Shown piece by piece: positions 1 to 64,000 of a DNA stretch of 64,000 nucleotides. The notes below the pieces were generated by a model that was not told where the DNA came from, searched no databases, and saw only the letters and a program-made list of their open reading frames with translations. The translations under genes were made by a program, and so were the position numbers. The stretch lies in assembly GCA_016212475.1 (NCBI GenBank), contig JACRGC010000001.1, forward strand, positions 9,862-73,861. Reading direction: 5' to 3'. The number at the start of each line of letters is the position of its first letter. The first letter of the stretch is position 1. This DNA is from Candidatus Micrarchaeota archaeon. Its GTDB lineage: Archaea > Micrarchaeota > Micrarchaeia > Norongarragalinales > SBBD01.

Positions 1-63
1 TAAAGAAAGTATTAGGGGGCTAAAGTTACGAATCTTAGCTACGCCCTTGAACTTGGAATTTTT

Positions 64-537
64 ATGCAATCACTTCCCGATGCGGGTATAACCAAAGTTG
101 TTGGCCTAATCGAAGTCCTCCACGACCATGGCAGCGAGGACGAAACCGTTAAACTGGCCGAATATTTGCAGCTAGACCTTGACGCCCTCCTTCCGGTTGT
201 GGAAGCTGGCGAAATGCTTGGGATGATAACGGTTTCCGGCGGGAAAATCAAGCTAACCGAAACTGGTTCGAGCCTTATTGGCAATAAGATATCGGACCGC
301 AAGGCAACCATTGGGAAAAAGGTGGCATTGCTCGAGCCATTTAAAAAACTCCTAGAAATCCTAAAAACCAAAAAAAACGGAAGGATACAAAAAAAGGCGC
401 TCCAAAAAATACTTAGGCAAGACCTTCCAAGGGAATCCGCCGACAAGACACTCTCAAAGCTAATAGAGTGGGGCAGGCACGTTGACCTGATTGGCTACGA
501 GTCGGATTCGGAAGAGCTGTATTTGGCAAATCCCTAA
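64..537 (+). CDS. hypothetical protein (possible AAA-associated / ABC-ATPase C-terminal-like domain)
   Basis: Intact 157-aa ORF starting at ATG 64 with an in-frame TAA at 1-3. Motif VVGLIEVL...LDLDALLPVVEAGEMLG weakly recalls the AAA-associated domain. No confident family. Confidence 0.35.
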   Translation: MQSLPDAGITKVVGLIEVLHDHGSEDETVKLAEYLQLDLDALLPVVEAGEMLGMITVSGGKIKLTETGSSLIGNKISDRKATIGKKVALLEPFKKLLEILKTKKNGRIQKKALQKILRQDLPRESADKTLSKLIEWGRHVDLIGYESDSEELYLANP

Positions 538-720
538 ATATTGATATTAGCCTCTTGCGCGCGCTGGAATGCGCGAAATTATAACCGGCAATCGATTTCA
601 AATGCAAATTACCCCCTCTTTTCTGACAGTACTTGCCCAAATCCAAAAAACCAGCTGGTTTTTTCAAAGATAACGCTTAAATTGCCAAGCCGCTAAATAA
701 TTCCGCTTTGGTGAAAAATT

Positions 721-1188
721 ATGGAAAAAACTTTGATACTTTTAAAGCCGGATTGCGTTTCTAGGGATCTTGCCGGATCGGTAATTTCAAGATTTGAAAA
801 AAAAGGCCTAAAAATTGTTGGCCTAAAAATGCTTCAATTGAACGATTCGCTTCTTGATGAGCACTACTCCCACCTCAAAGGCAAGCCATTTTTTGCGGGA
901 ATAAAAAAATTCATGAAATCTGCCCCAATCATTGCAATTGCCCTTGAAGGGCTCGAATGCGTTGAGGTTGCAAGGGCAATGTGCGGGCCTACAAATGCAA
1001 GAAAAGCTGCGCCCGGAACAATCAGGGGCGATTATTCCTTATCCGTCCAAAGCAATATTTTGCACGCATCCGACAGTTTGGAATCCGCCCAAAAGGAGCT
1101 CAAGAGGTTTTTTTCCAAATCCGAGCTTTTCAGCTATGAAAAGGCAAGTTTTGCATCAATTTATTCTGAAGATGAAAAAAAGGGATGA
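721..1188 (+). CDS. ndk: nucleoside diphosphate kinase
   Basis: 155 aa. N-terminus EKTLILLKPDCVSRDLAGSVISRFEKKGLKIVGLKM matches the NDK fold and its conserved ...IKPD...RGL.G.II.RFE.KG... pattern. Confidence 0.9.
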   Translation: MEKTLILLKPDCVSRDLAGSVISRFEKKGLKIVGLKMLQLNDSLLDEHYSHLKGKPFFAGIKKFMKSAPIIAIALEGLECVEVARAMCGPTNARKAAPGTIRGDYSLSVQSNILHASDSLESAQKELKRFFSKSELFSYEKASFASIYSEDEKKG

Positions 1189-2638
1189 ATGGATGCTAAC
1201 CGATTCCTTGCTATCCCAGATCTGGAGCAAAAAAACCAAAAACGCCGCAAAAATCCCAATATCCTCCCTCAAATCCCGGAAAGTTTTTTCGGGCTTCAAT
1301 GCCATAACCGATGCGGTTGTAAAATTCAGCAGCTCCGATTTTGAATCCGAGCTCAAAAACTGCAATGCGATCAAACTCCAATCCTTGATGCATAAGGGCA
1401 AAGCTCTTGCATCGATCGAAACCAAGGAGGAATTCTTTTTTGCATTCATCCAAATGTTTTCGAAAGGAAAAGCGCTCGAGCTTCCAAGCAGCAATGAAAA
1501 GCTTTTTTCATATTTCAAGCTAAAATTCAAGGAAAAGCTCCGAATGGGCGGCCAGGCGGGCATCATTGCAAACCAGCTTGCAAGGCTTGGCCTCAATTCC
1601 GTATGCTACGCCCCCCTCATTTCAAGGCAGCAGGCAAGATTATTCCTTCCGGGCGTATTTTTCCCCTTCCTGCAATACGGCAATTTAGCCTACAAAAAGC
1701 CAATTGCCTGCATTAGGGATTTGGATGATACAAAGACAAATTGGATTTTTGAATTTGGCAAGGGCGATAAGCTTAAGTTCAATGGAAAAACAATAATCTG
1801 CCCAAGATCCAACCGCTTAATAGTTGCCTCGCGGCCTAAAGCGTACCTTCCCTTGTTTGAAGATGCCCTATTGTCCTACCTTCCAAGCATTTCCTCCTCC
1901 TTCAATTTATATTTCCTTGCGGGTTTTTCATCCTTCCAAATTACAATGCAAGGCAGGCACTTTAGGCATTATCTCCATAAATTGCTTTGGCAAATCACGC
2001 AGCTGAAAAAAAATAAAAATGCAAAATTGCACCTGGAATACGTTGCAATCCATAATCCCGAACTCGAATCAGCAATTTACCCATCCCTCCTTCCTTTATT
2101 CGACAGCTTTGGCATTAATGAAGTCGAGACAATGCATTTCCTAAAAATGACCGGCGATAATTACTTATCAAAGCAGATAGGGCGCCACGAATCGCCGATG
2201 AATTTTTACCTTGGAATAAGGCGGATTTTTCACAAATTCAAATTGAACCGGCTCCACGCCCATACGCTCGGATATTTCTTCTTGCTCTTAAGGAAGGAAT
2301 ATGTAGGACTCAAAAGCCCAAATGATTTTGTCAGCTCATTGCTTTTTGCATCAAGGGTTGCTGATGCGCGGGCTTCCCTTGGAGTTGCGGCATCAATTCA
2401 CGATGTTTTGAAATTTGGGGATTTGAAAATGTCAAAAATCGGAATAGATGCAATGAATAGCTTTGCAAATGAATTCATAAAATCAAAGCCCCAAAGGCAA
2501 AAATTCCTTCTAAATGGCTATTTTGAAATCGACGACCATTTTGTCATAATGGTCCCAACATCAATTGTTCGGGCAAAATCAACTGTTGGGCTTGGGGATA
2601 CGATCAGCTCAATTGCGTTTGCAAGCGAACCGCTTTGA
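1172..2638 (+). CDS. ADP-dependent glucokinase/phosphofructokinase family sugar kinase
   Basis: The reported ORF starts at 932 but its first 240 nt overlap ndk in another frame. The first plausible ATG is 1172, 17 nt before the ndk stop, or 1193. Motifs MGGQAGIIANQLA and C-terminal VGLGDTISSIAF (ribokinase-superfamily GXGD) are typical of archaeal ADP-GK/ADP-PFK. Confidence 0.7.
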   Translation: MKKRDEWMLTDSLLSQIWSKKTKNAAKIPISSLKSRKVFSGFNAITDAVVKFSSSDFESELKNCNAIKLQSLMHKGKALASIETKEEFFFAFIQMFSKGKALELPSSNEKLFSYFKLKFKEKLRMGGQAGIIANQLARLGLNSVCYAPLISRQQARLFLPGVFFPFLQYGNLAYKKPIACIRDLDDTKTNWIFEFGKGDKLKFNGKTIICPRSNRLIVASRPKAYLPLFEDALLSYLPSISSSFNLYFLAGFSSFQITMQGRHFRHYLHKLLWQITQLKKNKNAKLHLEYVAIHNPELESAIYPSLLPLFDSFGINEVETMHFLKMTGDNYLSKQIGRHESPMNFYLGIRRIFHKFKLNRLHAHTLGYFFLLLRKEYVGLKSPNDFVSSLLFASRVADARASLGVAASIHDVLKFGDLKMSKIGIDAMNSFANEFIKSKPQRQKFLLNGYFEIDDHFVIMVPTSIVRAKSTVGLGDTISSIAFASEPL

Positions 2639-2734
2639 TTTTGAATAGCCTTGCCCGAATAATCAATTGGACTTTGCGAAATTCCCAATCATTTTTTCAA
2701 TAAACCAACTTCAATTGCCACTCCATTTTTCCGT

Positions 2735-3802
2735 TCAATTCCCAGCAGAATTGATTGCAAGGCAGCCTTTTTTCAGGAACAAATCGTTCACATTTACGCA
2801 AGCGGTATAGTTGCCGGTAGAAACTGCAACATCATACAAGCACTGGTCGCGCACAATCCCAAACGTTACGATTTCATAGCAAAGCGTCTGGTTGGAATCC
2901 TTTGCCGCAATGAACCTAAAGCAATCCTCCCTTGTGGAATTTGCCAAAATCCTATAGCAAAGCGCTTGATTGCTGTTTGCCTTTGCAATTTGCCAATAGC
3001 ACTGATCCTTTATTGTCTGATTCGATTCAATCCTTGCGCAAACACTTGCCTGCTCCCTTGCAATGGCAACTGTTAGGAAGCACGAATTCATCAAATAATT
3101 ATCGCCAGTAATTTTTGAGCAAAGATTTTCGTTGCTGTTCCTAATCCCCAGCTCGAAATTGCACTTGTTCTCAAGCGGGGAATCTATCCCATCGCAATCA
3201 GGCGGCCTGTTAAGTGAAATCGCATTCAAATAAAGGCAATCCTCCCTGCCCCCAATGCCTGCAATTTCAAGGCATATGCTTGAATTGCCGCTTGCCTTTG
3301 CAACTTCCCTAGCGCAAGCATCCCTAGACGCTTTGTTTTCGACCCTTTGGCAAGCAACCGTGCTGTTGGCTTTTTTGGCTATTCCCATGAAGCATTCATC
3401 AATTTGGGCCCTTTCCAAATTATAGCAATTGAAAATATTTCCCTCAATCCCTTCAATTGCAGAATGGCATTTGCCCCTGCTAGTCAAAGACACTTTGTCG
3501 CAAAGGGAAAGCTTCCTTGTGCTGTTTGCAATTTCAATTAGGCATCTGTCCTTGAATGGCAAATCCAGTTTGTTGCACCCAATTTCATCGCGGATTTCAA
3601 CTGCCTTATCAAACAGGCAATCCTTCACAAACTGGTCCTCCAAAAGATTGCAAAAAGAATACGCATCCGATGCATTTGCAGCAGGGGCGGATGCATTTTT
3701 TCCAATGGTCTTATTTTTTGCGGGTTCGTTATTTGCTGTGCAGCCAAGCATTAGGAGCGCAATCAAAACCACAATTCCGGCCCTTTGCATTTTGAAAACC
3801 AT
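2735..3802 (-). CDS. secreted/lipoprotein-like cysteine-repeat protein
   Basis: N-terminal signal peptide with a lipobox-like LLMLGC. The rest is about 10 degenerate ~30-aa repeats, each with a conserved Cys spacing (..C.L.....C...IA.....), plus many N-x-S/T sequons. Confidence 0.5.
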   Translation of the reverse strand: MVFKMQRAGIVVLIALLMLGCTANNEPAKNKTIGKNASAPAANASDAYSFCNLLEDQFVKDCLFDKAVEIRDEIGCNKLDLPFKDRCLIEIANSTRKLSLCDKVSLTSRGKCHSAIEGIEGNIFNCYNLERAQIDECFMGIAKKANSTVACQRVENKASRDACAREVAKASGNSSICLEIAGIGGREDCLYLNAISLNRPPDCDGIDSPLENKCNFELGIRNSNENLCSKITGDNYLMNSCFLTVAIAREQASVCARIESNQTIKDQCYWQIAKANSNQALCYRILANSTREDCFRFIAAKDSNQTLCYEIVTFGIVRDQCLYDVAVSTGNYTACVNVNDLFLKKGCLAINSAGN

Positions 3803-3805
3803 TTT

Positions 3806-4156
3806 TTATAGGAGTTTTAGCTTCCCTGTTATCGGATCCAGTTTCTTTTCATCATCAGGGCCAAGCGCAATTGCAGTCATGCTTCCCGCATCAATTTGCG
3901 TGTGCCCGGCGTCCCGAATCACAACGGAAACTATTTTCCTTTTTTTTGCTTCCAGATAAATTTCCCTAAGCTCCTTTTCCCCCTTGACCTTAAGGACGAC
4001 TTTTTTTTGGCCTTCCCTCCACCACTCCTGCGCTTTTTCGGGGTTGGCAACTGCCGATTCAATGTATCCTTCAACGGATGCGTGCGAGGCTTGCGCTGCA
4101 ATTTTGCCCTTCCCCATTTCCAAATCCGTCCGGATCACAATTGCCTGCTTTAGCAT
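3806..4156 (-). CDS. pth2: peptidyl-tRNA hydrolase, archaeal type (Pth2)
   Basis: 116 aa. MLKQAIVIRTDLEMGKGKIAAQASHAS is the canonical Pth2 N-terminus. Confidence 0.85.
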   Translation of the reverse strand: MLKQAIVIRTDLEMGKGKIAAQASHASVEGYIESAVANPEKAQEWWREGQKKVVLKVKGEKELREIYLEAKKRKIVSVVIRDAGHTQIDAGSMTAIALGPDDEKKLDPITGKLKLL

Positions 4157-4174
4157 ATGCCTTTCACCTTCAAT

Positions 4175-4930
4175 TCACGAATTGATGTATTTTAACGCTT
4201 CCTCAAAATCCATTTTTGCTCCGTTCTTTTCAAAAAATTTGAGCACATTCAAAAGATCGCGCCTAAGGAACTCCTCGGATTGGGGATGGTGCAAAAGAAC
4301 CGCCTGCCCAACATCAATGATGTATGGCATTCCCTTATGCATTATCACGTTGAATTCGCTCAAATCCACGTGCACGATTTTTGCCCGGTGCATCCTTTGC
4401 ATGTTCTCCAAAACCTGACCTAGGATTTTTTTTGGGGAATCCATTTGCGCGTTTTTAAGAAGGCCCGACGGAACTCCGTTTTCGCCTAAAAATTCCATGA
4501 CAACAACATTATCCCTATGCTTGATTGGCCTTGGAACCCTAACCCCCGCTTCATGGCAGATCTTAAGGTTTGCAAACTCCTTTTTTGCAAAAATCTTGAC
4601 CATGTGGCGCTTGCCCCTTGGCCTATCGAACCTCTTATCCCCTTCCAGATACTGCAATTTTTTCTGGAACGATGGGCCTTCCAATTTGAATATCTTGACT
4701 GCAACAAATTCCTCCCTCCCATCATGATTTGCAGTTCCCCTATAAACCGCAGCTTCCTTCCCGTGCTGGATTGGATAATCCAGGGATGAAAAAATTTCGT
4801 TGTTCATCAGGTATTTGAGCGTCTTGATTGTATTGTCATCAAATGCCCTTTCCGAAAATTTGAGCTGATGCTCCTTGATCATCTTATCCGATCTTTCCGG
4901 CCGCTTCCTTGTGCTAAGTTTCATTGCCAT
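4175..4930 (-). CDS. rio1: RIO-type serine/threonine protein kinase
   Basis: 251 aa with RIO motifs: GKEAAVY, LVHVDLSEFNVIM, YIIDVGQAV. Confidence 0.85.
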   Translation of the reverse strand: MAMKLSTRKRPERSDKMIKEHQLKFSERAFDDNTIKTLKYLMNNEIFSSLDYPIQHGKEAAVYRGTANHDGREEFVAVKIFKLEGPSFQKKLQYLEGDKRFDRPRGKRHMVKIFAKKEFANLKICHEAGVRVPRPIKHRDNVVVMEFLGENGVPSGLLKNAQMDSPKKILGQVLENMQRMHRAKIVHVDLSEFNVIMHKGMPYIIDVGQAVLLHHPQSEEFLRRDLLNVLKFFEKNGAKMDFEEALKYINS

Positions 4931-5023
4931 AAATCCAATTTCCCCAAATTAATCCAAAATTGCAACTTTCATTCCAATCATTATGCTTTTTGCAGCTCTT
5001 AAATTGCTCCTCCTATCTGAAAT

Positions 5024-5875
5024 TCACTTTCCGAGCGCAATTTTTGAATAAATCCTTTGCATCTCAAGGGCGTCGTTTTCAATTTCGGGGCTTTCCGAAA
5101 TGATTGTCCCGGAGCAGTTTTTTTCAATCAATGCGCCTGCAAGCAAGTTGAAATCGGGCGATTTTGATGAGATTGGCAGATGCCTTCTCTCGCCCTTTTC
5201 CGTATATTCGATTCCCTCAAAATGTATGTGCATGGCTTGGAGGTATTTTTTGCCAAACCCTTCAATTTCGTAAATCTTATCCAAAAAATCCGCCTTTGTT
5301 TTCAATTTCCCATTTTCCCTTGCATGCAAATGCCCAAAATCCACGCATGGGTTGACTTTTTCCATCCCGAATTCATTTGCAACCGAAAAATTCTCCTCGA
5401 TTGTCCCAAATTGCGCAATTTTTCCCATGCATTCGGGCGCAAGCACAACTCCTTCGATTTTACTATTCTTCATCTCATCCAAAATCATCCCGACCTGCTC
5501 GATCATGTTCCCAATTGCAAGTTTCCTATCCGTTTTCCCATAGAACGCCGGATGGAATACGATTCTTTTGGCGCTTGCAATCCCTCCAATCCGCGCGCTT
5601 TCAAATATTCGAACCCGGCTGGCATCTCGTTTTTCCTTTTCTTCCGAAAGTAAATTGATGTAATATGGGGCGTGCACGGAAATTGCAATATTTTGCTTCC
5701 TTGCAACTTCCCCAACCCTTGCAGCAGTATCCTCCTTCATCCTAACTCCCTGGACGAATCCCATTTCAAGCGCGCCAAGCCCAATATCCCTTGCGCATTC
5801 AATTCCCTCAATCGTATCTCCCTTGCACCTAAGCGGAATTCCCGAAGGCCCAAAAATAAATCCCATAACGCTCAC
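5024..5875 (-). CDS. xylose isomerase-like TIM-barrel protein (AP endonuclease family 2 / endonuclease IV-like)
   Basis: 283 aa. Start MGFIFGPSGIPL plus His/Glu-rich metal-site segments (HAPYYINL, FHPAFY, MHIHFEG) fit the Endo IV / sugar-phosphate isomerase fold. Confidence 0.5.
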   Translation of the reverse strand: MSVMGFIFGPSGIPLRCKGDTIEGIECARDIGLGALEMGFVQGVRMKEDTAARVGEVARKQNIAISVHAPYYINLLSEEKEKRDASRVRIFESARIGGIASAKRIVFHPAFYGKTDRKLAIGNMIEQVGMILDEMKNSKIEGVVLAPECMGKIAQFGTIEENFSVANEFGMEKVNPCVDFGHLHARENGKLKTKADFLDKIYEIEGFGKKYLQAMHIHFEGIEYTEKGERRHLPISSKSPDFNLLAGALIEKNCSGTIISESPEIENDALEMQRIYSKIALGK

Positions 5876-5976
5876 ATCATTGTTAATTTGCAGAAGTTAA
5901 TCAATCTAGCGCATCCTAGCCAATAATGCCCTAAAACGAAAGGATATATAATTTTTCCTCGTAGTTTATATCAGGT

Positions 5977-6651
5977 GTGAACATGCCCCAAATTACTTAC
6001 CTTGGACATTCGGCATTTGTTGTCGAATTCAAAAAAAAGACAATCCTATTTGACCCGTGGCTTTCCATGGACAATAGCAGGATAGTGCCTCCCGCATACG
6101 ATGCTTCCCACGTTAGGGCCTCCGATGTGCTATTCCTCTCGCACGAGCATGGCGATCATTTCAACGCCCAGGATGTCAAGCGAATTTACGAGCGAACCTT
6201 TACCCACGTTGTTGCCCCCGAATCGGTTTTTGAGCAGATTTCAATTCCCGAAAACAGGAAAGTGGTCGCATATGTTGGCGATGAATTCAACTACCAAGGG
6301 CTTGATGTCAAAGTGATGGAGGCTAGGCATCCGCAGTCGCAAAACCCCGTTGGCTACACGGTTTCGGACGGATCAGAAAGCGTCTATTTTGCCGGCGATA
6401 CCTACGATTTCCATGGGCTAAGCCAAGCTAAAGCGGATGTTTGCATGCTTCCAATCGGCGGAACCTACACAATGGATGTGATTGGGGCGCTTTCGGCAAT
6501 CAAAAAAATTAGGGCAAGCCATTTCATCCCAATGCACTACAATACTTTCCAAAATATCCGTGTCGACACATACGATTTTGAGCGCAAGGCAAAAAAGGAA
6601 ACCAAATCCCAAATCCATGTTTTGCCGGTTGGACATTCAGTTCAAGTATAG
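5977..6651 (+). CDS. metallo-beta-lactamase fold metal-dependent hydrolase (UPF0173-like)
   Basis: 224 aa. ITYLGHSAFVVEF..., HEHGDHF (HxHxDH motif) and PIGGTYTMD are typical of this family. Confidence 0.7.
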   Translation: MNMPQITYLGHSAFVVEFKKKTILFDPWLSMDNSRIVPPAYDASHVRASDVLFLSHEHGDHFNAQDVKRIYERTFTHVVAPESVFEQISIPENRKVVAYVGDEFNYQGLDVKVMEARHPQSQNPVGYTVSDGSESVYFAGDTYDFHGLSQAKADVCMLPIGGTYTMDVIGALSAIKKIRASHFIPMHYNTFQNIRVDTYDFERKAKKETKSQIHVLPVGHSVQV

Positions 6652-6916
6652 CGGATCTATCCGAAAAACCGTGCAATTCTTTTTCCAATCCCTGCCCATT
6701 ATTTCCTATACTCCCAAACCTCCTTCTTCTTTTTCTTCAAATCCGGAAAACTCAAAAACCAGATGATTACAACAATTCCAATGGCAATCATTACGATAGT
6801 TTTTGAGTCAGGCAAATCCATTTTGCATCCCATTCAATTTATTCCAAGAATCCATCCAATTTCCATCAATGCCTATTCCGAGTAATTATTTAAACCCTGC
6901 TTGCTTTCTATATCTT

Positions 6917-8041
6917 ATGCCAACTAGCCCCTCGAAAATCAGCCCGTCAAAATCCGAGCCGCAAAAAGCGCTTCCGCCCTACAAAGGCCCAATCCCAAAT
7001 TGGCTTTTGATCAGCTTTGTTGCAATTGTTGCTGTAATTTTCGTGCTTGTTTACATCCAATCAAAAACCCCTTCCCAGATAAAGCCAATTCCCCAGCCAA
7101 CACTTGAACCAACTATAAAACCAACCCAAACCTTAACCCCAACCCCTTCGGAAATTCCCCTAGCAACAATTGCCCCAATTGAATATTCGGGCTGCAGCCA
7201 ACTTGCCAAAAGCATAACCCTCAAAAACGACCTGGAAACAAAAAGCTCCTGCTTTACAGTGCTCAAGGAAGGCATTACAATTGATTGCAACGGCTTTAGA
7301 ATAATTGGCAAAGGAACCCAGAATTCAACTGCAATCTATTCCGAATTCCCAAAAACCACAGTCAAGAATTGCCAAATCAGCAATTTTGAAATCGGAATTC
7401 GTCTGCGGAATTCGCAAGGTAACGTAATGGATTCAAACACTTTCTCAAACAACTTTGGCGGCGCCCTCATTGAGGATTCATCGGAAAATTCAATTACAAA
7501 CAACCAATTCTTCAACCATTCGCAAGTCGCCCTCTTCCTTGGAGAAGTCACAAACAGCAAGGTGGATGGGAATTTCTTTGATAATGGCAACAAATATGGG
7601 CTTCAATTAGTAACTTCGCACGACAATGAAGTTTCCAACAATCAGATTTACCGGTTCAATTTCGGCTTCCAGCTAACCAAATCCCGGGGCAATTCCATCA
7701 AGTTCAACAATGTAAGCTTCAATTCCGCAGGGATAAAGTTAACCGATAGGTCATCGGGAAACAAATTCACATCAAATTACATCTCATCAAACAAGCAGAT
7801 GGGCCTTCACGTCCTTGATTTTTCCCAGGGCAATATATTCGAGAAGAATACGATTGTCCTAAACGAATATGGCGCAAACATCAGGGATTCGAACGACATA
7901 TTTTTCAACAACAATTATGCCTGCAGCAACACAATTGAGGATGTGGAATGCAGTTTTGCCTCCCTTAATGCCACTGGCAACATCTGCACTCTTCGGGCAA
8001 CCACCTGCGGATTTGACTGCATACAAAAATGCACTAAATAA
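6917..8041 (+). CDS. membrane-anchored right-handed parallel beta-helix repeat protein
   Basis: Reported ORF starts at 6803 on TTG. The in-frame ATG at 6917 is preceded by the A/T box aattatttaaa about 25 nt upstream. One TM helix (WLLISFVAIVAVIFVLVYI), a Thr/Pro linker, then more than 8 tandem PbH1-type repeats (..N.I.GN.F..N..G..L..S..N.I..N). Confidence 0.6.
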   Translation: MPTSPSKISPSKSEPQKALPPYKGPIPNWLLISFVAIVAVIFVLVYIQSKTPSQIKPIPQPTLEPTIKPTQTLTPTPSEIPLATIAPIEYSGCSQLAKSITLKNDLETKSSCFTVLKEGITIDCNGFRIIGKGTQNSTAIYSEFPKTTVKNCQISNFEIGIRLRNSQGNVMDSNTFSNNFGGALIEDSSENSITNNQFFNHSQVALFLGEVTNSKVDGNFFDNGNKYGLQLVTSHDNEVSNNQIYRFNFGFQLTKSRGNSIKFNNVSFNSAGIKLTDRSSGNKFTSNYISSNKQMGLHVLDFSQGNIFEKNTIVLNEYGANIRDSNDIFFNNNYACSNTIEDVECSFASLNATGNICTLRATTCGFDCIQKCTK

Positions 8042-8090
8042 GCGAATTCAAGGTTCAAATTAAGCATATTAAATCTAAACTTTGCCCGCT

Positions 8091-8108
8091 GCTAATTTTT
8101 TTAGTTTT
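8091..8108. terminator. T-run between convergent genes (archaeal terminator-like)
   Basis: gctaatttttttagtttt between the 3' ends of the beta-helix gene (+) and the KaiC-like gene (-). Confidence 0.3.
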
Positions 8109-8119
8109 CAATTGGCAAA

Positions 8120-8818
8120 TTACCTAAGGGATTCCCAAAGCAGCTCCTCCCTTGAATTGACTTCGATTCCCCTATCCGAAATTTCAAACGGATGCACCGC
8201 CTTATCGTTTGCTGTCCCCCTCATTTTCCGGACAAATATTGATCTGTGCGGAGGGAAAAAATACATCATGATTACCCCATCGGTTAGGAATTCCTCAACG
8301 CCAAACCTTGATAGCTCGTCTTTTTTCCCGGAAGTTTCGCATGTCAGTATTGTTGTCACATCCATTTTCCTTAGCTCCTCAATTAGGTAATACATTGCAA
8401 GCCGGATTTTGGTCACATCCCCAAGCCAAAGAGAAAAAGCGGTTATGGAATCAATCACAAGCCTTTTTGCGCCCATCTCCTTTGCCTTCTCAAGTATGCG
8501 CTTTGTTTGCCCTTCAATATCATCCTTCATTGCAATTGATGGCTCGAACTTGTAGATTTTTAGCATGTTCTCCTTTTCAAGGGGGAGAAGATCCCATTTG
8601 AATCGCTGCATGTTCCACCATAAATTGTGCGCGCCCTCCTCAAGTGTTATGTACGCGCCTTTTTCACCGTAAAGCTTTGCGCCATTGTATAGGAATTGCA
8701 TGCAAAGGATGCTCTTCCCGCAGCCCGGCCCTCCGGATACGAGTATGCTCGAGCTTTCAGGGAATCCTCCTTCAATGAGATCATCTAGCCCGGGCACTCC
8801 GGATTTAATTCTATTCAT
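8120..8818 (-). CDS. KaiC-like / RecA-superfamily ATPase
   Basis: 232 aa. SGVPGLDDLIEGGFPESSSILVSGGPGCGKS (Walker A) and LVIDSITAF (Walker B-like) match the single-domain KaiC/RadB family. Confidence 0.8.
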   Translation of the reverse strand: MNRIKSGVPGLDDLIEGGFPESSSILVSGGPGCGKSILCMQFLYNGAKLYGEKGAYITLEEGAHNLWWNMQRFKWDLLPLEKENMLKIYKFEPSIAMKDDIEGQTKRILEKAKEMGAKRLVIDSITAFSLWLGDVTKIRLAMYYLIEELRKMDVTTILTCETSGKKDELSRFGVEEFLTDGVIMMYFFPPHRSIFVRKMRGTANDKAVHPFEISDRGIEVNSREELLWESLR

Positions 8819-8828
8819 AAAAAAATCA

Positions 8829-9332
8829 TCAAATACTTAATTTGCGAAATCTAAGGTTGGATACCATCAGGATGGTTGCCAATAATAGCGCGTAGGGCGC
8901 AAGCACGTGCGAGAAGTAAAACACAAACAGCACAAGAAAAGCAGCTGCGGGAATTGGAAGGCCAAAATACGCGTTCTTTTCCTTTTGTATATTAAACGCT
9001 GCCAATCGAATGAACCCTGCGCAAACGTAGCAGATTGCAAATACCAAGCTTAATGTGGCATAAGAATCAGAAAGCACAATTGCTGCTGGAGCCACTCCAA
9101 ATGAGACGATATCTGCAAGGGAATCGAGCTGTTTTCCAAATTCATTGCTCTTCCCAGTTTCCCTTGCCACTTTGCCATCGAGGTAATCAAAAACACCTGA
9201 AATTAATACAAATGCAATTGCCGCAATTGGGTTATTCGAAAGCGCGTAGTATATTGACAAGAATCCGGATGCGCCGTTTGCAAGCGTTAGGAAATCCTTT
9301 GCCTCGAGTGTTTCTATTGCATCGTGGATCAT
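8829..9332 (-). CDS. CDP-alcohol phosphatidyltransferase (archaetidylserine/phosphatidylserine synthase-like)
   Basis: 167 aa, multi-TM. Signature D-G-x2-A-R-x8-G-x3-D-x3-D is present as DYLDGKVARETGKSNEFGKQLDSLADIVSF. Confidence 0.8.
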   Translation of the reverse strand: MIHDAIETLEAKDFLTLANGASGFLSIYYALSNNPIAAIAFVLISGVFDYLDGKVARETGKSNEFGKQLDSLADIVSFGVAPAAIVLSDSYATLSLVFAICYVCAGFIRLAAFNIQKEKNAYFGLPIPAAAFLVLFVFYFSHVLAPYALLLATILMVSNLRFRKLSI

Positions 9333-9470
9333 GCACTAATTTCTCAAACCCTGCTTAAAAAACTTCCCTTATGGCTTCTTCGAGGCATTTTCTAATATTA
9401 TAAAGCTTTCTTGCAATAACAATTGCGGGCCTGCAGAAAATGAAAGTTCTGCAAAGGGCTTGTACATGAA

Positions 9471-9784
9471 CCTTTTCTTTCTCCTTCAGAAAGAAAAGCC
9501 CTCCGGAAAAGAAAGAGGGCTTTTGCCTTGAAGATTGGGGAAAAGTTTCATCAAAGAAGCTCAGCCTGGTCTAGAGCGCCATCGAACCTTTTTTCTTTCC
9601 CGAAAGAAAAAAGCACTCCGGAAAAAAGAAAGGGCTTTGTTTTCGTGAATTAGAAAAAAAGGGTTTGGCGTAAGTCTTATACGACGGCATTGCGCGTTGC
9701 AATGCTTGACTAGGAGAACTGGATGTCCCGGGAGACCTTTTTCTTTCTTCTTTGAAAGAAAAAGCCCTCGGAAAAAGAAAGAAG
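9471..9784. repeat. three degenerate copies of a ~55-nt double-hairpin element
   Basis: Copies at 9471-9524, 9587-9644 and 9736-9784. Each has ttttctttc..gaaagaaaa and gccctcc..gagggc inverted repeats. The region is intergenic between divergent genes. Confidence 0.5.
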
Positions 9785-9865
9785 CAAATCGCCCTTTCAA
9801 TTCCGGCTGTTCGGGAATTCAAATGCGGATTTTCAATCCCTGAAAATCCCGGCAGGCCCACTCAA

Positions 9866-9925
9866 CCCCTCTAGGGGGATATCCCCCTACTCGGGTTGCC
9901 TCTACCCCCTTACTAGTGTCGCCCT
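9866..9925. promoter_or_regulatory. conserved intergenic element with perfect palindrome agggggatatccccct; homologous copy at 48524-48575
   Basis: The 16-nt palindrome at 9873-9888 is followed by a C-rich tract (ctacccc, gtcgccctacc). About 70% identity to the element between rpS6e and trpS. Confidence 0.4.
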
Positions 9926-10106
9926 ACCTCCTCTATTACCTCCCCCAAAGCATACCCCTCCTTTTTGTAAAAATTATTTTTTCAATATGGGGTGTGCAAT
10001 AAATTTTGCAATTTTTAGCTCGTAAAATCTCATTTTTACCTCTATGGGCAGGTTTATATATCATTTGCTGTCCAATTGTACCAATAACTAATAATTTGGT
10101 GATAAA

Positions 10107-10880
10107 ATGGGCAATAAGATTCTGATGATAATTGCAGGCGTTCTGATTCTTGGCGGGCTTGCTTACATGTATGTTAGCTCCTCAAGCAATTCAAATATTT
10201 TAACCGGGGAAAATTCCGATAAGGTAATTGCCGGCGCAGCAGCGTATCCAAATACCGGCGCAATTGATTTCAAATCAACCCCCTCTGGAGCCAACATTTA
10301 TGTTGATGGCGCCTACAAAGGTCTAACCCCAAAAACCGTCCGACCGGTTTCTACCGGTTCCCATTCCGTCAAGCTTACATTGATAGGTTATCTGCCATAT
10401 GATTCAACAGTAAGTGTTAGGAAAGGGATCACTTCTGTAGTTTATGTGACATTGGTTCCAAATGTTACGATTTCTCCTTCGGCTGAACCAACTCCAACTC
10501 CTTCCATAACGCCAACCCCAACGCCCAATGCAACAATATCGCCAACGCCAACAATTACTCCAACTCCTACAGTCAACGCAACTCCAACTCCAACCCCAAC
10601 TGTTAATGCCACACCAACGCCAACAATTACTCCTTCCCCAACACCATTCCCAAACAGCTGCTCTGAAACAGATGGCGGATATAACATTCTAGTCCAAGGT
10701 TCAAACTTTGGCTATTTTGGAGGATTCCCATTCTCGTACAATGATACCTGCGCGGATCCTGTAAACCTTACCGAATTCTACTGCGGAGGATCAACAATCT
10801 ACAACTATACCTCTTCTTGCTACCGCCAATACAACTCAACCAACGACACAATAAGCTGCATTTCAGGAATGTGCGTATAA
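10107..10880 (+). CDS. membrane-anchored secreted protein with PEGA domain, PT-rich linker and Cys-rich C-terminal domain
   Basis: N-terminal TM/signal ([19 protein letters not shown]). PEGA-like [33 protein letters not shown]. The TPTPT linker carries NAT sequons. The C-terminus has 8 Cys. Confidence 0.6.
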
Positions 10881-10982
10881 GCACATCCTTTTCTTTTTTT
10901 ATCTGAATTAGCGCTAGCTAGGTTCAAGACTTAAGGTAGGAAAATCAAAATTAGCCTTCAACCATGCAATTTCTAAAAATAA

Positions 10983-12149
10983 TCAGATCTTAACATCCAG
11001 TTTTGAATAAAGCTCCTCATACCCTCTGGCTGATTGCTCCCATGTGAAGTTCTTCTCAACCCTTCTCCTTGCGTTTATTCCCATCCGTTTCCGAAGGCTT
11101 TCGTCCCGAAGCAATTTGAGCATCGCCTCCTTGATTTGGGCCGGGTTTTTCATTTCAAATAGCAATCCGGACTCCTCCTGCAAAATTTCAGGTATGCCTC
11201 CAACGTTTGTGCCAATTACCGGCTTTCCTGTTGCCATAGCCTCGCAAAATACCATTCCAAACGGCTCCCAAACGGATGCAAGGGCAAAAAACTCGCATGC
11301 AGCGTATAGCTCTGTCAAATCCGTTTCCGTGATTTTTTCATTTATGAATATGACGCTTTTCCCAAGCCCCAGATCGGATGCGTATTTCCTAAGCTGCGCT
11401 TCAAGCGGGCCTTTTCCTAAAATAAGAAGCGTAACATCCTTTTCCTCCTTGGCTACTTCAGCAAAGGCAGCAAGCAAGTAGACAAACCCCTTTTGCTGCT
11501 GAAGCCTAGCAACAGAAAGTATCAGCCTATCCTCCCCCAAATTGTATTTCTTCCTGATGTTGCCCTCATCGTTTTTTGGGTTGAATAAATTCACATCCAC
11601 TCCATTGTAAATTACCTGTGATTTTGGGTGCAAATCCTTTGGGGCTGTATTTTTCAAGGTATCTGCTGAAACCGCTGCAAGTGCGTTGCAAGCATTCATT
11701 ATCTGCTTTCCAATAAAATCATCGTAAAAATCACCTAAAAAATCAGTTATAGGATCAACTGCCGCAAGCCTTGCATTATGCAAAGTCAATCCCAGGAGTT
11801 TTTTCCTTCCCAATCGTTTTACAATTGCAACGTCCAAAAGATTGTAGAAAAACCGATTGTGCATGTGGAAAATATCGTGCTTTGGCAATTCTTGGATAAG
11901 AGAAGATTGGAAAAACGGCGAAATTGGAACAGGCGGGGGTACCGGATGCGGTGTTTGATACAGGATTGCAGCCGGGATCCGCTTGATTTTGAACCCGTGC
12001 ATTTCCTCGTACGCAGCTGTATTTGGAAGTTTTGATGTAAGCACGGTAACATCGTGCTTTTTTGCAAGGATTTTTGAAACTTCCAATATGTGCTTTTCCG
12101 TCCCTCCCTGATACGGATAGAAAAACGGATTCAGCATGCAGATGTTCAT
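10983..12149 (-). CDS. glycosyltransferase family 4 (GT-B fold)
   Basis: 388 aa. Starts MNICMLNPFFYPYQGGTEKH. C-terminal EPFGMVFCEAMATGKPVIGTNVGGIPE is the GT4 E-x7-E region. Confidence 0.85.
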   Translation of the reverse strand: MNICMLNPFFYPYQGGTEKHILEVSKILAKKHDVTVLTSKLPNTAAYEEMHGFKIKRIPAAILYQTPHPVPPPVPISPFFQSSLIQELPKHDIFHMHNRFFYNLLDVAIVKRLGRKKLLGLTLHNARLAAVDPITDFLGDFYDDFIGKQIMNACNALAAVSADTLKNTAPKDLHPKSQVIYNGVDVNLFNPKNDEGNIRKKYNLGEDRLILSVARLQQQKGFVYLLAAFAEVAKEEKDVTLLILGKGPLEAQLRKYASDLGLGKSVIFINEKITETDLTELYAACEFFALASVWEPFGMVFCEAMATGKPVIGTNVGGIPEILQEESGLLFEMKNPAQIKEAMLKLLRDESLRKRMGINARRRVEKNFTWEQSARGYEELYSKLDVKI

Positions 12150-12293
12150 GGCAACCCCAAGGGGGCAAATCTCCCTCAGTCTTGCCGGACGCCTTAGCCC
12201 CCTGTGCGTTCAACATTAAAAAAACTAAGAAGGAACTACGTGTAATGGCTAAGGCTTGATAAAATATAAACTTAATCAAAACGAATTTTGTAT

Positions 12294-12743
12294 TTATCTG
12301 TTATAGGCTATCACGATAAAATACATAGCTATAGTTACCAAAAAAACAAAAATGTACCCAAGAACGCATAATCCGGTGCTCTTCATAAAGCTGATTTTTT
12401 TGTTTAACTTGTTAATTATTACTATTTGACCGACCAATCCAATTACCAAACCGATAGTCGAAAGCGGTGTGTCGGATCTATAATCTTTTGAAAAAAATTC
12501 AGAAATTGGTTTAAAAAAATAAGTTAAAAAAACCGGAAGGATGCTTGCAATGAGTATGCTTTTTGTTTCAAGTTTTAAACTTAAGACTTTAGATGCAAAG
12601 AATAATCCAATGATAAAAATAACCGGTAAAATTATCATATAATAATTTTCAAATGGATTGATAAGAGATGGCGAATAAGCATTCACGGTTGAAATTAAAT
12701 AAGAGAGGAAAACCAGAAAAACCAGTGCAAAAGGTTTTTTCAT
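12294..12743 (-). CDS. hypothetical integral membrane protein
   Basis: 149 aa with four predicted TM segments. No recognizable motif. Confidence 0.4.
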   Translation of the reverse strand: MKKPFALVFLVFLSYLISTVNAYSPSLINPFENYYMIILPVIFIIGLFFASKVLSLKLETKSILIASILPVFLTYFFKPISEFFSKDYRSDTPLSTIGLVIGLVGQIVIINKLNKKISFMKSTGLCVLGYIFVFLVTIAMYFIVIAYNR

Positions 12744-12747
12744 ATTT

Positions 12748-13056
12748 TCATCCTTTCATCGATTCAAGATCGCTCATCAAATTCCAAATCATCGTCCGCG
12801 CGTGCATTGGGAGGTTAATGTCCGAGCTGACTTCATCAAGAGAGTAGATAACGGATCCAATTGCCAAATCGGAATCCTTGTTCTCCTTAAGCTTGCTTTG
12901 CGCTCCGGCAAGGTTTGTCCTAACATTCCTTGGGATTGAAGTATCATTGATTAGAAGGTCGAGCATCCCTGAAATTTTTTCAATATCGCTTTGAGTTATT
13001 TTTACCATTTGCATCCCTAAAGTTTTTTCCATCGTATATTTTACGCCTAGTTGCAC
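12748..13056 (-). CDS. small conserved archaeal protein, UPF0147-like
   Basis: 102 aa. LLINDTSIPRNVR and DINLPMHARTMIWNLMSDLE resemble the UPF0147 consensus as remembered (..NDTSVPRNIRR.. / ..NMPLHTRT.IWN..S.LE). Confidence 0.45.
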   Translation of the reverse strand: MQLGVKYTMEKTLGMQMVKITQSDIEKISGMLDLLINDTSIPRNVRTNLAGAQSKLKENKDSDLAIGSVIYSLDEVSSDINLPMHARTMIWNLMSDLESMKG

Positions 13057-13162
13057 TTCTTTAGCGCATAAAAGTTATTAAAGAATCGTTTTTGCTCTGA
13101 AAAATTGGAAGGCCAATACTAATGCCGGTTCCAATATCGATCTATCCCAACTTAAAATAATT

Positions 13163-14389
13163 TCAATATTTGATAATCAGCTTATCGCCAATATTTGCAA
13201 TGCTCTCAAACCCTAGGTCGATTTTTTGGCCTCTTTGGGTTTGAATGATGATTGCCTCTTTTTCCTTGTCAATGCTAAGTATTTTGCCAAGGAAGCCCCC
13301 AATTTCGGTGTAAACCTCCTTCCCAACGAGTGCCATTTTCCCAATTATGCTCTTCTTGAACTGCTTTGCCAGATAGATCACAAGGGACATTGCAATAATT
13401 GTCAAAATAAGCGAGTAGAAGAAGTCCGCAAAGCTGATGTTCCCAATAACCCAATCCGCTGCATTGTTGGCAATTGTCCAAAACAGCAAAACAGCTGCAA
13501 TTGAAATCGCATAATTTGGGAGCATGTATTTTTTCTTTTCATTCCAAGCCTCAAGCAGATTGCCGCCAATTAGCAAAAGCAGTGCAATTGGAAACAGTAG
13601 CAAGAAATCCTTGAGCGCAAACGCTGCAATTTTGGCGATATTGTCAACTCCGGCAATTTGAAGCGTTGAAACCCTAGCAATTGCCAGATAAATTGAAATA
13701 ATCATGAATGCAGCCGAAGCAAATAGGAAAATAAAGCTGATCCGCTCAAGTGAAAATTCGGTCCTTGCAAACCTTCTAAGTATCGCCTCTTCAACGCCAA
13801 ACCCTTTCAATATCAAATACGCGCCAAACATCCCAATGAATATCCTAATCCCAACTTCCTGGAATAGGAACGTAAGTATGAGCAAAAGCCCCGGGATCCC
13901 AAAAACAATCCTTGCAAACTGCGGCTCCTTTAATTTTTCAAGCATTACAAAGTATGTCTTTTCAAGCTCTTTTGATTGCTTGACAACTAATTGCTTGACC
14001 GAGTTGACTTTAACCCTTGATTGCACAAGCGGAAGGATCTGCTCATCACTTGCGCCATCTGAAATGAACACGCAAGCTTCCGGCTTGAAATCATCAATGA
14101 CCTTCTCCAATTGTTTTACGATTTCCCTATCCGCGTAATACCCAAGCCTTACGCTTCCGGTGATTGTTGCAATTTCCACCTTATAGTTCTCGTGCAAAAG
14201 CTCATCATAGGTTTTTACCGCCTGGAAAATAGTGTTCCCATCCGTATCGCCGGGGTCTGCAATTGAAAATTTGGTTGCCGCCTCGATGTTTGCCTTCCTT
14301 CCTATGATTGGGCCCTTTATCCTTGCCTTCTCATAAAGGTCATCATCCACATCCACGCAAAGCACAAGCAGCCTTTTTGCATCAGCCAT
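13163..14389 (-). CDS. conserved archaeal membrane protein, DUF373-like
   Basis: 408 aa. N-terminal soluble domain RLLVLCVDVDDDL...GPIIGR...DPGDTDGN is followed by about 7 TM helices. The pattern is recalled from the DUF373 family. Confidence 0.45.
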   Translation of the reverse strand: MADAKRLLVLCVDVDDDLYEKARIKGPIIGRKANIEAATKFSIADPGDTDGNTIFQAVKTYDELLHENYKVEIATITGSVRLGYYADREIVKQLEKVIDDFKPEACVFISDGASDEQILPLVQSRVKVNSVKQLVVKQSKELEKTYFVMLEKLKEPQFARIVFGIPGLLLILTFLFQEVGIRIFIGMFGAYLILKGFGVEEAILRRFARTEFSLERISFIFLFASAAFMIISIYLAIARVSTLQIAGVDNIAKIAAFALKDFLLLFPIALLLLIGGNLLEAWNEKKKYMLPNYAISIAAVLLFWTIANNAADWVIGNISFADFFYSLILTIIAMSLVIYLAKQFKKSIIGKMALVGKEVYTEIGGFLGKILSIDKEKEAIIIQTQRGQKIDLGFESIANIGDKLIIKY

Positions 14390-14493
14390 GTTCTCAACTC
14401 AAATAATTTCATGAATTAGGGTTTGGAGGTTTAAATAAGTGCTGATTTTGGGAACTCAATTGGTCTCCAGCTAAATACCTACCTATTGTAAAT

Positions 14494-17400
14494 TCAGCCT
14501 TGGGTGTTTGGATTCCCCGATGCAATCCTTTGCATGAAAACATCCCAGCTATTTGCTGAAACATCCTGCGGCTTTCGAACTAAATTAACCGCGGCGTTGT
14601 TTATTGATGTGGATGTAGTTTCCATTGCTTCATCAAAAAGCACTTTCAAAGCTGCCCTCACCAATTTCTTGCTAGAATCGGAGTAATCAATCTTTGGCAC
14701 ATTCGCATCCAATATGCATTGATCGCTCCCGGAAACCGGATTGACTTGCATTTTGCATGCATTGTATTCCTTTCCAATTGCAATCATCAATTTGTTTTCC
14801 TTCTTTGCCTCATCGTATTTCATGATAATTTTGCTTGGAATTTCATTGGTTTTCATTTTCTCGATCGTAATTGCATCAATTACATCCACTTTGCATTTGT
14901 TTGCATCCGTAAACATGTTATTCAAAACCATGTTGCTTTCCATATCTTGGCTCATTACTCCAAAATAGCAGCTTTCAACCTTGATTGCCCTTGGATCGGC
15001 TTCCTTATCACTTATGATTAGTTTTTTGAGTTCCGCATCATCGAATACGTTTGCCTTTAATTTATCATCCGCAAAATTGAACGGATACTTGTTCATTGTG
15101 AATAGGTTTGGCTTTCCAGGCGAATCAAATTTAATGCCATAATTTGATCCATCCAATTCCGTGTAAAAGTAGCTCGGAGGCTGGTTTTTGCCAGCAATCC
15201 TAAGCAAGTCCAATGCCCCAGAAGGCGGCTTGATTGGAATTAATGGCGCAATTGTTGAAATCGGGGTTGCGGTTTTTTGCGTATTGATTTGTTCATCGTC
15301 TGATTTTGTCAAATCAAGAAGCGGGAAGAAACCTTCCTGGCCAAGCCCGTTTTCTGATTTATCAAAAAGCTTGACGGAATCTACAACATAACCAGACTCC
15401 GACCCATCAGCTGCGCGCTTCAAAATCACTGAAATCTTGAAATTATCCGTGCCGACTATGGGTTTTGTGTATTGGATCCTTGGCATATATGCCGGATCGC
15501 CAAGCAATTTCTGCATGATTTTTGCCTTTACTAAATCAAAATTCCCCTGGCCTGCAAATGCTGCCTGCAAATTATTCACAACTTCAGAATCGCAAGCCGC
15601 CCTTCCGAATTGTTCTTTTGTGATTGCCCAAAGCTCTCCTCCGCTAACCGAATTATCGCAATACTCTCCGCCTTTATAGCAATTGTAATCGGTTGGATCT
15701 TGAACCGGGCCTCCCTGCCTGCAAATCCCTCCTGTAATGGCGTCGATTCCCTTGCAAAGCTCAAATTGCGCCTTGTCTGCAAGATAATCCTTCATCGTAA
15801 GTGAAAACGCCTCTGCAAATCTCCTTGCTGCGTAATCTCCAAAGCCGGCAAAATCAATCCTTTGCACAATAACTGGTTTTTGGAGTTCGCCAATTTCCGC
15901 ACTGAACTTTTTGAGTGTGTTGGCTCCATCATCAAATGTGCAAAAGCCATCCTTGCTGCAATAGAGCGGATCATCGTTTTTGAATTCTCCGGTAAGCGGG
16001 TTTCCGACAACATCAAAGTCAGAAACCTTTGCTTTTGCATCAATTGGCGGAATTGGAAGCGCGATCGTGTCTGCCTTGATTTTATCTCCCCTGCCAAGGG
16101 TAATGGATTCAATTTCTTTTTGGGCCTTGTTTTGCTCATAATAATAAATATTCTCCAAGCCTAGCCCTCCCTGCTCAAGGTTGGCATTTGCCAGATTTGC
16201 CGAAGGGACATTGTTTACCAGGAATGATGGTTCTTTTGCTCCATTAGTCCCAACCCTTGCAATCGGCGCTTCCGATGGCACATTAATCAAAGCAAACTTC
16301 CCGATTTTATTATCGATTGTGAAATGAACCGTAATTGTAAACGCCTGATTCCTATTCGGGAATGCAACGTTGATTTTCTGATCAAGAGTATCCCCAGCGT
16401 GTTCCTTGAACCTGATTGCCAAATATCCATCCTTCATGTAATATTCAATCATTGATGGCTTGTTCATCAAAATGAATGTTGCATACCTTGGAGCATTTGC
16501 AACCAAATCGTTGATTGCTGTAAGCTTTCCGTTGATGAATCCATCCACTCCAATTTTATCAACCTGCACTGCGCGCAAATATCTGATATCTTTCTCATTT
16601 AGTGTTCCTTTAATCAAAAGCTGGTCCGGCGAAGCCGAATAGAGCGCATAATCATTTACAATTGTAAATGCCATCCCATTTGTTGGAAGAAGCGGTGTAA
16701 TTACGACATTGCAGTCAAATCCAGCTCCCTTAACTTCGCATATTCCCTGATGATATGCTCCCGCAAGCGTGCCGGATCCTCCGAACTGTTCCCTGAATAG
16801 CTGCTCTGATTGGGTGACTTGATCATTTGGCGAATATGCCTGCGTCATGGGGTTAAATCCATTGCCATAAACCTGAGGCATTGCAAGGCCTGGTTGTATT
16901 GCAGCAGTTACTCCATTTGGCCGAACAAAGAATTTGTAAACGCTGCTATAAGCAATCTGCTGGCTCTTTCCATCGGATGGGTTGAAGAAGCTAACCGCGC
17001 TCCTTGCAAGATGGCCGATGAACCTTTGCGCAAAGTAATTCGCATTCTTGTACCTGCAAACCTTGTCCAAATTCCCAACTTCAATTACTCCTTTTGTTGC
17101 CGTTCTTGTTCCGTCGTAATAGTTGTAAATTCCGGTTTTATCAAAAACATGCTCGTAAGGTTTGCCCGGCAAAATGTTTGGAGAATTGAATGAACTTTGC
17201 TTAACGCTCCTAGCTACTTTATCCGCGTTAACCCAGATTACTTTCCCATTCTCCGGGATGTTTACGCGAATTGGGTTAAATCCAGTTGGAGTTATGTAAA
17301 CAACTCCCGATCCTCCAACCTGTGCGAATGGGGATTTTGGCCCGTTGACCTTGATTACAACTGTTTTTTGAGCCCGGTTTGCAAAAGTTATGTAAAGTCT

Positions 17401-20400
17401 TCCGATGTGAATCGGCTCCATTTGCAAAACAGGCGCTGTTGGCGATGGCGAAACTTCTTCAGCAAAAGAAATTTTGCTTGCCTTTTCATCAGCAAATTCC
17501 AATTTTGAAGCGGCTTGAACTTGCATTGCACTATTTGGATCGTAAGTTGGAATTGCCGGCTGCGTATACTTTGGATGCGTAGAATAATCCGCCGTGAGAG
17601 TTAGGATGTTTGCGTGAGTGGCGCAATCCACACTCACATATGTTTGCATCTTTTGGATCTCGTCGGTTTCAGGGCTTTTGATTTCGCATCCTGTAACTGT
17701 CGAGCCTTGCGCAACTTTTACAAGGGAATAATCGGAAACAAAGCCGTAATTTTCATCAAGATCAATTACTATGGGATCCGGTAGGTCTGCATATGGCACA
17801 ACCACATTTTCCTTAACGCAAGAATTTTCAGTGCAAACAAATCCGGATCCGCACTGCGCATCAGTTGCGCAGAACTTTTCAAGCGATGGGCAAGTGACCT
17901 TCGAGCTGATTTTTAGGTTTGCATGCGCGCCGCCTGTTGCTTCGGCGTCAATATTCAAATCACAGACATTTCCCTGCTTTAACGGGTTCAATATGAGGGA
18001 TTTGGATTTCTTTGCAAGCAAATCAAAATTGACATTCATTCCTCTTTGTTCGAGGTTTGTTACGCCATCGCCAAGTATTTCAAGGCACGCGCTTTGCGCT
18101 TTGACTGTGATTTTCGCATCCAATAAATTGGCAACATCAATTGTGTTGCCATCGCATGAAAGAATAAGCGATTTTGAGCTTGCAGAAAGGAATTCATTCA
18201 ATTTGACAACAACTTCCTTTTCAGCATCCCTAAACCCTTCGCGCTTTGCAACAATTTTGAACTTCCCGGTGTTGTATGGGTGCAATCTGTTGAACGCATA
18301 AACCCCATCTTCCCCTGCATCCTTGGCATTTTCCCCAACTATTTCATACGGCACTGCGCCATCAAAGACATTCCCATCCGTTTCCTCAATTGAAACAACC
18401 GCATCGGTAATTTGCGATCCATCAATTGCATTTGTTAGGGACACTTTGATTTTGCTCTCATCATTTGCCTCAATCAATAGCGGAGATGCAGCCATTACCA
18501 TGTTATTAGTTCCGGAAACCGTAATGTATGCGCCAAATGATTGCAAAACCCCATCCGCATTCCCAATTTCCAAATCAATTTTGGAATACCCTGCCGGGAT
18601 AATTCCTTGCATGGAAATTTTTCCTTGCAATAACTTTCCAGCCTGCATATCATCAAGCGAAATCAGCTGCGAATTCTTGCCTTGCGCATTTCCGGTTGTT
18701 TCTCCTACATTGAATTCAAATATCTTAAGCTCCGGCTGGGTTGTGATTTTCAAGTATGCCGAGTTTCCAATTGCCGAAAGTGCCCTAATTGAAACAAATG
18801 AGGCAAACTTGCTTCCAACATCAACTGAAAATCCTTTTGAGACTTTTTGCCCGTTTGCATTCTCAAACAATAGCGAAGTGCATGCATTATCGTTGCATTT
18901 GAACCTATCTTCAATAACAGTAAATTTGGTCTTGTTTGCTGCTGCGTAGCACCAATCCTTTGCATCAGTTCTTTCATTCCTTCCAAATGCGGAATCTTCA
19001 GGAGTTCTTGCAAACACCTTCCCAATTGCCGAATATCCCCTATAATCAAATGCAATTTCATCGGTTGTTTTTGCAAGCGGTTTTACAAATACCTTGACAA
19101 TAATTGCCTTTGAGCTTTGCTGCTTCCTATATTCGTAATTGAGCCATTTGACCGGCTTATCATCCGCTTCCTCATTAATTCCGCTATCCAATTTGCAATT
19201 ATCCGATGGTCTGAACGCAAATCCTTTTGTGATGATTGCATTTTCAGGCTTTGAATAAGAGTCTATGTAAACAATATCGCTTTCTGCTTCAACTGCGTCC
19301 CTGGATGAGGCTTTGATGAAAATCCCGGCTTTTTCAGAGTTTGATGGGATATTTAGGACAAATTTTGCATTATAGTAATTGCCCTTTGTTAGCGTGCTAG
19401 GATTCCTGCTAAATACCCCATTCCCATCGAGCGCTGAAACCCCTTCAAAATAAACCGCCAGCTCATCCTTCAAAGCCGAAGGGATCAAAGCGCCTTCAAA
19501 ATTCTTTTTCTCAAGCGGTTCGACAAAAAAGTCCTCGCTTTCATAGTCCACAAAGTTTTGCGAGGAGATTTTGAAGTAAATCAATTTGTTGGCTGGAATA
19601 TCAATTGTGCATGTACCTGATGAAAAATCATTGCAATCAATAATTTTCGAATCATCCATTCTAAGGTAAGCGGAAGCTTTTCCTGAATTTATTGGTTTTC
19701 CATTTGTTGCATCCTTAAGCGAAATAATTGCGGTCCCCTTTGCCTGATTTAATTTCAGGGGGATTTCAACTACTTCATTTACCTGCGGAAGGAACATTGA
19801 AGAGCTTCCAGAAACGGATTCAAAATTCCCCTTAGCAATGTATTTTGCCTCATCCCCAAGAAGTTCAATTGGGACGTTTTCAAATTTTGCAATCCCATCT
19901 TCCATTGAAATTGCCTCCTTTATGCCTGCAAAGTAGCCTTCCTGTGTCATCAAATTGACTTTTGCTCCCTGAACAAGTTCGCCATCAAAATCAATTACCT
20001 TGACATTTACGGATCCAACAGAATCATCGGAAATTTTTTGAAGGACAATGCTCCTATCATCGCCGGCAATCAAATCAAGCTCGTATGTTGGCAAATACCC
20101 CTCCTTTGAAAATGTCGCATACACTAATTTATCAGTTGAAAATGCAATTTTCCCGTCAGCATTGGTAGATTTGGAAGTTGATAGGGGAATTCCCGTGTCC
20201 TGATTGTAAATTTTAACTGAAACTTGCGCAATTGCAGCTCCTTGCTTATCTGAAACCAAAAGCGTGATGTTCTTATCCCTAGAAGTGGTTTTTTCCAAAA
20301 CAACATTGAATTCTAAAGGATCTTTTGATGTCAGAATCTGCGCATCACCCGAGCCATCGTATGTTTGCAATAGATCGGATTTCCTAGGCTCGGCCACCAC

Positions 20401-21369
20401 ATAAATTTTGGCGCCAACTGCGTCAACATTCTCAAATGTTGCCTTCCCCGAATCAAATGTCCTTGAAAACCCAATTTCAGCATTCGTGCTAAATAAATGG
20501 AGGTGCACATTTGCATCAACAGGCATTCCCTTCGAATCAACAACATAAACCAAAACTTCTCCCGTGCCCGTCAATTTCCCTCCATCATCAATTGGCACAA
20601 CCGCTTTTTTCCTAAGAGTTGCCGTCTTAGTCCTTTCATTTTCCGCAAATATGCTAACCTGCTCTTCAACGTAATTGTTTTTCGAAACCGTCAAGCTAAG
20701 TTCCGATTTTGAATTTTGAGCAAACAAAACCGCGCTGCCCGAAGCATCCGTAGATGTGGTTTCGAAATTTCCAGTTTCAGAATCAAAATATGAAACCAAT
20801 GCAGAATCAATTGGGACCCCGTCGGAATCCTTGACTTTGAGCGTAATTGATATTTTCTCCTCTTTTACGCTTTTGGAAGATAGGGAAAAAGTTAAGTCTT
20901 CTTGCTCTTTTGAAATAGTGATGGTTTTTTCATCGGAAACATACCCCTCTTTATCAATTTTAAGGGTTGCGCTTTTTCCAATTGGAACATTTGCAAATTC
21001 AACGATTCCTTCGCTATTTGTTTTAAGCGCCTTGAATTCCTTCCCATCGATTTGCAGGGAAACAAGCGCGCCATCAAGCGGGATCCCAGACTGCGCAACA
21101 TTCACTTTAAGGGTTGTGGTTGCCGACCCTGCCTGATTTGAAAATATGAAAATTGCAGTGATTGCAATAATTAGGAGGATTCCAATGAATGCAGGAAATG
21201 ATGGAATTCCGCGGCTTTCAATTGGCGTTACAAACGAATCATAAATTGGGATTTTCAAGTTTTGCTGCAAGTAATCGCAAAACCCGTAGTACGCATCCTC
21301 AATGCTGGTGTAAAAACCCGATCTTTCCTGCGCCATAGATTCACGTGAATAACAAGTATGTTCAAACAA
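14494..21369 (-). CDS. giant (2291 aa) membrane-anchored extracellular protein with tandem beta-sandwich (carboxypeptidase-regulatory/Ig-like) domains
   Basis: One continuous ORF. Short cytoplasmic N-terminus, then a TM helix (FPAFIGILLIIAITAIFIF). More than 10 repeats of ~80-90 aa of type VxVxDxxGxPIxxAxV...TDxxGxxxF. Also a Cys-rich knot CPSLEKFCATDAQCGSGFVCTENSC. Confidence 0.7.
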   Translation of the reverse strand: MFEHTCYSRESMAQERSGFYTSIEDAYYGFCDYLQQNLKIPIYDSFVTPIESRGIPSFPAFIGILLIIAITAIFIFSNQAGSATTTLKVNVAQSGIPLDGALVSLQIDGKEFKALKTNSEGIVEFANVPIGKSATLKIDKEGYVSDEKTITISKEQEDLTFSLSSKSVKEEKISITLKVKDSDGVPIDSALVSYFDSETGNFETTSTDASGSAVLFAQNSKSELSLTVSKNNYVEEQVSIFAENERTKTATLRKKAVVPIDDGGKLTGTGEVLVYVVDSKGMPVDANVHLHLFSTNAEIGFSRTFDSGKATFENVDAVGAKIYVVAEPRKSDLLQTYDGSGDAQILTSKDPLEFNVVLEKTTSRDKNITLLVSDKQGAAIAQVSVKIYNQDTGIPLSTSKSTNADGKIAFSTDKLVYATFSKEGYLPTYELDLIAGDDRSIVLQKISDDSVGSVNVKVIDFDGELVQGAKVNLMTQEGYFAGIKEAISMEDGIAKFENVPIELLGDEAKYIAKGNFESVSGSSSMFLPQVNEVVEIPLKLNQAKGTAIISLKDATNGKPINSGKASAYLRMDDSKIIDCNDFSSGTCTIDIPANKLIYFKISSQNFVDYESEDFFVEPLEKKNFEGALIPSALKDELAVYFEGVSALDGNGVFSRNPSTLTKGNYYNAKFVLNIPSNSEKAGIFIKASSRDAVEAESDIVYIDSYSKPENAIITKGFAFRPSDNCKLDSGINEEADDKPVKWLNYEYRKQQSSKAIIVKVFVKPLAKTTDEIAFDYRGYSAIGKVFARTPEDSAFGRNERTDAKDWCYAAANKTKFTVIEDRFKCNDNACTSLLFENANGQKVSKGFSVDVGSKFASFVSIRALSAIGNSAYLKITTQPELKIFEFNVGETTGNAQGKNSQLISLDDMQAGKLLQGKISMQGIIPAGYSKIDLEIGNADGVLQSFGAYITVSGTNNMVMAASPLLIEANDESKIKVSLTNAIDGSQITDAVVSIEETDGNVFDGAVPYEIVGENAKDAGEDGVYAFNRLHPYNTGKFKIVAKREGFRDAEKEVVVKLNEFLSASSKSLILSCDGNTIDVANLLDAKITVKAQSACLEILGDGVTNLEQRGMNVNFDLLAKKSKSLILNPLKQGNVCDLNIDAEATGGAHANLKISSKVTCPSLEKFCATDAQCGSGFVCTENSCVKENVVVPYADLPDPIVIDLDENYGFVSDYSLVKVAQGSTVTGCEIKSPETDEIQKMQTYVSVDCATHANILTLTADYSTHPKYTQPAIPTYDPNSAMQVQAASKLEFADEKASKISFAEEVSPSPTAPVLQMEPIHIGRLYITFANRAQKTVVIKVNGPKSPFAQVGGSGVVYITPTGFNPIRVNIPENGKVIWVNADKVARSVKQSSFNSPNILPGKPYEHVFDKTGIYNYYDGTRTATKGVIEVGNLDKVCRYKNANYFAQRFIGHLARSAVSFFNPSDGKSQQIAYSSVYKFFVRPNGVTAAIQPGLAMPQVYGNGFNPMTQAYSPNDQVTQSEQLFREQFGGSGTLAGAYHQGICEVKGAGFDCNVVITPLLPTNGMAFTIVNDYALYSASPDQLLIKGTLNEKDIRYLRAVQVDKIGVDGFINGKLTAINDLVANAPRYATFILMNKPSMIEYYMKDGYLAIRFKEHAGDTLDQKINVAFPNRNQAFTITVHFTIDNKIGKFALINVPSEAPIARVGTNGAKEPSFLVNNVPSANLANANLEQGGLGLENIYYYEQNKAQKEIESITLGRGDKIKADTIALPIPPIDAKAKVSDFDVVGNPLTGEFKNDDPLYCSKDGFCTFDDGANTLKKFSAEIGELQKPVIVQRIDFAGFGDYAARRFAEAFSLTMKDYLADKAQFELCKGIDAITGGICRQGGPVQDPTDYNCYKGGEYCDNSVSGGELWAITKEQFGRAACDSEVVNNLQAAFAGQGNFDLVKAKIMQKLLGDPAYMPRIQYTKPIVGTDNFKISVILKRAADGSESGYVVDSVKLFDKSENGLGQEGFFPLLDLTKSDDEQINTQKTATPISTIAPLIPIKPPSGALDLLRIAGKNQPPSYFYTELDGSNYGIKFDSPGKPNLFTMNKYPFNFADDKLKANVFDDAELKKLIISDKEADPRAIKVESCYFGVMSQDMESNMVLNNMFTDANKCKVDVIDAITIEKMKTNEIPSKIIMKYDEAKKENKLMIAIGKEYNACKMQVNPVSGSDQCILDANVPKIDYSDSSKKLVRAALKVLFDEAMETTSTSINNAAVNLVRKPQDVSANSWDVFMQRIASGNPNTQG

Positions 21370-21427
21370 ATAAAAGCCTACCTATTTTTTAGGATGGTTA
21401 AGTGGACAATATTTATTTGACAAACCC

Positions 21428-21473
21428 AAGGGGGGTGACCCCCCTTAGTTTTGTCGGATGCCCAAACCCCCCC
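21428..21473. promoter_or_regulatory. near-perfect palindrome aaggggggtgacccccctt plus tgcccaaaccccccc motif in a divergent intergenic region
   Basis: Palindrome at 21428-21446. C-run motif at 21459-21473, which recurs at 48609-48627. Confidence 0.35.
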
Positions 21474-21739
21474 TGGGCGCAAAAATTAATTGCTTTAGCT
21501 GTTGGATGAAGCGGTCAATTAGTTATTATGCCTCTAGAAACCCACGCCTTTAGGCGTGGGTAATTCATGATTATCTGCGGCATTTTTGCCAATTAAAGTC
21601 CGATTTTTCCAGATTTGCTTGCAGTTTTTGGATATTCGGCCCTGGTTTATCCATGTCAAAGCGCAGTTTTTGCAATTTTTCCGCATAGCATTAGGATTTT
21701 TAACTTCCCTAAATCATATTAGCTGTTCAAGGGATTCAT

Positions 21740-22087
21740 ATGGCGCTTTATGACCAGATTTTGGATTTTGCAATAGTTGCGGAATTGCTGTTTCTTCTCT
21801 ACATCCTCTTGAAGGGCGCACCAAAATTCCAAACAAGGCAGCATTCAAGGGAAAGCCTAAAAAAGCAAAAAGAGCTCTCAAGAATAAAGGAGGATGCTCT
21901 AAGCAAGCTCAATGTATTGCTTGATAAAAGAGGCAAGCTTCAGCGCTTCATTTCAGATGCCAAAAAAAGGTACATGAAGGGCGAAATCACTTATGAAGCC
22001 ATGCAAATATTGATCGAGGATGCAACAAAAAGGCTAATCGAGCTTGAAGAGCAATTGGAGGATTTTGAGCATATTTACAGGGGATGA
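21740..22087 (+). CDS. hypothetical small membrane/coiled-coil protein
   Basis: 115 aa. One N-terminal TM (ILDFAIVAELLFLLYILL), then a charged helical region. Confidence 0.35.
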   Translation: MALYDQILDFAIVAELLFLLYILLKGAPKFQTRQHSRESLKKQKELSRIKEDALSKLNVLLDKRGKLQRFISDAKKRYMKGEITYEAMQILIEDATKRLIELEEQLEDFEHIYRG

Positions 22088-22189
22088 AGAAAAATTATGA
22101 TTTTGAGTTATTTACAAAAGTTGGAATGATGGCGAAATTAATGATCCTAAGAATTTGCAACGGATGAAATCAAACAGGGATGAAATTGC

Positions 22190-23104
22190 ATGGCAGAACT
22201 TATCGATGGCAAAAAAATCGCACAAAAAGTGCTTGAGGAAGTAAAAGCCGAGCTTATATTGCTCCATAAAAGGAACATCAAGCCCTCACTTACGGTTGTT
22301 TTGGTTGGAAACGACCCTGCTTCTGAAATTTATGTCAATTCCAAGGAAAAGAAGGCAAATGAGCTTGGCATCCTCTCAAACAAAATCGTGCTTACAAGGC
22401 ATACTTCCGAGCGCGAATTGTTGGAACTTATTGAAAAGCTAAACAAGGAGCCGCAAGTTAGCGCCATACTTGTCCAATTCCCGCTTCCTCCACAAATAGA
22501 TGAACGAAGGGTTAGGGATGCCATTTCTCCCAAAAAGGATGTTGATGGCCTAAATTCCCAAAACATTGGGAAACTAATAAATGGCGATGAAACCTTAGCT
22601 CCTTGCACCCCAAAAGGGATTGCCAGATTATTGAAGGAATACAATGTCGATGTGGAGGGGAAAAATGCTGTTGTTGTTGGAAGATCCCTTCTTGTTGGAA
22701 AGCCAATTGCTAATATGCTTCTTAACCGCAATGCAACGGTTTCAATTTGCCACTCCAAAACCTACAACCTTATTGATTACACCAAGAACGCAGACATTTT
22801 GGTTGTTGCTGTTGGAAAATCGCATTTCATAACCGCCGACATGGTTAGGCAGGGCGCAGTTGTGATTGATGTTGGCGTAAACCGCGTAAAAACCAAATCC
22901 TTGTATGAAAATGCATTGGTAATCAAGGAAGATGTGGACCAGGCGGCCAAAATCACCGGCGATGTTGAATTTGATGCCGTTAGCAAAAAAGCCAAACTTA
23001 TAACGCCGGTTCCAGGGGGAGTTGGCCCAATGACAATTGCTATGCTTATGCAAAACACGATCAATTGCGCAAAACTAGCAAACCACATAAGGCGGCTTTC
23101 ATAA
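22190..23104 (+). CDS. folD: bifunctional 5,10-methylene-tetrahydrofolate dehydrogenase/cyclohydrolase
   Basis: 304 aa. MAELIDGKKIAQKVLEEV..., VVLVGNDPASEIYV, GRSLLVGKPIANMLL, PVPGGVGPMTIAMLM. Confidence 0.9.
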   Translation: MAELIDGKKIAQKVLEEVKAELILLHKRNIKPSLTVVLVGNDPASEIYVNSKEKKANELGILSNKIVLTRHTSERELLELIEKLNKEPQVSAILVQFPLPPQIDERRVRDAISPKKDVDGLNSQNIGKLINGDETLAPCTPKGIARLLKEYNVDVEGKNAVVVGRSLLVGKPIANMLLNRNATVSICHSKTYNLIDYTKNADILVVAVGKSHFITADMVRQGAVVIDVGVNRVKTKSLYENALVIKEDVDQAAKITGDVEFDAVSKKAKLITPVPGGVGPMTIAMLMQNTINCAKLANHIRRLS

Positions 23105-23223
23105 TATTTGAAGTAAAACTTGGAATTTAGCTTCTGAAAAAAACTCCCAAGCTTCCATTGTTCGCTTAAAACTTGCATTCAGGCCCAAATAATCAGGTTA
23201 AAATAACAATTCATATTTAGTAG

Positions 23224-24099
23224 TTGGATAATATGGCATTCATCGACGCGCTTCGCGATAAATTCGTAAAACGTTCCCCTATCCTGATTTTCCTATTGGG
23301 CTATATTTCATCCGTTTTTGGTGTTTTAACTGCTTTCCTGATTTTTCCGGATGATGTTGGACTCATGGGCCTGGCATTTGGTTCGCTAATAATGCAGCCA
23401 TTCCTATCAAAGCTCCTTGCCAATGAGGATAAAATTGTTTATCGGCAAAAGAGATTTTCAAGAAAACTTTTCAGCGACCACTCCCAAACCTTCAAAACCA
23501 TTTTTTTGCTGTTCCTTGGAGTCATGCTCGCATACTCCACAATGTATCTTTATTCCAACCAGATCCGTGTGAGGAATCTGTTCGACACTCAGTTAGATAG
23601 ATTTGTAAACACCGGAAGCGCGGCATCGAACCAAGTTGTTGGAAGCGCAATTACTGGCTCGGCTTCGCTTGAGTGCAAAACCCAATTCGATTGCTTCCTT
23701 GGGATTTCAGCCAACAATTTCCGCGTAATGCTAGTTGCGCTATTGCTATCGCTTCTCTACGGCGCAGGCGCAATGCTTTTCCTTTCATGGAACGCATCCG
23801 TTTGGGGTACGGTTTTTGCCTATTATGCAAAAAACAGCGCGTTCACAACCGGATCCGCCAAATATGCTGCATTTTCCGAACTTTTGGTTAGGGTTTTCCC
23901 GCACACATTCCTTGAAGCATCAGCGTACTTCCTTGCGGTAATTGCGGGTTTGGTAATTTCAAAAGCGCTCCTTCGCGAAAAACTTTGGTCGCCAAGGTTC
24001 AATTTCGTAATTCGGGACGGAATGCTTTTCTTTTACCTCTCAATAATAATAATTTTCGTTGCAGCCTATATAGAAGTGTATTTGCTCCCATTTTTCTAG
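23224..24099 (+). CDS. integral membrane protein, SpoIIM/DUF95-like
   Basis: 291 aa and multi-TM. PHTFLEASAYFLAVIAGL resembles the DUF95 H-G-x-x-E-l motif. Confidence 0.35.
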   Translation: MDNMAFIDALRDKFVKRSPILIFLLGYISSVFGVLTAFLIFPDDVGLMGLAFGSLIMQPFLSKLLANEDKIVYRQKRFSRKLFSDHSQTFKTIFLLFLGVMLAYSTMYLYSNQIRVRNLFDTQLDRFVNTGSAASNQVVGSAITGSASLECKTQFDCFLGISANNFRVMLVALLLSLLYGAGAMLFLSWNASVWGTVFAYYAKNSAFTTGSAKYAAFSELLVRVFPHTFLEASAYFLAVIAGLVISKALLREKLWSPRFNFVIRDGMLFFYLSIIIIFVAAYIEVYLLPFF

Positions 24100-24158
24100 T
24101 TTGCCAATCCTTCCATATGCCAACCCTTCCGCCCTGTTTTATCAAAAAGTTACAAATA

Positions 24159-24479
24159 TCAGGCGATTGAAAAAGTTATCAGCTTGGGGCTTGCAACCCT
24201 AACTTCCAATATTCCCTTATCCTTTAAGTTCAAAGCGGTAATTATTTCCTTTGGAATCCTAAACACAAAAGAGTTTCCAACCTTTGCAATTTTTGCGTGC
24301 AATTTTTTCTCATTTTGCAGTTTATTTATTGCAAAAATCCTTCCGGCATCTTCCGAATGTATAGTTTTTTCCCCGCAATTTTGGCAGCTAAAGCCCCTGA
24401 CATCATATCCCCTAAAGCCGAATTTGGATTCTTTAGCAAAGTGTCCGCAAACATGGCACTTAATTTTATCGCTTTTCAT
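24159..24479 (-). CDS. Zn-ribbon plus SpoVT/AbrB-like domain protein (putative antitoxin/regulator)
   Basis: 106 aa. CHVCGH...CQNCGE zinc ribbon, then C-terminal VGNSFVFRIPKEIITALNLKDKGILEV, a swapped-hairpin AbrB/MazE-like fold. Confidence 0.5.
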   Translation of the reverse strand: MKSDKIKCHVCGHFAKESKFGFRGYDVRGFSCQNCGEKTIHSEDAGRIFAINKLQNEKKLHAKIAKVGNSFVFRIPKEIITALNLKDKGILEVRVASPKLITFSIA

Positions 24480-24481
24480 TT

Positions 24482-24751
24482 TTATCGCCTCGAATACTTG
24501 CCTGCATGGATTATCAGCCAGATATGCTCCTTTGAAAAATATTGATGTGATTTGGCAACCACAATTTTTCTTGTTTTTGCGCCTTTTTGGAGTTCAATTT
24601 CGAAAATTCCCTCCTTTCTTGATCTTGATTCCTTGCCATTTTCGAGGATTTCCAAAATCTCCGCCTCATCCCAGCGCAATTCCATTATTTCTCCGGATCC
24701 TGCGAACGTATAATCGACCCGGCGCCCCTTCCAATACAGCATTGAACTCAC
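24482..24751 (-). CDS. DUF4258-like small protein (putative toxin partner)
   Basis: 86-89 aa with GTG start at 24751 or ATG at 24742. YTFAGSGEIMELRWDEAEILEIL resembles the DUF4258 Y-T-x-H-A...R.I motif. Lies 2 nt upstream of the AbrB-like gene. Confidence 0.4.
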   Translation of the reverse strand: MSSMLYWKGRRVDYTFAGSGEIMELRWDEAEILEILENGKESRSRKEGIFEIELQKGAKTRKIVVAKSHQYFSKEHIWLIIHAGKYSRR

Positions 24752-24762
24752 CGCCTCTTGCT

Positions 24763-24784
24763 GTATATACTTTAAAGTATATAC
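24763..24784. promoter_or_regulatory. 22-nt perfect palindrome gtatatactttaaagtatatac (operator/TATA) just upstream of the DUF4258-like gene
   Basis: Perfect inverted repeat 12-20 nt upstream of the start codon of the two-gene module. Confidence 0.5.
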
Positions 24785-24922
24785 TTACAAGTATATATTG
24801 ATTGCGCCTCCACAATACATCTCCAAAATCAATGCTTAAATTGGTTGGCAGGGGTCTTTTCGGGTGAAAATAGGCTTTATGCAAAACTTTCCATTAGGGG
24901 ATTTTTTCCTTTCCCAAATTAA

Positions 24923-25693
24923 CTAGCTTTTCAGTTTCTCCAAAAGTTTTTTGTGAAGCGCACCATTGCTTGCAACAAAATTAAAGTATTTTTCCGTAAG
25001 ATCTATCGCTTTCCCATCGTGCGAGCTGGTTTTGCCTTTCGCCTCATGCAAAATTGCGCATCCGGCAGCCACATCCCAAGTGTAAAGGTAAGCTGAAATG
25101 AACGCATCGAACCTTCCGCACGCAACATATGCCAAATCCATTGCAGCCGAACCCAAAGTCCTAACCCTATGGTGCAGCGCAAGCTTTTTTTCCAAAAGAA
25201 GGGTTTGCCGTATTACATTTTCCTTGGGGGGCATCTCAACTGCAAGCGCCAAATCATAGAATTTTTTTTGCTTTGATGCAAAAATTCTTTTTCCATTCAA
25301 AAAAGCGCCCTTCCCAATTTCAGCGGAAAACATCTCATCCATTGTTGGGACATAAATTGCGCCTGCAATTGGCTTTTTCCCATCCAAAAGGCCAACAGAA
25401 ACACAAAAAAGCGGATTATCGTGCGCAAAATTCCCCGTGCCATCGATTGGGTCCACAATCCACCTAAAATTCGATCCGTGCGTGTTGAAGGGCGATTCCT
25501 CAGAGAGGAAATCGTGATCGTAAAAATTATCCTCAATTAGTATTTTATGCAAAAGCTCCTCGGATTCCTTATCCGCAATTGTTGCAATGTCCCGCTTTGC
25601 CTTGAAATGGATTCCTTTTTCCTTTCCCTTGAATTCCAAAACAAGTTCTCCGGCCTCCCTGGCTGCCTTTTTTGCAACATCAACAAATTTCAT
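24923..25693 (-). CDS. suhB: inositol monophosphatase / fructose-1,6-bisphosphatase family protein
   Basis: 256 aa. WIVDPIDGTGNF plus downstream WDVAAG are IMPase signatures. Confidence 0.85.
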   Translation of the reverse strand: MKFVDVAKKAAREAGELVLEFKGKEKGIHFKAKRDIATIADKESEELLHKILIEDNFYDHDFLSEESPFNTHGSNFRWIVDPIDGTGNFAHDNPLFCVSVGLLDGKKPIAGAIYVPTMDEMFSAEIGKGAFLNGKRIFASKQKKFYDLALAVEMPPKENVIRQTLLLEKKLALHHRVRTLGSAAMDLAYVACGRFDAFISAYLYTWDVAAGCAILHEAKGKTSSHDGKAIDLTEKYFNFVASNGALHKKLLEKLKS

Positions 25694-25868
25694 AATTGAA
25701 TAAACGCAAAACCCCTATTATAATGCTTTGCCGAATTGCCAAATTTACCGGGGTTTTCCAAAAACCGCAATACGTAGCGTTTGCATTTGCCAATTCTTCT
25801 ATAGATGGGCATTTAAAAAAGCTTAAAAACACTTAGTGCATTAAAATTGATTATTAGAGTACTTACAG

Positions 25869-26243
25869 GTGAGATTTATGGGAATTTTCTCTTCTTTGAG
25901 CAAGGCGCTTGGTTTTACAAAAGACATAAACGTCGAAGAATTCATGTCCGCTGCGGAAGCTGAGGACGTTGATGTGATGCACAAATCCGCGGATTATTAT
26001 GTCAAGCCAATTGCCCTGCAAAACGAGGGCGATGTTGCAGCTGTCAAGGACGAGCTAAACAACAAGAACCACGTCCTTTTGAACTTTTCGCCAATCATGA
26101 GGAACCCAGCCAAGCTTAAGCAAGTGGTTGGAGAGCTCAAAAGCTTTGTTGGCTCCATAAACGGCGACATTGCAAGGATTGATGAGGATAAGATTCTTCT
26201 GACTCCGGCCAATGTCAAAATCGTCAAGAAAAGGCATGGGTAA
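25869..26243 (+). CDS. sepF: cell division protein SepF-like (DUF552)
   Basis: 124 aa. YYVKPIALQNEGDVAAVKDELNNKNHVLLNFSPIMRNPAKLKQVVGELKSFVGSINGDIARIDEDKILLTPANVKI matches the SepF core, with its FtsZ-binding fold. Confidence 0.55.
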   Translation: MRFMGIFSSLSKALGFTKDINVEEFMSAAEAEDVDVMHKSADYYVKPIALQNEGDVAAVKDELNNKNHVLLNFSPIMRNPAKLKQVVGELKSFVGSINGDIARIDEDKILLTPANVKIVKKRHG

Positions 26244-26250
26244 TCTTCCA

Positions 26251-26685
26251 ATGGCGGTCGCAGAAACCAAAATAAAGGAGCATCGTGATGGTGGCTTTGA
26301 TATTTCCATTCCAGAATGGGATTTGACTGCCAAATACCGCGAGTTTGCCAATGATGTTGCGGATAATCGCATTGAAAAATTTAAAGCAAATGCCAAAGCG
26401 TTGGGATTTTCGTTGTTGCCAACAAGAAAAAGCCAAGCCCGTGCAGCAATAAATACTGCCAACGCAAAAGAAATTGACGAAAAAATTGCCAATTTATTCA
26501 AATCCCACGGACGAACGTTTTTGAGCAGTATTCATGTGGATGAACGGACCAATGGGAAAATAATCAATTTGATCAAAACCAGCAAAACTCCCGTGTATCT
26601 TAAGGTTGCAGGAAGGGCTATAAAACTAACCACTTATTCTCCATTTTTACGCCATAATGTCGAAGTCAAGCGCGAAACTATTTAA
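26251..26685 (+). CDS. hypothetical protein
   Basis: Reported ORF starts at 26212 and overlaps the sepF 3' end. The in-frame ATG at 26251 (MAVAETK...) follows the sepF stop. Confidence 0.35.
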   Translation: MAVAETKIKEHRDGGFDISIPEWDLTAKYREFANDVADNRIEKFKANAKALGFSLLPTRKSQARAAINTANAKEIDEKIANLFKSHGRTFLSSIHVDERTNGKIINLIKTSKTPVYLKVAGRAIKLTTYSPFLRHNVEVKRETI

Positions 26686-26687
26686 AT

Positions 26688-27239
26688 TTGCAATCGCCAA
26701 AGAAACCTAATCTGCAAGAAAAGGAAAAAGGTAGCATGAATAAAATGGCATCCGAACCCGAAAAATTGCAAACCCGCATAAAAAGCAATGAGCGCTATGG
26801 GGAGTTCAAGGCCATAATGCCCGCAAATGAATTAACCCCTAGATGGAAGGATTTTGTCTTTAAGGTAGGCAAGATTCGGAAAGAAAAATACCGACTTCAG
26901 CGCAAAAAGGCAATTCTGATATTGTTGCCAACCAAGGCTGCAAGGCAGGCTAGGGAAAAAATCGCTTTTGAGATTGAAAATAAGAATCTGGCGCTAAAGA
27001 AGTTATTCGAGCCTTTGCAAAATATTACTGAAGTTAATTTCCACCTTGATGGCAAAATCAACCGTCGAATCAATGTTAGTCTTATAAATTCTCCAAAGCT
27101 TGCCTCCCTAACAGTATTCAAGAATAAGCTTATTTTGGATAATAATCGGGCTCCGGCATTCAGGTATGGCGCATCCCTTTGGAATTTGAATAAAACCGGC
27201 AAAAAAATAAAGGAGTCGAACTCCAAATCCAACCTTTAG
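26688..27239 (+). CDS. hypothetical basic protein
   Basis: 183-aa ORF 2 nt after the previous stop. No motif recognised. Confidence 0.35.
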   Translation: MQSPKKPNLQEKEKGSMNKMASEPEKLQTRIKSNERYGEFKAIMPANELTPRWKDFVFKVGKIRKEKYRLQRKKAILILLPTKAARQAREKIAFEIENKNLALKKLFEPLQNITEVNFHLDGKINRRINVSLINSPKLASLTVFKNKLILDNNRAPAFRYGASLWNLNKTGKKIKESNSKSNL

Positions 27240-27871
27240 AGGAATTTCGAGATCCTAACTTGCTTTTCCGTTTGTTTTGGCTTTTGGATTTTTGCTTTTT
27301 TTGACCTTTCGCGTTTTGGAAGCTCTTCTTTCACATAAGATGCCAAGCTTTCAATTGCCTCATTGGTTATGATTTTGTTGTAGTTGATTTTTGGCAAATC
27401 CTCCATCTCTGATTCTGAAAATGAGCTTAGGACGACAAGCCCAGCTTCTTCAGAAATCAGGAAATAATACGGCGGCTCAAGCGGCCTTGAGATGTATTTT
27501 ACCCCATTGAAGCCCTTTGAAATTTTCCTATGCATAATAAGCCATTCATGCTCATCTTCCTCCACTTCAAGTGTTGATGCATTAAGCTTATCCAATTCAT
27601 CCCCAAAATATCTCTTGAAATGCAATAGAAGCGAGCGCTGTGAAACCCCAATTAATACGCCCGAATATGGTTCATGAACGTGCCTTAGCTTTATTTCCGC
27701 AGTTTTTCCAAGGTACCTTGAATTCAAAAGCGGTGTTTGGAATATCAATGGGTAGTAGAACTCATCTTCCGAAGCTATGACCTTTGAATAGTGCTGCTTA
27801 TCCAAAATGAAAAACTCCACCAAAATCCCCAAATGACTAAGTTTCCTGCAATTTATATTCCTAGCCCCCAA
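27236..27871 (-). CDS. hypothetical protein
   Basis: 211-aa ORF convergent with the previous gene (4-nt overlap) and divergent from nadA. Confidence 0.35.
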   Translation of the reverse strand: MGARNINCRKLSHLGILVEFFILDKQHYSKVIASEDEFYYPLIFQTPLLNSRYLGKTAEIKLRHVHEPYSGVLIGVSQRSLLLHFKRYFGDELDKLNASTLEVEEDEHEWLIMHRKISKGFNGVKYISRPLEPPYYFLISEEAGLVVLSSFSESEMEDLPKINYNKIITNEAIESLASYVKEELPKRERSKKAKIQKPKQTEKQVRISKFL

Positions 27872-27919
27872 AACAAATACCCATATAAATTAAGATTTGG
27901 ACAATTAAGCTGGTTTACA

Positions 27920-28939
27920 ATGAACTCTACTTCGAATCAGATTCATTTTTCCAAGGAAGAATTGGATGCAGAAACCAACAGGCTATTTGCCTCCTTATCC
28001 CATCTTGGCTGGACTAAGGAAATCTGCCAAACGTACGCTTCCCTCACGTTGGAAATCAACTTGCTCAAAAAGGAAAAAAATGCCATAATTCTTGCGCACA
28101 ACTACCAATTGCCGGAAATCATCTTTGGAGTTTCAGATTTTGTTGGCGATTCCTACCAGCTTTCAAAGCAAGCGGCGCAAACATCAGCTGAAACAATAAT
28201 TTTTTCAGGTGTTAGGTTCATGGCAGAGACTGCAAAAATGCTCTCCCCCAAAAAGAAAGTCCTAATGCCTTCTCCTGATGCTGGCTGCTCCCTTGCCGAG
28301 TCAATTTCAGCTCAAGATGTAATCAATCTAAGAAAACAGCATCCCGATGCGGCGGTTGTCACTTACATTAATACGTACGCCGAAGTCAAAGCTGAAAGCG
28401 ATGTGATTTGCACCTCAAATAACGCACTTAAAATCATAGAATCACTTCCAAATGAAAAAATAATTTTCCTTCCCGACAAATACATGGCGCAGAATCTTGC
28501 AAAACTTACAAAAAAGCAAATTATCGGCTGGGAAGGGCTTTGCGTTGTGCACGAGGAGTTTTCACCCCAAAAATTGGAAGCTTACAGAAGGTTTTACCCT
28601 GAAGCCAAAATACTAGTCCACACCGAATGCTCCCCTGCAGTTGTAGCAATTGCCGACCTTGCGGGCGGGACTGGCGAAATGCAAAAATACGTCTCAAATT
28701 CTTCCGCAAATCAATTCATGATAGTAACGGAATGCGGGCTATCCGATAAGCTAAAGGTCGAATTCCCAAAAAAGAAATTCATCCCATCCTGCGGGCTTTG
28801 CCCGCACATGAAGCGCAATGACCTTCGCAACATCCTAAAAGCGCTCAAAAACCCCTCTTCCGATCAATTTGTCGAAATTTCCGCAGATGTTGCAAGGCGG
28901 GCGCAAAAAGCGCTTGATAAGATGCTCGAATTCGCCTAA
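27920..28939 (+). CDS. nadA: quinolinate synthase A
   Basis: Reported ORF starts at 27791. The ATG at 27920 gives 339 aa. ILAHNYQ, GVRFMAETAKML, VVTYINTYAEVKA..D..CTS, HTECSP and FIPSCGLCPHMK are NadA signatures. Confidence 0.85.
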   Translation: MNSTSNQIHFSKEELDAETNRLFASLSHLGWTKEICQTYASLTLEINLLKKEKNAIILAHNYQLPEIIFGVSDFVGDSYQLSKQAAQTSAETIIFSGVRFMAETAKMLSPKKKVLMPSPDAGCSLAESISAQDVINLRKQHPDAAVVTYINTYAEVKAESDVICTSNNALKIIESLPNEKIIFLPDKYMAQNLAKLTKKQIIGWEGLCVVHEEFSPQKLEAYRRFYPEAKILVHTECSPAVVAIADLAGGTGEMQKYVSNSSANQFMIVTECGLSDKLKVEFPKKKFIPSCGLCPHMKRNDLRNILKALKNPSSDQFVEISADVARRAQKALDKMLEFA

Positions 28940-29000
28940 AATCCGAATTGATCAGCCAGAATCCAAATTGATTATTAAGCCGTCCTCCCAAATTCCTACC

Positions 29001-30554
29001 ATGAATTCAACCAATTCCGTGAAAACCGATGTTGCCTCGAAAACCGACATCCTAGTTGCAGGCAGCGGGATTGCAGGTTTGATTTTTGCATTAAAGGCAA
29101 GCGAATTTGCCAATATTGCTCTAATCACCAAAAAAAGCGCTTCCATTTCGAACACCGCCTACGCCCAGGGCGGCATTGCAATCCCACTTGATGAAAAAGA
29201 TGAACTGCATCACATAAACGACACTTTAATTGCAGGAAGGGGCCTTTGCAACAAAAAAGCCGTTGAACTGATGGTCAAAAGTGCGCGGGGGCGCATACAT
29301 GATTTGGTCAGTTTTGGAATTCCATTTGATACCGGATCTGGGCAGTTCAAGCGATCATTGGAAGCTGGGCATACGTTCCCCCGCGTGATTTACAATTCGG
29401 ATGCAACCGGTAAAGCAATTGAAAAAACACTTGTGAATCTGGTTAGGAATAATTCCAAAATCATATTGATGGAAAATTCCCTCCTGCTTGATTTGATTGT
29501 GGCAAAAAACGGATCAGGCAAAAACGGATGCGTTGGCGCAAAAATTCTAACAAATGCCAATCAAATCCAAACCATCAATTCAAAATTCACCGTATTGGCA
29601 ACCGGCGGGCTTGGGAATATTTTCGAACACACCACAAACCCCCCTGTTGCAACAGGCGATGGCTTTGCAATTGCCAGCAGAATTGGGGCAAAAATGGGGA
29701 ACATGGAATTCGTGCAGTTCCACCCAACCAAATTGGATGTCAAATCAAATGCGCCTTTCCTAATTTCCGAAGCACTTAGAGGAGAAGGCGCGGTTTTGTT
29801 AAACTCCAAAAATGAAAAATTCATGAAAAAATACGATCAGCTAGGCGATCTTGCGCCAAGGGATGTTGTTGCGCATGCAATTTACCAAGAATCCCTGCAT
29901 GGAAAAGTTTACCTTGACATTACAAGCAAACCATTAGCTTTCCTAAAAAACCGCTTCCCAAACATTTATTCAAAATGCCTAGAATTTGGATTTGACCTCT
30001 CTAAGGATAAAATTCCAATTGTGCCAGCTGCGCATTACATGTGCGGAGGGGTCAAAACCGATCTTGATGCAAGAACCACGGTTGCAAACCTTTACGCAAT
30101 CGGCGAAGTTGCATGCACAGGCGTCCAAGGAGCCAACCGGCTAGCTTCCAATTCCCTCCTTGAAGGGATAGTGTTTTCCCACCAAGCCTGCATCGACATC
30201 AAAAAAAGGTTTTCAGGAAACAAGACTCAAAAATCAGAAATTTTCCCAACCGTTCCAAATCCGCCAATCCTTCCAAATCCCAAAACCATTCGAACCACTT
30301 CCAAAATTGTTGATTCACTGCGCATTCAAATCCAAAAAATCATGTGGGAAAAAGTTGGGGTTGTTAGGAAAACTTCCCAGTTGATAATTGCAATCAATGA
30401 TCTTGAAAAAATTGAAAAATCCCTCAAGGTAATTTCAAAAAAAGGGATGAATTATCCCCTTGCAGAAACCCTCAACATGGCGCAAACATCCCTTCTAGTT
30501 GCCAACGCTGCCCTTAGGCGAAAAAAGAGCCTTGGCTGCCATTATATTGAATAA
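29001..30554 (+). CDS. nadB: L-aspartate oxidase
   Basis: ATG at 29001 (MNSTNSVKTDVASKTDILVAGSGIAGL), downstream of the nadA stop. FAD-binding GSGIAGL, AQGGIA, and C-terminal flavoprotein motifs HYMCGGV and GEVACTGVQGANRLASNSLLE. Confidence 0.85.
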   Translation: MNSTNSVKTDVASKTDILVAGSGIAGLIFALKASEFANIALITKKSASISNTAYAQGGIAIPLDEKDELHHINDTLIAGRGLCNKKAVELMVKSARGRIHDLVSFGIPFDTGSGQFKRSLEAGHTFPRVIYNSDATGKAIEKTLVNLVRNNSKIILMENSLLLDLIVAKNGSGKNGCVGAKILTNANQIQTINSKFTVLATGGLGNIFEHTTNPPVATGDGFAIASRIGAKMGNMEFVQFHPTKLDVKSNAPFLISEALRGEGAVLLNSKNEKFMKKYDQLGDLAPRDVVAHAIYQESLHGKVYLDITSKPLAFLKNRFPNIYSKCLEFGFDLSKDKIPIVPAAHYMCGGVKTDLDARTTVANLYAIGEVACTGVQGANRLASNSLLEGIVFSHQACIDIKKRFSGNKTQKSEIFPTVPNPPILPNPKTIRTTSKIVDSLRIQIQKIMWEKVGVVRKTSQLIIAINDLEKIEKSLKVISKKGMNYPLAETLNMAQTSLLVANAALRRKKSLGCHYIE

Positions 30555-30598
30555 ATTAGTTGATTTAGATTTTTGATTAGAAACGAATTTTCAGGATC

Positions 30599-33500
30599 TT
30601 ATCTTATTCTCCTAATCCTAACTGCAAACACTCCTACCACTATAGCCCCAAGCATCAGTGCGAATGCCAAATAGTTGTTTTCTGGAAAAGATGGAATTGA
30701 AATTGGCGAACTGTATGGGTCGTAACTGCTTCCTTTCCTTGGGTATGTAAGCAAGTTATCCGCAGGCAATCCCCGTGTTCCATCCGGCGTATTGTATAAG
30801 CTAAGCCCCCTTTTTGCAAATTCATCATTCCATGGGATATCCTGCCCATTAAGGGCGTACCATAGGCCAGTTCTTGGATCAAATGCAATCATGCCTCCAG
30901 GGCCCTTTGCAGCAAGAAGCGTTGCAAGCAGTTCCTTGAATCCATCGGGGCCTTGCGCGGATAATTTAGGCACCCCGTTTTGCATATCGAGGGTGAATTT
31001 GAAATCTCCCTTGTCGGTTGGGATGATGATATCGTTGCCCTCCTTTCTAAGCGGCCCGGTAATTTGGAACTCTTTCTTTTCGCCGGTTGTCTTATCGTAA
31101 ACCGTTAATGTTTGCTTGCCATTTTCATCCGTTCCAATTGTGTACCTATATTTATCCGTTTCAAATACCTGCATTCCTCCCACTTTCCCATTTGCATCCG
31201 TTTGGATTTTCTTTAGGGCATCGTTTAATTCCTTTGCAGCTGCTTCCCCTCCAATTTTGGGTTGAGCATTATCAAGAGCAATTGCCGGCACATCCTTCCC
31301 ATTCTGGTCCGTATTCTTGGTAACTTTTGTCCCAAATCCTGAAATCGAATCAAGCGGCTTGACTTTTGATAGCACGTATAGCGCAACAACCAATCTTCCT
31401 CCGGCTTCATCCAGCTCGATTTTCCCATTTTCCGTAATGATTGTCAATAGCTTTCCAGCATCAATTTCATCCCTGCTGTTTGCATCTTTGATGTATCCTT
31501 TGATTGTCACATCCCCATTGCCCTTTATTGAAACAAAATTTCCAAGCAGGCTCTCCAGCTTCTTTTCCTCAAGGGCTGCCAAACTTGGCGCCTGTATTTC
31601 CCCGCTTTCATCCTCATCATCAGTAATGCTTTGCAAGAATCTGATTTTCCCATCGTTTGCAGTGATCCTTCCCTTGTCCGTGTAAATTGCGCGCACTTCC
31701 CCAAATCCGGAAGCCGTAAGATCCGAAGTAATATCTGGCTTAAGTGATTTTAGTTGCGTTCTTAGGCATTTGATTGTATCGCACGAATCATCCAAAATGA
31801 GAAGGTTTCCTCCGGTTCTTCCATTTGTCAGGCTTGGTTCAATTCTTAGCATTTCCCTATCATAGCACGCATTATCCAGCCCGGCGGTTATGATCTTATT
31901 TGGAATTAGCGTGCGCGCAAGATCTTGCATCAATAGGCTCATCAAGCCGCGGTCTTTATTTTGCGAAAGCTTGATTGCCTTTCCGGTTTTCTTATCCGTA
32001 TATGTGACTCCGGTTTCATCAACGCAAACAAACCCATCCTTCGAATCATGGCATTCCCTAAAGCATCCGTTGGCCTTTAGTTTATTGTAAACCCCAAACC
32101 ATTGCGAAGTTGCACCGTCCAAATGGATGTAATAAATTTCATACGGATTGAGTTGCCCATATGGATCGTCCATGTAAGCTCGCAAATTAAGCAGTTCCGT
32201 AAGCGATTTCTCCTCGACCTTTTGCCCAATCCCTCCAAGCGCGGATGTAAGGTTTAATTTCCCCCCCAAATCAATTTTCCCAAGCTGGTTGAACTTCTGA
32301 TCCAGATTTTGCCCGGCAACCGAATTGGAAAGCTTTTGGTAGCCCAATATTTTGTAACTCGTATCCTTGCAAAGCGAAACATAACGAAAGCCATTGCTTG
32401 CAACAACCTGCTTTCCTAGCTGGATTGGATCCAATAAGACAACTGCTTTGTAAAGGTTTGAAACAGCGTTTTCCATTGTTGAATATTTAAGTTCGGGGCC
32501 TTTAGGCAATTTCAATTCGGATAATTTTTTTGACTCTGTGACAATTTCCGACGCTATTTCATCATAATTATCCCCCGCCACCTTTACTTGGTTTTCAAGT
32601 TGTTTTAAAAGAGTCGGATTATTGATTCCTTCAGCCTCTCTTAGGGATTTAATTGCATATAATCTTTCAGTTAGTGCTGTTGTAGACTTGGTTCGAAGCT
32701 CCCCAATTTCGGTATTTAACTTGATAATCTGATCCTTGTTTGCCGTACTGAAGAAATTTTCAAATTTCGTTCCCTTCGCGTTTTTGCTGGCAAAATTATT
32801 TACAAATTTTGCCTTGAAAGTCCCTCCCAAAACCTCAAGCAAACTTTTTGATGGGAATAAGACGGTGCTACTGGAATCAATAATTGAAACTGCTGTAAAT
32901 ATCCTATAATAATTAAGAAAACTATCTACCTCCTTCTCATCGCAAAGTTCATCCTTGCTAAACCTGACCGGATCAACAAAACGGGTAACAACAAAATCAA
33001 ATGTTCCGGATCTAATCAATGCTGAAACAGGTCCGGTTAGATATTGCATGTCGGCCCTCCTGTAAATTACGAAGTTTACTAGTGGAGCTAAAACGGCAAT
33101 CCCTTGGTAATATTTTGCAAATTCCTCGCTATTCTTAATTGTTGTTCCAAGTTCCAAATTATTGCTATTCAATGCAAAGCTCGTGTATTCGCTGTTTTTC
33201 CTAATATCCTCAAATAGCGAATTTTCAGATCTTCCCTTCCAATCCATTTTTATTTGCCATCCGCTTCCATCTGTTTCAAAGCTAGTTGAACTTTCAGAAA
33301 TTTGCGCATCCGGTGTTGTATCTCTTGTCAGGAACATCACATTGCCGGTTTCAAAAGCCTTTGTTGGCGCTCCAGCTTCCATCAGATCGGACGCCCAATC
33401 CGTGATTTTCCCGGTTCCAAAGAAATCCGTTGCCCTCCTAAAATCAGTCAAGAAATTATTGTTGTTTACATAAATTTGCATGTAATTATCCTTCAATTTC

Positions 33501-34882
33501 TTATCCGATGTTACAAGGGACGAGAACAGAATTTGATTTGAGGCCGAAAGCGCAATTCTTGCAGCTCCCATCCAACCCGCCCCATACAATGCAATTGCAA
33601 CCGGCTTCCATTTATGCACGGATGTTTCAAAATCAATTTGCCTCATGAGTTTTTCATTTTCTTCAATTCGGGAATCAAGCAAAAGCTGCCGTGCCCTAAT
33701 TTCTTCCAACCTTGGGCTATCTCCAATACCTCCCGAAGCTCCCTTCAACCTCTCAAACGAATCCTTGCTATCTTGAATTTCACGCTTAATTCCATTTACT
33801 CCCTCCCTTGCAAACAATATTGAAGCAGCTCCGGCAAGTGATGCCCATTCCTCATAAGTTGACCATTGCCCAACTGTTGTAACATATCTTTCATACATTT
33901 TAGGAACCAGCATGGATCCGGCATAATTGTTAAGGGCAGCCGTAGTTTGCTTAGCTGTCAAATGCTGCTGCGCCTTTACAGTAGTTTTGCTCTGGTCAAA
34001 CCCGACGAACAAATCCTTGTTAAGAAGCGCATTGAATGTGACTTTTCCTTGGATGAAGCTTCGATCAAGCAGGCAAGAGTTTTCCTTTTCCTGCGGCTGG
34101 ACTTTCATCAAATCCGAAAGTGCAACACTTTTCCCTTCCGGAAGCACGACTTTGAAGTTTTCATATGGCGCTTTTGGAATTTCGCCTGCTGATGAAATCC
34201 CAAGCAGTTTTGAAAGCTTATCCGCACCTCCTGGCAATCTTGTTGAAACCGCTTTTACCTGCTCAAGTGTCATCAATCCCGAATCCTTGTCAATATTGTA
34301 TTCCTTTGCTAGATCTTCGCGCTGTTTTTCATCATATTCAAGCAAACCGGCAATATCCTTGATTGGATACCTTGGCTGGTCGGCCAAATTGATGTTGATA
34401 TTGATATTTTGGGCATTCTTATCCAACGGATCGTTTTTCCTAAGCGCTGCGTTGTTCAAAGTTGAAATCTGCTCTGCTTGGAAATTAGAAAGCCCTTGCT
34501 GATACCTTGCTACTTCAGCTGCGTCCATTACGGCAAGCGAGCAAGTGCCTTCGTATGTGACTTCAGGCTTAACTGTAGCAGCAGCTTCCGCTTCGGCAAA
34601 AAGCAGTTTTTGGGCAAGTGGCTTTTTGGCAACAAGAAGTTTTTGCGCAGGAGGGTTTTTTGGATCAAATGGCTTTGCATCCAAGTTTTGCTGGCTTTTC
34701 CCATCCAAAACGCCCGAATCATCATACAAATTATAATAGCTTGAAGCAAATGCAAGCGGCGAAAATAGCTCAATTAGGAAGAAGGCAAATATTGCAATTG
34801 AAAATAGCTGGGAATTTCCTTTGCTCATATGGGAAAATATTGTTTCCGCTAACTTAAAAACGTTATTCAGCGGCATTTGCAT
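30599..34882 (-). CDS. giant (1427 aa) surface protein with N-terminal signal/TM and C-terminal TM anchor
   Basis: N-terminal hydrophobic segment (LFSIAIFAFFLIELFSPLAFA) and C-terminal ...PSFPENNYLAFALMLGAIVVGVFAVRIRRIR (TM plus basic tail, an archaeal sorting-signal-like C-terminus). No catalytic motif recognised. Confidence 0.6.
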   Translation of the reverse strand: MQMPLNNVFKLAETIFSHMSKGNSQLFSIAIFAFFLIELFSPLAFASSYYNLYDDSGVLDGKSQQNLDAKPFDPKNPPAQKLLVAKKPLAQKLLFAEAEAAATVKPEVTYEGTCSLAVMDAAEVARYQQGLSNFQAEQISTLNNAALRKNDPLDKNAQNINININLADQPRYPIKDIAGLLEYDEKQREDLAKEYNIDKDSGLMTLEQVKAVSTRLPGGADKLSKLLGISSAGEIPKAPYENFKVVLPEGKSVALSDLMKVQPQEKENSCLLDRSFIQGKVTFNALLNKDLFVGFDQSKTTVKAQQHLTAKQTTAALNNYAGSMLVPKMYERYVTTVGQWSTYEEWASLAGAASILFAREGVNGIKREIQDSKDSFERLKGASGGIGDSPRLEEIRARQLLLDSRIEENEKLMRQIDFETSVHKWKPVAIALYGAGWMGAARIALSASNQILFSSLVTSDKKLKDNYMQIYVNNNNFLTDFRRATDFFGTGKITDWASDLMEAGAPTKAFETGNVMFLTRDTTPDAQISESSTSFETDGSGWQIKMDWKGRSENSLFEDIRKNSEYTSFALNSNNLELGTTIKNSEEFAKYYQGIAVLAPLVNFVIYRRADMQYLTGPVSALIRSGTFDFVVTRFVDPVRFSKDELCDEKEVDSFLNYYRIFTAVSIIDSSSTVLFPSKSLLEVLGGTFKAKFVNNFASKNAKGTKFENFFSTANKDQIIKLNTEIGELRTKSTTALTERLYAIKSLREAEGINNPTLLKQLENQVKVAGDNYDEIASEIVTESKKLSELKLPKGPELKYSTMENAVSNLYKAVVLLDPIQLGKQVVASNGFRYVSLCKDTSYKILGYQKLSNSVAGQNLDQKFNQLGKIDLGGKLNLTSALGGIGQKVEEKSLTELLNLRAYMDDPYGQLNPYEIYYIHLDGATSQWFGVYNKLKANGCFRECHDSKDGFVCVDETGVTYTDKKTGKAIKLSQNKDRGLMSLLMQDLARTLIPNKIITAGLDNACYDREMLRIEPSLTNGRTGGNLLILDDSCDTIKCLRTQLKSLKPDITSDLTASGFGEVRAIYTDKGRITANDGKIRFLQSITDDEDESGEIQAPSLAALEEKKLESLLGNFVSIKGNGDVTIKGYIKDANSRDEIDAGKLLTIITENGKIELDEAGGRLVVALYVLSKVKPLDSISGFGTKVTKNTDQNGKDVPAIALDNAQPKIGGEAAAKELNDALKKIQTDANGKVGGMQVFETDKYRYTIGTDENGKQTLTVYDKTTGEKKEFQITGPLRKEGNDIIIPTDKGDFKFTLDMQNGVPKLSAQGPDGFKELLATLLAAKGPGGMIAFDPRTGLWYALNGQDIPWNDEFAKRGLSLYNTPDGTRGLPADNLLTYPRKGSSYDPYSSPISIPSFPENNYLAFALMLGAIVVGVFAVRIRRIR

Positions 34883-35038
34883 GGAAAAGGACTTTTTAGG
34901 CGGGTTTTTTTGGTTTTTTTCGAATTTGTCTGCCGTTTATTTGGCTCTTCCCAATCTAGAAAACCATTTATAATTCTTCCCTCCCTTACCTATATCCCTG
35001 ATTGTTTAATTTTTCTAAATATATGGGTGAGTGGGATT

Positions 35039-36121
35039 ATGGAAAACATAGTATCTGATGCATTAAGGCACTCTTCTAAGAAAATAGAAGGCGAAGAATA
35101 TTTTGAAACCCCAAGGATCATGGTTATTGGATCCGGAGGCGGAGGATGCAATTCAGTTAACAGATTGGCCAGGCAAGGAATCAAGGGCGCTGAAATGGTT
35201 GCTATCAATACCGACAGGATGCATTTAACTATGATCAACGAATCCGTTAAGAAGATTCTAATCGGAGCTTCAATTACAAGGGGCCTTGGAGCTGGAGGAT
35301 ACCCAGAAGTTGGGGCCAAATGCGCGGATGTTTCACGTGACGCACTTGAAAAACTCCTCTCTGGAGCAGATCTAATTTTCTTAACTGCTGGAATGGGCGG
35401 AGGGACCGGAACCGGTTCAGCGCCAATCATTGCAGAAATTGCCAAAAAGCAAGGGGCAATTGTAATTGCAATCGTAACCTACCCATTTGCACTTGAACGG
35501 GCAAGGCTTGAAAAGGCGGATTCTGGAATTGAAGCACTCAAAGCGCAGGCGGATACAATTATCGTAATTGATAACAACCGACTAGTGCAAATCGTGCCAA
35601 ACCTTCCAATTGATCAGGCATTCAACGTTGCTGATGAAATCATTGCAAGAGCAGTTCGCGGAATTACAGAAACCATCACAACTCCTTCTTTAATCAATTT
35701 GGATTTTGCTGATGTTCGCGCTATCATGAGCAACGGAGGAGTTTCCATGATCGCAGTTGGAGAAGCAAAAGGAACCGGAAGGGCGGAGGAAGTTGTTGGC
35801 AACACACTTAATCATGCGCTTTTGGATGTGGATTTCACCGGTGCAACCGGAGTTCTATTGCATATAACCGGAGGGCCGGATATGACCCTTGGGGAGTGCA
35901 ACATGGTTGGAACTGCTTTGACTGAAAAGGTCGATGCAAATGCAACTGTCATCTGGGGGGCAAGATTAGACCCGGCATTTGAAGGTAAAATTGAAGCAAT
36001 TGCAATTTTCACCGGAATCCAATCGCCCTACCTTCTTGGAAAATCCCAAAACCAAAACCAGAAATCCTCCGGAAGGATGGGATCGGGTTCAAGAAGTGTT
36101 GACGAGATAGAGTTCATTTAA
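35039..36121 (+). CDS. ftsZ: cell division GTPase FtsZ
   Basis: ATG at 35039 (MENIVSD...). Reported ORF starts at 34877 and overlaps the divergent neighbour. IMVIGSGGGGCNSVNRL, tubulin signature LTAGMGGGTGTGSAP, NTD... Confidence 0.9.
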   Translation: MENIVSDALRHSSKKIEGEEYFETPRIMVIGSGGGGCNSVNRLARQGIKGAEMVAINTDRMHLTMINESVKKILIGASITRGLGAGGYPEVGAKCADVSRDALEKLLSGADLIFLTAGMGGGTGTGSAPIIAEIAKKQGAIVIAIVTYPFALERARLEKADSGIEALKAQADTIIVIDNNRLVQIVPNLPIDQAFNVADEIIARAVRGITETITTPSLINLDFADVRAIMSNGGVSMIAVGEAKGTGRAEEVVGNTLNHALLDVDFTGATGVLLHITGGPDMTLGECNMVGTALTEKVDANATVIWGARLDPAFEGKIEAIAIFTGIQSPYLLGKSQNQNQKSSGRMGSGSRSVDEIEFI

Positions 36122-36123
36122 GG

Positions 36124-36152
36124 GCTCTTTTCTTTTTCTTTTATTTTTTTAG
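36124..36152 (+). terminator. T-rich tract after ftsZ (archaeal terminator-like)
   Basis: ggctcttttctttttcttttattttttt immediately 3' of the ftsZ stop. Confidence 0.3.
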
Positions 36153-36228
36153 CATTAGCGTAGCCTCCTTTCAAATTGCCTTATTCTTAAATCGCGTCTC
36201 CTTTCCTGGCTAATTTTCAAAACAAACC

Positions 36229-36262
36229 TATAAATAGTGGTTTAATGCATAGATAATGCATA
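36229..36262 (+). promoter_or_regulatory. TATA-like box (tataaata) followed by direct repeat aatgcata-gat-aatgcata overlapping the first ATG of the RHH gene
   Basis: Putative promoter/operator of the RHH-RelE pair. It implies the real start is ATG 36268 or 36280. Confidence 0.4.
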
Positions 36263-36279
36263 AACAGATGGTGATTAGC

Positions 36280-36528
36280 ATGCGAACTACGCTGGAATTC
36301 AGGGGGTTGCCGGAGATTATTTTGGAAAAAGCTGTCGATCTGGGCCTTGCAAGGTCTAAAACGGATGCACTACGAATGGGAATTTTCTCATTAAACAAAG
36401 AATACAGCCTGATCAAGGATGTTGAAATGGAAATGGCAAGTCGGAAATTGCAACAGGAAGAAAAGCACATGAAGCGTACTCCAGAAAAGTATTTAAGCGA
36501 AAAAAAAGCGCTATCTAAGTATAGATAG
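36280..36528 (+). CDS. ribbon-helix-helix (CopG-like) antitoxin
   Basis: Reported ORF starts at 36256. MRTTLEFRGLPEIILEKAVDLGLARSKTDALRMGI is an RHH fold. A RelE/ParE-like gene follows 3 nt downstream. Confidence 0.5.
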   Translation: MRTTLEFRGLPEIILEKAVDLGLARSKTDALRMGIFSLNKEYSLIKDVEMEMASRKLQQEEKHMKRTPEKYLSEKKALSKYR

Positions 36529-36531
36529 CAT

Positions 36532-36807
36532 ATGGAACTAAAAAATTGGCGGTTAGAATTCCGCATTGGCTGGGATTTGCATTTCAAGGAATTTGATAAA
36601 TCCGTAAGAGATGGGATTATCAAGAAATTTGACCAGATGAAATCGCCAATAGTTGGGAGGGGTTTGCATTCCTCGAGGTATTTGGTTGAAGAGGTTGGGG
36701 GATACCGGATAGCTTACATCGCAGATGAACTGACCAACACCAAAAAAATACATTTTGTTGGGAATCATAAGCAATATGAGCAATGGTATTCAAGCCTTGG
36801 GCAATGA
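36532..36807 (+). CDS. RelE/ParE-family toxin
   Basis: 91 aa. W...F...F.KEF..., GGYRIAYIADELTNTKKIHFVGNHKQYEQWY matches the RelE/ParE core (G-x-YRi-Y-...-i-vl-ig-HR.d-Y). Confidence 0.6.
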   Translation: MELKNWRLEFRIGWDLHFKEFDKSVRDGIIKKFDQMKSPIVGRGLHSSRYLVEEVGGYRIAYIADELTNTKKIHFVGNHKQYEQWYSSLGQ

Positions 36808-37455
36808 AGTTAACATTATTTTTGCAAATTCCAAAAGCGTTTTTACCCTTTTTCCTTCTTCTATTTTATGTTCAATCCCTTTTCCCCGATCCAGAAAATA
36901 AGCATCAATTCCTAGTGTTTTTGGAGCTAGATAATCCGGTTCAAAACTATCCCCAATATGCGTCAAATCTTTTGGTGATATTTTAAGTACCTTGCAAATC
37001 CGGATATACCCTTCCGGATCTGATTTGACCATCCCAAAATCTGTTGTGATTGAATATATCCGATCAAAATATTTCTTAAGCCCTTCAACTTCGATTTTGA
37101 ATTTGATGAATTCCCGCGTTGCATTTGAAATTACAATCAATCTGTACTTTTTTTTTAGCAATTTTAAGGCTGGCAACGTATCCGGATACAATTTGATCAA
37201 ATGCTTGCTATTCCCCAAAAGCTTGTCGTATTCTTCTCCAAGCCCAAATTCCAAAAACCAGTGCTTGATGTCAAACCACTTAAGATTTCCATCGCCCAAT
37301 AATTTGTAGGCGGTATAAACAGCTGATTTTGCCTCTTCCAAGCCTAATTTGTGCCTTTTTGCGTAAAGCTTTGGAATCTCCTGCATCCAAATAGTCTGCT
37401 CAAAATTAAGGTCTGCAAGCGTACCATCCAAATCAAAGGAGATTGTTTTTTTCAT
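36790..37455 (-). CDS. HAD-superfamily hydrolase
   Basis: ATG at 37455 (MKKTISFDLDGTL, motif I DxDGT). ISNATRE and GDS.EPD downstream give motifs II-IV. Confidence 0.7.
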   Translation of the reverse strand: MKKTISFDLDGTLADLNFEQTIWMQEIPKLYAKRHKLGLEEAKSAVYTAYKLLGDGNLKWFDIKHWFLEFGLGEEYDKLLGNSKHLIKLYPDTLPALKLLKKKYRLIVISNATREFIKFKIEVEGLKKYFDRIYSITTDFGMVKSDPEGYIRICKVLKISPKDLTHIGDSFEPDYLAPKTLGIDAYFLDRGKGIEHKIEEGKRVKTLLEFAKIMLTSLPKA

Positions 37456-37496
37456 AGCAAAGTTTTCACTAGCCAAAATAATAAACCTATAAGAAA

Positions 37497-37991
37497 TCAG
37501 AACTTGAATTCCTTTTCAGCGTAAACCTTCTCGCAGAAGTTGCATTGGAGCTTGAGCGGATTCCTCTCCTTGATATGAAGCTTTGGATTCCCTTCCTTGT
37601 TTGATATGCAATTAGGGTTTGGGCAATGGATTACCCCTTCCAAAACCTCCGGAAGCTTGACTTTGTACTTTTCAATTACCGTGTAATCGCGAATCACATT
37701 GATTGTTGCATATGGGGCGACAAGTGCAACTTTTTCCAAATCGCTTTTTGTCAAACTCCTCCCTTCAATTTTAATCACATCTTTTAGACCGGTTGAAGCG
37801 GAAGGGACGTTGATCAGAACAGAAACCGTCCCCTTGAAATCCTCATCAATCCCAAGGACAGTTAAGAGTTTGACTGCGGACCCCTGCGGAACATGGTCAA
37901 TTACAATCCCATTCTCGATTTTCTTGACTTTAAGCATGTCCTTGTCTTTTGCTTTCATATCATTGCGCCTTTTTTTATTTTTATTTGCCAA
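37497..37991 (-). CDS. pyrI: aspartate carbamoyltransferase regulatory subunit
   Basis: IENGIVIDHVPQGSAVKLL... and C-terminal Zn domain CPNPNCIS...CNFCEKVY. Confidence 0.85.
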   Translation of the reverse strand: MANKNKKRRNDMKAKDKDMLKVKKIENGIVIDHVPQGSAVKLLTVLGIDEDFKGTVSVLINVPSASTGLKDVIKIEGRSLTKSDLEKVALVAPYATINVIRDYTVIEKYKVKLPEVLEGVIHCPNPNCISNKEGNPKLHIKERNPLKLQCNFCEKVYAEKEFKF

Positions 37992-38035
37992 CGTTTTTCA
38001 AAATCTATTTTTCATGAATTTACGCATTCCCAATT

Positions 38036-38953
38036 TCATTTCAAAATCGAGGAAATTATTGCCATCCTAACCGGAACTCCATTGCGCTCCTGCTCAAAGT
38101 ATTTTGCACGGGAATCCAAATCCGCTTCAACCGCTATTTCATCAACCCTTGGAAGCGGATGCATAAGCATCGCATCTTTTTTCATTTTTTCCATTACTTC
38201 ATTATCGATCCTGTAAACCGCTCTTTTGTACTCTTCGGGATCCTCGATGCGCTCCTTTTGAATTCTAGTCGCATAAACAACATCCGCTTTGGAAACATCA
38301 AGGGAGGAAAGCTCTTCAACCTTGCAATCATTCCTAAGGTCATTTAGCATGAACCCTGGCATTTTCAATTGCGGCGGTGAATAATATTGCAATTTCACAT
38401 CATCGAATTTTGAGAGCGCGTATGAGAGCGAATGCACAGTCCTTCCATACTTCAAATCCCCAATCATAAGAACTGTCAGTCCATCGATTTTTTTCTTCTC
38501 CTTCTTAATTGTATAAAGATCAAGCATTGCCTGCGAAGGGTGCTGATTGCTTCCATCCCCTGCGTTAATCACGGGAACATTAGTCACTTCCGCAGCTAAT
38601 TTTGCTGCGCCTTCGCTAGGATGCCGAATCACAAAAAGATCAACCTGCGCTTCTAGTGCTTTAATTGTATCATGAAGGGTTTCTCCTTTGCTGTGCGAAG
38701 ATGTTTTCGGATCTGAAAATCCAATTACTTCCCCTCCAAGCCGTTTCATTGCCGAACCAAATGATTGCTGGGTCCTGGTTGATGGCTCATAAAACAAGGA
38801 TGCCATGAACTTTCCTTCCATTTCAGATAGGACTTCCTTTTTAGTGAAGCTGCTATCCATTTTCTCCGAAAGTGCCAGTATCGATTCTATTTCCTTGCGA
38901 TCCATTCCAACTGCTGAAATAAAGTCGCTTCCTTTCAAACTCATGCTAATCAC
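38036..38953 (-). CDS. pyrB: aspartate carbamoyltransferase catalytic subunit
   Basis: FYEPSTRT, HPSQAMLDLYTI (HPTQ motif), HPLPR. 305 aa. Lies directly upstream of pyrI. Confidence 0.9.
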   Translation of the reverse strand: MISMSLKGSDFISAVGMDRKEIESILALSEKMDSSFTKKEVLSEMEGKFMASLFYEPSTRTQQSFGSAMKRLGGEVIGFSDPKTSSHSKGETLHDTIKALEAQVDLFVIRHPSEGAAKLAAEVTNVPVINAGDGSNQHPSQAMLDLYTIKKEKKKIDGLTVLMIGDLKYGRTVHSLSYALSKFDDVKLQYYSPPQLKMPGFMLNDLRNDCKVEELSSLDVSKADVVYATRIQKERIEDPEEYKRAVYRIDNEVMEKMKKDAMLMHPLPRVDEIAVEADLDSRAKYFEQERNGVPVRMAIISSILK

Positions 38954-39268
38954 TAATCATCTATGGTTTAAAATCAATCCTAAGCATCAGAAGTAATTAT
39001 TGACCTTACATGATTTTAAATGTGACCTTCGGAAATTATTTCCTAAAAATACGGTGATTCATACATGGTCCTAAAAGAAGAAGCGTGCTGCCCAAAGTGC
39101 TTTACATTCCAATCATTCATTGTCCCGCTGAATTTCAGCATTACGGATACCAGTTTTAGGTGCCCAAGGAACACAACCCACGTATTTGAGGAGGATGAGG
39201 AAGGTTTTTTGCATAGCAAGGCGTGATTTGGTTTATCTGGTCTATATCCTTTACTCCAAGTTCGTAAA

Positions 39269-39574
39269 TTACACTAATTCGGCATTGATTTTCATAAGCA
39301 TCCCTTCCAAATCATTGTAATCGTCTTTCCTTTCTAAAATGCAGGCAATTATGATATTTGGCTCGATAATCAAATAGATTAACCTGCTCTCCTTCCCATC
39401 CAAGTTTAACCTAACCCTGAAAACCTTGGAGTAAAGTTTCGAATGGATTCTTTTGAAATGGTGGGGGTTAAGCTTAATCAAATCAATTTTGGCTCCAATT
39501 AGTTTCCTTGCCTTATCGCTAAGGCTTCTGATCTGCTCCAGAAAAGTCCTCGTGGTTTTTATTTCGAAGCTCAT
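39269..39574 (-). CDS. RelE/ParE-family toxin
   Basis: 101 aa. F.I.TTRTFLEQIRSL...KIDLIKLNP..., RLIYLIIEPNIIIACILERKDDY fits the RelE/ParE consensus. Overlaps the upstream antitoxin-like ORF by 4 nt. Confidence 0.55.
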   Translation of the reverse strand: MSFEIKTTRTFLEQIRSLSDKARKLIGAKIDLIKLNPHHFKRIHSKLYSKVFRVRLNLDGKESRLIYLIIEPNIIIACILERKDDYNDLEGMLMKINAELV

Positions 39575-39825
39575 TTGCCAAGTGCCGCCCTAAGTTCCTT
39601 CTCCCCCACGAGCTGCTTTTTCCTTAAGCTTGATTCTATTAACTTGTCAATTAAGTTTATTTCCTTTTCGGTAAAGCTTTCATCAAATTCCTTCCTATCA
39701 AACACCTTTTCCCTAACGCTTTCGTAAATTACCTCCTGGACGTTCCTATAGCCGTAATTGTGGGCATATTTCCGTGCGGCGGCAACAAGCTTTGGCGGCA
39801 TCTTGAGGTTGATTTGATTTTGCAT
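39571..39825 (-). CDS. putative antitoxin
   Basis: 84-aa helical protein immediately upstream of and overlapping the RelE/ParE-like gene. Confidence 0.4.
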   Translation of the reverse strand: MQNQINLKMPPKLVAAARKYAHNYGYRNVQEVIYESVREKVFDRKEFDESFTEKEINLIDKLIESSLRKKQLVGEKELRAALGK

Positions 39826-39994
39826 ATATATCTATAGATATCTATAGCTACTTGAGTTTATATTTCTTGTTGTTGGCAATTACGCAAGGTGAATTCGATC
39901 TTTAATTGCTATATTTGCTATTTTCGCAAGATTTCTTGTATTTTACGGTTTATATCGGTCAAATACTAATTCAAAAGAAATTATAGTGATTTTC

Positions 39995-40471
39995 CTAATC
40001 TCTCAATTTAGCAAATTCTGTTTTGTTTGAGATAGCTTTCAATTGTCTTAATATTAAAGATCTTGTTTTACTTGCATTAGCTGCTTTTTTGTCTAACCTA
40101 ATATACCCCTTCACAAAACGTCTCTCATCGATTGTCCTTTTTTTGCCAGAAGAGGTTTGGTTGATAGCTCTGTGACATAAAATTCTATGAATGTTAACCT
40201 GTTCTATCAAATCCTCCAAACTTTGAGGGAGAATGTCTAACCTTTTTTCAAGATTCCCTCTAGTGAACTCCTTATTTGCGACCTTGAATTTTAATGAACT
40301 TTTTCCACTTCGATTACCGTATTTTATGGCATCTCTTTTTTCCGTAGTTAGATAACCAAGTATTGTCCGTAACATAATCTCGTCAGGTATATGCTTAATT
40401 AGTCCCTGCATTAGAGGTCTAGAACTGGGTGATATTTTTTTCTCCAAAGAGGAAATTTTATCTTCGTTCAT
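39995..40471 (-). CDS. hypothetical basic protein, translationally coupled to rtcB
   Basis: 158 aa. Its ATG overlaps the rtcB stop (ATGA). No similarity to archease or any family I recognise. Confidence 0.35.
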   Translation of the reverse strand: MNEDKISSLEKKISPSSRPLMQGLIKHIPDEIMLRTILGYLTTEKRDAIKYGNRSGKSSLKFKVANKEFTRGNLEKRLDILPQSLEDLIEQVNIHRILCHRAINQTSSGKKRTIDERRFVKGYIRLDKKAANASKTRSLILRQLKAISNKTEFAKLRD

Positions 40472-41933
40472 CCTTTTATCACTCCAACCGGCACCATCTT
40501 CGCAACAATTTTGCTAATTCCAGCTTGTTCAACCGCTCTTACAACCTCATCAACATTCTTGTAGGCTCCGCCGGCTTCTTCTGCCAATAAATCATAGCTT
40601 CCGGCCTGGATTGCTTGCCCCTTAGCTTCCATTTGCTTGACAATATCCCTTCCTGAAAATCTTCGCACAGCTTCATGCCTACTCATTACCCTTCCGGCTC
40701 CATGGCAAGAGCTTCCAAATGTCAATGCAGCGCCAGGCATTCCGCAAAGCAAATAAGAAGCGGTATTCATCGAGCCCGGAATAATCACTGGTTGCCCCAC
40801 GTTTCTGTAAGCTTGTGGAATTTCCTTCCTGCCTTTCCAAAATGCGCGCGTTGCGCCTTTCCTATGCACGCAAACTTTCTTGGTTTTGCCTTCAACCTCA
40901 TGCTCTTCAAATTTGGCAATGTTGTGGCAAACATCGTAAACCAAATCCATCCCAAGGGATTCCCAAGTGCTTCCAAATACCTGCGCAAAAGTTTCCCTAG
41001 CCCAATGCGTCATTAACTGCCGATTATTGAACGCAAAATTGATTGCAGTTCTCATTGCCTGCAAATAATCCTGCGATTCCCTAGCATGCAAAGGAGCATA
41101 TGAAAGCTCCCTATCCGGCAATTGCCAATTATTTTTCTGGATTGCTCCCATCATGGTTCGAATAAAATCATCGCAAATCTGATGCCCATACCCCCGGCTT
41201 CCGGAATGCACCATGATTGTAATTTGGCCTTCTCCAGTAATTCCAAAAGCTTTTGCAATTTCCGGATCGAAAATTTTCTCAACCCGCTGTACTTCCATGA
41301 AATGATTCCCAGCTCCAAGCGTTCCAATCTGCGGGCCTCCCCTTTTTTTTGCCATATCGGATACTTTTGAATAATCACTATCGCCAAAATAACCATTCTC
41401 CTCGCAATGATCCAAATCCTTGGATGTTGCGTACCCTTGCCGATGCGCCCATTTCAGCCCATCTGTTACAGCTTCCTCCAACTGCTGCGGGTTAAGCCTT
41501 ACTTTGCTTTTGCTCCCAACTCCGGATGGAACGTTTTCATAAAGTTTCCCAACCAGCTGCTTGAGTTTTGGGGAAACATCCCTAACATTCAAATCCGTTC
41601 GAATTAGCCTTACGCCACAGTTGATATCTTAGTCCGTTTATTTGAAACTCAATTAAACGTATAACCAACTCCACCGGGCGAAACAATCCCTTCTTCCGGA
41701 TCAAATGCAGCTACCCCTCCAATTGGAAATCCATATCCTTCATGCCCATCTGGCATAACATAGGAAGCTTCCAAAATCCCAGGAAGATGCGCAACATTTT
41801 GAGCTTGTTTTAATGTTCGATCCGTCATCATCTTATCTAGCATTTCTTTTGTTGAAACAACTCTTACCGGAACGCGCATTTCGCCCTCCTTTGGATACTC
41901 ATAAATAGCGTTTTGAAATTCTTTTGCTATCAC
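40468..41933 (-). CDS. rtcB: RNA-splicing ligase RtcB, interrupted by a 32-nt non-coding insert (exon 1 41661-41933, exon 2 40468-41628)
   Basis: The N-piece ends ...[43 protein letters not shown] then TFN-stop. Exon 2 is in a different frame and reads [17 protein letters not shown]...NVPSGVGSK...GNHFMEV...HSGSRGYGH...CHGAGR... through the C-terminus. The two pieces are colinear with full-length RtcB across the whole protein. The insert sits exactly at Y|D of GYDINCG. Confidence 0.85.
41629..41660 (-). other. candidate bulge-helix-bulge-like mRNA intron within rtcB (32 nt)
   Basis: Insert is acguuuaauugaguuucaaauaaacggacuaa. Hand fold: exonic GGUU pairs with intronic GACU (4 bp, 2 G-U). It is flanked by 3-nt bulges AU|A and AA|G, with the splice sites after the second bulge nucleotide. 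Inner helix CGUUU/AAACG is 5 bp, capped by a hairpin uuga-guu-ucaa. Confidence 0.45.
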
Positions 41934-42103
41934 ACCATCACCTCAACTTCAATACAATGATTTTTGAGTTTTTTTAACCTATTGTTGGAGCAAAGACTGC
42001 CAAGGTTCATTTTGAATCAACCCCAATCAATGCCCATTGCCCATTTCTTAATCTCCTCCCCATAAGCAAAACCATTATTAACTTTGTAACTAAACTTCTC
42101 TTT

Positions 42104-43237
42104 ATGTCAAGGACAATTAGGAAAAGGCATGCTTACCGTGCAAAAAACGTCCTCCTAACAGACGTTCCAAGCATTTCAAAAACCGTAAACAAGGCAGTTG
42201 CAACCCTATCAAGCAAAGTTTCAATCAAATCCCTAGTTCCAAAGAAAAACCAAAAGAAAATAGAGGATATAAAATCCCTAGAGGAAGTCAAATCAACTGC
42301 AGATATTGCTGTTTCAACCGCCCTAATCGATCAAGTGATTGGCCAGGAGCGGGGAATTAATGTGATCCGCAAGGCCTCTTCCCAAAAGAGAAATGTTTTG
42401 CTTGTTGGAACCCCTGGAACCGGAAAGAGCATGCTTGCGCAGGCAATGGCCGAACTTATGCCAATTGAAGAGCTTCAAGACATTTTGGTTTATGCGAACA
42501 GGGAAGATGACAATGTCCCAAAAATCAAGACAATGAAAGCCGGCGAAGGAAGAAAGATGATTTCAAGCGAGAGGATGCAAACCCGCATGACCGCTGGAAA
42601 TTCCAACATGATGATGATGGGCTTCATGATGCTTTCGATGCTAATTGGGCTTTACATACTTCCGAAATATTTTGATTCAGTAATTGTTGCGGCAATGCTG
42701 ATTGGTGTTTTTCTTATGAGCGCGGCGCTGATGTTTGCAATGCAGCTAGGAAGAGGCAGGATGTTTGATGCAAGCGATACTGCAAAGCTGATAGTTGATA
42801 ATACCGGAAAAAAGAACGCTCCATTTGTTGATGCGACCGGCAGCAGGGCGGGCGCTCTTCTTGGCGATGTCAAGCACGACCCTTTCCAGTCATTCGAAGG
42901 AAAAACAATAGTTGAACTTAACGGTGAAAAATTCGCCCTTGAAAAGCTTTGGGATGATTATTCCCAAAAATACCCAATTGAAAAAGGAAAAGATGGGTAT
43001 GAGGCAATTGTACTTCCAAAGAAGGACAAATCAAAAATAACAGCTTCAAAGAAAGGCAAAAAAGTTGCTGCAAAGCTTCTAATCATAAACCGCCGGCCCT
43101 ACAAGGGAAAAATGATTGAAATAAAATCGGGCAAGAATAAACTTCTAACAACCCCCGAGCATGGCTACATTTCAAACCCATCTACAAAGAAAGCCAAAAA
43201 CCTAAGGAAAGGCGCAAAAATTTACATTGCAAACTGA
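42104..43237 (+). CDS. lonB: archaeal Lon protease LonB, N-terminal fragment (AAA+ Walker A plus TM insertion) fused to an intein-like N-terminal fragment; truncated
   Basis: Residues 1-262: LIDQVIGQERGINVIRKASSQKRNVLLVGTPGTGKSMLAQAMAELMP...ILVYAN.EDDNVPKI, TM helices, then NAPFVDATGSRAGALLGDVKHDPFQ. This is colinear with LonB up to the point where SGGLGTP..Walker B is expected. Instead it reads SFEGKTIVELNGEKF (intein block A-like, Ser1) ... KLLTTPEHGYIS (block B TxxH), then a stop. No Walker B or protease domain follows. Confidence 0.7.
   Translation: MSRTIRKRHAYRAKNVLLTDVPSISKTVNKAVATLSSKVSIKSLVPKKNQKKIEDIKSLEEVKSTADIAVSTALIDQVIGQERGINVIRKASSQKRNVLLVGTPGTGKSMLAQAMAELMPIEELQDILVYANREDDNVPKIKTMKAGEGRKMISSERMQTRMTAGNSNMMMMGFMMLSMLIGLYILPKYFDSVIVAAMLIGVFLMSAALMFAMQLGRGRMFDASDTAKLIVDNTGKKNAPFVDATGSRAGALLGDVKHDPFQSFEGKTIVELNGEKFALEKLWDDYSQKYPIEKGKDGYEAIVLPKKDKSKITASKKGKKVAAKLLIINRRPYKGKMIEIKSGKNKLLTTPEHGYISNPSTKKAKNLRKGAKIYIAN
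42890..43234 (+). other. putative N-terminal split-intein fragment (blocks A and B only, ~115 aa)
   Basis: Block A S-F-E-G-K-T-I-V and block B L-T-T-P-E-H. There are no C-terminal blocks F/G (HN+Ser/Thr/Cys) before the stop. Confidence 0.5.
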
Positions 43238-43245
43238 GGTTTTCC

Positions 43246-43683
43246 ATGAATAGCAAAGCGCAGGTTGGGATGGAATACATTCTTTTGCTTGCAGCCCTGA
43301 TTTTGCTTGCAGCTGGGATTTACAGTCTTTCCAGGTCAAACATCATTGCTCCAAGCGGAATTAGTATTTCAAATACGTCCGGAAACACCGGCAATGTGTT
43401 TGCAACAGTTGGCGGATCCGCTCCAATAATTTCAAATTTAAATGTTACAAATGGGCCTGGAATTTCAGAAGTTACAATCACTTGGGATACCAACATTGCC
43501 TCGACATCAACAGTGAACTACGGGGTTTCATCAAACCTTGGGACTCTTCTTGGTTCAAATACGGTTTTGCAAAAGCACTCTGTCAAAATTAAGGCCCAGG
43601 CCGGCACATATTTCTACAAGGTCACAAGCTGCGATCCTGCAGGAACTTGCGCATCGAGTGCAATTGAAACGCTAACTATTTGA
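43246..43683 (+). CDS. class III signal peptide protein (archaeal type IV pilin-like)
   Basis: MNSKAQVGMEYILLLAALILLAAGIY is a K-A-Q..EY prepilin-like N-terminus. Ser/Thr/Asn-rich body. Confidence 0.5.
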   Translation: MNSKAQVGMEYILLLAALILLAAGIYSLSRSNIIAPSGISISNTSGNTGNVFATVGGSAPIISNLNVTNGPGISEVTITWDTNIASTSTVNYGVSSNLGTLLGSNTVLQKHSVKIKAQAGTYFYKVTSCDPAGTCASSAIETLTI

Positions 43684-43720
43684 AAATAGGGCTAAAAAAA
43701 ATAAACTGCTAAAACCAGGC

Positions 43721-44131
43721 TTATTCTTCTCCGCGCATCCTAAGCAATAGCTTCCTTCCCATGGTTTCCATGTATTCGATTTCCCTTCCGGATTCCATGG
43801 AAGATTTTATATCATCAGGAACTTCGACTTCGAAGGTTTCATAGCTGGATAAATCCATCAATTGCGCGCTGTTTCCAGTAACCGCAACAATTTGAGCCCT
43901 TTTCCTCTCAATTATTGGGATTTCAACATCCCCATCAGAAGGCTTCATGATCGATCTTTTTGTGTTATCGAATAATCCAATTGCAACCACATTCATTTTG
44001 GCAGCTCCATGCTTTCCTGGCTTGCTCTTATCAATAGAAACGACTTTGCATGGCACATCCTCAATTATTACGTATTTGCCTACTTTCAAATCTCCCATAG
44101 AACCATAAATTTTGTCAACCATCACATTCAC
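43721..44131 (-). CDS. eif5a: translation initiation factor 5A
   Basis: 136 aa. VGKYVIIEDVPCKVVSIDKSKPGKHGAAKMNV contains the hypusine-site motif (S/T)KPGKHG.AK. Confidence 0.9.
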   Translation of the reverse strand: MNVMVDKIYGSMGDLKVGKYVIIEDVPCKVVSIDKSKPGKHGAAKMNVVAIGLFDNTKRSIMKPSDGDVEIPIIERKRAQIVAVTGNSAQLMDLSSYETFEVEVPDDIKSSMESGREIEYMETMGRKLLLRMRGEE

Positions 44132-44255
44132 CCAAATATATGAAACTAAAATCAGCGTTCTTTTATATTTCGCTCCAAATGTTTATAAGACCCTCCTTAA
44201 GCTGGTCCGCAATCCATTTTAATAGCTTAAATCCGATATTTGTTGAAGTGAGCAA

Positions 44256-45308
44256 ATGGCAAGGCAAATTGAAGAACTTGGCGATAGATTAGTGGCCGCT
44301 GGCTTTACTTTGGAGCAATCAAATCGGCTTGAATCAAACCTTAATTTTGAATCCCATTTCAAAAACAAGACGGCTAGTGCAATAAAAGAAAAAATCAACT
44401 CCATTTCGAAAATTTATGGCGTAAAAAACAGCGTGGTTAGGAAAATGCTGGTTTCTTTCCCCACTTTTGCAAATTTCGACCATGATCGGGTGATTTCAAA
44501 GGCAACAAAGGTCTATGGGAGCAAACCGCAAGTGATTGCAGCCATACTGAAACATCCCTCATTTATCAGCCTCGATCATAATCGGGTAGTTGCAGCTGCA
44601 GCTGACATTTATGGGGGCAAACCTTTAGTCAAAAAAATAATACTCAAATTCCCCCCATTTGCCAGTTATAACCATGCTAGGGTAATTCGTGACGTTGTTG
44701 GTATCTATGGAAACGAACCCGCAGTCAAAAAAGCAATCCTTTCATGGCCCCAATTTGCCGGTTTTGACCATTCGCGGGTTATTGCGGATGCAAATAAAAT
44801 TTACGGAAATTCAGATAAGGTGAAGCGGGCGATTCTTGCATTTCCGCCATTTGCCGGGCTTGACCATGAACGTGTAATCAGGCAGGCAACGCAAGTTTAT
44901 GGAAACGAGGAAGCAGTAAAAAAAGCCATACTCTCATTTCCCGCTTTCGCTTCATATGATCATCGAAAAGTTATGAGAAAACTAACAAAAATTGGAAAAT
45001 TGGTTGGTTTCCCAAAAGGGGAAATTTCCGGAAAAGTTCTTAAATTTCCCGCACTTGCAAGCTATTCGTCGAGGAGGTATTTTGCAGGAATTGATGCGGC
45101 AAGAGAGCTGGAAAGAATGGGCCTTGACGGCAACGGATCTGCTTTAAGGATAGCTTTGAGCAATGTCAACCTATCCCCCTATGTGCCAAACACTAACCGG
45201 CTAAGGATCAGCAAGGCCAAAAAATTGGGCAAATTCGCCGAACCAAAATTCATGATGCAACTGCGAAGAAGTCTGGTTAGGGAAATAGATAGGCAAAAAG
45301 TGAAATAA
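44256..45308 (+). CDS. tandem-repeat protein with ~32-residue helical repeats (mTERF/solenoid-like; family not identified)
   Basis: At least 7 consecutive repeats of consensus ..P.V.KAIL.FP.FA..DH.RVI..A..IYG. (e.g. GKPLVKKIILKFPPFASYNHARVIRDVVGIYG). Confidence 0.5.
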   Translation: MARQIEELGDRLVAAGFTLEQSNRLESNLNFESHFKNKTASAIKEKINSISKIYGVKNSVVRKMLVSFPTFANFDHDRVISKATKVYGSKPQVIAAILKHPSFISLDHNRVVAAAADIYGGKPLVKKIILKFPPFASYNHARVIRDVVGIYGNEPAVKKAILSWPQFAGFDHSRVIADANKIYGNSDKVKRAILAFPPFAGLDHERVIRQATQVYGNEEAVKKAILSFPAFASYDHRKVMRKLTKIGKLVGFPKGEISGKVLKFPALASYSSRRYFAGIDAARELERMGLDGNGSALRIALSNVNLSPYVPNTNRLRISKAKKLGKFAEPKFMMQLRRSLVREIDRQKVK

Positions 45309-46114
45309 TGGAAATAGTTTTTTTAGGCAATGGAGGCGGAAGAATTGTATTGGATCAGCAGATACTCCCAACCGCAGGTTTTCGCATCAATTCAAAAAAT
45401 TTCAAGATGCATGTGGATCCGGGCCCTGGAGCGCTTGTCAAAAGCATCGAGCATAAGCAGACTCCTTGGGAATTGGACGCCCTTTTTGTTTCCCATTGCC
45501 ATATCGACCATTGCAATGATGCAAACATGATGATTGAATCGCTTAATTTTGGCAATTTCAGGGGCGGCAGGGGGACTTTGATTGGAGCTGAAAGTGTGGT
45601 AAATGGCAAAGGAACATTCGAAAAGCAGCTGGATGATTATTTTAAGAACATGCTAAAACTTTGCAAACCCTTATCCGCTAGCCAAACCCACAAATTTTCC
45701 GATTCAATTTCAATCAAGGCAACAAAAACCGTGCATGAAGACCCTTCCGATATAGGCTTTGTCCTTTCAATTGAAGGGCTCAAAATCGGCTACACTTCCG
45801 ATACTGAATATTTCCAAGGAATTTCTGAAGAATATGAGGGTTGCGATTTTCTGATTTTCAACTGCCTCCGTCCTGATAACGACCATTTGGAATTCCATTT
45901 CTCTTCGCAGGATGTGATCAAAACCGTAAATGGCATGAAAACAAAACCTCTAGCGATTTTCATAACCCATTTGGGAATGAAATTCCTAAATGCCGGAAAA
46001 GAAGCGCAGCAAAAAAAGATAGAAGAAAATACCGGAGTTAAAACAATGCTTGCAAGTGAAGGGCTAAAAGTTGACCTCCATGAGCTATCAAGCAAGCAGA
46101 AAAAACTAGTTTAA
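45308..46114 (+). CDS. metallo-beta-lactamase fold hydrolase
   Basis: 268 aa. The start overlaps the previous stop (TAATGG). SHCHIDHCND (HxHxDH) and TVHEDPSD. Possibly an RNase Z/PhnP-like nuclease. Confidence 0.65.
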   Translation: MEIVFLGNGGGRIVLDQQILPTAGFRINSKNFKMHVDPGPGALVKSIEHKQTPWELDALFVSHCHIDHCNDANMMIESLNFGNFRGGRGTLIGAESVVNGKGTFEKQLDDYFKNMLKLCKPLSASQTHKFSDSISIKATKTVHEDPSDIGFVLSIEGLKIGYTSDTEYFQGISEEYEGCDFLIFNCLRPDNDHLEFHFSSQDVIKTVNGMKTKPLAIFITHLGMKFLNAGKEAQQKKIEENTGVKTMLASEGLKVDLHELSSKQKKLV

Positions 46115-46165
46115 GGAAAAGAAAAGCAACGCATTTCAAGAAGTAATGCAAGTCCCCTCCTAATT

Positions 46166-47104
46166 TCAATTAAAAATCAAAGTTGCAAATGCAAGCAATC
46201 CAAGAAGGATTGCAACAAGCGTGTAGTTCCTTGTTTTTTTGAAGTTTTTCTCATTTTGCTTATCTGCAAGCAGCAAAAGCGATTTGATCAGCAACAGGTT
46301 GTTTGCATAAATCAGGAATGCATACGGCGAAACATATTGCTGTTGCATTGGCTGCCAGCTTAGCATTATTGCTATTCCAAAAAGAACCGCTGCCAACAGG
46401 ATCGTGTTTTTTGGTCCAAGAGCCATTGGAAGCGTTTTTGCCCCGATTTTCCTATCCCCCTCAACATCCCTAAGAGTGATGATCAATTCCCTTCCAACCC
46501 CTGCAAAAAACGAAATCCCAACAAAGAGCAGAATTATTGGCTGAATAACTAGAGCAACTGCAAAATTCCCGTAAATGAATGAGATTGCCATGCTGCTTGC
46601 AATGAAAACGTTCCCAACCAATGGAAGAGGCTTCAAAACCTTATCATAGATTGCAGAAAGGAATGCAAAAACCAGTGCAATTGCAAAGCAATTGAAATTG
46701 ACAAATAGCGAAAGCAAAAGCCCAAGGCACATGAGGAATAGGGATGCCTTCAAAGCGATTTCCTTTCCAATTCTTCCTCCAACAATGGGCCGTTCCTTCC
46801 TTCCATTGAGCCTATCCGTTTCAAACCCGAAATAATCATTCAAAATGAACGCTCCGGCTGTTATAAAAAATGGTCCAAGCGCTGGAAACAAATTGGCATA
46901 TGTAATAGCAAAACTCCCTCCGGAAAATTTGGCGGATAGCGCCTGCGAAATAACTATTGCAATTGCAACAAGCGCGGAATGCTCTATGCGCGCAAGTTTT
47001 AGCCAGTCATTCAAACTTCCAATCTTTGAAGAAGTGCCCTTGCTCTTGTTAGGTGCCAAATCCCTTTTCCTTCCATTTCTTATTTTATTTTTCTTTTTTG
47101 CCAT
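46166..47104 (-). CDS. UbiA-family prenyltransferase (likely digeranylgeranylglyceryl phosphate synthase)
   Basis: ATG at 47104 (MAKKKNK...). The reported start at 47158 overlaps the upstream gene. LARIEHSALVA... and LNDYFGFETDRLN (NDxxDxxxD) on a multi-TM protein. Confidence 0.75.
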   Translation of the reverse strand: MAKKKNKIRNGRKRDLAPNKSKGTSSKIGSLNDWLKLARIEHSALVAIAIVISQALSAKFSGGSFAITYANLFPALGPFFITAGAFILNDYFGFETDRLNGRKERPIVGGRIGKEIALKASLFLMCLGLLLSLFVNFNCFAIALVFAFLSAIYDKVLKPLPLVGNVFIASSMAISFIYGNFAVALVIQPIILLFVGISFFAGVGRELIITLRDVEGDRKIGAKTLPMALGPKNTILLAAVLFGIAIMLSWQPMQQQYVSPYAFLIYANNLLLIKSLLLLADKQNEKNFKKTRNYTLVAILLGLLAFATLIFN

Positions 47105-47106
47105 TT

Positions 47107-47943
47107 TCAGATCGCAAGTATTTTTGGCGTCTTTTCCCTTATATATACTAGCACGCAAAGGCTTAGCAGTGGAAACACAACCAGGTACGCAAAATAGATA
47201 TCATTTGGAGTAAGCGTCAATGAAAGCACTGCCGAACCTATGACAACATACGTTGCAAAAAGTGCAGGGACAATGCAGCTAACCGCAATGAATGCAATTC
47301 CAAGAAGGGATGATTTTGCAAAATATTCCTGCGCTTTGGTTTTTTGATGAAAAGAAACCTGGTCTGCAAGATTGGCAATTCCACTGGATTTTGCGCCCGA
47401 CCTGTATTCGGCTATCAGCAATTGGCAAGCCTTCCTTGCAAATTCGCTATCAACCCTTCTTCCAATATTTGAAATCGCTTTTTCCATCCCCAAAATTTCC
47501 ATTTCACGAAGAACAATTGAAAATTCCTCCCCAAGTTCCCCAAATCCCCCATTGGAAACATCCTTGAGGATTTTCTCAAATGGCAAATCCATTTCAATTT
47601 TAAGTGAAATTGCCCTAAGCGCCATTGGAAGGTGGATTTCAATTTCCTCCGCTCGCTTTTTTTTCAGGTAAAACGGAAGGAAAAGAATAAGCGAAACAAA
47701 AATCAGAATTGCAATTGGCAAAAACAGCAAAGCAGCAAAATTGCCCGAGTAATAAAACGCAATCAGTGAACCTAAAATTCCGGAAAATACGCCAACCGTA
47801 ATTGAAAACTGCGCCCACTCCCATGCCAAAACATCAATTTTTGAAAATTCAAGTTCTTTTTGCAAAAAATCAAAGTTAGAATTAGGGATATATCTATTCC
47901 ATTCAACCAATGAAGCAATTTCCCGAATTATTTGGCTTTTCAA
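47107..47943 (-). CDS. type II secretion system F-domain membrane protein (FlaJ/TadC-like pilus assembly)
   Basis: 278 aa. N-terminal TM pair, cytoplasmic domain with LPMALRAISLKIEMDLPFEKILKDVSNGGFGELGEEF, and C-terminal TMs. This is a single T2SSF domain. Confidence 0.5.
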   Translation of the reverse strand: MKSQIIREIASLVEWNRYIPNSNFDFLQKELEFSKIDVLAWEWAQFSITVGVFSGILGSLIAFYYSGNFAALLFLPIAILIFVSLILFLPFYLKKKRAEEIEIHLPMALRAISLKIEMDLPFEKILKDVSNGGFGELGEEFSIVLREMEILGMEKAISNIGRRVDSEFARKACQLLIAEYRSGAKSSGIANLADQVSFHQKTKAQEYFAKSSLLGIAFIAVSCIVPALFATYVVIGSAVLSLTLTPNDIYFAYLVVFPLLSLCVLVYIREKTPKILAI

Positions 47944-47972
47944 TCAAATTTCGTCTCCCACGACAAAATTAA

Positions 47973-48407
47973 TTACTTTTTCTTCTTCTTTTCAGCTGGC
48001 TTTTCCTCCTTTGGCTTTTGGTCCTTTGGAGTCAATTTGTAACCAAGCTCTTCAAGCGTTTTTGGTCCGTATTCGACAATCTTCAAATTAAGTTGGTGGA
48101 TTGAAGCGGAAACAGTGTTGCCAACAATTGCCTTCATCTTCCTAAAACCTTTCCTTCTGATTTTGATCCCAGGCGCCCTTGACAATACCAGTTTGGTTCT
48201 TTTTTGTCCTTGCACTTCTGGCCTCATTGGTATGCCATCCTTGTCGGATCCGCCCCTAATTTCCAGAGTATAGCCTGGAAGATCTGCAATGAAATTCCCA
48301 TCCACTTTTTCCCCAACTTTCTTGCCATAAAGCATGGCCTCCTTTTCCTTTGGGATTTCCTTTTGATAGCTCTTCCCTGCCTTCACATCATTTAATACCA
48401 ATTTCAT
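47973..48407 (-). CDS. rps6e: ribosomal protein S6e
   Basis: MKLVLNDVKAGKSYQKEIP...GNFIADLPGYTLEIRGGSDKDGIPMRPEVQGQKRTKL... with a Lys-rich tail. Reported ORF starts 15 codons upstream at 48452. Confidence 0.8.
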   Translation of the reverse strand: MKLVLNDVKAGKSYQKEIPKEKEAMLYGKKVGEKVDGNFIADLPGYTLEIRGGSDKDGIPMRPEVQGQKRTKLVLSRAPGIKIRRKGFRKMKAIVGNTVSASIHQLNLKIVEYGPKTLEELGYKLTPKDQKPKEEKPAEKKKKK

Positions 48408-48523
48408 TTCCAATGCACCTTTGTAAGATTTTGCCATTCGATAGTATAGCAATTTAAAACATGCTCCCTGAAAGAATAAGCAGAAAGTAAATGCAAATAT
48501 GATATTTTAAGGTTATCGTCTGA

Positions 48524-48575
48524 CACCTCCAGGGGAGATATCTCCCCTACGCGTGTCGCCCCTACCCCTCTTATT
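48524..48575. promoter_or_regulatory. conserved intergenic element with perfect palindrome aggggagatatctcccct (copy of 9866-9925)
   Basis: Palindrome at 48531-48548, then ctacgcgtgtcgcccctacccctc. Located between divergent rps6e and trpS. Confidence 0.4.
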
Positions 48576-48648
48576 TGCATTTGCGTATTTTATCTTGGTT
48601 TGGCTGATTGCCCAAACCCCCCCTTAGGCTGAAATTCGGTGTAGAAAT

Positions 48649-49767
48649 ATGGCAAAGGATTTTGTTGTAACCCCTTGGAAAGTCGAAGGTGATATCGATT
48701 ACAATCGCCTAATCAAGGAATTTGGCACAGAGCATTTGGATGATGCGCTACTTCACCGGATAAAAAAGCTAACCGGAGAATTGCACCCATTCCTTAGGCG
48801 CAAAATCTTCTTTTCCCACAGGGACATGAACTGGCTATTGGACGAATACGAAAAAGGCAACAAATTCTACCTCTATACCGGAAGGGGTCCATCCGGAAAC
48901 ACCCATATTGGGCATCTTGTCCCTTGGCTGTTCACTAAATGGTTGCAGGACAAATTCGATGTTCTCCTCTATTTTCAAATGACGGATGATGAAAAATTCC
49001 TCTTCAAGGACAATTTGAGTTTAACGCAAACCAATTCCCTCGCGTATGAAAACGCCCTTGATGTTATAGCGCTTGGATTCAAGCAAGGAAAGACGCACAT
49101 TTTTACGAACACGGACTACTCCAAAACACTCTACAAAAACGCCCTTCTCGTAGCCAAAAAGATAACCGTTTCAACAACAAAAGCGGTTTTTGGCTTCAAC
49201 GATTCCAATAACGTGGGCGAGCTGTTTTTCACATCAATGCAAGCAGTCCCTGCTTTCCTTCCGTCAGTTTTGAAGGGCAAAAACATTCCCTGCCTGATAC
49301 CGCATGCAATAGATCAGGATGCGCATTTCCGTGTTGCTCGGGATGTCCTTCCAAAGCTTGGCTTTTACAAACCAGCTGCTATCCATTGCAGGTTCCTTCC
49401 GGCGCTTGGGATTGGGGGCAAGATGAGCGCTTCTGAAAAGGATTCGGCAATTTATACAACTGATTCAGCTGATGAAATTGAAAAGAAAGTGAAAAAATAT
49501 GCATTTTCCGGAGGAAGGGCAACAATTGAAGAGCACCGAAAACTCGGCGGAAACCCCGATATTGATGTTCCCTACCAATGGCTTAGCTTTTTTGAAGAGG
49601 ATGATTCCAAGCTTAAAAAAATCCATGATGATTACAAATCCGGCAAACTCCTATCCGGCGAATTAAAGCTCATTCTAATTGAAAAGCTGCAAGTTTTCCT
49701 AAAAGAGCACCAACGGAAAAGAGAATCGGCTAGGAAAGTGCTAGACAAATTTATTTTGAAGGATTGA
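48649..49767 (+). CDS. trpS: tryptophanyl-tRNA synthetase (archaeal/eukaryotic type)
   Basis: 372 aa. YTGRGPSGNTHIGHL (HIGH), QMTDDEKF and GKMSASEKDSAIY (KMSAS) are TrpRS-typical class I motifs. Confidence 0.8.
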   Translation: MAKDFVVTPWKVEGDIDYNRLIKEFGTEHLDDALLHRIKKLTGELHPFLRRKIFFSHRDMNWLLDEYEKGNKFYLYTGRGPSGNTHIGHLVPWLFTKWLQDKFDVLLYFQMTDDEKFLFKDNLSLTQTNSLAYENALDVIALGFKQGKTHIFTNTDYSKTLYKNALLVAKKITVSTTKAVFGFNDSNNVGELFFTSMQAVPAFLPSVLKGKNIPCLIPHAIDQDAHFRVARDVLPKLGFYKPAAIHCRFLPALGIGGKMSASEKDSAIYTTDSADEIEKKVKKYAFSGGRATIEEHRKLGGNPDIDVPYQWLSFFEEDDSKLKKIHDDYKSGKLLSGELKLILIEKLQVFLKEHQRKRESARKVLDKFILKD

Positions 49768-49836
49768 GAGATTTGCAGAATTGTTGGGCGGGACTTTTAG
49801 AATTATTTTGCTTAATCTACGTCCCAATTCTTATTT

Positions 49837-50511
49837 TCACTTATTTGGTATTTGCGCGCAAATTGAAATTTCCGGGCACTGGGCTCCAAGAGCTGAATTT
49901 GGGCAGTTTGCAATCCCCTTGCTCATTGTGATTTCATACGATCTGGCTTTTGTTGTAAGCGTGCTCCATCTTGAAACCGAAGTGGTCGGATCATCTACAT
50001 TGTAAACTCTATCTAACCCATTTTCGCAATCCGCACCTCCATCCGGGCATGGCGCATTTGTAATATCTTCACATTCCGGATTTTGGCTTTGTGCAAGTAC
50101 CATATCGCCAGCAACATCCACGCAAATCTCATCAGAAGAAGTATAGGTTTGGGTTGCTTTGTTAAATGATGCAATTTGAAGCTTCCAGCAGCCAGCAAAA
50201 TGGCCAGGGCAAGCTCCGCAGTACTGCGGCCTTGAGAAATAAACAAAACGCAAAAGATCCGTGCTGCGGCTTCCGCAATCCGGAAGCGTCAGATAGATTT
50301 TCCTGCTTGCAGGAGGGGATTGGAGTGCAAGATCCTGCATTGCCAGCTGTATCTTTTGGATTTCTCCCTTGACGGTTGATTGGCACTGCTGCTCGGAAGT
50401 ATTCCCAAAAATCAGCATTGCAATTGATAGGGATGCCAGCAGTATGATGATTGAAATCACCAGTTCAACCGGAGCGTCGACTTGGCTTTTTATCCGCCTA
50501 AAATTAACCAT
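49837..50511 (-). CDS. class III signal peptide (pilin-like) Cys-rich secreted protein
   Basis: N-terminus RRIKSQVDAPVELVISIIILLASLSIAMLIF. Mature part has at least 14 Cys. Confidence 0.45.
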   Translation of the reverse strand: MVNFRRIKSQVDAPVELVISIIILLASLSIAMLIFGNTSEQQCQSTVKGEIQKIQLAMQDLALQSPPASRKIYLTLPDCGSRSTDLLRFVYFSRPQYCGACPGHFAGCWKLQIASFNKATQTYTSSDEICVDVAGDMVLAQSQNPECEDITNAPCPDGGADCENGLDRVYNVDDPTTSVSRWSTLTTKARSYEITMSKGIANCPNSALGAQCPEISICAQIPNK

Positions 50512-50566
50512 AACAATTGAACGATTTTAGGGTATAATAATTGATTTCCCTCAGGAAAATTCATTT

Positions 50567-51037
50567 TTATGAAATCCCGCAAGCATCTACGCAATCCTTA
50601 GTTGCATCTGATGGCGTTCTGGAAAAGCTTACGCAATATTTAGGCATAATTTCCCTATCCTTGTTGACGCAAGCACCCATGTAAACCTCATATTTCGATT
50701 TTGCCTTGAATACATTGTTTTCGATTGAAAATGGCTCTCCGTTGCATATTCCAGAATCTTTGCACACAAATGTAAATTCATCTTCCTGAACTGGCAATTC
50801 TCCAAGAGCTTCTTTCCTATACATTGAAGTGCCGGGCTCAAAAGATACTTTTGAAGGGGCACTAGTGCCAAATCCCTTCGAATATTGCAAAGTCAATTCT
50901 TTGTTGATTATACTTTTTGCATCATTTCCCGGAGGTTTAATTTGGCTAATTATGAATAGAATGATTCCTAAAATAGCAAGTGCCACAATGACGCTGATAA
51001 CCAAATTCATTGATTCGAATGCTTGTCCTCGTTTCAT
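50567..51037 (-). CDS. archaeal type IV pilin-like protein (class III signal peptide)
   Basis: MKRGQAFESMNLVISVIVALAILGIILF is the canonical K/R-G-Q prepilin peptidase site plus a hydrophobic helix. It is a paralog of the 51237-51719 gene. Confidence 0.6.
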   Translation of the reverse strand: MKRGQAFESMNLVISVIVALAILGIILFIISQIKPPGNDAKSIINKELTLQYSKGFGTSAPSKVSFEPGTSMYRKEALGELPVQEDEFTFVCKDSGICNGEPFSIENNVFKAKSKYEVYMGACVNKDREIMPKYCVSFSRTPSDATKDCVDACGIS

Positions 51038-51225
51038 TTTATCACCATTTTTAATAGAAAATTTGCAGTCCCAACAATGCTTTTGCTCTCGGCCAAATTG
51101 CCGCTTGCCGTATCCGACGCCCCCCTAAGTATTGGCTTTAGCATCGTGAAAATCAAGATTGCGGCAATTACCATTACAATCAGCATGTAAATTGGTGTCC
51201 ATTCGCTTGCGCCCTTAAGTTTCAA
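51034..51225 (-). CDS. small pilin-like protein
   Basis: 63 aa. MKLKGASEWTPIYMLIVMVIAAILIF. Overlaps the downstream gene by 4 nt. Confidence 0.35.
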   Translation of the reverse strand: MKLKGASEWTPIYMLIVMVIAAILIFTMLKPILRGASDTASGNLAESKSIVGTANFLLKMVIK

Positions 51226-51236
51226 TTGGTTTCACC

Positions 51237-51719
51237 TTAGCCTCCAAGGCATCCCTTGTCGCATGATTCGGTTGCGCCTGTTTCCGTCCTCGAAAATGCA
51301 ACGCAGTATTTTGCGCCATTGTCATTGCTTGCATCCCCGCAAACCGCAACGAAAACTTCGACGTTGTTTTTGATCACTACTCTTTTATCGTCCTTTTCCA
51401 ATGAAATTGCCTTATCCGATCCGCAAATTGCATCATCATCGCAAACGAACTTCACATCATCTTCAAGAATTGGAATATCCGTGATTACCCCCTTGACATC
51501 AATAATGGATTTTGAAAGTGTAAGTTTTCTTGGCACTTCAATCCCATATCCCTTGGTTTGCACTTTCTTAAGATCCTGGCTCATGGTTGCTGCGGGGTCG
51601 GATGGGTTGAAAATTTTGACAATCCCAAGAATTTGCAATAATACCCCAAGGATTGCTAGCGCAACAATAACCGAAATAACCAGCATCATGGTTTCGAAAG
51701 CCTGACCTCTGTTTGCCAT
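51237..51719 (-). CDS. archaeal type IV pilin-like protein (class III signal peptide)
   Basis: MANRGQAFETMMLVISVIVALAILGVLL. Paralog of the 50567-51037 gene; both share FVC.D..IC and YCV.FSRT. Confidence 0.6.
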   Translation of the reverse strand: MANRGQAFETMMLVISVIVALAILGVLLQILGIVKIFNPSDPAATMSQDLKKVQTKGYGIEVPRKLTLSKSIIDVKGVITDIPILEDDVKFVCDDDAICGSDKAISLEKDDKRVVIKNNVEVFVAVCGDASNDNGAKYCVAFSRTETGATESCDKGCLGG

Positions 51720-51911
51720 AGTGACCTACCTCTTAAAAGCAATATTGGGATTTAAGCTTTGGCGGTTTAAAAACCTTGTGAAATCAAAGCAGACTATTTG
51801 CCTTCTATTCTATCCCATTTGAGTTGCAATCCAACTTTTTTCTCAGTATTCCTCCCAATTCTTCCGCCGCAAAGGTTATATTTTCTTCCGAACCGTATCA
51901 TTACTTGGGCG

Positions 51912-52799
51912 ATGTCCATGACCGGAGTATTCACTGATTCCTGGGAAATGTTCAAATTCAGCTTCACTTGGCTAAAAGACAAGGACAGTGTGAGGCTGTT
52001 TGCAGCTTCCTCGCTTCTTGCGATTTCATACGTTTTCATATCCTCCTTTTTCCTTGGCTGGGATGGCGCGCAAGATTTCAGCCAATATTACATGAATTCC
52101 ATATCCGGGAAAGCCACTTATGATTCCTCGACAATGCTATTCCTTGGGGCAATTGGAGTTGTGGTTTTCCTATTGCAATTATGGCTTTCAACCGAAGCAT
52201 TTGTCAATGCATTGAACAAGGTTGGCATTAAAACCCCCCGGTTCAATTTTACGCGTATTTTTAAATTCATTCTGGTCTATATCGGCACGGTTTTAGCTGC
52301 GTTTTTCTCAACTTATGATTTGCGCTTCCTTGCAATTCCGGCCCTTGCAATTATTATCCTTCTGGCTGCGCCGGCAGAATTTTTGATTTCGGCAATCCTT
52401 TTGGCCCTTTACCTTGTTGTAATCGGCTACTTTTCGTTCAGGCTTATGTTTTCGATTGATTTTTACCTAATAAAAAAAAGCGGCATTAGGGAATCATTAG
52501 ACCTTACATATTCGCTAACAAAAGGCAGGGTAAAAAAAATATTCCTAAGGTATATTGCAGTCATGTTCCTATTGATAGTTATCATGGCATTGGCAGGGTT
52601 GGTCTTTGGGATGATTTTTGCAATCATTGGGTACTTTTCCCAGAATGCTTTCTATAGTCTTGCTTTAACGAAAATATTCGATTCGATTCTAAATGTGGGT
52701 TTGAATTTTGGAATGATGTATTTCGGGGCTTACCTGCTTTTCCTTGTTGTAACCTGGGCTGGCAAATCCTCGCCAATCAAGTTTGCAAGGAAAAAATAG
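51912..52799 (+). CDS. hypothetical polytopic membrane protein
   Basis: ATG at 51912 (MSMTGVFTDSW). About 7 TM segments. No motif recognised. Confidence 0.4.
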   Translation: MSMTGVFTDSWEMFKFSFTWLKDKDSVRLFAASSLLAISYVFISSFFLGWDGAQDFSQYYMNSISGKATYDSSTMLFLGAIGVVVFLLQLWLSTEAFVNALNKVGIKTPRFNFTRIFKFILVYIGTVLAAFFSTYDLRFLAIPALAIIILLAAPAEFLISAILLALYLVVIGYFSFRLMFSIDFYLIKKSGIRESLDLTYSLTKGRVKKIFLRYIAVMFLLIVIMALAGLVFGMIFAIIGYFSQNAFYSLALTKIFDSILNVGLNFGMMYFGAYLLFLVVTWAGKSSPIKFARKK

Positions 52800-52821
52800 C
52801 CTGAAAAATAATTTATTCCGT

Positions 52822-53355
52822 TTAAAATTGGGGTTTGGGTTTACGTCTTATTTTCATCCCAATTTCGCATTCATTGATACTTGCCTCGATTTTTTTCCTA
52901 AGCGCTCCAAGCCTTGTCTTGTTGAAAAAAACCGGGAGCTTTTTCTTCCACCTATTTGTTATCCTGCCCGCCATTCCCCTGCCGATATTGTCGTTTTCAA
53001 TTGATTCGAAAAGGCCCTTCACCACTTCCCTTGCAGCCAAAATGTCTTTCTTACTTGCCAAAATTATCGTTGCATTCTTGATTTTTGGGTGTTTTTCATC
53101 CATTTCAAGCACCTTGAATTCGCTTCCAATAATCCTTTTGCTTGCATGCCCGAATTTGAGCCTGTTTTCAGGATCAAAAAACAGCTGAGTGCCATTTTTC
53201 ATATCCGTTAGTGCAAAATAAGGCTTTTCCCCCCTCCCAATATCCATCCAGTAGTTTTCGCTATAAATTCCCCTCCTTCCTTGCGGCTGTTTTGAAAATA
53301 GCTGAAGGATTCCGATTGGATGCTTCCCAAATGAGAACGCGCTTTCCGGTTTCAT
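52822..53355 (-). CDS. hypothetical protein
   Basis: 177-aa ORF, basic. No family recognised. Confidence 0.35.
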   Translation of the reverse strand: MKPESAFSFGKHPIGILQLFSKQPQGRRGIYSENYWMDIGRGEKPYFALTDMKNGTQLFFDPENRLKFGHASKRIIGSEFKVLEMDEKHPKIKNATIILASKKDILAAREVVKGLFESIENDNIGRGMAGRITNRWKKKLPVFFNKTRLGALRKKIEASINECEIGMKIRRKPKPQF

Positions 53356-53881
53356 ATGCTATTAGTTGCCTATCCGGAATAATATGGTTTGCCTTTGAAT
53401 CCAGCATGTTTTGCAAAATATTCCAAAATCAGCAAATAAAAACAATTATTAACCGGCAAATGCCAAATATGTAAAAGCAATAGCTCAGATCGTAACAATG
53501 CGTCATCAAAACCCTAGGCAGGTTTTTCAGGAGGTTCTTTTTTCATCATCGCTATTGCTTCCTCCTTGCAGGGAGGGCGCTAGCGTGATGATTTTATTTT
53601 AAAACCACTAATTGACTTTTCTAGCCCTAATTTTTCCGGCATATTGTTCGCCATTATGCCTCCGACGACTAGAAGTTGCACTATTTCAAGCTTATATTAA
53701 TTTTTAGGGGTGCTTTCGGGTGGTTTAAGAGTGTGGGGCAAATTCAGTCCAAACTACTAATTCAACAAGTAAAGCCCAAATGTAATTGGCTATTTTTCTT
53801 TTCCATTTTCGAGTTTGACGTCTATCAAAAATGGCAAATGCCCCCCCTTACAAATGATTTTATAGCCTTGGGATAAATACT

Positions 53882-54469
53882 GTGATTATGGGCAAACCAT
53901 CAAGTATCGCATCCAGAAGAATTTTGTCCCCAAAGCAAAGTGAAGAAGTGCTCTTGGCATTGAAAGTTCGTTTTGGAAAAAACATGGAACGCCATCAGGG
54001 CCTTGAATGGGCAAAAGTTCAATCAAAGCTGGATTCTAATTCTGACAAACTGTGGCCACTTAGTGAAATGGATAGGACCGGCGGCGAGCCCGATGTCATT
54101 GGCTTTGATAAAAAAACCGGCGAATACGTTTTTTTTGATTGCTCAAAAGAAAGCCCAAGCGGCAGGAGAAGCCTTTGCTATGATAAAGAAGCGTTGGATT
54201 CAAGGAAAGAGCATAAGCCTAAAAATAGCGCAATTGGAATGGCTGTTGAAATGGGCATTGAAATTTTATCTGAAGAGCAATATAAGGAGTTGCAAAAACT
54301 TGGGAATTTCGATATGAAAACATCAAGCTGGGTGAAAACTCCTTCCGAAATCAGGAAACTCGCAGGCGCCATCTATTGTGATTTCCGCTACGGCAAGGTC
54401 TTTACATACCACAACGGTGCAGAATCCTACTATGCCGTCAGGGGATTTCGCGGTTCGCTTAGGGTATAA
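53882..54469 (+). CDS. DUF4256-like protein
   Basis: 195 aa. LSPKQSEEVLLALKVRFGKNMERHQGLEW...MDRTGGEPDVIGFD resembles the DUF4256 N-terminal pattern as remembered. Confidence 0.4.
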   Translation: MIMGKPSSIASRRILSPKQSEEVLLALKVRFGKNMERHQGLEWAKVQSKLDSNSDKLWPLSEMDRTGGEPDVIGFDKKTGEYVFFDCSKESPSGRRSLCYDKEALDSRKEHKPKNSAIGMAVEMGIEILSEEQYKELQKLGNFDMKTSSWVKTPSEIRKLAGAIYCDFRYGKVFTYHNGAESYYAVRGFRGSLRV

Positions 54470-54515
54470 ATTCGGGCTTTGAATTTTTTCCATCCAAATA
54501 CTGTAAAACAAGGAG

Positions 54516-54589
54516 TGCCGCTGGGGTGATTTGAACACCCGACATACCGGTCTTCAGCCGGACGCTCTCCCAGGCTGAGCTACAGCGGC
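54516..54589 (-). tRNA. tRNA-Phe (anticodon GAA)
   Basis: Reverse complement GCCGCTGTAGCTCAGCCTGGGAGAGCGTCCGGCTGAAGACCGGTATGTCGGGTGTTCAAATCACCCCAGCGGCA. 7-bp acceptor stem, D-arm GCTC/GAGC, anticodon loop CTGAAGA, T-arm GGGTG-TTCAAAT-CACCC, discriminator A. No intron. Confidence 0.85.
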
Positions 54590-54740
54590 AACAACAAAAT
54601 AGGGAGAAATAATACGCTTCTTAGCAGTTAAAAAACTATTTATCGAAGCCTTTGTCAAGATTCCAACTTTTAGAGGGGATTATGATCCCGGCAAAAGTTA
54701 GAATTATGGTCTTTAGTAGGGGAACGAGCAATCGGCTCAA

Positions 54741-54756
54741 GGGGGAAACTTCCCCC
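54741..54756. promoter_or_regulatory. G5-aaac-t-C5 hairpin/palindrome between the two tRNA genes
   Basis: gggggaaacttccccc. Another member of the G5..C5 palindrome family seen at 9873, 21428 and 48531. Confidence 0.3.
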
Positions 54757-54767
54757 GTCGCCGATAG

Positions 54768-54840
54768 TGCGACTGCCGGGATTTGAACCCGGGTCCCAAG
54801 ATTGGCAACCTTGTGTCCTACCAGGCTGGACTACAATCGC
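54768..54840 (-). tRNA. tRNA-Gly (anticodon GCC)
   Basis: Reverse complement GCGATTGTAGTCCAGCCTGGTAGGACACAAGGTTGCCAATCTTGGGACCCGGGTTCAAATCCCGGCAGTCGCA. Acceptor GCGATTG/CAGTCGC, D-arm GTCC/GGAC, anticodon loop TTGCCAA, T-arm CCGGG-TTCAAAT-CCCGG. Confidence 0.85.
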
Positions 54841-54923
54841 TTAGAAGGGTATGGTTATTCCTTGAAATTATTATTAACCGTTGCGGTTGGATGGATTTTG
54901 TTTAGTTTGCAATCCCTAAGTGT

Positions 54924-56573
54924 TTACCATTTCTTGACCAAGAAAAGGAACAGGAACAAGAACATGACAATTCCGGTAATGGCATACTCGTTCCTAACCC
55001 CGGGAATGTATGATTCCGGCTCATTTGTTGGCGTTGAAATGACAAAAGGTGCATCTGGCGTTGGAGCCGGGGTGGATTCCAAATTCACGGAAAAAGGCTG
55101 GGTAACTTCGAATTTATCCGTGTTGATTACAAATTCGCCCGAAAATTTCTCAAGGGATTTTTTCAAAGTAAAACCAACTATTATTTCCGACCCAACTGTA
55201 ATCGAAAAAGGCTTTTCTTGTGTTTCATCCCCGACTTTGATTGCAATTGTCCCTGCCGAATCCACATTCCCAAGGTTCTTGATTTTGGCAGCCACCTGCA
55301 CAAGCCCTCCATTTTCAACCGAAGTGATATCCGTAATTTGCAATTCTTCGGATTTTTCAGCATTCGCATCCTTTGATGCCAAAATTGTTCCTTCTGCATT
55401 TTGTCCAAGGCTTTCTACTTTAACTGGGAATTTGTAATCATAGCCCTCCTGAAGGGGTGGCAAAATCACCTTCCACGCAATTTCTTTTTCCTCTCCGGGC
55501 ATAAGTAAAACCAATTTATCCTCGTTAACGGAATTTTCGCCTGGAATTTTCACTTCCGGCGGGACTTGAAGTGAAAGGGGGATAGCAATCCTGTTTGGCC
55601 CGTTTTTCAATTTTACTTTCACTTCCTCGATTGATTTTTCCCCAACCGTATTTATTGGCAAAACCATTTCAATTTCGAACAATTTTGGGAATTTTCCTGT
55701 TCCCTCAAAATTTACCGAAAAATCCCTGATCAATTTGATTTTGGAAACATCCGCCCCAAAGCTCTTGATCGAAATATCCTCCTTGATGTCGCCCTGATCA
55801 AACCCCTCCCCGAATTTTATGTGGGTCGCATCCAAAATTATCCCCTCATTGAATGTCGGGTCGAACGGAAGCCATTTGCCATCGATTGCAACCTCAACAA
55901 AAGCATGCGCGCCCCAATCCGTCCCCGAATAAACATACGAGGCTGAGAATTTGGCAGGAATCCCAATTGCGCGAACCATTGCAATGAAAAGATGCGAAAA
56001 CTCATCGCAAGTTCCAGCCCGCTCGGTATAGACCGCATCCGATCCTTTTACGAGTGAAATGTACGCCTTATCATAACGCACGTTGTTGTGGACAAACTGC
56101 GCAATTGCAACCACTTTTTCCAAATCCGTAGCATAATCACTTGCAATCGAAAGTGCCTTCGATCTTATTTCCGGGGTGCTTATGATGTATTTGCTATCCT
56201 TTAGGTAATTCCCAGAATCGCCAGCGGTTGGAAAATCAAACCCGAACCTCACATCAACTTGCGAATTCATGGAAAATGTCTGGTAGTTTTTGGAAGGGTC
56301 CAAATTGAAAGTTTTTATCTTGTTCCCAAACGCATCCATCGATTCGCTGGCTGGCGGGTTTGTAATTTCGGTTACGCGGTTTTGCGAGGCGTAATTCCCA
56401 AAACTGAATGTGCGCACCTGCAATTCATTTAGTGTTTGGCCTCCAAGATCCACTCTCCATTCTAGCTTGATGTTTGCAGTTGCTGTCCCGGTTTTCTTTG
56501 GTTCGATATCAGCTGCGCTTGCCAAATGCAAAAGCAATAGCGCAAGAATTATTGCAAAGAATGGTTTTTTCAT
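54924..56573 (-). CDS. transglutaminase-like domain surface protein (signal peptide, C-terminal TM anchor)
   Basis: Signal MKKPFFAIILALLLLHLASA. Catalytic core GTCDEFSHLFIAMVRAIGIPA (Cys), WGAHAFVEV (His), PFDPT (Asp). C-terminal ITGIVMFLFLFLFLVKKW. Confidence 0.8.
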   Translation of the reverse strand: MKKPFFAIILALLLLHLASAADIEPKKTGTATANIKLEWRVDLGGQTLNELQVRTFSFGNYASQNRVTEITNPPASESMDAFGNKIKTFNLDPSKNYQTFSMNSQVDVRFGFDFPTAGDSGNYLKDSKYIISTPEIRSKALSIASDYATDLEKVVAIAQFVHNNVRYDKAYISLVKGSDAVYTERAGTCDEFSHLFIAMVRAIGIPAKFSASYVYSGTDWGAHAFVEVAIDGKWLPFDPTFNEGIILDATHIKFGEGFDQGDIKEDISIKSFGADVSKIKLIRDFSVNFEGTGKFPKLFEIEMVLPINTVGEKSIEEVKVKLKNGPNRIAIPLSLQVPPEVKIPGENSVNEDKLVLLMPGEEKEIAWKVILPPLQEGYDYKFPVKVESLGQNAEGTILASKDANAEKSEELQITDITSVENGGLVQVAAKIKNLGNVDSAGTIAIKVGDETQEKPFSITVGSEIIVGFTLKKSLEKFSGEFVINTDKFEVTQPFSVNLESTPAPTPDAPFVISTPTNEPESYIPGVRNEYAITGIVMFLFLFLFLVKKW

Positions 56574-56650
56574 CTGATCAATTTGTTTTGCGGATGTGAA
56601 AATTAAATTATTCGCTTTTTATGAAGCTTAATGCTGATATTTTGATTGGC

Positions 56651-57922
56651 TTATTTTACCCATGCGTATTTTGCCTTTCCATCGAGCCTATCTTCGATTC
56701 TTAGGAGTTGGTTGTATTTTGCTGTTCTCTCTCCGCGCGCGGGCGCTCCAAGCTTTATTTGCTTGCAATTTAGCGCCACAGCAAGGTCTGCAATGAACGG
56801 ATCCTCGGTTTCTCCTGATCTATGGCTAACCATCACGTTCCATCCGTGCTTGTATGCGAAGTTGCAGGCAACAAAGCTCTCCGAAAGCGATCCAATCTGG
56901 TTGACTTTCAAAAGAAGGCAGTTGCCGCATTCCAGTTCAATTGCCTTCTTTAGCCGTTTTGTGTTCGTAACCGTCAAATCATCGCCAACGATTTGTATTT
57001 TCGAGCCGATCTTTTTGTTTAGCTCGGAAAAGCTTTCCCATTCATCCTCCCCAAAAGGGTCTTCAATCGAAACCAATTTGAAATTTTTGATCAAATCCAT
57101 GTAATAATCAACAAGTTCACCATCAACAAATGCCTTTCCATCGACAACATACCTGCCATTTAGGTAAAATTCGCTGGCAGCTGCGTCCATTGCAATCCTT
57201 GTCTCTTTTGAATATCCAAGCTCATCAATTGCCTTTTGTATCAATTCAAGTGCCGAAGCTGTTGTATTCAGCGGAGGAGCAAAGCCTCCTTCATCGCCTA
57301 CATTAACCGCAGAACTACCGAATTTCTTCTTCAAGGATCCCTTGAGGGAATGGTAAATCTCAACAATTATCCTCGATGCCTGCGAAAAGCTTTTGGCATG
57401 TGTTGGCGCAATCATGAATTCTTGAATCTTAAGCCCAGTTCCAGCATGGAGCCCGCCGTTAATGATATTTGCAAATGGCACTGGCATGTTGAAATTTGGC
57501 TTTTTTTCAAGATTTGCAATGTATTCGAAAATCTCCTTTTTTTCCGCAAGCGCGCCGGCTTTGGCAAATGCAATTGAAACCGCAAGTATTGCATTCGAGC
57601 CGAGGTTGCTTTTGTCTTCGGTCCCATCCAACTTGAATAATATGGCGTCCAATTCCCCCTGATTTCTTGGATCCTTCCCTTCTATTTTTTTTGCGATTAC
57701 CGTGTTGATGTTCTTAACTGCTTTTTGCACGCCTTTCCCAAGGAATCTCCTATCGCCGTCGCGAAGCTCTCTTGCCTCGTGCGAACCTGTTGACATTCCG
57801 GATGGCACAATTGCCCTAACCCTCCTTCCATTATCCAAATCAATTTCGCATTCAACCGTTGGGGTTGCCCTGCTATCCAAAAGCTCCCTTCCATGCACGC
57901 GTTCAATCCTCATAAATCTCAC
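56651..57922 (-). CDS. eno: enolase (phosphopyruvate hydratase)
   Basis: RIERVHGRELLDSRATPTVE..., SGMSTGSHEA, and C-terminal IKLGAPARGERTAKYNQLLRIE. Confidence 0.9.
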   Translation of the reverse strand: MRFMRIERVHGRELLDSRATPTVECEIDLDNGRRVRAIVPSGMSTGSHEARELRDGDRRFLGKGVQKAVKNINTVIAKKIEGKDPRNQGELDAILFKLDGTEDKSNLGSNAILAVSIAFAKAGALAEKKEIFEYIANLEKKPNFNMPVPFANIINGGLHAGTGLKIQEFMIAPTHAKSFSQASRIIVEIYHSLKGSLKKKFGSSAVNVGDEGGFAPPLNTTASALELIQKAIDELGYSKETRIAMDAAASEFYLNGRYVVDGKAFVDGELVDYYMDLIKNFKLVSIEDPFGEDEWESFSELNKKIGSKIQIVGDDLTVTNTKRLKKAIELECGNCLLLKVNQIGSLSESFVACNFAYKHGWNVMVSHRSGETEDPFIADLAVALNCKQIKLGAPARGERTAKYNQLLRIEDRLDGKAKYAWVK

Positions 57923-57954
57923 TTGGAATTATTTTCATCAACTTAGAATTTCAT

Positions 57955-58575
57955 TTAGGGGGTTCCTCCAAAAATCCCAGCTCCTACGCTGTTTCCTGTA
58001 ATGATTTGCTCAATGTACATGTACTCGTTTATGAATGAATCCAGTAATTCCCCAAATACTCCATCCGGGTAGATGTATGCAAGCCCAAAGAATACTATGA
58101 ACCCAAAAATCACTCCGTAATCAAACCACCTAACTTCCAGCGGATCCTTTTCCTTGAATGGGTTCATGCTCTTGATCCCTTCCTCGGCAATTCCCGAAAC
58201 TTTTATCAGGTGGGCAAACCTGCTATATCGCATGAAGATTAGTGCAAAAACCGTTGCAACAATGATGTTTGAGAATTTTATCAAAACAATGTAGGAGGCA
58301 ACCGACATGATGCCGCCGATGAAGAACACGCCCCTATAGATGCTTTTTGCGCCTGCAACCATCGCTTTTTCCTTGGATGTAAGCATCTGTTTTGAGAGGT
58401 GCCAAATCTCATTTGCCTCATGGTCGTTGAACCCTTCGCTTAACAGGTAATATTTGCAGATTACATAGTCTTTTCCTTGCATCCGCATCTCCTTTACGGA
58501 TTTAACTGCCTTAAGCGTTTTTTCCGTAAGCGTTGGGGTTATTGGAAGCTGGTTTGAGGGGGGTTCTTGGGCCAT
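57955..58575 (-). CDS. hypothetical membrane protein
   Basis: 206 aa, 3-4 TM segments. Confidence 0.4.
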   Translation of the reverse strand: MAQEPPSNQLPITPTLTEKTLKAVKSVKEMRMQGKDYVICKYYLLSEGFNDHEANEIWHLSKQMLTSKEKAMVAGAKSIYRGVFFIGGIMSVASYIVLIKFSNIIVATVFALIFMRYSRFAHLIKVSGIAEEGIKSMNPFKEKDPLEVRWFDYGVIFGFIVFFGLAYIYPDGVFGELLDSFINEYMYIEQIITGNSVGAGIFGGTP

Positions 58576-58642
58576 ACTTAAGAAAAGAACACGCCATTTG
58601 AATAAATATCTATTTGATCACCCGAATTGAGGGCTTCCCGGC

Positions 58643-59875
58643 TTGTTTTTTAATCAAAGTGCAAATAAGCACTATATGGAAAACGATTTCTACGGATTGC
58701 AATTGCCCAATTTTCAAACGCCCAAAACCCCGCGGGATTTGCTTTTATCAAAAATCATGACAAATTCATTGCTAAGCCCCCTCAAAGCTGAAATGTTTGG
58801 CCCAACTCCCCCAAATATTTTTGTTGGAAGGGCGGGCTATCCTTTTGTTCAAGTCGGCCCTCTTATTGGCGCTGACGAATCCATAGATGCTTCGCTATAT
58901 GATGACCCCAAAAAATGGTATGGGCTTCCAATTGAGGATATCGTAAAATTCCGATCATCCCTTGTGCGCGGAAAAAAGCTTTCGCACATAAAAAAAAGCC
59001 GCGAGCTGTTTGATTTGCAAGATTCCGTGCTTTCCCAAAAAACAGTTGACATGGAAGTGAAGTTCAAAAAACCTCCTGCCCGGTCCATGTATTTTCACTC
59101 AATTTTCCAGCCAATGGGCCCAACAGGTGAATATGAATCCCTAAAACTGGCAAGCAACCCATCAATTCCCAAAAAAGTCGATTCCATTGTAAATGAGGAT
59201 ATTACGGCTGTAACTGCTTTTTCGGAGCTTATGGATCGGAATTATGATGTCTACTATCTGCAAAAGCTGCTCTCGGCCGGCTTGCTTGGCAGGGAAAAAA
59301 GCAAAAAGCTCGTTCCGACAAGGTGGAGCATAACCGCTGCGGATAAAATTTCAGCCGACATTCAAATCGAAAAAATCAGGGATTTGCCTCAATTGAATGA
59401 AATTTTGCTCTATTCCAACACTTACCTAGCAAACCATTTTGAAATCCTGCTTCTTCCTGGCAATTGGGAATTCGAGCAGTTTGAGAACTGGGAATCACAT
59501 GAATCCAACCAAGGAAAGGAAGGCTGGTTTTTGGAGCATGAATATGAGCCATTTGAAGGAAGGAGCGATTATGCAAAATCGGAAGGAGGCGGCTACTACG
59601 CAGGAAGGCACTCGGTTGCAATGTTTTTGGCAGAAAAATTAAAGCGGCAGGCAAGAGCAGTTGTTATCCGCGAAATCCACAAGGAATACGACATTCCTGT
59701 TGGCGTTTGGGAAATCCGCGAGAATGTTTCGCATGCTTTTGAAAATCCGCCAATCAAGCTTGAATCAATTGCGCAAGCTAAACTGCTTTTGAATTCAAGG
59801 CTCCAAAACCAAGCTGAAATGTATTTCCAGAAAAGCAGGATTTTGCCGCAAAGGAAGCTTTTGGAATTTGCGTAG
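58643..59875 (+). CDS. conserved archaeal protein, possibly Nre-family (DUF650/DUF651) DNA-repair-associated
   Basis: 410 aa. PPNIFVGRAGYPFVQVGPL and LVPTRWSITAADKISA resemble Nre_N/Nre_C motifs from memory. The assignment is tentative. Confidence 0.3.
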   Translation: MFFNQSANKHYMENDFYGLQLPNFQTPKTPRDLLLSKIMTNSLLSPLKAEMFGPTPPNIFVGRAGYPFVQVGPLIGADESIDASLYDDPKKWYGLPIEDIVKFRSSLVRGKKLSHIKKSRELFDLQDSVLSQKTVDMEVKFKKPPARSMYFHSIFQPMGPTGEYESLKLASNPSIPKKVDSIVNEDITAVTAFSELMDRNYDVYYLQKLLSAGLLGREKSKKLVPTRWSITAADKISADIQIEKIRDLPQLNEILLYSNTYLANHFEILLLPGNWEFEQFENWESHESNQGKEGWFLEHEYEPFEGRSDYAKSEGGGYYAGRHSVAMFLAEKLKRQARAVVIREIHKEYDIPVGVWEIRENVSHAFENPPIKLESIAQAKLLLNSRLQNQAEMYFQKSRILPQRKLLEFA

Positions 59876-59983
59876 GGAAAAATCATTGAAATCAAATATT
59901 GCATTGCAATCCTTCCTTTGATTATTTCCAAAACCGTTGCGAAGGATTAAAAATCTCCTTGCAGAGCTATTTACGTGTTTTAA

Positions 59984-60829
59984 ATGAAACTCCTTTTGCC
60001 TATTTTATTTGCCTTATTTTCCCTATTTTCAGCTTCGCTAATTGCCGCCGAAGTAAACGGGAGGGTCATGATGGTCCAGCCATTCCAAACCGAAATACAT
60101 GAGGGGGATCTGATCGATCTTGGAACAGTTGGTCCCGGCCAAAAGCTTGAAATTGAAATAGCCCAAACCAGCAACATTTATGATTTCAACGGAGCAGAGG
60201 AGGTTTGGAACAGGCTCAAAATAGATGATAGTTCCCTTCCATTATTTTGGCGGTCCGATTACAGCCTAAGATATGAGGCAAACCCAAAAGCGTTTGTTTA
60301 TGTTAGCGAGCAAACCTCGGATGGGGACTACGAATTTTCACTTTACACCGAAAGGGATTATGGGACAGCAGCAAAATACCCGGTCCATTTCAAGGCTAAA
60401 GTTAAAGTTTCCAAGGATGTTTTCAAGCTTGAAATAAGCCAAAAAAGCGTAACTGGCGGCGCCAACCAGCCAACTGTTTTTCTAATTGACCTGACAAATA
60501 CGGGTTCGGCAAGCGATGCATTCAACATCGAGGCAATTTCGGGCCTTCCATCTGCATGGAAGTACAAAAAACAGGTTTTCGTTCCGCACAATTCAAGGAA
60601 GCAGATACAATACGAGGTTGTGGCATCCGAGCAGGGCGATTTCTTCCTAACTTTCAAGGGGACTTCGCTTTCATCCGATTTCATTGCTTCGGAAGATACC
60701 GCAACATTATCCGCAAAAAGCACGCTTATTCAGGACATGAAATCAACAGCAAATGGCGTTTTGCTATTCCCCTTCCTTACGCAATCCGTGTATTATCTGA
60801 TGGGGTTAATTGCGAATACTTTCTTCTAA
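59984..60829 (+). CDS. secreted protein with signal peptide and C-terminal TM anchor
   Basis: MKLLLPILFALFSLFSASLIAAE signal and C-terminal VLLFPFLTQSVYYLMGLIANTFF. Beta-rich CARDB/DUF11-like middle region. Confidence 0.45.
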   Translation: MKLLLPILFALFSLFSASLIAAEVNGRVMMVQPFQTEIHEGDLIDLGTVGPGQKLEIEIAQTSNIYDFNGAEEVWNRLKIDDSSLPLFWRSDYSLRYEANPKAFVYVSEQTSDGDYEFSLYTERDYGTAAKYPVHFKAKVKVSKDVFKLEISQKSVTGGANQPTVFLIDLTNTGSASDAFNIEAISGLPSAWKYKKQVFVPHNSRKQIQYEVVASEQGDFFLTFKGTSLSSDFIASEDTATLSAKSTLIQDMKSTANGVLLFPFLTQSVYYLMGLIANTFF

Positions 60830-60899
60830 TTTGTGCGCCGAAAATCTAATTCGAATCAAAAAATTGATCTGGTTTCGCATCACGTGTTGCGCATATTTT

Positions 60900-62069
60900 T
60901 TACTTTTTATTCGTCATCGCCCTTTTCATTTCCCTAATTCCAGCATCCGTTTTGATCCCAGTTGAAACATAGTGCACTTTGCACGAGTCAAACCCCTGCA
61001 TTTTCAAGGAGAGCATGATATCATCGGTTTTTCGGACAACCAAGCTGAATTTTTTTGCCAGCACGTGCAAATCATAAAATGTGGGCCCAAAATCGTTTTC
61101 AGCAATTAGAAACTTGATGAATTTTAGGATTTCCAGATCACTTGGAAGCAAATCTCCCTTTTTTTGCACTTTGTCTCTAAGCTTTATTTCCAAATCCTTT
61201 TCCATTTCCAAAAGCAGCCCTTTTTTTTGCATTTTCCCAATCCAAAGTTCGCCGGCGTATTCGAACTTGTTTTTGCAATTGTCGCATTTTCCAATTATCC
61301 GCTTAGAAACCTTCCTGTTCAGGCATTTTTCGCAGTGCATGATGTAGCCAATTTCCTCAAGCGATTTGTCCGCAAGATCCGAATTCCTCTCGCATAGCAC
61401 CATCGCCTTGATTGCATGCCCGCGGTAAAATGAAACCAGAGGCTGGCAGCCGTAGTCTTGCAAAGCAAGCTCCTTTGCAATTTTCCCAATCAGGATTCGA
61501 AGGGCAATCTCATGCGAGTATTCATTCCTAATTGGTTTGGCATTGTAGTGCTTTTTTGTTGGAATTGTCTTCCCCCCTGCTAAATTGGCAAGGTCGGTTG
61601 CTGTAATTGAAAGTATTCCTATTTTCTTGAGTTTTCGAATTGCATTTTGCAAAAAGAACACGGGCGAGCCAAACGGGTCTATTTCAATGAAATCGAAATT
61701 CTCCGATGAGTTGACAAAGAACTTATTCAAATCCTCTTCAGCTACTTTTGCGTTCTTGAGTCCATTCAATTTGATGTTCTTTTTGAGGACTTTGATCGCA
61801 TCCGGGTTAGCATCCACAAAATACACTCGCTTGAGCTTGTTTTCCTTGGCATACAATATTCCCCTAGAGCCAAGCGCGCAAAGCCCATCCACAACTGTGG
61901 AATCATCAAGCATTGGCAAACAGAACTTGAGAGCAAGCGAAGAAACCTTCCGGTTAAAGCCCATAGCCGGATTGTAAAACACCGGAAGGTGGAAGGGATC
62001 TGAAAAAGCTTTTTCCGGAACCAGAAGTTTTGCATTTCCCTCATTGACTGTGATGAATTTGGTTTTCAT
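60900..62069 (-). CDS. trm1: tRNA (guanine(26)-N2)-dimethyltransferase Trm1
   Basis: 389 aa. FYNPAMGFNR, DGLCALGSRGILYA (SAM site), FIEIDPFGSP, and Zn-ribbon CEKCLNR..CDNCKNKF. Confidence 0.8.
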   Translation of the reverse strand: MKTKFITVNEGNAKLLVPEKAFSDPFHLPVFYNPAMGFNRKVSSLALKFCLPMLDDSTVVDGLCALGSRGILYAKENKLKRVYFVDANPDAIKVLKKNIKLNGLKNAKVAEEDLNKFFVNSSENFDFIEIDPFGSPVFFLQNAIRKLKKIGILSITATDLANLAGGKTIPTKKHYNAKPIRNEYSHEIALRILIGKIAKELALQDYGCQPLVSFYRGHAIKAMVLCERNSDLADKSLEEIGYIMHCEKCLNRKVSKRIIGKCDNCKNKFEYAGELWIGKMQKKGLLLEMEKDLEIKLRDKVQKKGDLLPSDLEILKFIKFLIAENDFGPTFYDLHVLAKKFSLVVRKTDDIMLSLKMQGFDSCKVHYVSTGIKTDAGIREMKRAMTNKK

Positions 62070-62096
62070 AAAAATTCCTTGATTTATATTGAATTT

Positions 62097-64000
62097 CTAG
62101 GCAGGTTGCGGTGGCAAGGGAATTGCGGGTTTAGACGTTGTTGTCGATGGAACATAATCCGAAGATTCATATGGTGGGCTTGCTTTGCCTTTCAGGAATT
62201 CCTTGATTTTGCTGATTGCTGCGCATGAACTCAATGCAGTTTTTGCCAATTGGTATTTTGACGGGGTTGCAATTGAAAGCGCCTCCAGAGTTGCACAGGT
62301 TGAAAAGTCTCCGGCAATTGCAAACGAAACCAATGAGGCTAGCGTGTTAATGGTGTTTGCGTGCTCCGGATACTTGTAGGTTGCCATATAGCCAGCTGCC
62401 CCTATTGCCAATCCGGTATAATCCATCTTGCATTTAGCATTTATGCCTACGTGGATGTTTGCTCTGATTTGGTTATCAGAAACATCTGAAAATACATAAC
62501 TTTGTTTTGGTGTGCACCAGCATCCTTCTCCGCCAACAGATCCTGCCGGGCAAGTCATGGTTGCAAAACGAAATACCCTCCAATCCGGCAAATCCATGTC
62601 GACCAATGTCCCTCCAGGAGGCGCAAACTGCTTGAACACATTAATTCTCCAAAAAGTGCTAACTGCATAAGATGGCATCAATTGTTTTTTTGTAGCGGCT
62701 TGTTCAATGCTGGCAAAGCTGGCATGCTGCTCATTTTGGACGCATTTTTTGTCGGATTTTAGAAAATCACAAAGAGGCAAATAATTCCCGGGCGATTGGT
62801 AGCCGTGAGTTGAAGATTGCGCAAGTTCAGGTGTCAAATCGCCGTTTTTGCAAAGTTCTTCGGAGCTTACATAATTTAGCTTGTAAAGCCTTGCAATTCT
62901 TGCCCTATACTCGAAGTTTATGCCATCTTCCGTTGATGCCTGCACCACATAAATTTTTGGATTTTCATTCAAGCATCCGTACCTTGAAGCTGTATCCTCA
63001 ACTGTAATTCCAGATGGCAAATTCGCATTCTGAATTAGGCGCATAACCGTTGTAAATACAAATGGCTTTTGCAAAACTTTTTCTTGCAGGTAATTATTCC
63101 CCCTTCTGAAAACAGAAGCCTTAGCCGCTTCAGCTGCAGCGGTTTTGAATTTTGCAAATGCCTGTGAAGCTGCAGGCTGCGTGCACCACTTGGACGAACA
63201 GCATCCATAATCATAGCAAGCTGGAGTCCTTCCGCCTTGATTATCAATACTAGGGAAATACGTATCACTTGAAGAGTAGGTAATTGATTCAACTGGCGTA
63301 TCTTCTTCCCTAAGTTCAAGCGTTCCAGCCCCACTCCAAGCAAAACTAGAAGCATCTGAATTTTGGAATTCGATTTGCAGATCTTCCATAGTATAATCCT
63401 TTGGCACTTGCTTTTGCGAAATTATGTGAAATAGCTTTGATGCGCTTCCTGAAATCTGCCTAGGAAGCATCGAAACTGCCTTGAATGGCAATTTCTTAAC
63501 CGACACTTCAATTGGGAGTTCAATTGGATTCAATCCAACAGCCGTGCAAACAACCTTCAATTTTGCGCTATTATCCCCCAAAGCATTATCCCCAACTGAT
63601 TTAAGCGGGCAATTTTGCGAAAGTTCACTACCCCTAAACACCAAAACGTTATTTTCAATGGAATAGCATGGCTTTGTTGATCCGGCAACAATTTCATATA
63701 GGGCTGTGCATTTGCCGGCCCCATCGAATTTGATTGGAATGGCATCAGCTGGAAGCAAGGAGTCGATTTGCATCTTTATTTTTGAGTTTGCAACCTGCAA
63801 TTTCCCATCCACAAGATCTATTTTGACCTCGCTGGCAAAATTATTTTCAGATGGAACCAAGCAAGAACTTCTGCACTCCCCATCCGAGCAATAGAATTTC
63901 CCTTCATCGCAAGTTGGAGCGGGGGGGATTTCCTCCTCATCATTTCCGGAATCAAAATAATCCCCAAGGCAGATAAGCGAGCATAGATCCCCGCCGCATT
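62097..64000 (-). CDS. Cys-rich secreted/surface protein, 5'-truncated by window edge
   Basis: The reading frame stays open from 63860 (a TTG) to the window end, with no stop upstream. More than 25 Cys, including CYDYGCCSSKWC and CPAGSVGGEGCWC. The C-terminus is a Ser/Thr/Pro tail ...STTTSKPAIPLPPQPA. Confidence 0.5.
   Translation of the reverse strand, partial: CGGDLCSLICLGDYFDSGNDEEEIPPAPTCDEGKFYCSDGECRSSCLVPSENNFASEVKIDLVDGKLQVANSKIKMQIDSLLPADAIPIKFDGAGKCTALYEIVAGSTKPCYSIENNVLVFRGSELSQNCPLKSVGDNALGDNSAKLKVVCTAVGLNPIELPIEVSVKKLPFKAVSMLPRQISGSASKLFHIISQKQVPKDYTMEDLQIEFQNSDASSFAWSGAGTLELREEDTPVESITYSSSDTYFPSIDNQGGRTPACYDYGCCSSKWCTQPAASQAFAKFKTAAAEAAKASVFRRGNNYLQEKVLQKPFVFTTVMRLIQNANLPSGITVEDTASRYGCLNENPKIYVVQASTEDGINFEYRARIARLYKLNYVSSEELCKNGDLTPELAQSSTHGYQSPGNYLPLCDFLKSDKKCVQNEQHASFASIEQAATKKQLMPSYAVSTFWRINVFKQFAPPGGTLVDMDLPDWRVFRFATMTCPAGSVGGEGCWCTPKQSYVFSDVSDNQIRANIHVGINAKCKMDYTGLAIGAAGYMATYKYPEHANTINTLASLVSFAIAGDFSTCATLEALSIATPSKYQLAKTALSSCAAISKIKEFLKGKASPPYESSDYVPSTTTSKPAIPLPPQPA

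Follow-up and report, generated by a model that had tools for sequence, protein, structure and literature searches.

The window, as we term the whole 64-kb stretch of DNA analysed here, carries on its minus strand an rtcB gene which gene callers annotate as two ORFs (94 aa and 374 aa), each with an RtcB Pfam match. The coding sequence is interrupted by an insert of 32 nt, across which the minus strand reads ...ggt gga gtt ggt tat / ACGTTTAATTGAGTTTCAAATAAACGGACTAA / gat atc aac tgt ggc gta agg cta... The insert thus separates the Tyr and Asp codons of the GGVGY/DINCG motif, exactly where the original prediction had placed it. Frame shift and stops, both part of that prediction, are present as well: 32 mod 3 is 2, and the upstream ORF (41649..41933) terminates after ...GGVGYTFN. 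In the RtcB frame, no further ORF begins before TTG 41592, 12 codons past DINCG, so that the Cys of DINCG indeed lies in no free-standing ORF. When the insert is removed, the predicted product of 477 aa aligns with the P. horikoshii RtcB 1uc2 (residues 9-477, E = 1.7e-177) without a gap at the junction, in agreement with the colinearity over about 477 residues claimed beforehand. The residues around the junction would read ...SPGGVGYDINCGVR, and the predicted peptide across it is GGVGYDINCGVR. Exon 2 is matched in tblastn at 100% over 41628..40471, and a Shine-Dalgarno-like GAGGTGA directly precedes the GTG start. No second rtcB copy was found in the 64-kb window, and the protein collection searched, a proxy for transcript evidence, holds no spliced full-length RtcB at 100% identity. 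The coordinates of the gene parts and of the predicted RNA elements are listed in Table 1.

Table 1. The interrupted rtcB gene of the window and the predicted fold around its insert
Feature	Coordinates	Strand	Remarks
rtcB exon 1	41661..41933	minus	GTG start 41933..41931; 91 codons; ends in ...GGVGY; matches N-terminus of RtcB 1uc2
Putative bulge-helix-bulge (BHB) intron, 32 nt, ACGUUUAAUUGAGUUUCAAAUAAACGGACUAA	41629..41660	minus	9 further loci carry homologous inserts at this codon boundary
rtcB exon 2	40468..41628	minus	begins DINCGVRL...; 386 codons + stop
Central helix H, exon strand GGUU (Gly-Tyr codons GGU UAU)	41663..41666	minus	pairs with 41631..41634
Central helix H, intron strand GACU	41631..41634	minus	pairs with 41663..41666
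5' bulge A-U/A	41660..41662	minus	predicted cleavage between 41661 and 41660; unpaired in every fold
Intron hairpin h'	41635..41659	minus	CGUUUA (41659..41654) : UAAACG (41640..41635); apical stem UUGA:UCAA; loop GUU
3' bulge A-A/G	41628..41630	minus	predicted cleavage between 41629 and 41628

Comparable inserts are found in other rtcB genes. Including the window, we identified 17 mini-inserts (17-39 nt) in 11 loci from 10 distinct organisms, which belong to the Micrarchaeota, to Aenigmatarchaeota-like lineages and to other uncultivated archaea. The inserts occupy two sites, GG.G[YF]/DINCG (site 1) and H.GY/G[FL]P (site 2). Besides the window, site 1 inserts (27-38 nt) with unrelated interiors are present in L029, L048, L064, L068, L084, L038, L057, L074 and L081, and site 2 inserts (17-39 nt) in L031, L048, L068, L038, L057, L074 and L081. 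Some genes carry both, leaving a middle exon of ~30 codons without a start codon. Among the RtcB proteins of insert-bearing genes, identity to that of the window falls as low as about 48-50%. L029, with 76% nucleotide identity to the window, has an insert of different sequence at the same position, and the closest relatives (87-88% aa identity) have none. Across the related loci the position of the insert is kept and its sequence is not; the hairpin and a 4-bp exon-intron helix are always kept. The reading as an intron is supported, but the original prediction understated its scope, which extends to a second site in rtcB, to genes with two introns and to more than one DPANN lineage. A neighbour-joining tree of RtcB, built without bootstrap support and including partial sequences, serves only to indicate how patchy this distribution is.

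We considered whether the 32 nt might be absent from the real genome, since the source organism is uncultivated and chimeric junctions can occur in assembled metagenomes. However, the Logan assembly of the raw reads of SRR12113407 (L030), which answers the raw-read check proposed at the outset, contains the insert and matches the window at 100% over 5,346 nt. Moreover, homologous inserts are seen across many unrelated metagenomes and MAGs. An assembly or sequencing artefact can for practical purposes be dismissed. The two annotated ORFs, each recognized by Pfam, could alternatively encode a split enzyme, in which the polypeptides of 94 aa and 374 aa assemble into an active RtcB. The first start available to the second ORF comes only after a 12-residue segment with the metal-binding Cys, however, so that this segment would be missing from both pieces, and the middle exon of the two-intron loci could not be translated on its own for want of a start. 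This makes a split enzyme extremely unlikely.

A recent small insertion, for example of a palindromic mini-element, might instead have inactivated rtcB and left a decaying pseudogene. Such a scenario would fit the premature end of the unspliced frame past GGVGYTFN and the insert-free genes of the nearest relatives. However, the interrupted rtcB genes have no lesions besides the inserts, the insert of the window is not flanked by a target-site duplication, and the spliced ORFs are full length (466-477 aa) in all seven complete loci, the window and six others. A comparison of the window with L029 yields pN/pS values of 0.25 for exon 1 and 0.14 for exon 2, and judged by these ratios both exons are under purifying selection. 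Furthermore, the same fold recurs at an identical codon boundary in 10 loci across the divergent RtcB proteins described above, and synonymous positions of the exons track the presence of the insert (see below). A pseudogene is for these reasons very unlikely; it had been named beforehand as an alternative together with the assembly artefact, and purifying selection and raw-read reassembly speak against the pair.

The predicted fold of the window's insert retains most of what had originally been drawn by hand. The register of the 5' bulge follows from the canonical 37/38 geometry of tRNA introns and the 3-4-3 definition of the BHB motif (PMC5829648). The central helix GGUU:GACU, the 5' bulge AU/A and the intron hairpin are recovered, whereas the 3' bulge AA/G of the hand fold is missing from the MFE structure. 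There, both of its A residues pair with U41667 and U41668, which lengthens the central helix to 6 bp, and the strict two-bulge conformer lies 1.5 kcal/mol above the MFE. The helix of the intron, first given as 5 bp, is in fact 6 bp long and is topped by a 4-bp apical stem. Beside the 3' bulge, the exon-exon helix (h) of the window is weak: with a 3-nt bulge it has 1 bp, with a 2-nt bulge 3 bp; a longer exon-exon helix is found further out from the bulge.

To assess the pairing across all 17 inserts, junctions were placed from the protein alone. H is complete (4/4 pairs) at 17/17 of these protein-defined junctions, compared to 2.2% at random placements, and H combined with an h' of at least 3 bp is found at 15/17, compared to 0.17% at random placements and 0-1 of 204 in slid controls; the shuffle controls are not to be read as probabilities. 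The hairpin h' is present in the relatives although their sequences are unrelated. Sites 1 and 2 were analysed separately (10 and 7 sequences, respectively, some of them closely related), because their exons are not homologous, which made a joint MAFFT alignment unworkable. For site 1, 100% of the cells are paired (slid controls 10-58%) with a covariation score of 0.55 (slid controls at most 0.11), values that have to be read knowing that 8 of the 10 examples were retrieved by a pattern requiring TAA at the intron 3' end, so that the conservation of the TAA and of one of the four H pairs is partly ascertainment. For site 2, 94% are paired (slid controls 25-62%) and the score is 0.75 (slid controls at most 0.25). 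Here, of the junctions compatible with the protein, a single one at each locus gives 4/4 H pairs, and this one has the canonical bulge register. Compensatory changes in H include GGUU:GACU to GGCU:GGCU, and the series AAGG:CCUU to AGGG:CCCU to GGGG:CUCC.

The conformer with two bulges, whose formation had been put forward as a check by structure prediction, lies 0-2.2 kcal/mol above the MFE in 17/17 cases and is the MFE itself in three. In 15/17 MFE folds, that of the window included, the 5' bulge is unpaired, and the 3' cut would be 2 nt past H in 17/17. A cut past the second nucleotide of the 5' bulge would fall exactly on the conserved junction of the protein. A fully canonical 3' bulge is predicted for L038, L057, L074, L081 and L084 and for site 2 of L048 and L068. 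In L029-type genes the third nucleotide of the 3' bulge, a G, can wobble with U, which leaves a 2-nt bulge, and for the window and the nearest relatives with the intron, folding predicts another ground state than the 3' bulge. Only the Aenigmatarchaeota-like family, whose exon-exon helix extends over 9-10 bp, and a few others conform to the strict hBHBh' layout. The 3' junction predicted for the window corresponds to the 'relaxed' motif, as accepted by broad-specificity EndAs (PMC5829648).

The exon side of these helices is coding sequence, and its synonymous positions differ between genes with and without an intron. The Gly codon in H is GGU in 9/10 intron-bearing site 1 genes, the exception being L084, where GGC is accompanied by a compensating change in the intron. 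In four close relatives without the site 1 intron, the Gly codon is GGC or GGA. Near-twins that lack the intron (91-94% aa identity) also encode GLCGF but use other synonymous codons for it, which break the exon pairing: the exon-exon helix has 9/9 consecutive pairs in four intron-bearing genes and 0 in two intronless ones. As far as the compared genes go, this shows that synonymous exon sites co-vary with the presence of the intron and are held by RNA structure. From the patchy distribution of the insert among near-identical genes, in turn, it follows that it is often lost precisely, gained laterally, or both.

These results bear on two further explanations. In the first, the ribosome would bypass the insert or shift frame, and no RNA would be spliced. 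A short insert with an early in-frame stop and a hairpin superficially resembles the coding gap of T4 gene 60. In gene 60, however, take-off and landing codons are matched (GGA and GGA), whereas here the take-off codon would be UAU or UUC, with UAA before exon 2, and matched codons are absent. Moreover, the lengths of the site 1 inserts (mod 3 = 0, 1 or 2) do not allow a single frameshift rule, those of 3n length contain in-frame stops, and bypass does not predict the conserved pairing, in BHB register, of exon 1 with the 3' end of the intron. We regard recoding as very improbable. The second explanation is removal at the RNA level by a nuclease-ligase pair other than EndA and RtcB, or a different processing or regulatory role of the hairpin. 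The 3' junction of the Micrarchaeota family, which deviates from the strict 3-nt bulge, would be in line with this, and the participation of EndA and RtcB is something we infer. Against it stand the 3-4-3 BHB layout with the canonical cleavage register at 17/17 junctions, the textbook hBHBh' of the Aenigmatarchaeota-like family with its long outer helix, and the fact that, to our knowledge, no other archaeal system precisely excises 17-39 nt. We consider such a route quite unlikely.

We also surveyed the remainder of the window. A permissive BHB scan was uninformative, as it returned several hundred chance matches. A strict filter, whose thresholds were set after seeing the rtcB introns and which would miss 2/17 of them, left 19 candidates including rtcB as the positive control. 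Ten of the 19 were inspected and five were run through Pfam, and no other BHB-split gene was found among them. The candidate at 37474..37505 is a boundary between a PyrI and a HAD gene rather than a split gene, the UbiA, GT4 and T2SSF candidates each fall within one uninterrupted ORF, and the upstream halves of the others inspected appear, by eye, to be out-of-frame translations. Rfam and ARAGORN detected only two tRNAs in the window, both intronless. The suggestion of an intein half at the end of the neighbouring Lon-like gene found no support in Pfam.

Positional conservation, covariation, a reachable conformer and intact spliced ORFs all support the original reading, and within the rtcB pre-mRNA of this Micrarchaeota (DPANN) archaeon the 32 nt very probably form a BHB intron. 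In the proposed mechanism, GGUU at the end of exon 1 would pair with GACU near the intron 3' end to form the 4-bp central helix, placed between a 3-nt 5' bulge (AU/A) and a 2-3-nt 3' bulge (AA/G); the remainder of the intron would form the hairpin, and exon 1 would pair with exon 2 on the outside. The archaeal splicing endonuclease, EndA, would then cut both bulges, and RtcB would ligate the 2',3'-cyclic-phosphate and 5'-OH ends of the exons. This would create UAU/GAU and restore the active-site motif GGVGYDINCG. The intron would probably be circularised, likewise by RtcB. If EndA cleaves and RtcB ligates the rtcB pre-mRNA, new RtcB would probably require existing, inherited enzyme, provided that the genome holds no other ligase and no intact rtcB.

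BHB introns in cbf5 of Crenarchaeota (Aeropyrum, Sulfolobales, Desulfurococcales) were reportedly described by Watanabe in 2002 and by Yoshinari in 2006. The intron of the cbf5 pre-mRNA in Crenarchaeota (PMC2738675, Yokobori 2009) is the closest parallel: it too is a short BHB-type intron within a gene that encodes an RNA-processing enzyme, its motif is often relaxed, it is gained and lost patchily among relatives, and it occurs in lineages with broad-substrate EndAs. The latter also holds for DPANN archaea, since broad substrate ranges are described for the Micrarchaeum-type epsilon2 EndA and for loop-bearing EndAs of DPANN (PMC12397907; PMC5829648). In contrast to cbf5, however, the host gene here is rtcB, which encodes the very ligase that completes the splicing reaction, the organisms belong to DPANN (Micrarchaeota, Aenigmatarchaeota-like) instead of Crenarchaeota, and there are two distinct sites with up to two introns per gene. 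Furthermore, cbf5 splicing has experimental support, whereas the rtcB introns are predicted here from sequence. With BHB introns of archaeal tRNA and rRNA (hBHBh', tRNA position 37/38) they share the 3-4-3 geometry, the central helix that exon 1 forms with the 3' end of the intron, and predicted cleavage past the second bulge nucleotide, and their 17-39 nt fall within the 11-175 nt of archaeal tRNA introns (PMC2738675). They differ in lying within the coding region of an mRNA, where codons constrain the exon strands and pairing is kept via synonymous positions.

Outside the archaea, the splicing of XBP1 and HAC1 likewise removes a very short, non-spliceosomal intron from a coding region (26 nt in XBP1) and thereby alters the reading frame. 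Unlike there, where IRE1 acts on twin stem-loops, EndA would act on a BHB motif in rtcB; moreover, XBP1/HAC1 splicing is a regulated stress switch whose spliced mRNA encodes no ligase. In metazoa, the XBP1 exons are joined by the RtcB-family ligase RTCB (PMC8718801). In L004 and P0027, RtcB itself carries inteins at DIN/C, 9 nt (3 codons) downstream of intron site 1; P. horikoshii PH1602 is the extein of an intein at this site. Like the intron, the intein is an insertion that can be taken out again, and both lie in one active-site motif, where the gene is most conserved. However, the intein keeps the reading frame, spans several hundred codons and is excised from the protein, whereas the insert of the window breaks the frame and would need removal at the RNA level; with 32 nt, a frame shift and stops in the upstream frame, the latter is not an intein. 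An intron this close to the intein point might break the recognition sequence of the homing endonuclease and so shield the gene from invasion. In a wider reading, to which we give somewhat better than even credence, active-site codons of rtcB are interrupted in several DPANN lineages by one or two introns that depend on EndA and RtcB, RtcB synthesis is autocatalytic, both sites are hotspots of repeated gain and precise loss, and the site 1 intron might block intein homing.

No report of rtcB introns was found in the literature searched, whose coverage leaves out most subscription-journal papers. The BHB intron of an mRNA is of a known kind (cbf5), but rtcB as host, its occurrence in these lineages, the presence of two introns in one gene and the self-dependence seem not to have been reported. 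For pre-mRNA BHB motifs, only cbf5 studies are cited in PMC5829648, and BHB introns in archaeal protein-coding genes have so far rested on this one gene in one phylum. The rtcB introns would extend archaeal mRNA splicing to DPANN and offer a natural mRNA substrate for broad-range EndAs. As gene callers split rtcB, the gene may seem truncated or missing in DPANN annotations, which would affect inferences on completeness and metabolism. Introns that are switched on and off between genes of 91-94% identity may provide a tractable system in which to study the gain and loss of BHB introns. If our interpretation is true, rtcB would host the first family of archaeal mRNA introns other than that of cbf5, and its splicing would parallel the XBP1/HAC1 type in a prokaryote. 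A message for a ligase that needs the ligase would form a self-referential circuit, which raises questions on inheritance, bistability and regulation, and the ligase could be produced only in cells that inherit some RtcB.

The minus strand at the rtcB junction of the window reads ggt gga gtt ggt tat, followed by ACGTTTAATTGAGTTTCAAATAAACGGACTAA and then gat atc aac tgt ggc gta agg cta, which agrees with the position and the 32-nt length given for the insert in the original prediction. Deleting the 32 nt in silico yields a 477-aa RtcB. Residues 9-477 of this product align with Pyrococcus horikoshii RtcB (1uc2, E = 1.7e-177) and the GGVGY-DINCG junction is ungapped, confirming the claimed colinearity with archaeal RtcB over about 477 residues. 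In the RtcB frame, the downstream ORF can start no earlier than at TTG 41592, 12 residues past the junction. The metal-binding Cys therefore lies outside every free-standing ORF, as had also been claimed. This contradicts a two-piece enzyme made from separate ORFs, which would lack the segment containing the active-site Cys. A search for a second, intact rtcB found no additional copy within the 64-kb window. The only Rfam matches in the window were two tRNA genes, tRNA-Phe(GAA) and tRNA-Gly(GCC) (54515..54840, minus strand), both intronless.

A Logan contig (L030), assembled from the raw reads SRR12113407, matches 5,346 nt of the window at 100% identity, with the insert included. Thus, a second assembler recovers the 32-nt insert. 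L030 stems from the same organism and therefore does not count as a separate biological case. Comparable inserts are present in many independent metagenomes. Both observations contradict an assembly artefact, in which the insert would be absent from the real genome.

Among RtcB proteins and loci, those nearest to the window belong to Candidatus Micrarchaeota MAGs. The closest full-length relatives (L001-L003 and P0001-P0004; 83-88% amino acid identity) have no insert. P0007, which shows about 84-85% protein and 76% DNA identity to the window, is likewise annotated as a 374-aa fragment; the contig encoding it (L029) has a 33-nt insert, ACUUUUAUUUGCUAAGGCAAGUGGGAGGACUAA, at the identical codon boundary. 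The interior of this insert is unrelated to that of the window, and it forms a hairpin all the same. We then scanned metagenomes with the pattern TAA + GAY ATH AAY TGY GGN GT, which cannot match an intact rtcB because a stop codon stands in frame directly 5' of DINCGV. Eight of the 56 matches are interrupted rtcB genes. As the pattern forces UAA at the intron 3' end, the conservation of UAA and its G.U pair in the central helix are not free evidence for these eight. A second insertion site (site 2) lies between HxGY and G[FL]P. It was found in the locus of P0077, a Micrarchaeota MAG protein annotated as 66 + 400 aa; its identity to the window RtcB is 66% in the search and about 64% when the spliced product is compared by BLASTP. 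Inserts at site 2 are 17-39 nt long, were all found without a search pattern directed at their own sequence, and have the same bulge-helix-bulge (BHB) register as those at the GGVGY-DINCG junction (site 1). Both sites taken together, the 11 loci contain 17 mini-inserts, with two in each of six genes (L048, L068, L038, L057, L074 and L081).

Inserts in rtcB loci and neighbouring features of the window
Feature	Locus	Position	Strand	Description
rtcB insert	window	41660 down to 41629	minus	32 nt, between GGVGY and DINCG codons
Upstream ORF	window	41933..41649	minus	GTG start, ends GGVGYTFN*
158-aa ORF	window	39995..40471	minus	overlaps rtcB stop codon by 4 nt
Two-gene cassette	window	39269..39825	minus	84-aa ORF, then 101-aa ORF
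LonB-like gene	window	42104..43237	plus	divergent from rtcB; N-terminal P-loop ATPase part, membrane helices
ORF adjoining Lon-like gene	window	43246..43683	plus	below-threshold match, class III (archaeal pilin-type) signal peptide
Site-1 inserts from scan	L048, L064, L068, L084			33, 38, 34 and 27 nt
Site-1 inserts, more distant family	L038, L057, L081, L074			28 nt each, L074 30 nt; exon ends GLCGF
Site-2 insert	L031 (P0077)	2449..2480		32 nt, between HEGY and GFPIGG
Site-2 insert	L048			17 nt, 3-bp stem, 4-nt loop
Site-2 insert	L068			39 nt, in frame, contains stop
Site-2 inserts	L038, L057, L074, L081			29-31 nt
RtcB with intein	L004 (Micrarchaeota relative)	1495..4347		473-aa intein between DIN and C; LAGLIDADG-like motifs by eye

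The BHB motif is defined as 3-nt/4-bp/3-nt (PMC5829648). From this definition and the canonical geometry of tRNA 37/38 introns we took a register in which exon positions -6..-3 pair with intron positions -6..-3, the 5' bulge consists of two exon and one intron nt, and the 3' bulge of two intron and one exon nt. Junctions were placed from the protein alignment alone, prior to the register test. The central helix has 4/4 pairs in all 17 inserts, compared to 2.2% when the test was repeated at 34,000 random positions of these mRNAs. When an intron helix of 3 bp or more next to it is also required, the figures are 15/17 versus 0.17%, and 0-1 of 204 when one or both junctions are slid. At site 2, where 2-5 junctions per locus are equivalent at the protein level, the single one with 4/4 pairs in every locus is that with canonical bulges. 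Covariation was scored in ungapped, junction-anchored alignments with hairpin tips removed and without structure fitting. At site 1, 100% of cells are paired (10-58% when slid) and the score is 0.55 (slid, at most 0.11); at site 2, 94% are paired (slid, 25-62%) and the score is 0.75 (slid, at most 0.25). At each site 12 cells changed on both sides. Compensatory changes in the central helix include GGUU/GACU to GGCU/GGCU at site 1 of L084, and AAGG/CCUU, AGGG/CCCU, GGGG/CCCU and GGGG/CUCC at site 2. The suggested comparison with related loci thus revealed an insert that recurs at the same codon boundary, with compensatory pairing and an unrelated interior. The pairing and covariation counts, which come from small samples with some close relatives among them and are not probabilities, lend strong support to the predicted BHB structure. 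Gene-60-type translational bypass, in contrast, does not predict exon-intron pairing in this register and is further contradicted by mismatched take-off and landing codons. Translational frameshifting past the insert is contradicted by insert lengths in all three phases and by in-frame stops in inserts of 3n length.

ViennaRNA folds, with 20-30 nt of exon on either side, predict one long hairpin each for the window, L029 and L031, comprising an exon-exon helix, the central helix, a 3-nt 5' bulge and an intron hairpin. With both bulges forced open and the 4-bp helix kept closed, all 17 cases lie 0-2.2 kcal/mol above the minimum free energy (MFE), three of them at 0. Of the hBHBh' structure (outer exon-exon helix h, central helix H, intron helix h') folded by hand for the window, the central helix, the 5' bulge and the intron hairpin are recovered. 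The 3' bulge is not, since in the MFE fold its AA pairs with UU and the helix grows to 6 bp; the strict two-bulge form lies at +1.5 kcal/mol. Moreover, the exon-exon helix beside the bulge reaches only 1 bp when the bulge is read as 3 nt and 3 bp when it is read as 2 nt. By these predictions the window insert belongs to the less canonical members of the 17. The Aenigmatarchaeota-like family (L038, L057, L074, L081) has a textbook hBHBh' with an outer helix of 9-10 bp. Relaxed BHB motifs are substrates of broad-specificity splicing endonucleases (EndAs), including the Ca. Micrarchaeum epsilon2 type and loop-bearing DPANN enzymes (PMC12397907, PMC5829648).

With the introns removed, every complete locus has an ORF of 466-477 aa and no additional lesion. 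Between the window and L029, pS is close to saturation, and crude pN/pS values are 0.25 (exon 1) and 0.14 (exon 2). A pseudogene is contradicted by these intact spliced ORFs, by purifying selection on rtcB and by conservation of the insert among loci. The exons also differ with intron presence. The L074 family is placed among Aenigmatarchaeota-like sequences whose closest members (90-94% identical, 468 aa) are uninterrupted, and at the DNA level two twins (L088, L089) precisely lack the intron at either site. The four intron-bearing genes all encode GLCGF as GGT TT[GA] TGT GGT TTC, whereas the twins use GGC CTT TGC GGC TTC and GGC CTG TGC GGG TTT. The outer helix has 9/9 consecutive pairs in the former and 0 in the latter, where the central helix would be 3/4 instead of 4/4. 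Both intron-bearing genes of Micrarchaeota encode the Gly as GGT; four intronless relatives use GGC or GGA. In a crude neighbour-joining tree, intron-bearing and intronless genes are mixed at the tips of both clades, which argues for repeated precise loss and/or lateral gain. The same has been argued for the introns of cbf5 (PMC2738675). Gene callers split intron-bearing rtcB (94 + 374 aa, 66 + 400 aa, 369 aa), some pieces being labelled 'partial'; intact RtcB will therefore be under-reported in DPANN annotations.

In the light of the register found in 17/17 inserts, the covariation, the intact spliced ORFs and the purifying selection, the BHB interpretation of the original prediction is supported, and we consider it highly probable that the 32-nt insert is a genuinely spliced BHB intron. 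Its removal by some other RNA pathway is possible but improbable.

The comparative searches targeted rtcB alone. A tuned scan of the window, whose post hoc filter misses 2/17 known inserts and whose output was checked in part, found no second BHB-split gene. Inteins interrupt RtcB between DIN and C, 9 nt downstream of site 1, in L004 and P0027. Intein and intron thus hit the same active-site motif; no locus seen combines the intein with a site-1 intron, although the sample is far too small for inference. In the LonB-like protein, Lon similarity ends after GDVKHDPFQS and a tail of ~115 aa with a TPEH motif follows. No protease domain was found downstream, nor a Hint/intein domain by Pfam; L004 (287..1393) has the same truncated form. 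A split gene is one possible explanation, a split intein another. The 158-aa ORF is probably co-transcribed with rtcB. It has no Pfam match and is not recognisable as archease; L029 has a 152-aa ORF at the equivalent position. The cassette may be a toxin-antitoxin pair: its 84-aa ORF has no Pfam match, and its 101-aa ORF shows below-threshold matches to the Gp49 and ParE toxin families.

For pre-mRNA BHB motifs the literature examined cites cbf5 studies only (PMC5829648). Whereas the known protein-coding host is cbf5 of Crenarchaeota, the host here is rtcB in DPANN lineages, and the literature searched, with incomplete coverage, contained no report of rtcB introns. What makes this case unusually interesting is that the host is the ligase gene itself, with two hotspots within active-site motifs and two introns in some genes. 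Since RtcB is the archaeal 3'-phosphate tRNA-splicing ligase, production of RtcB would depend on RtcB itself.
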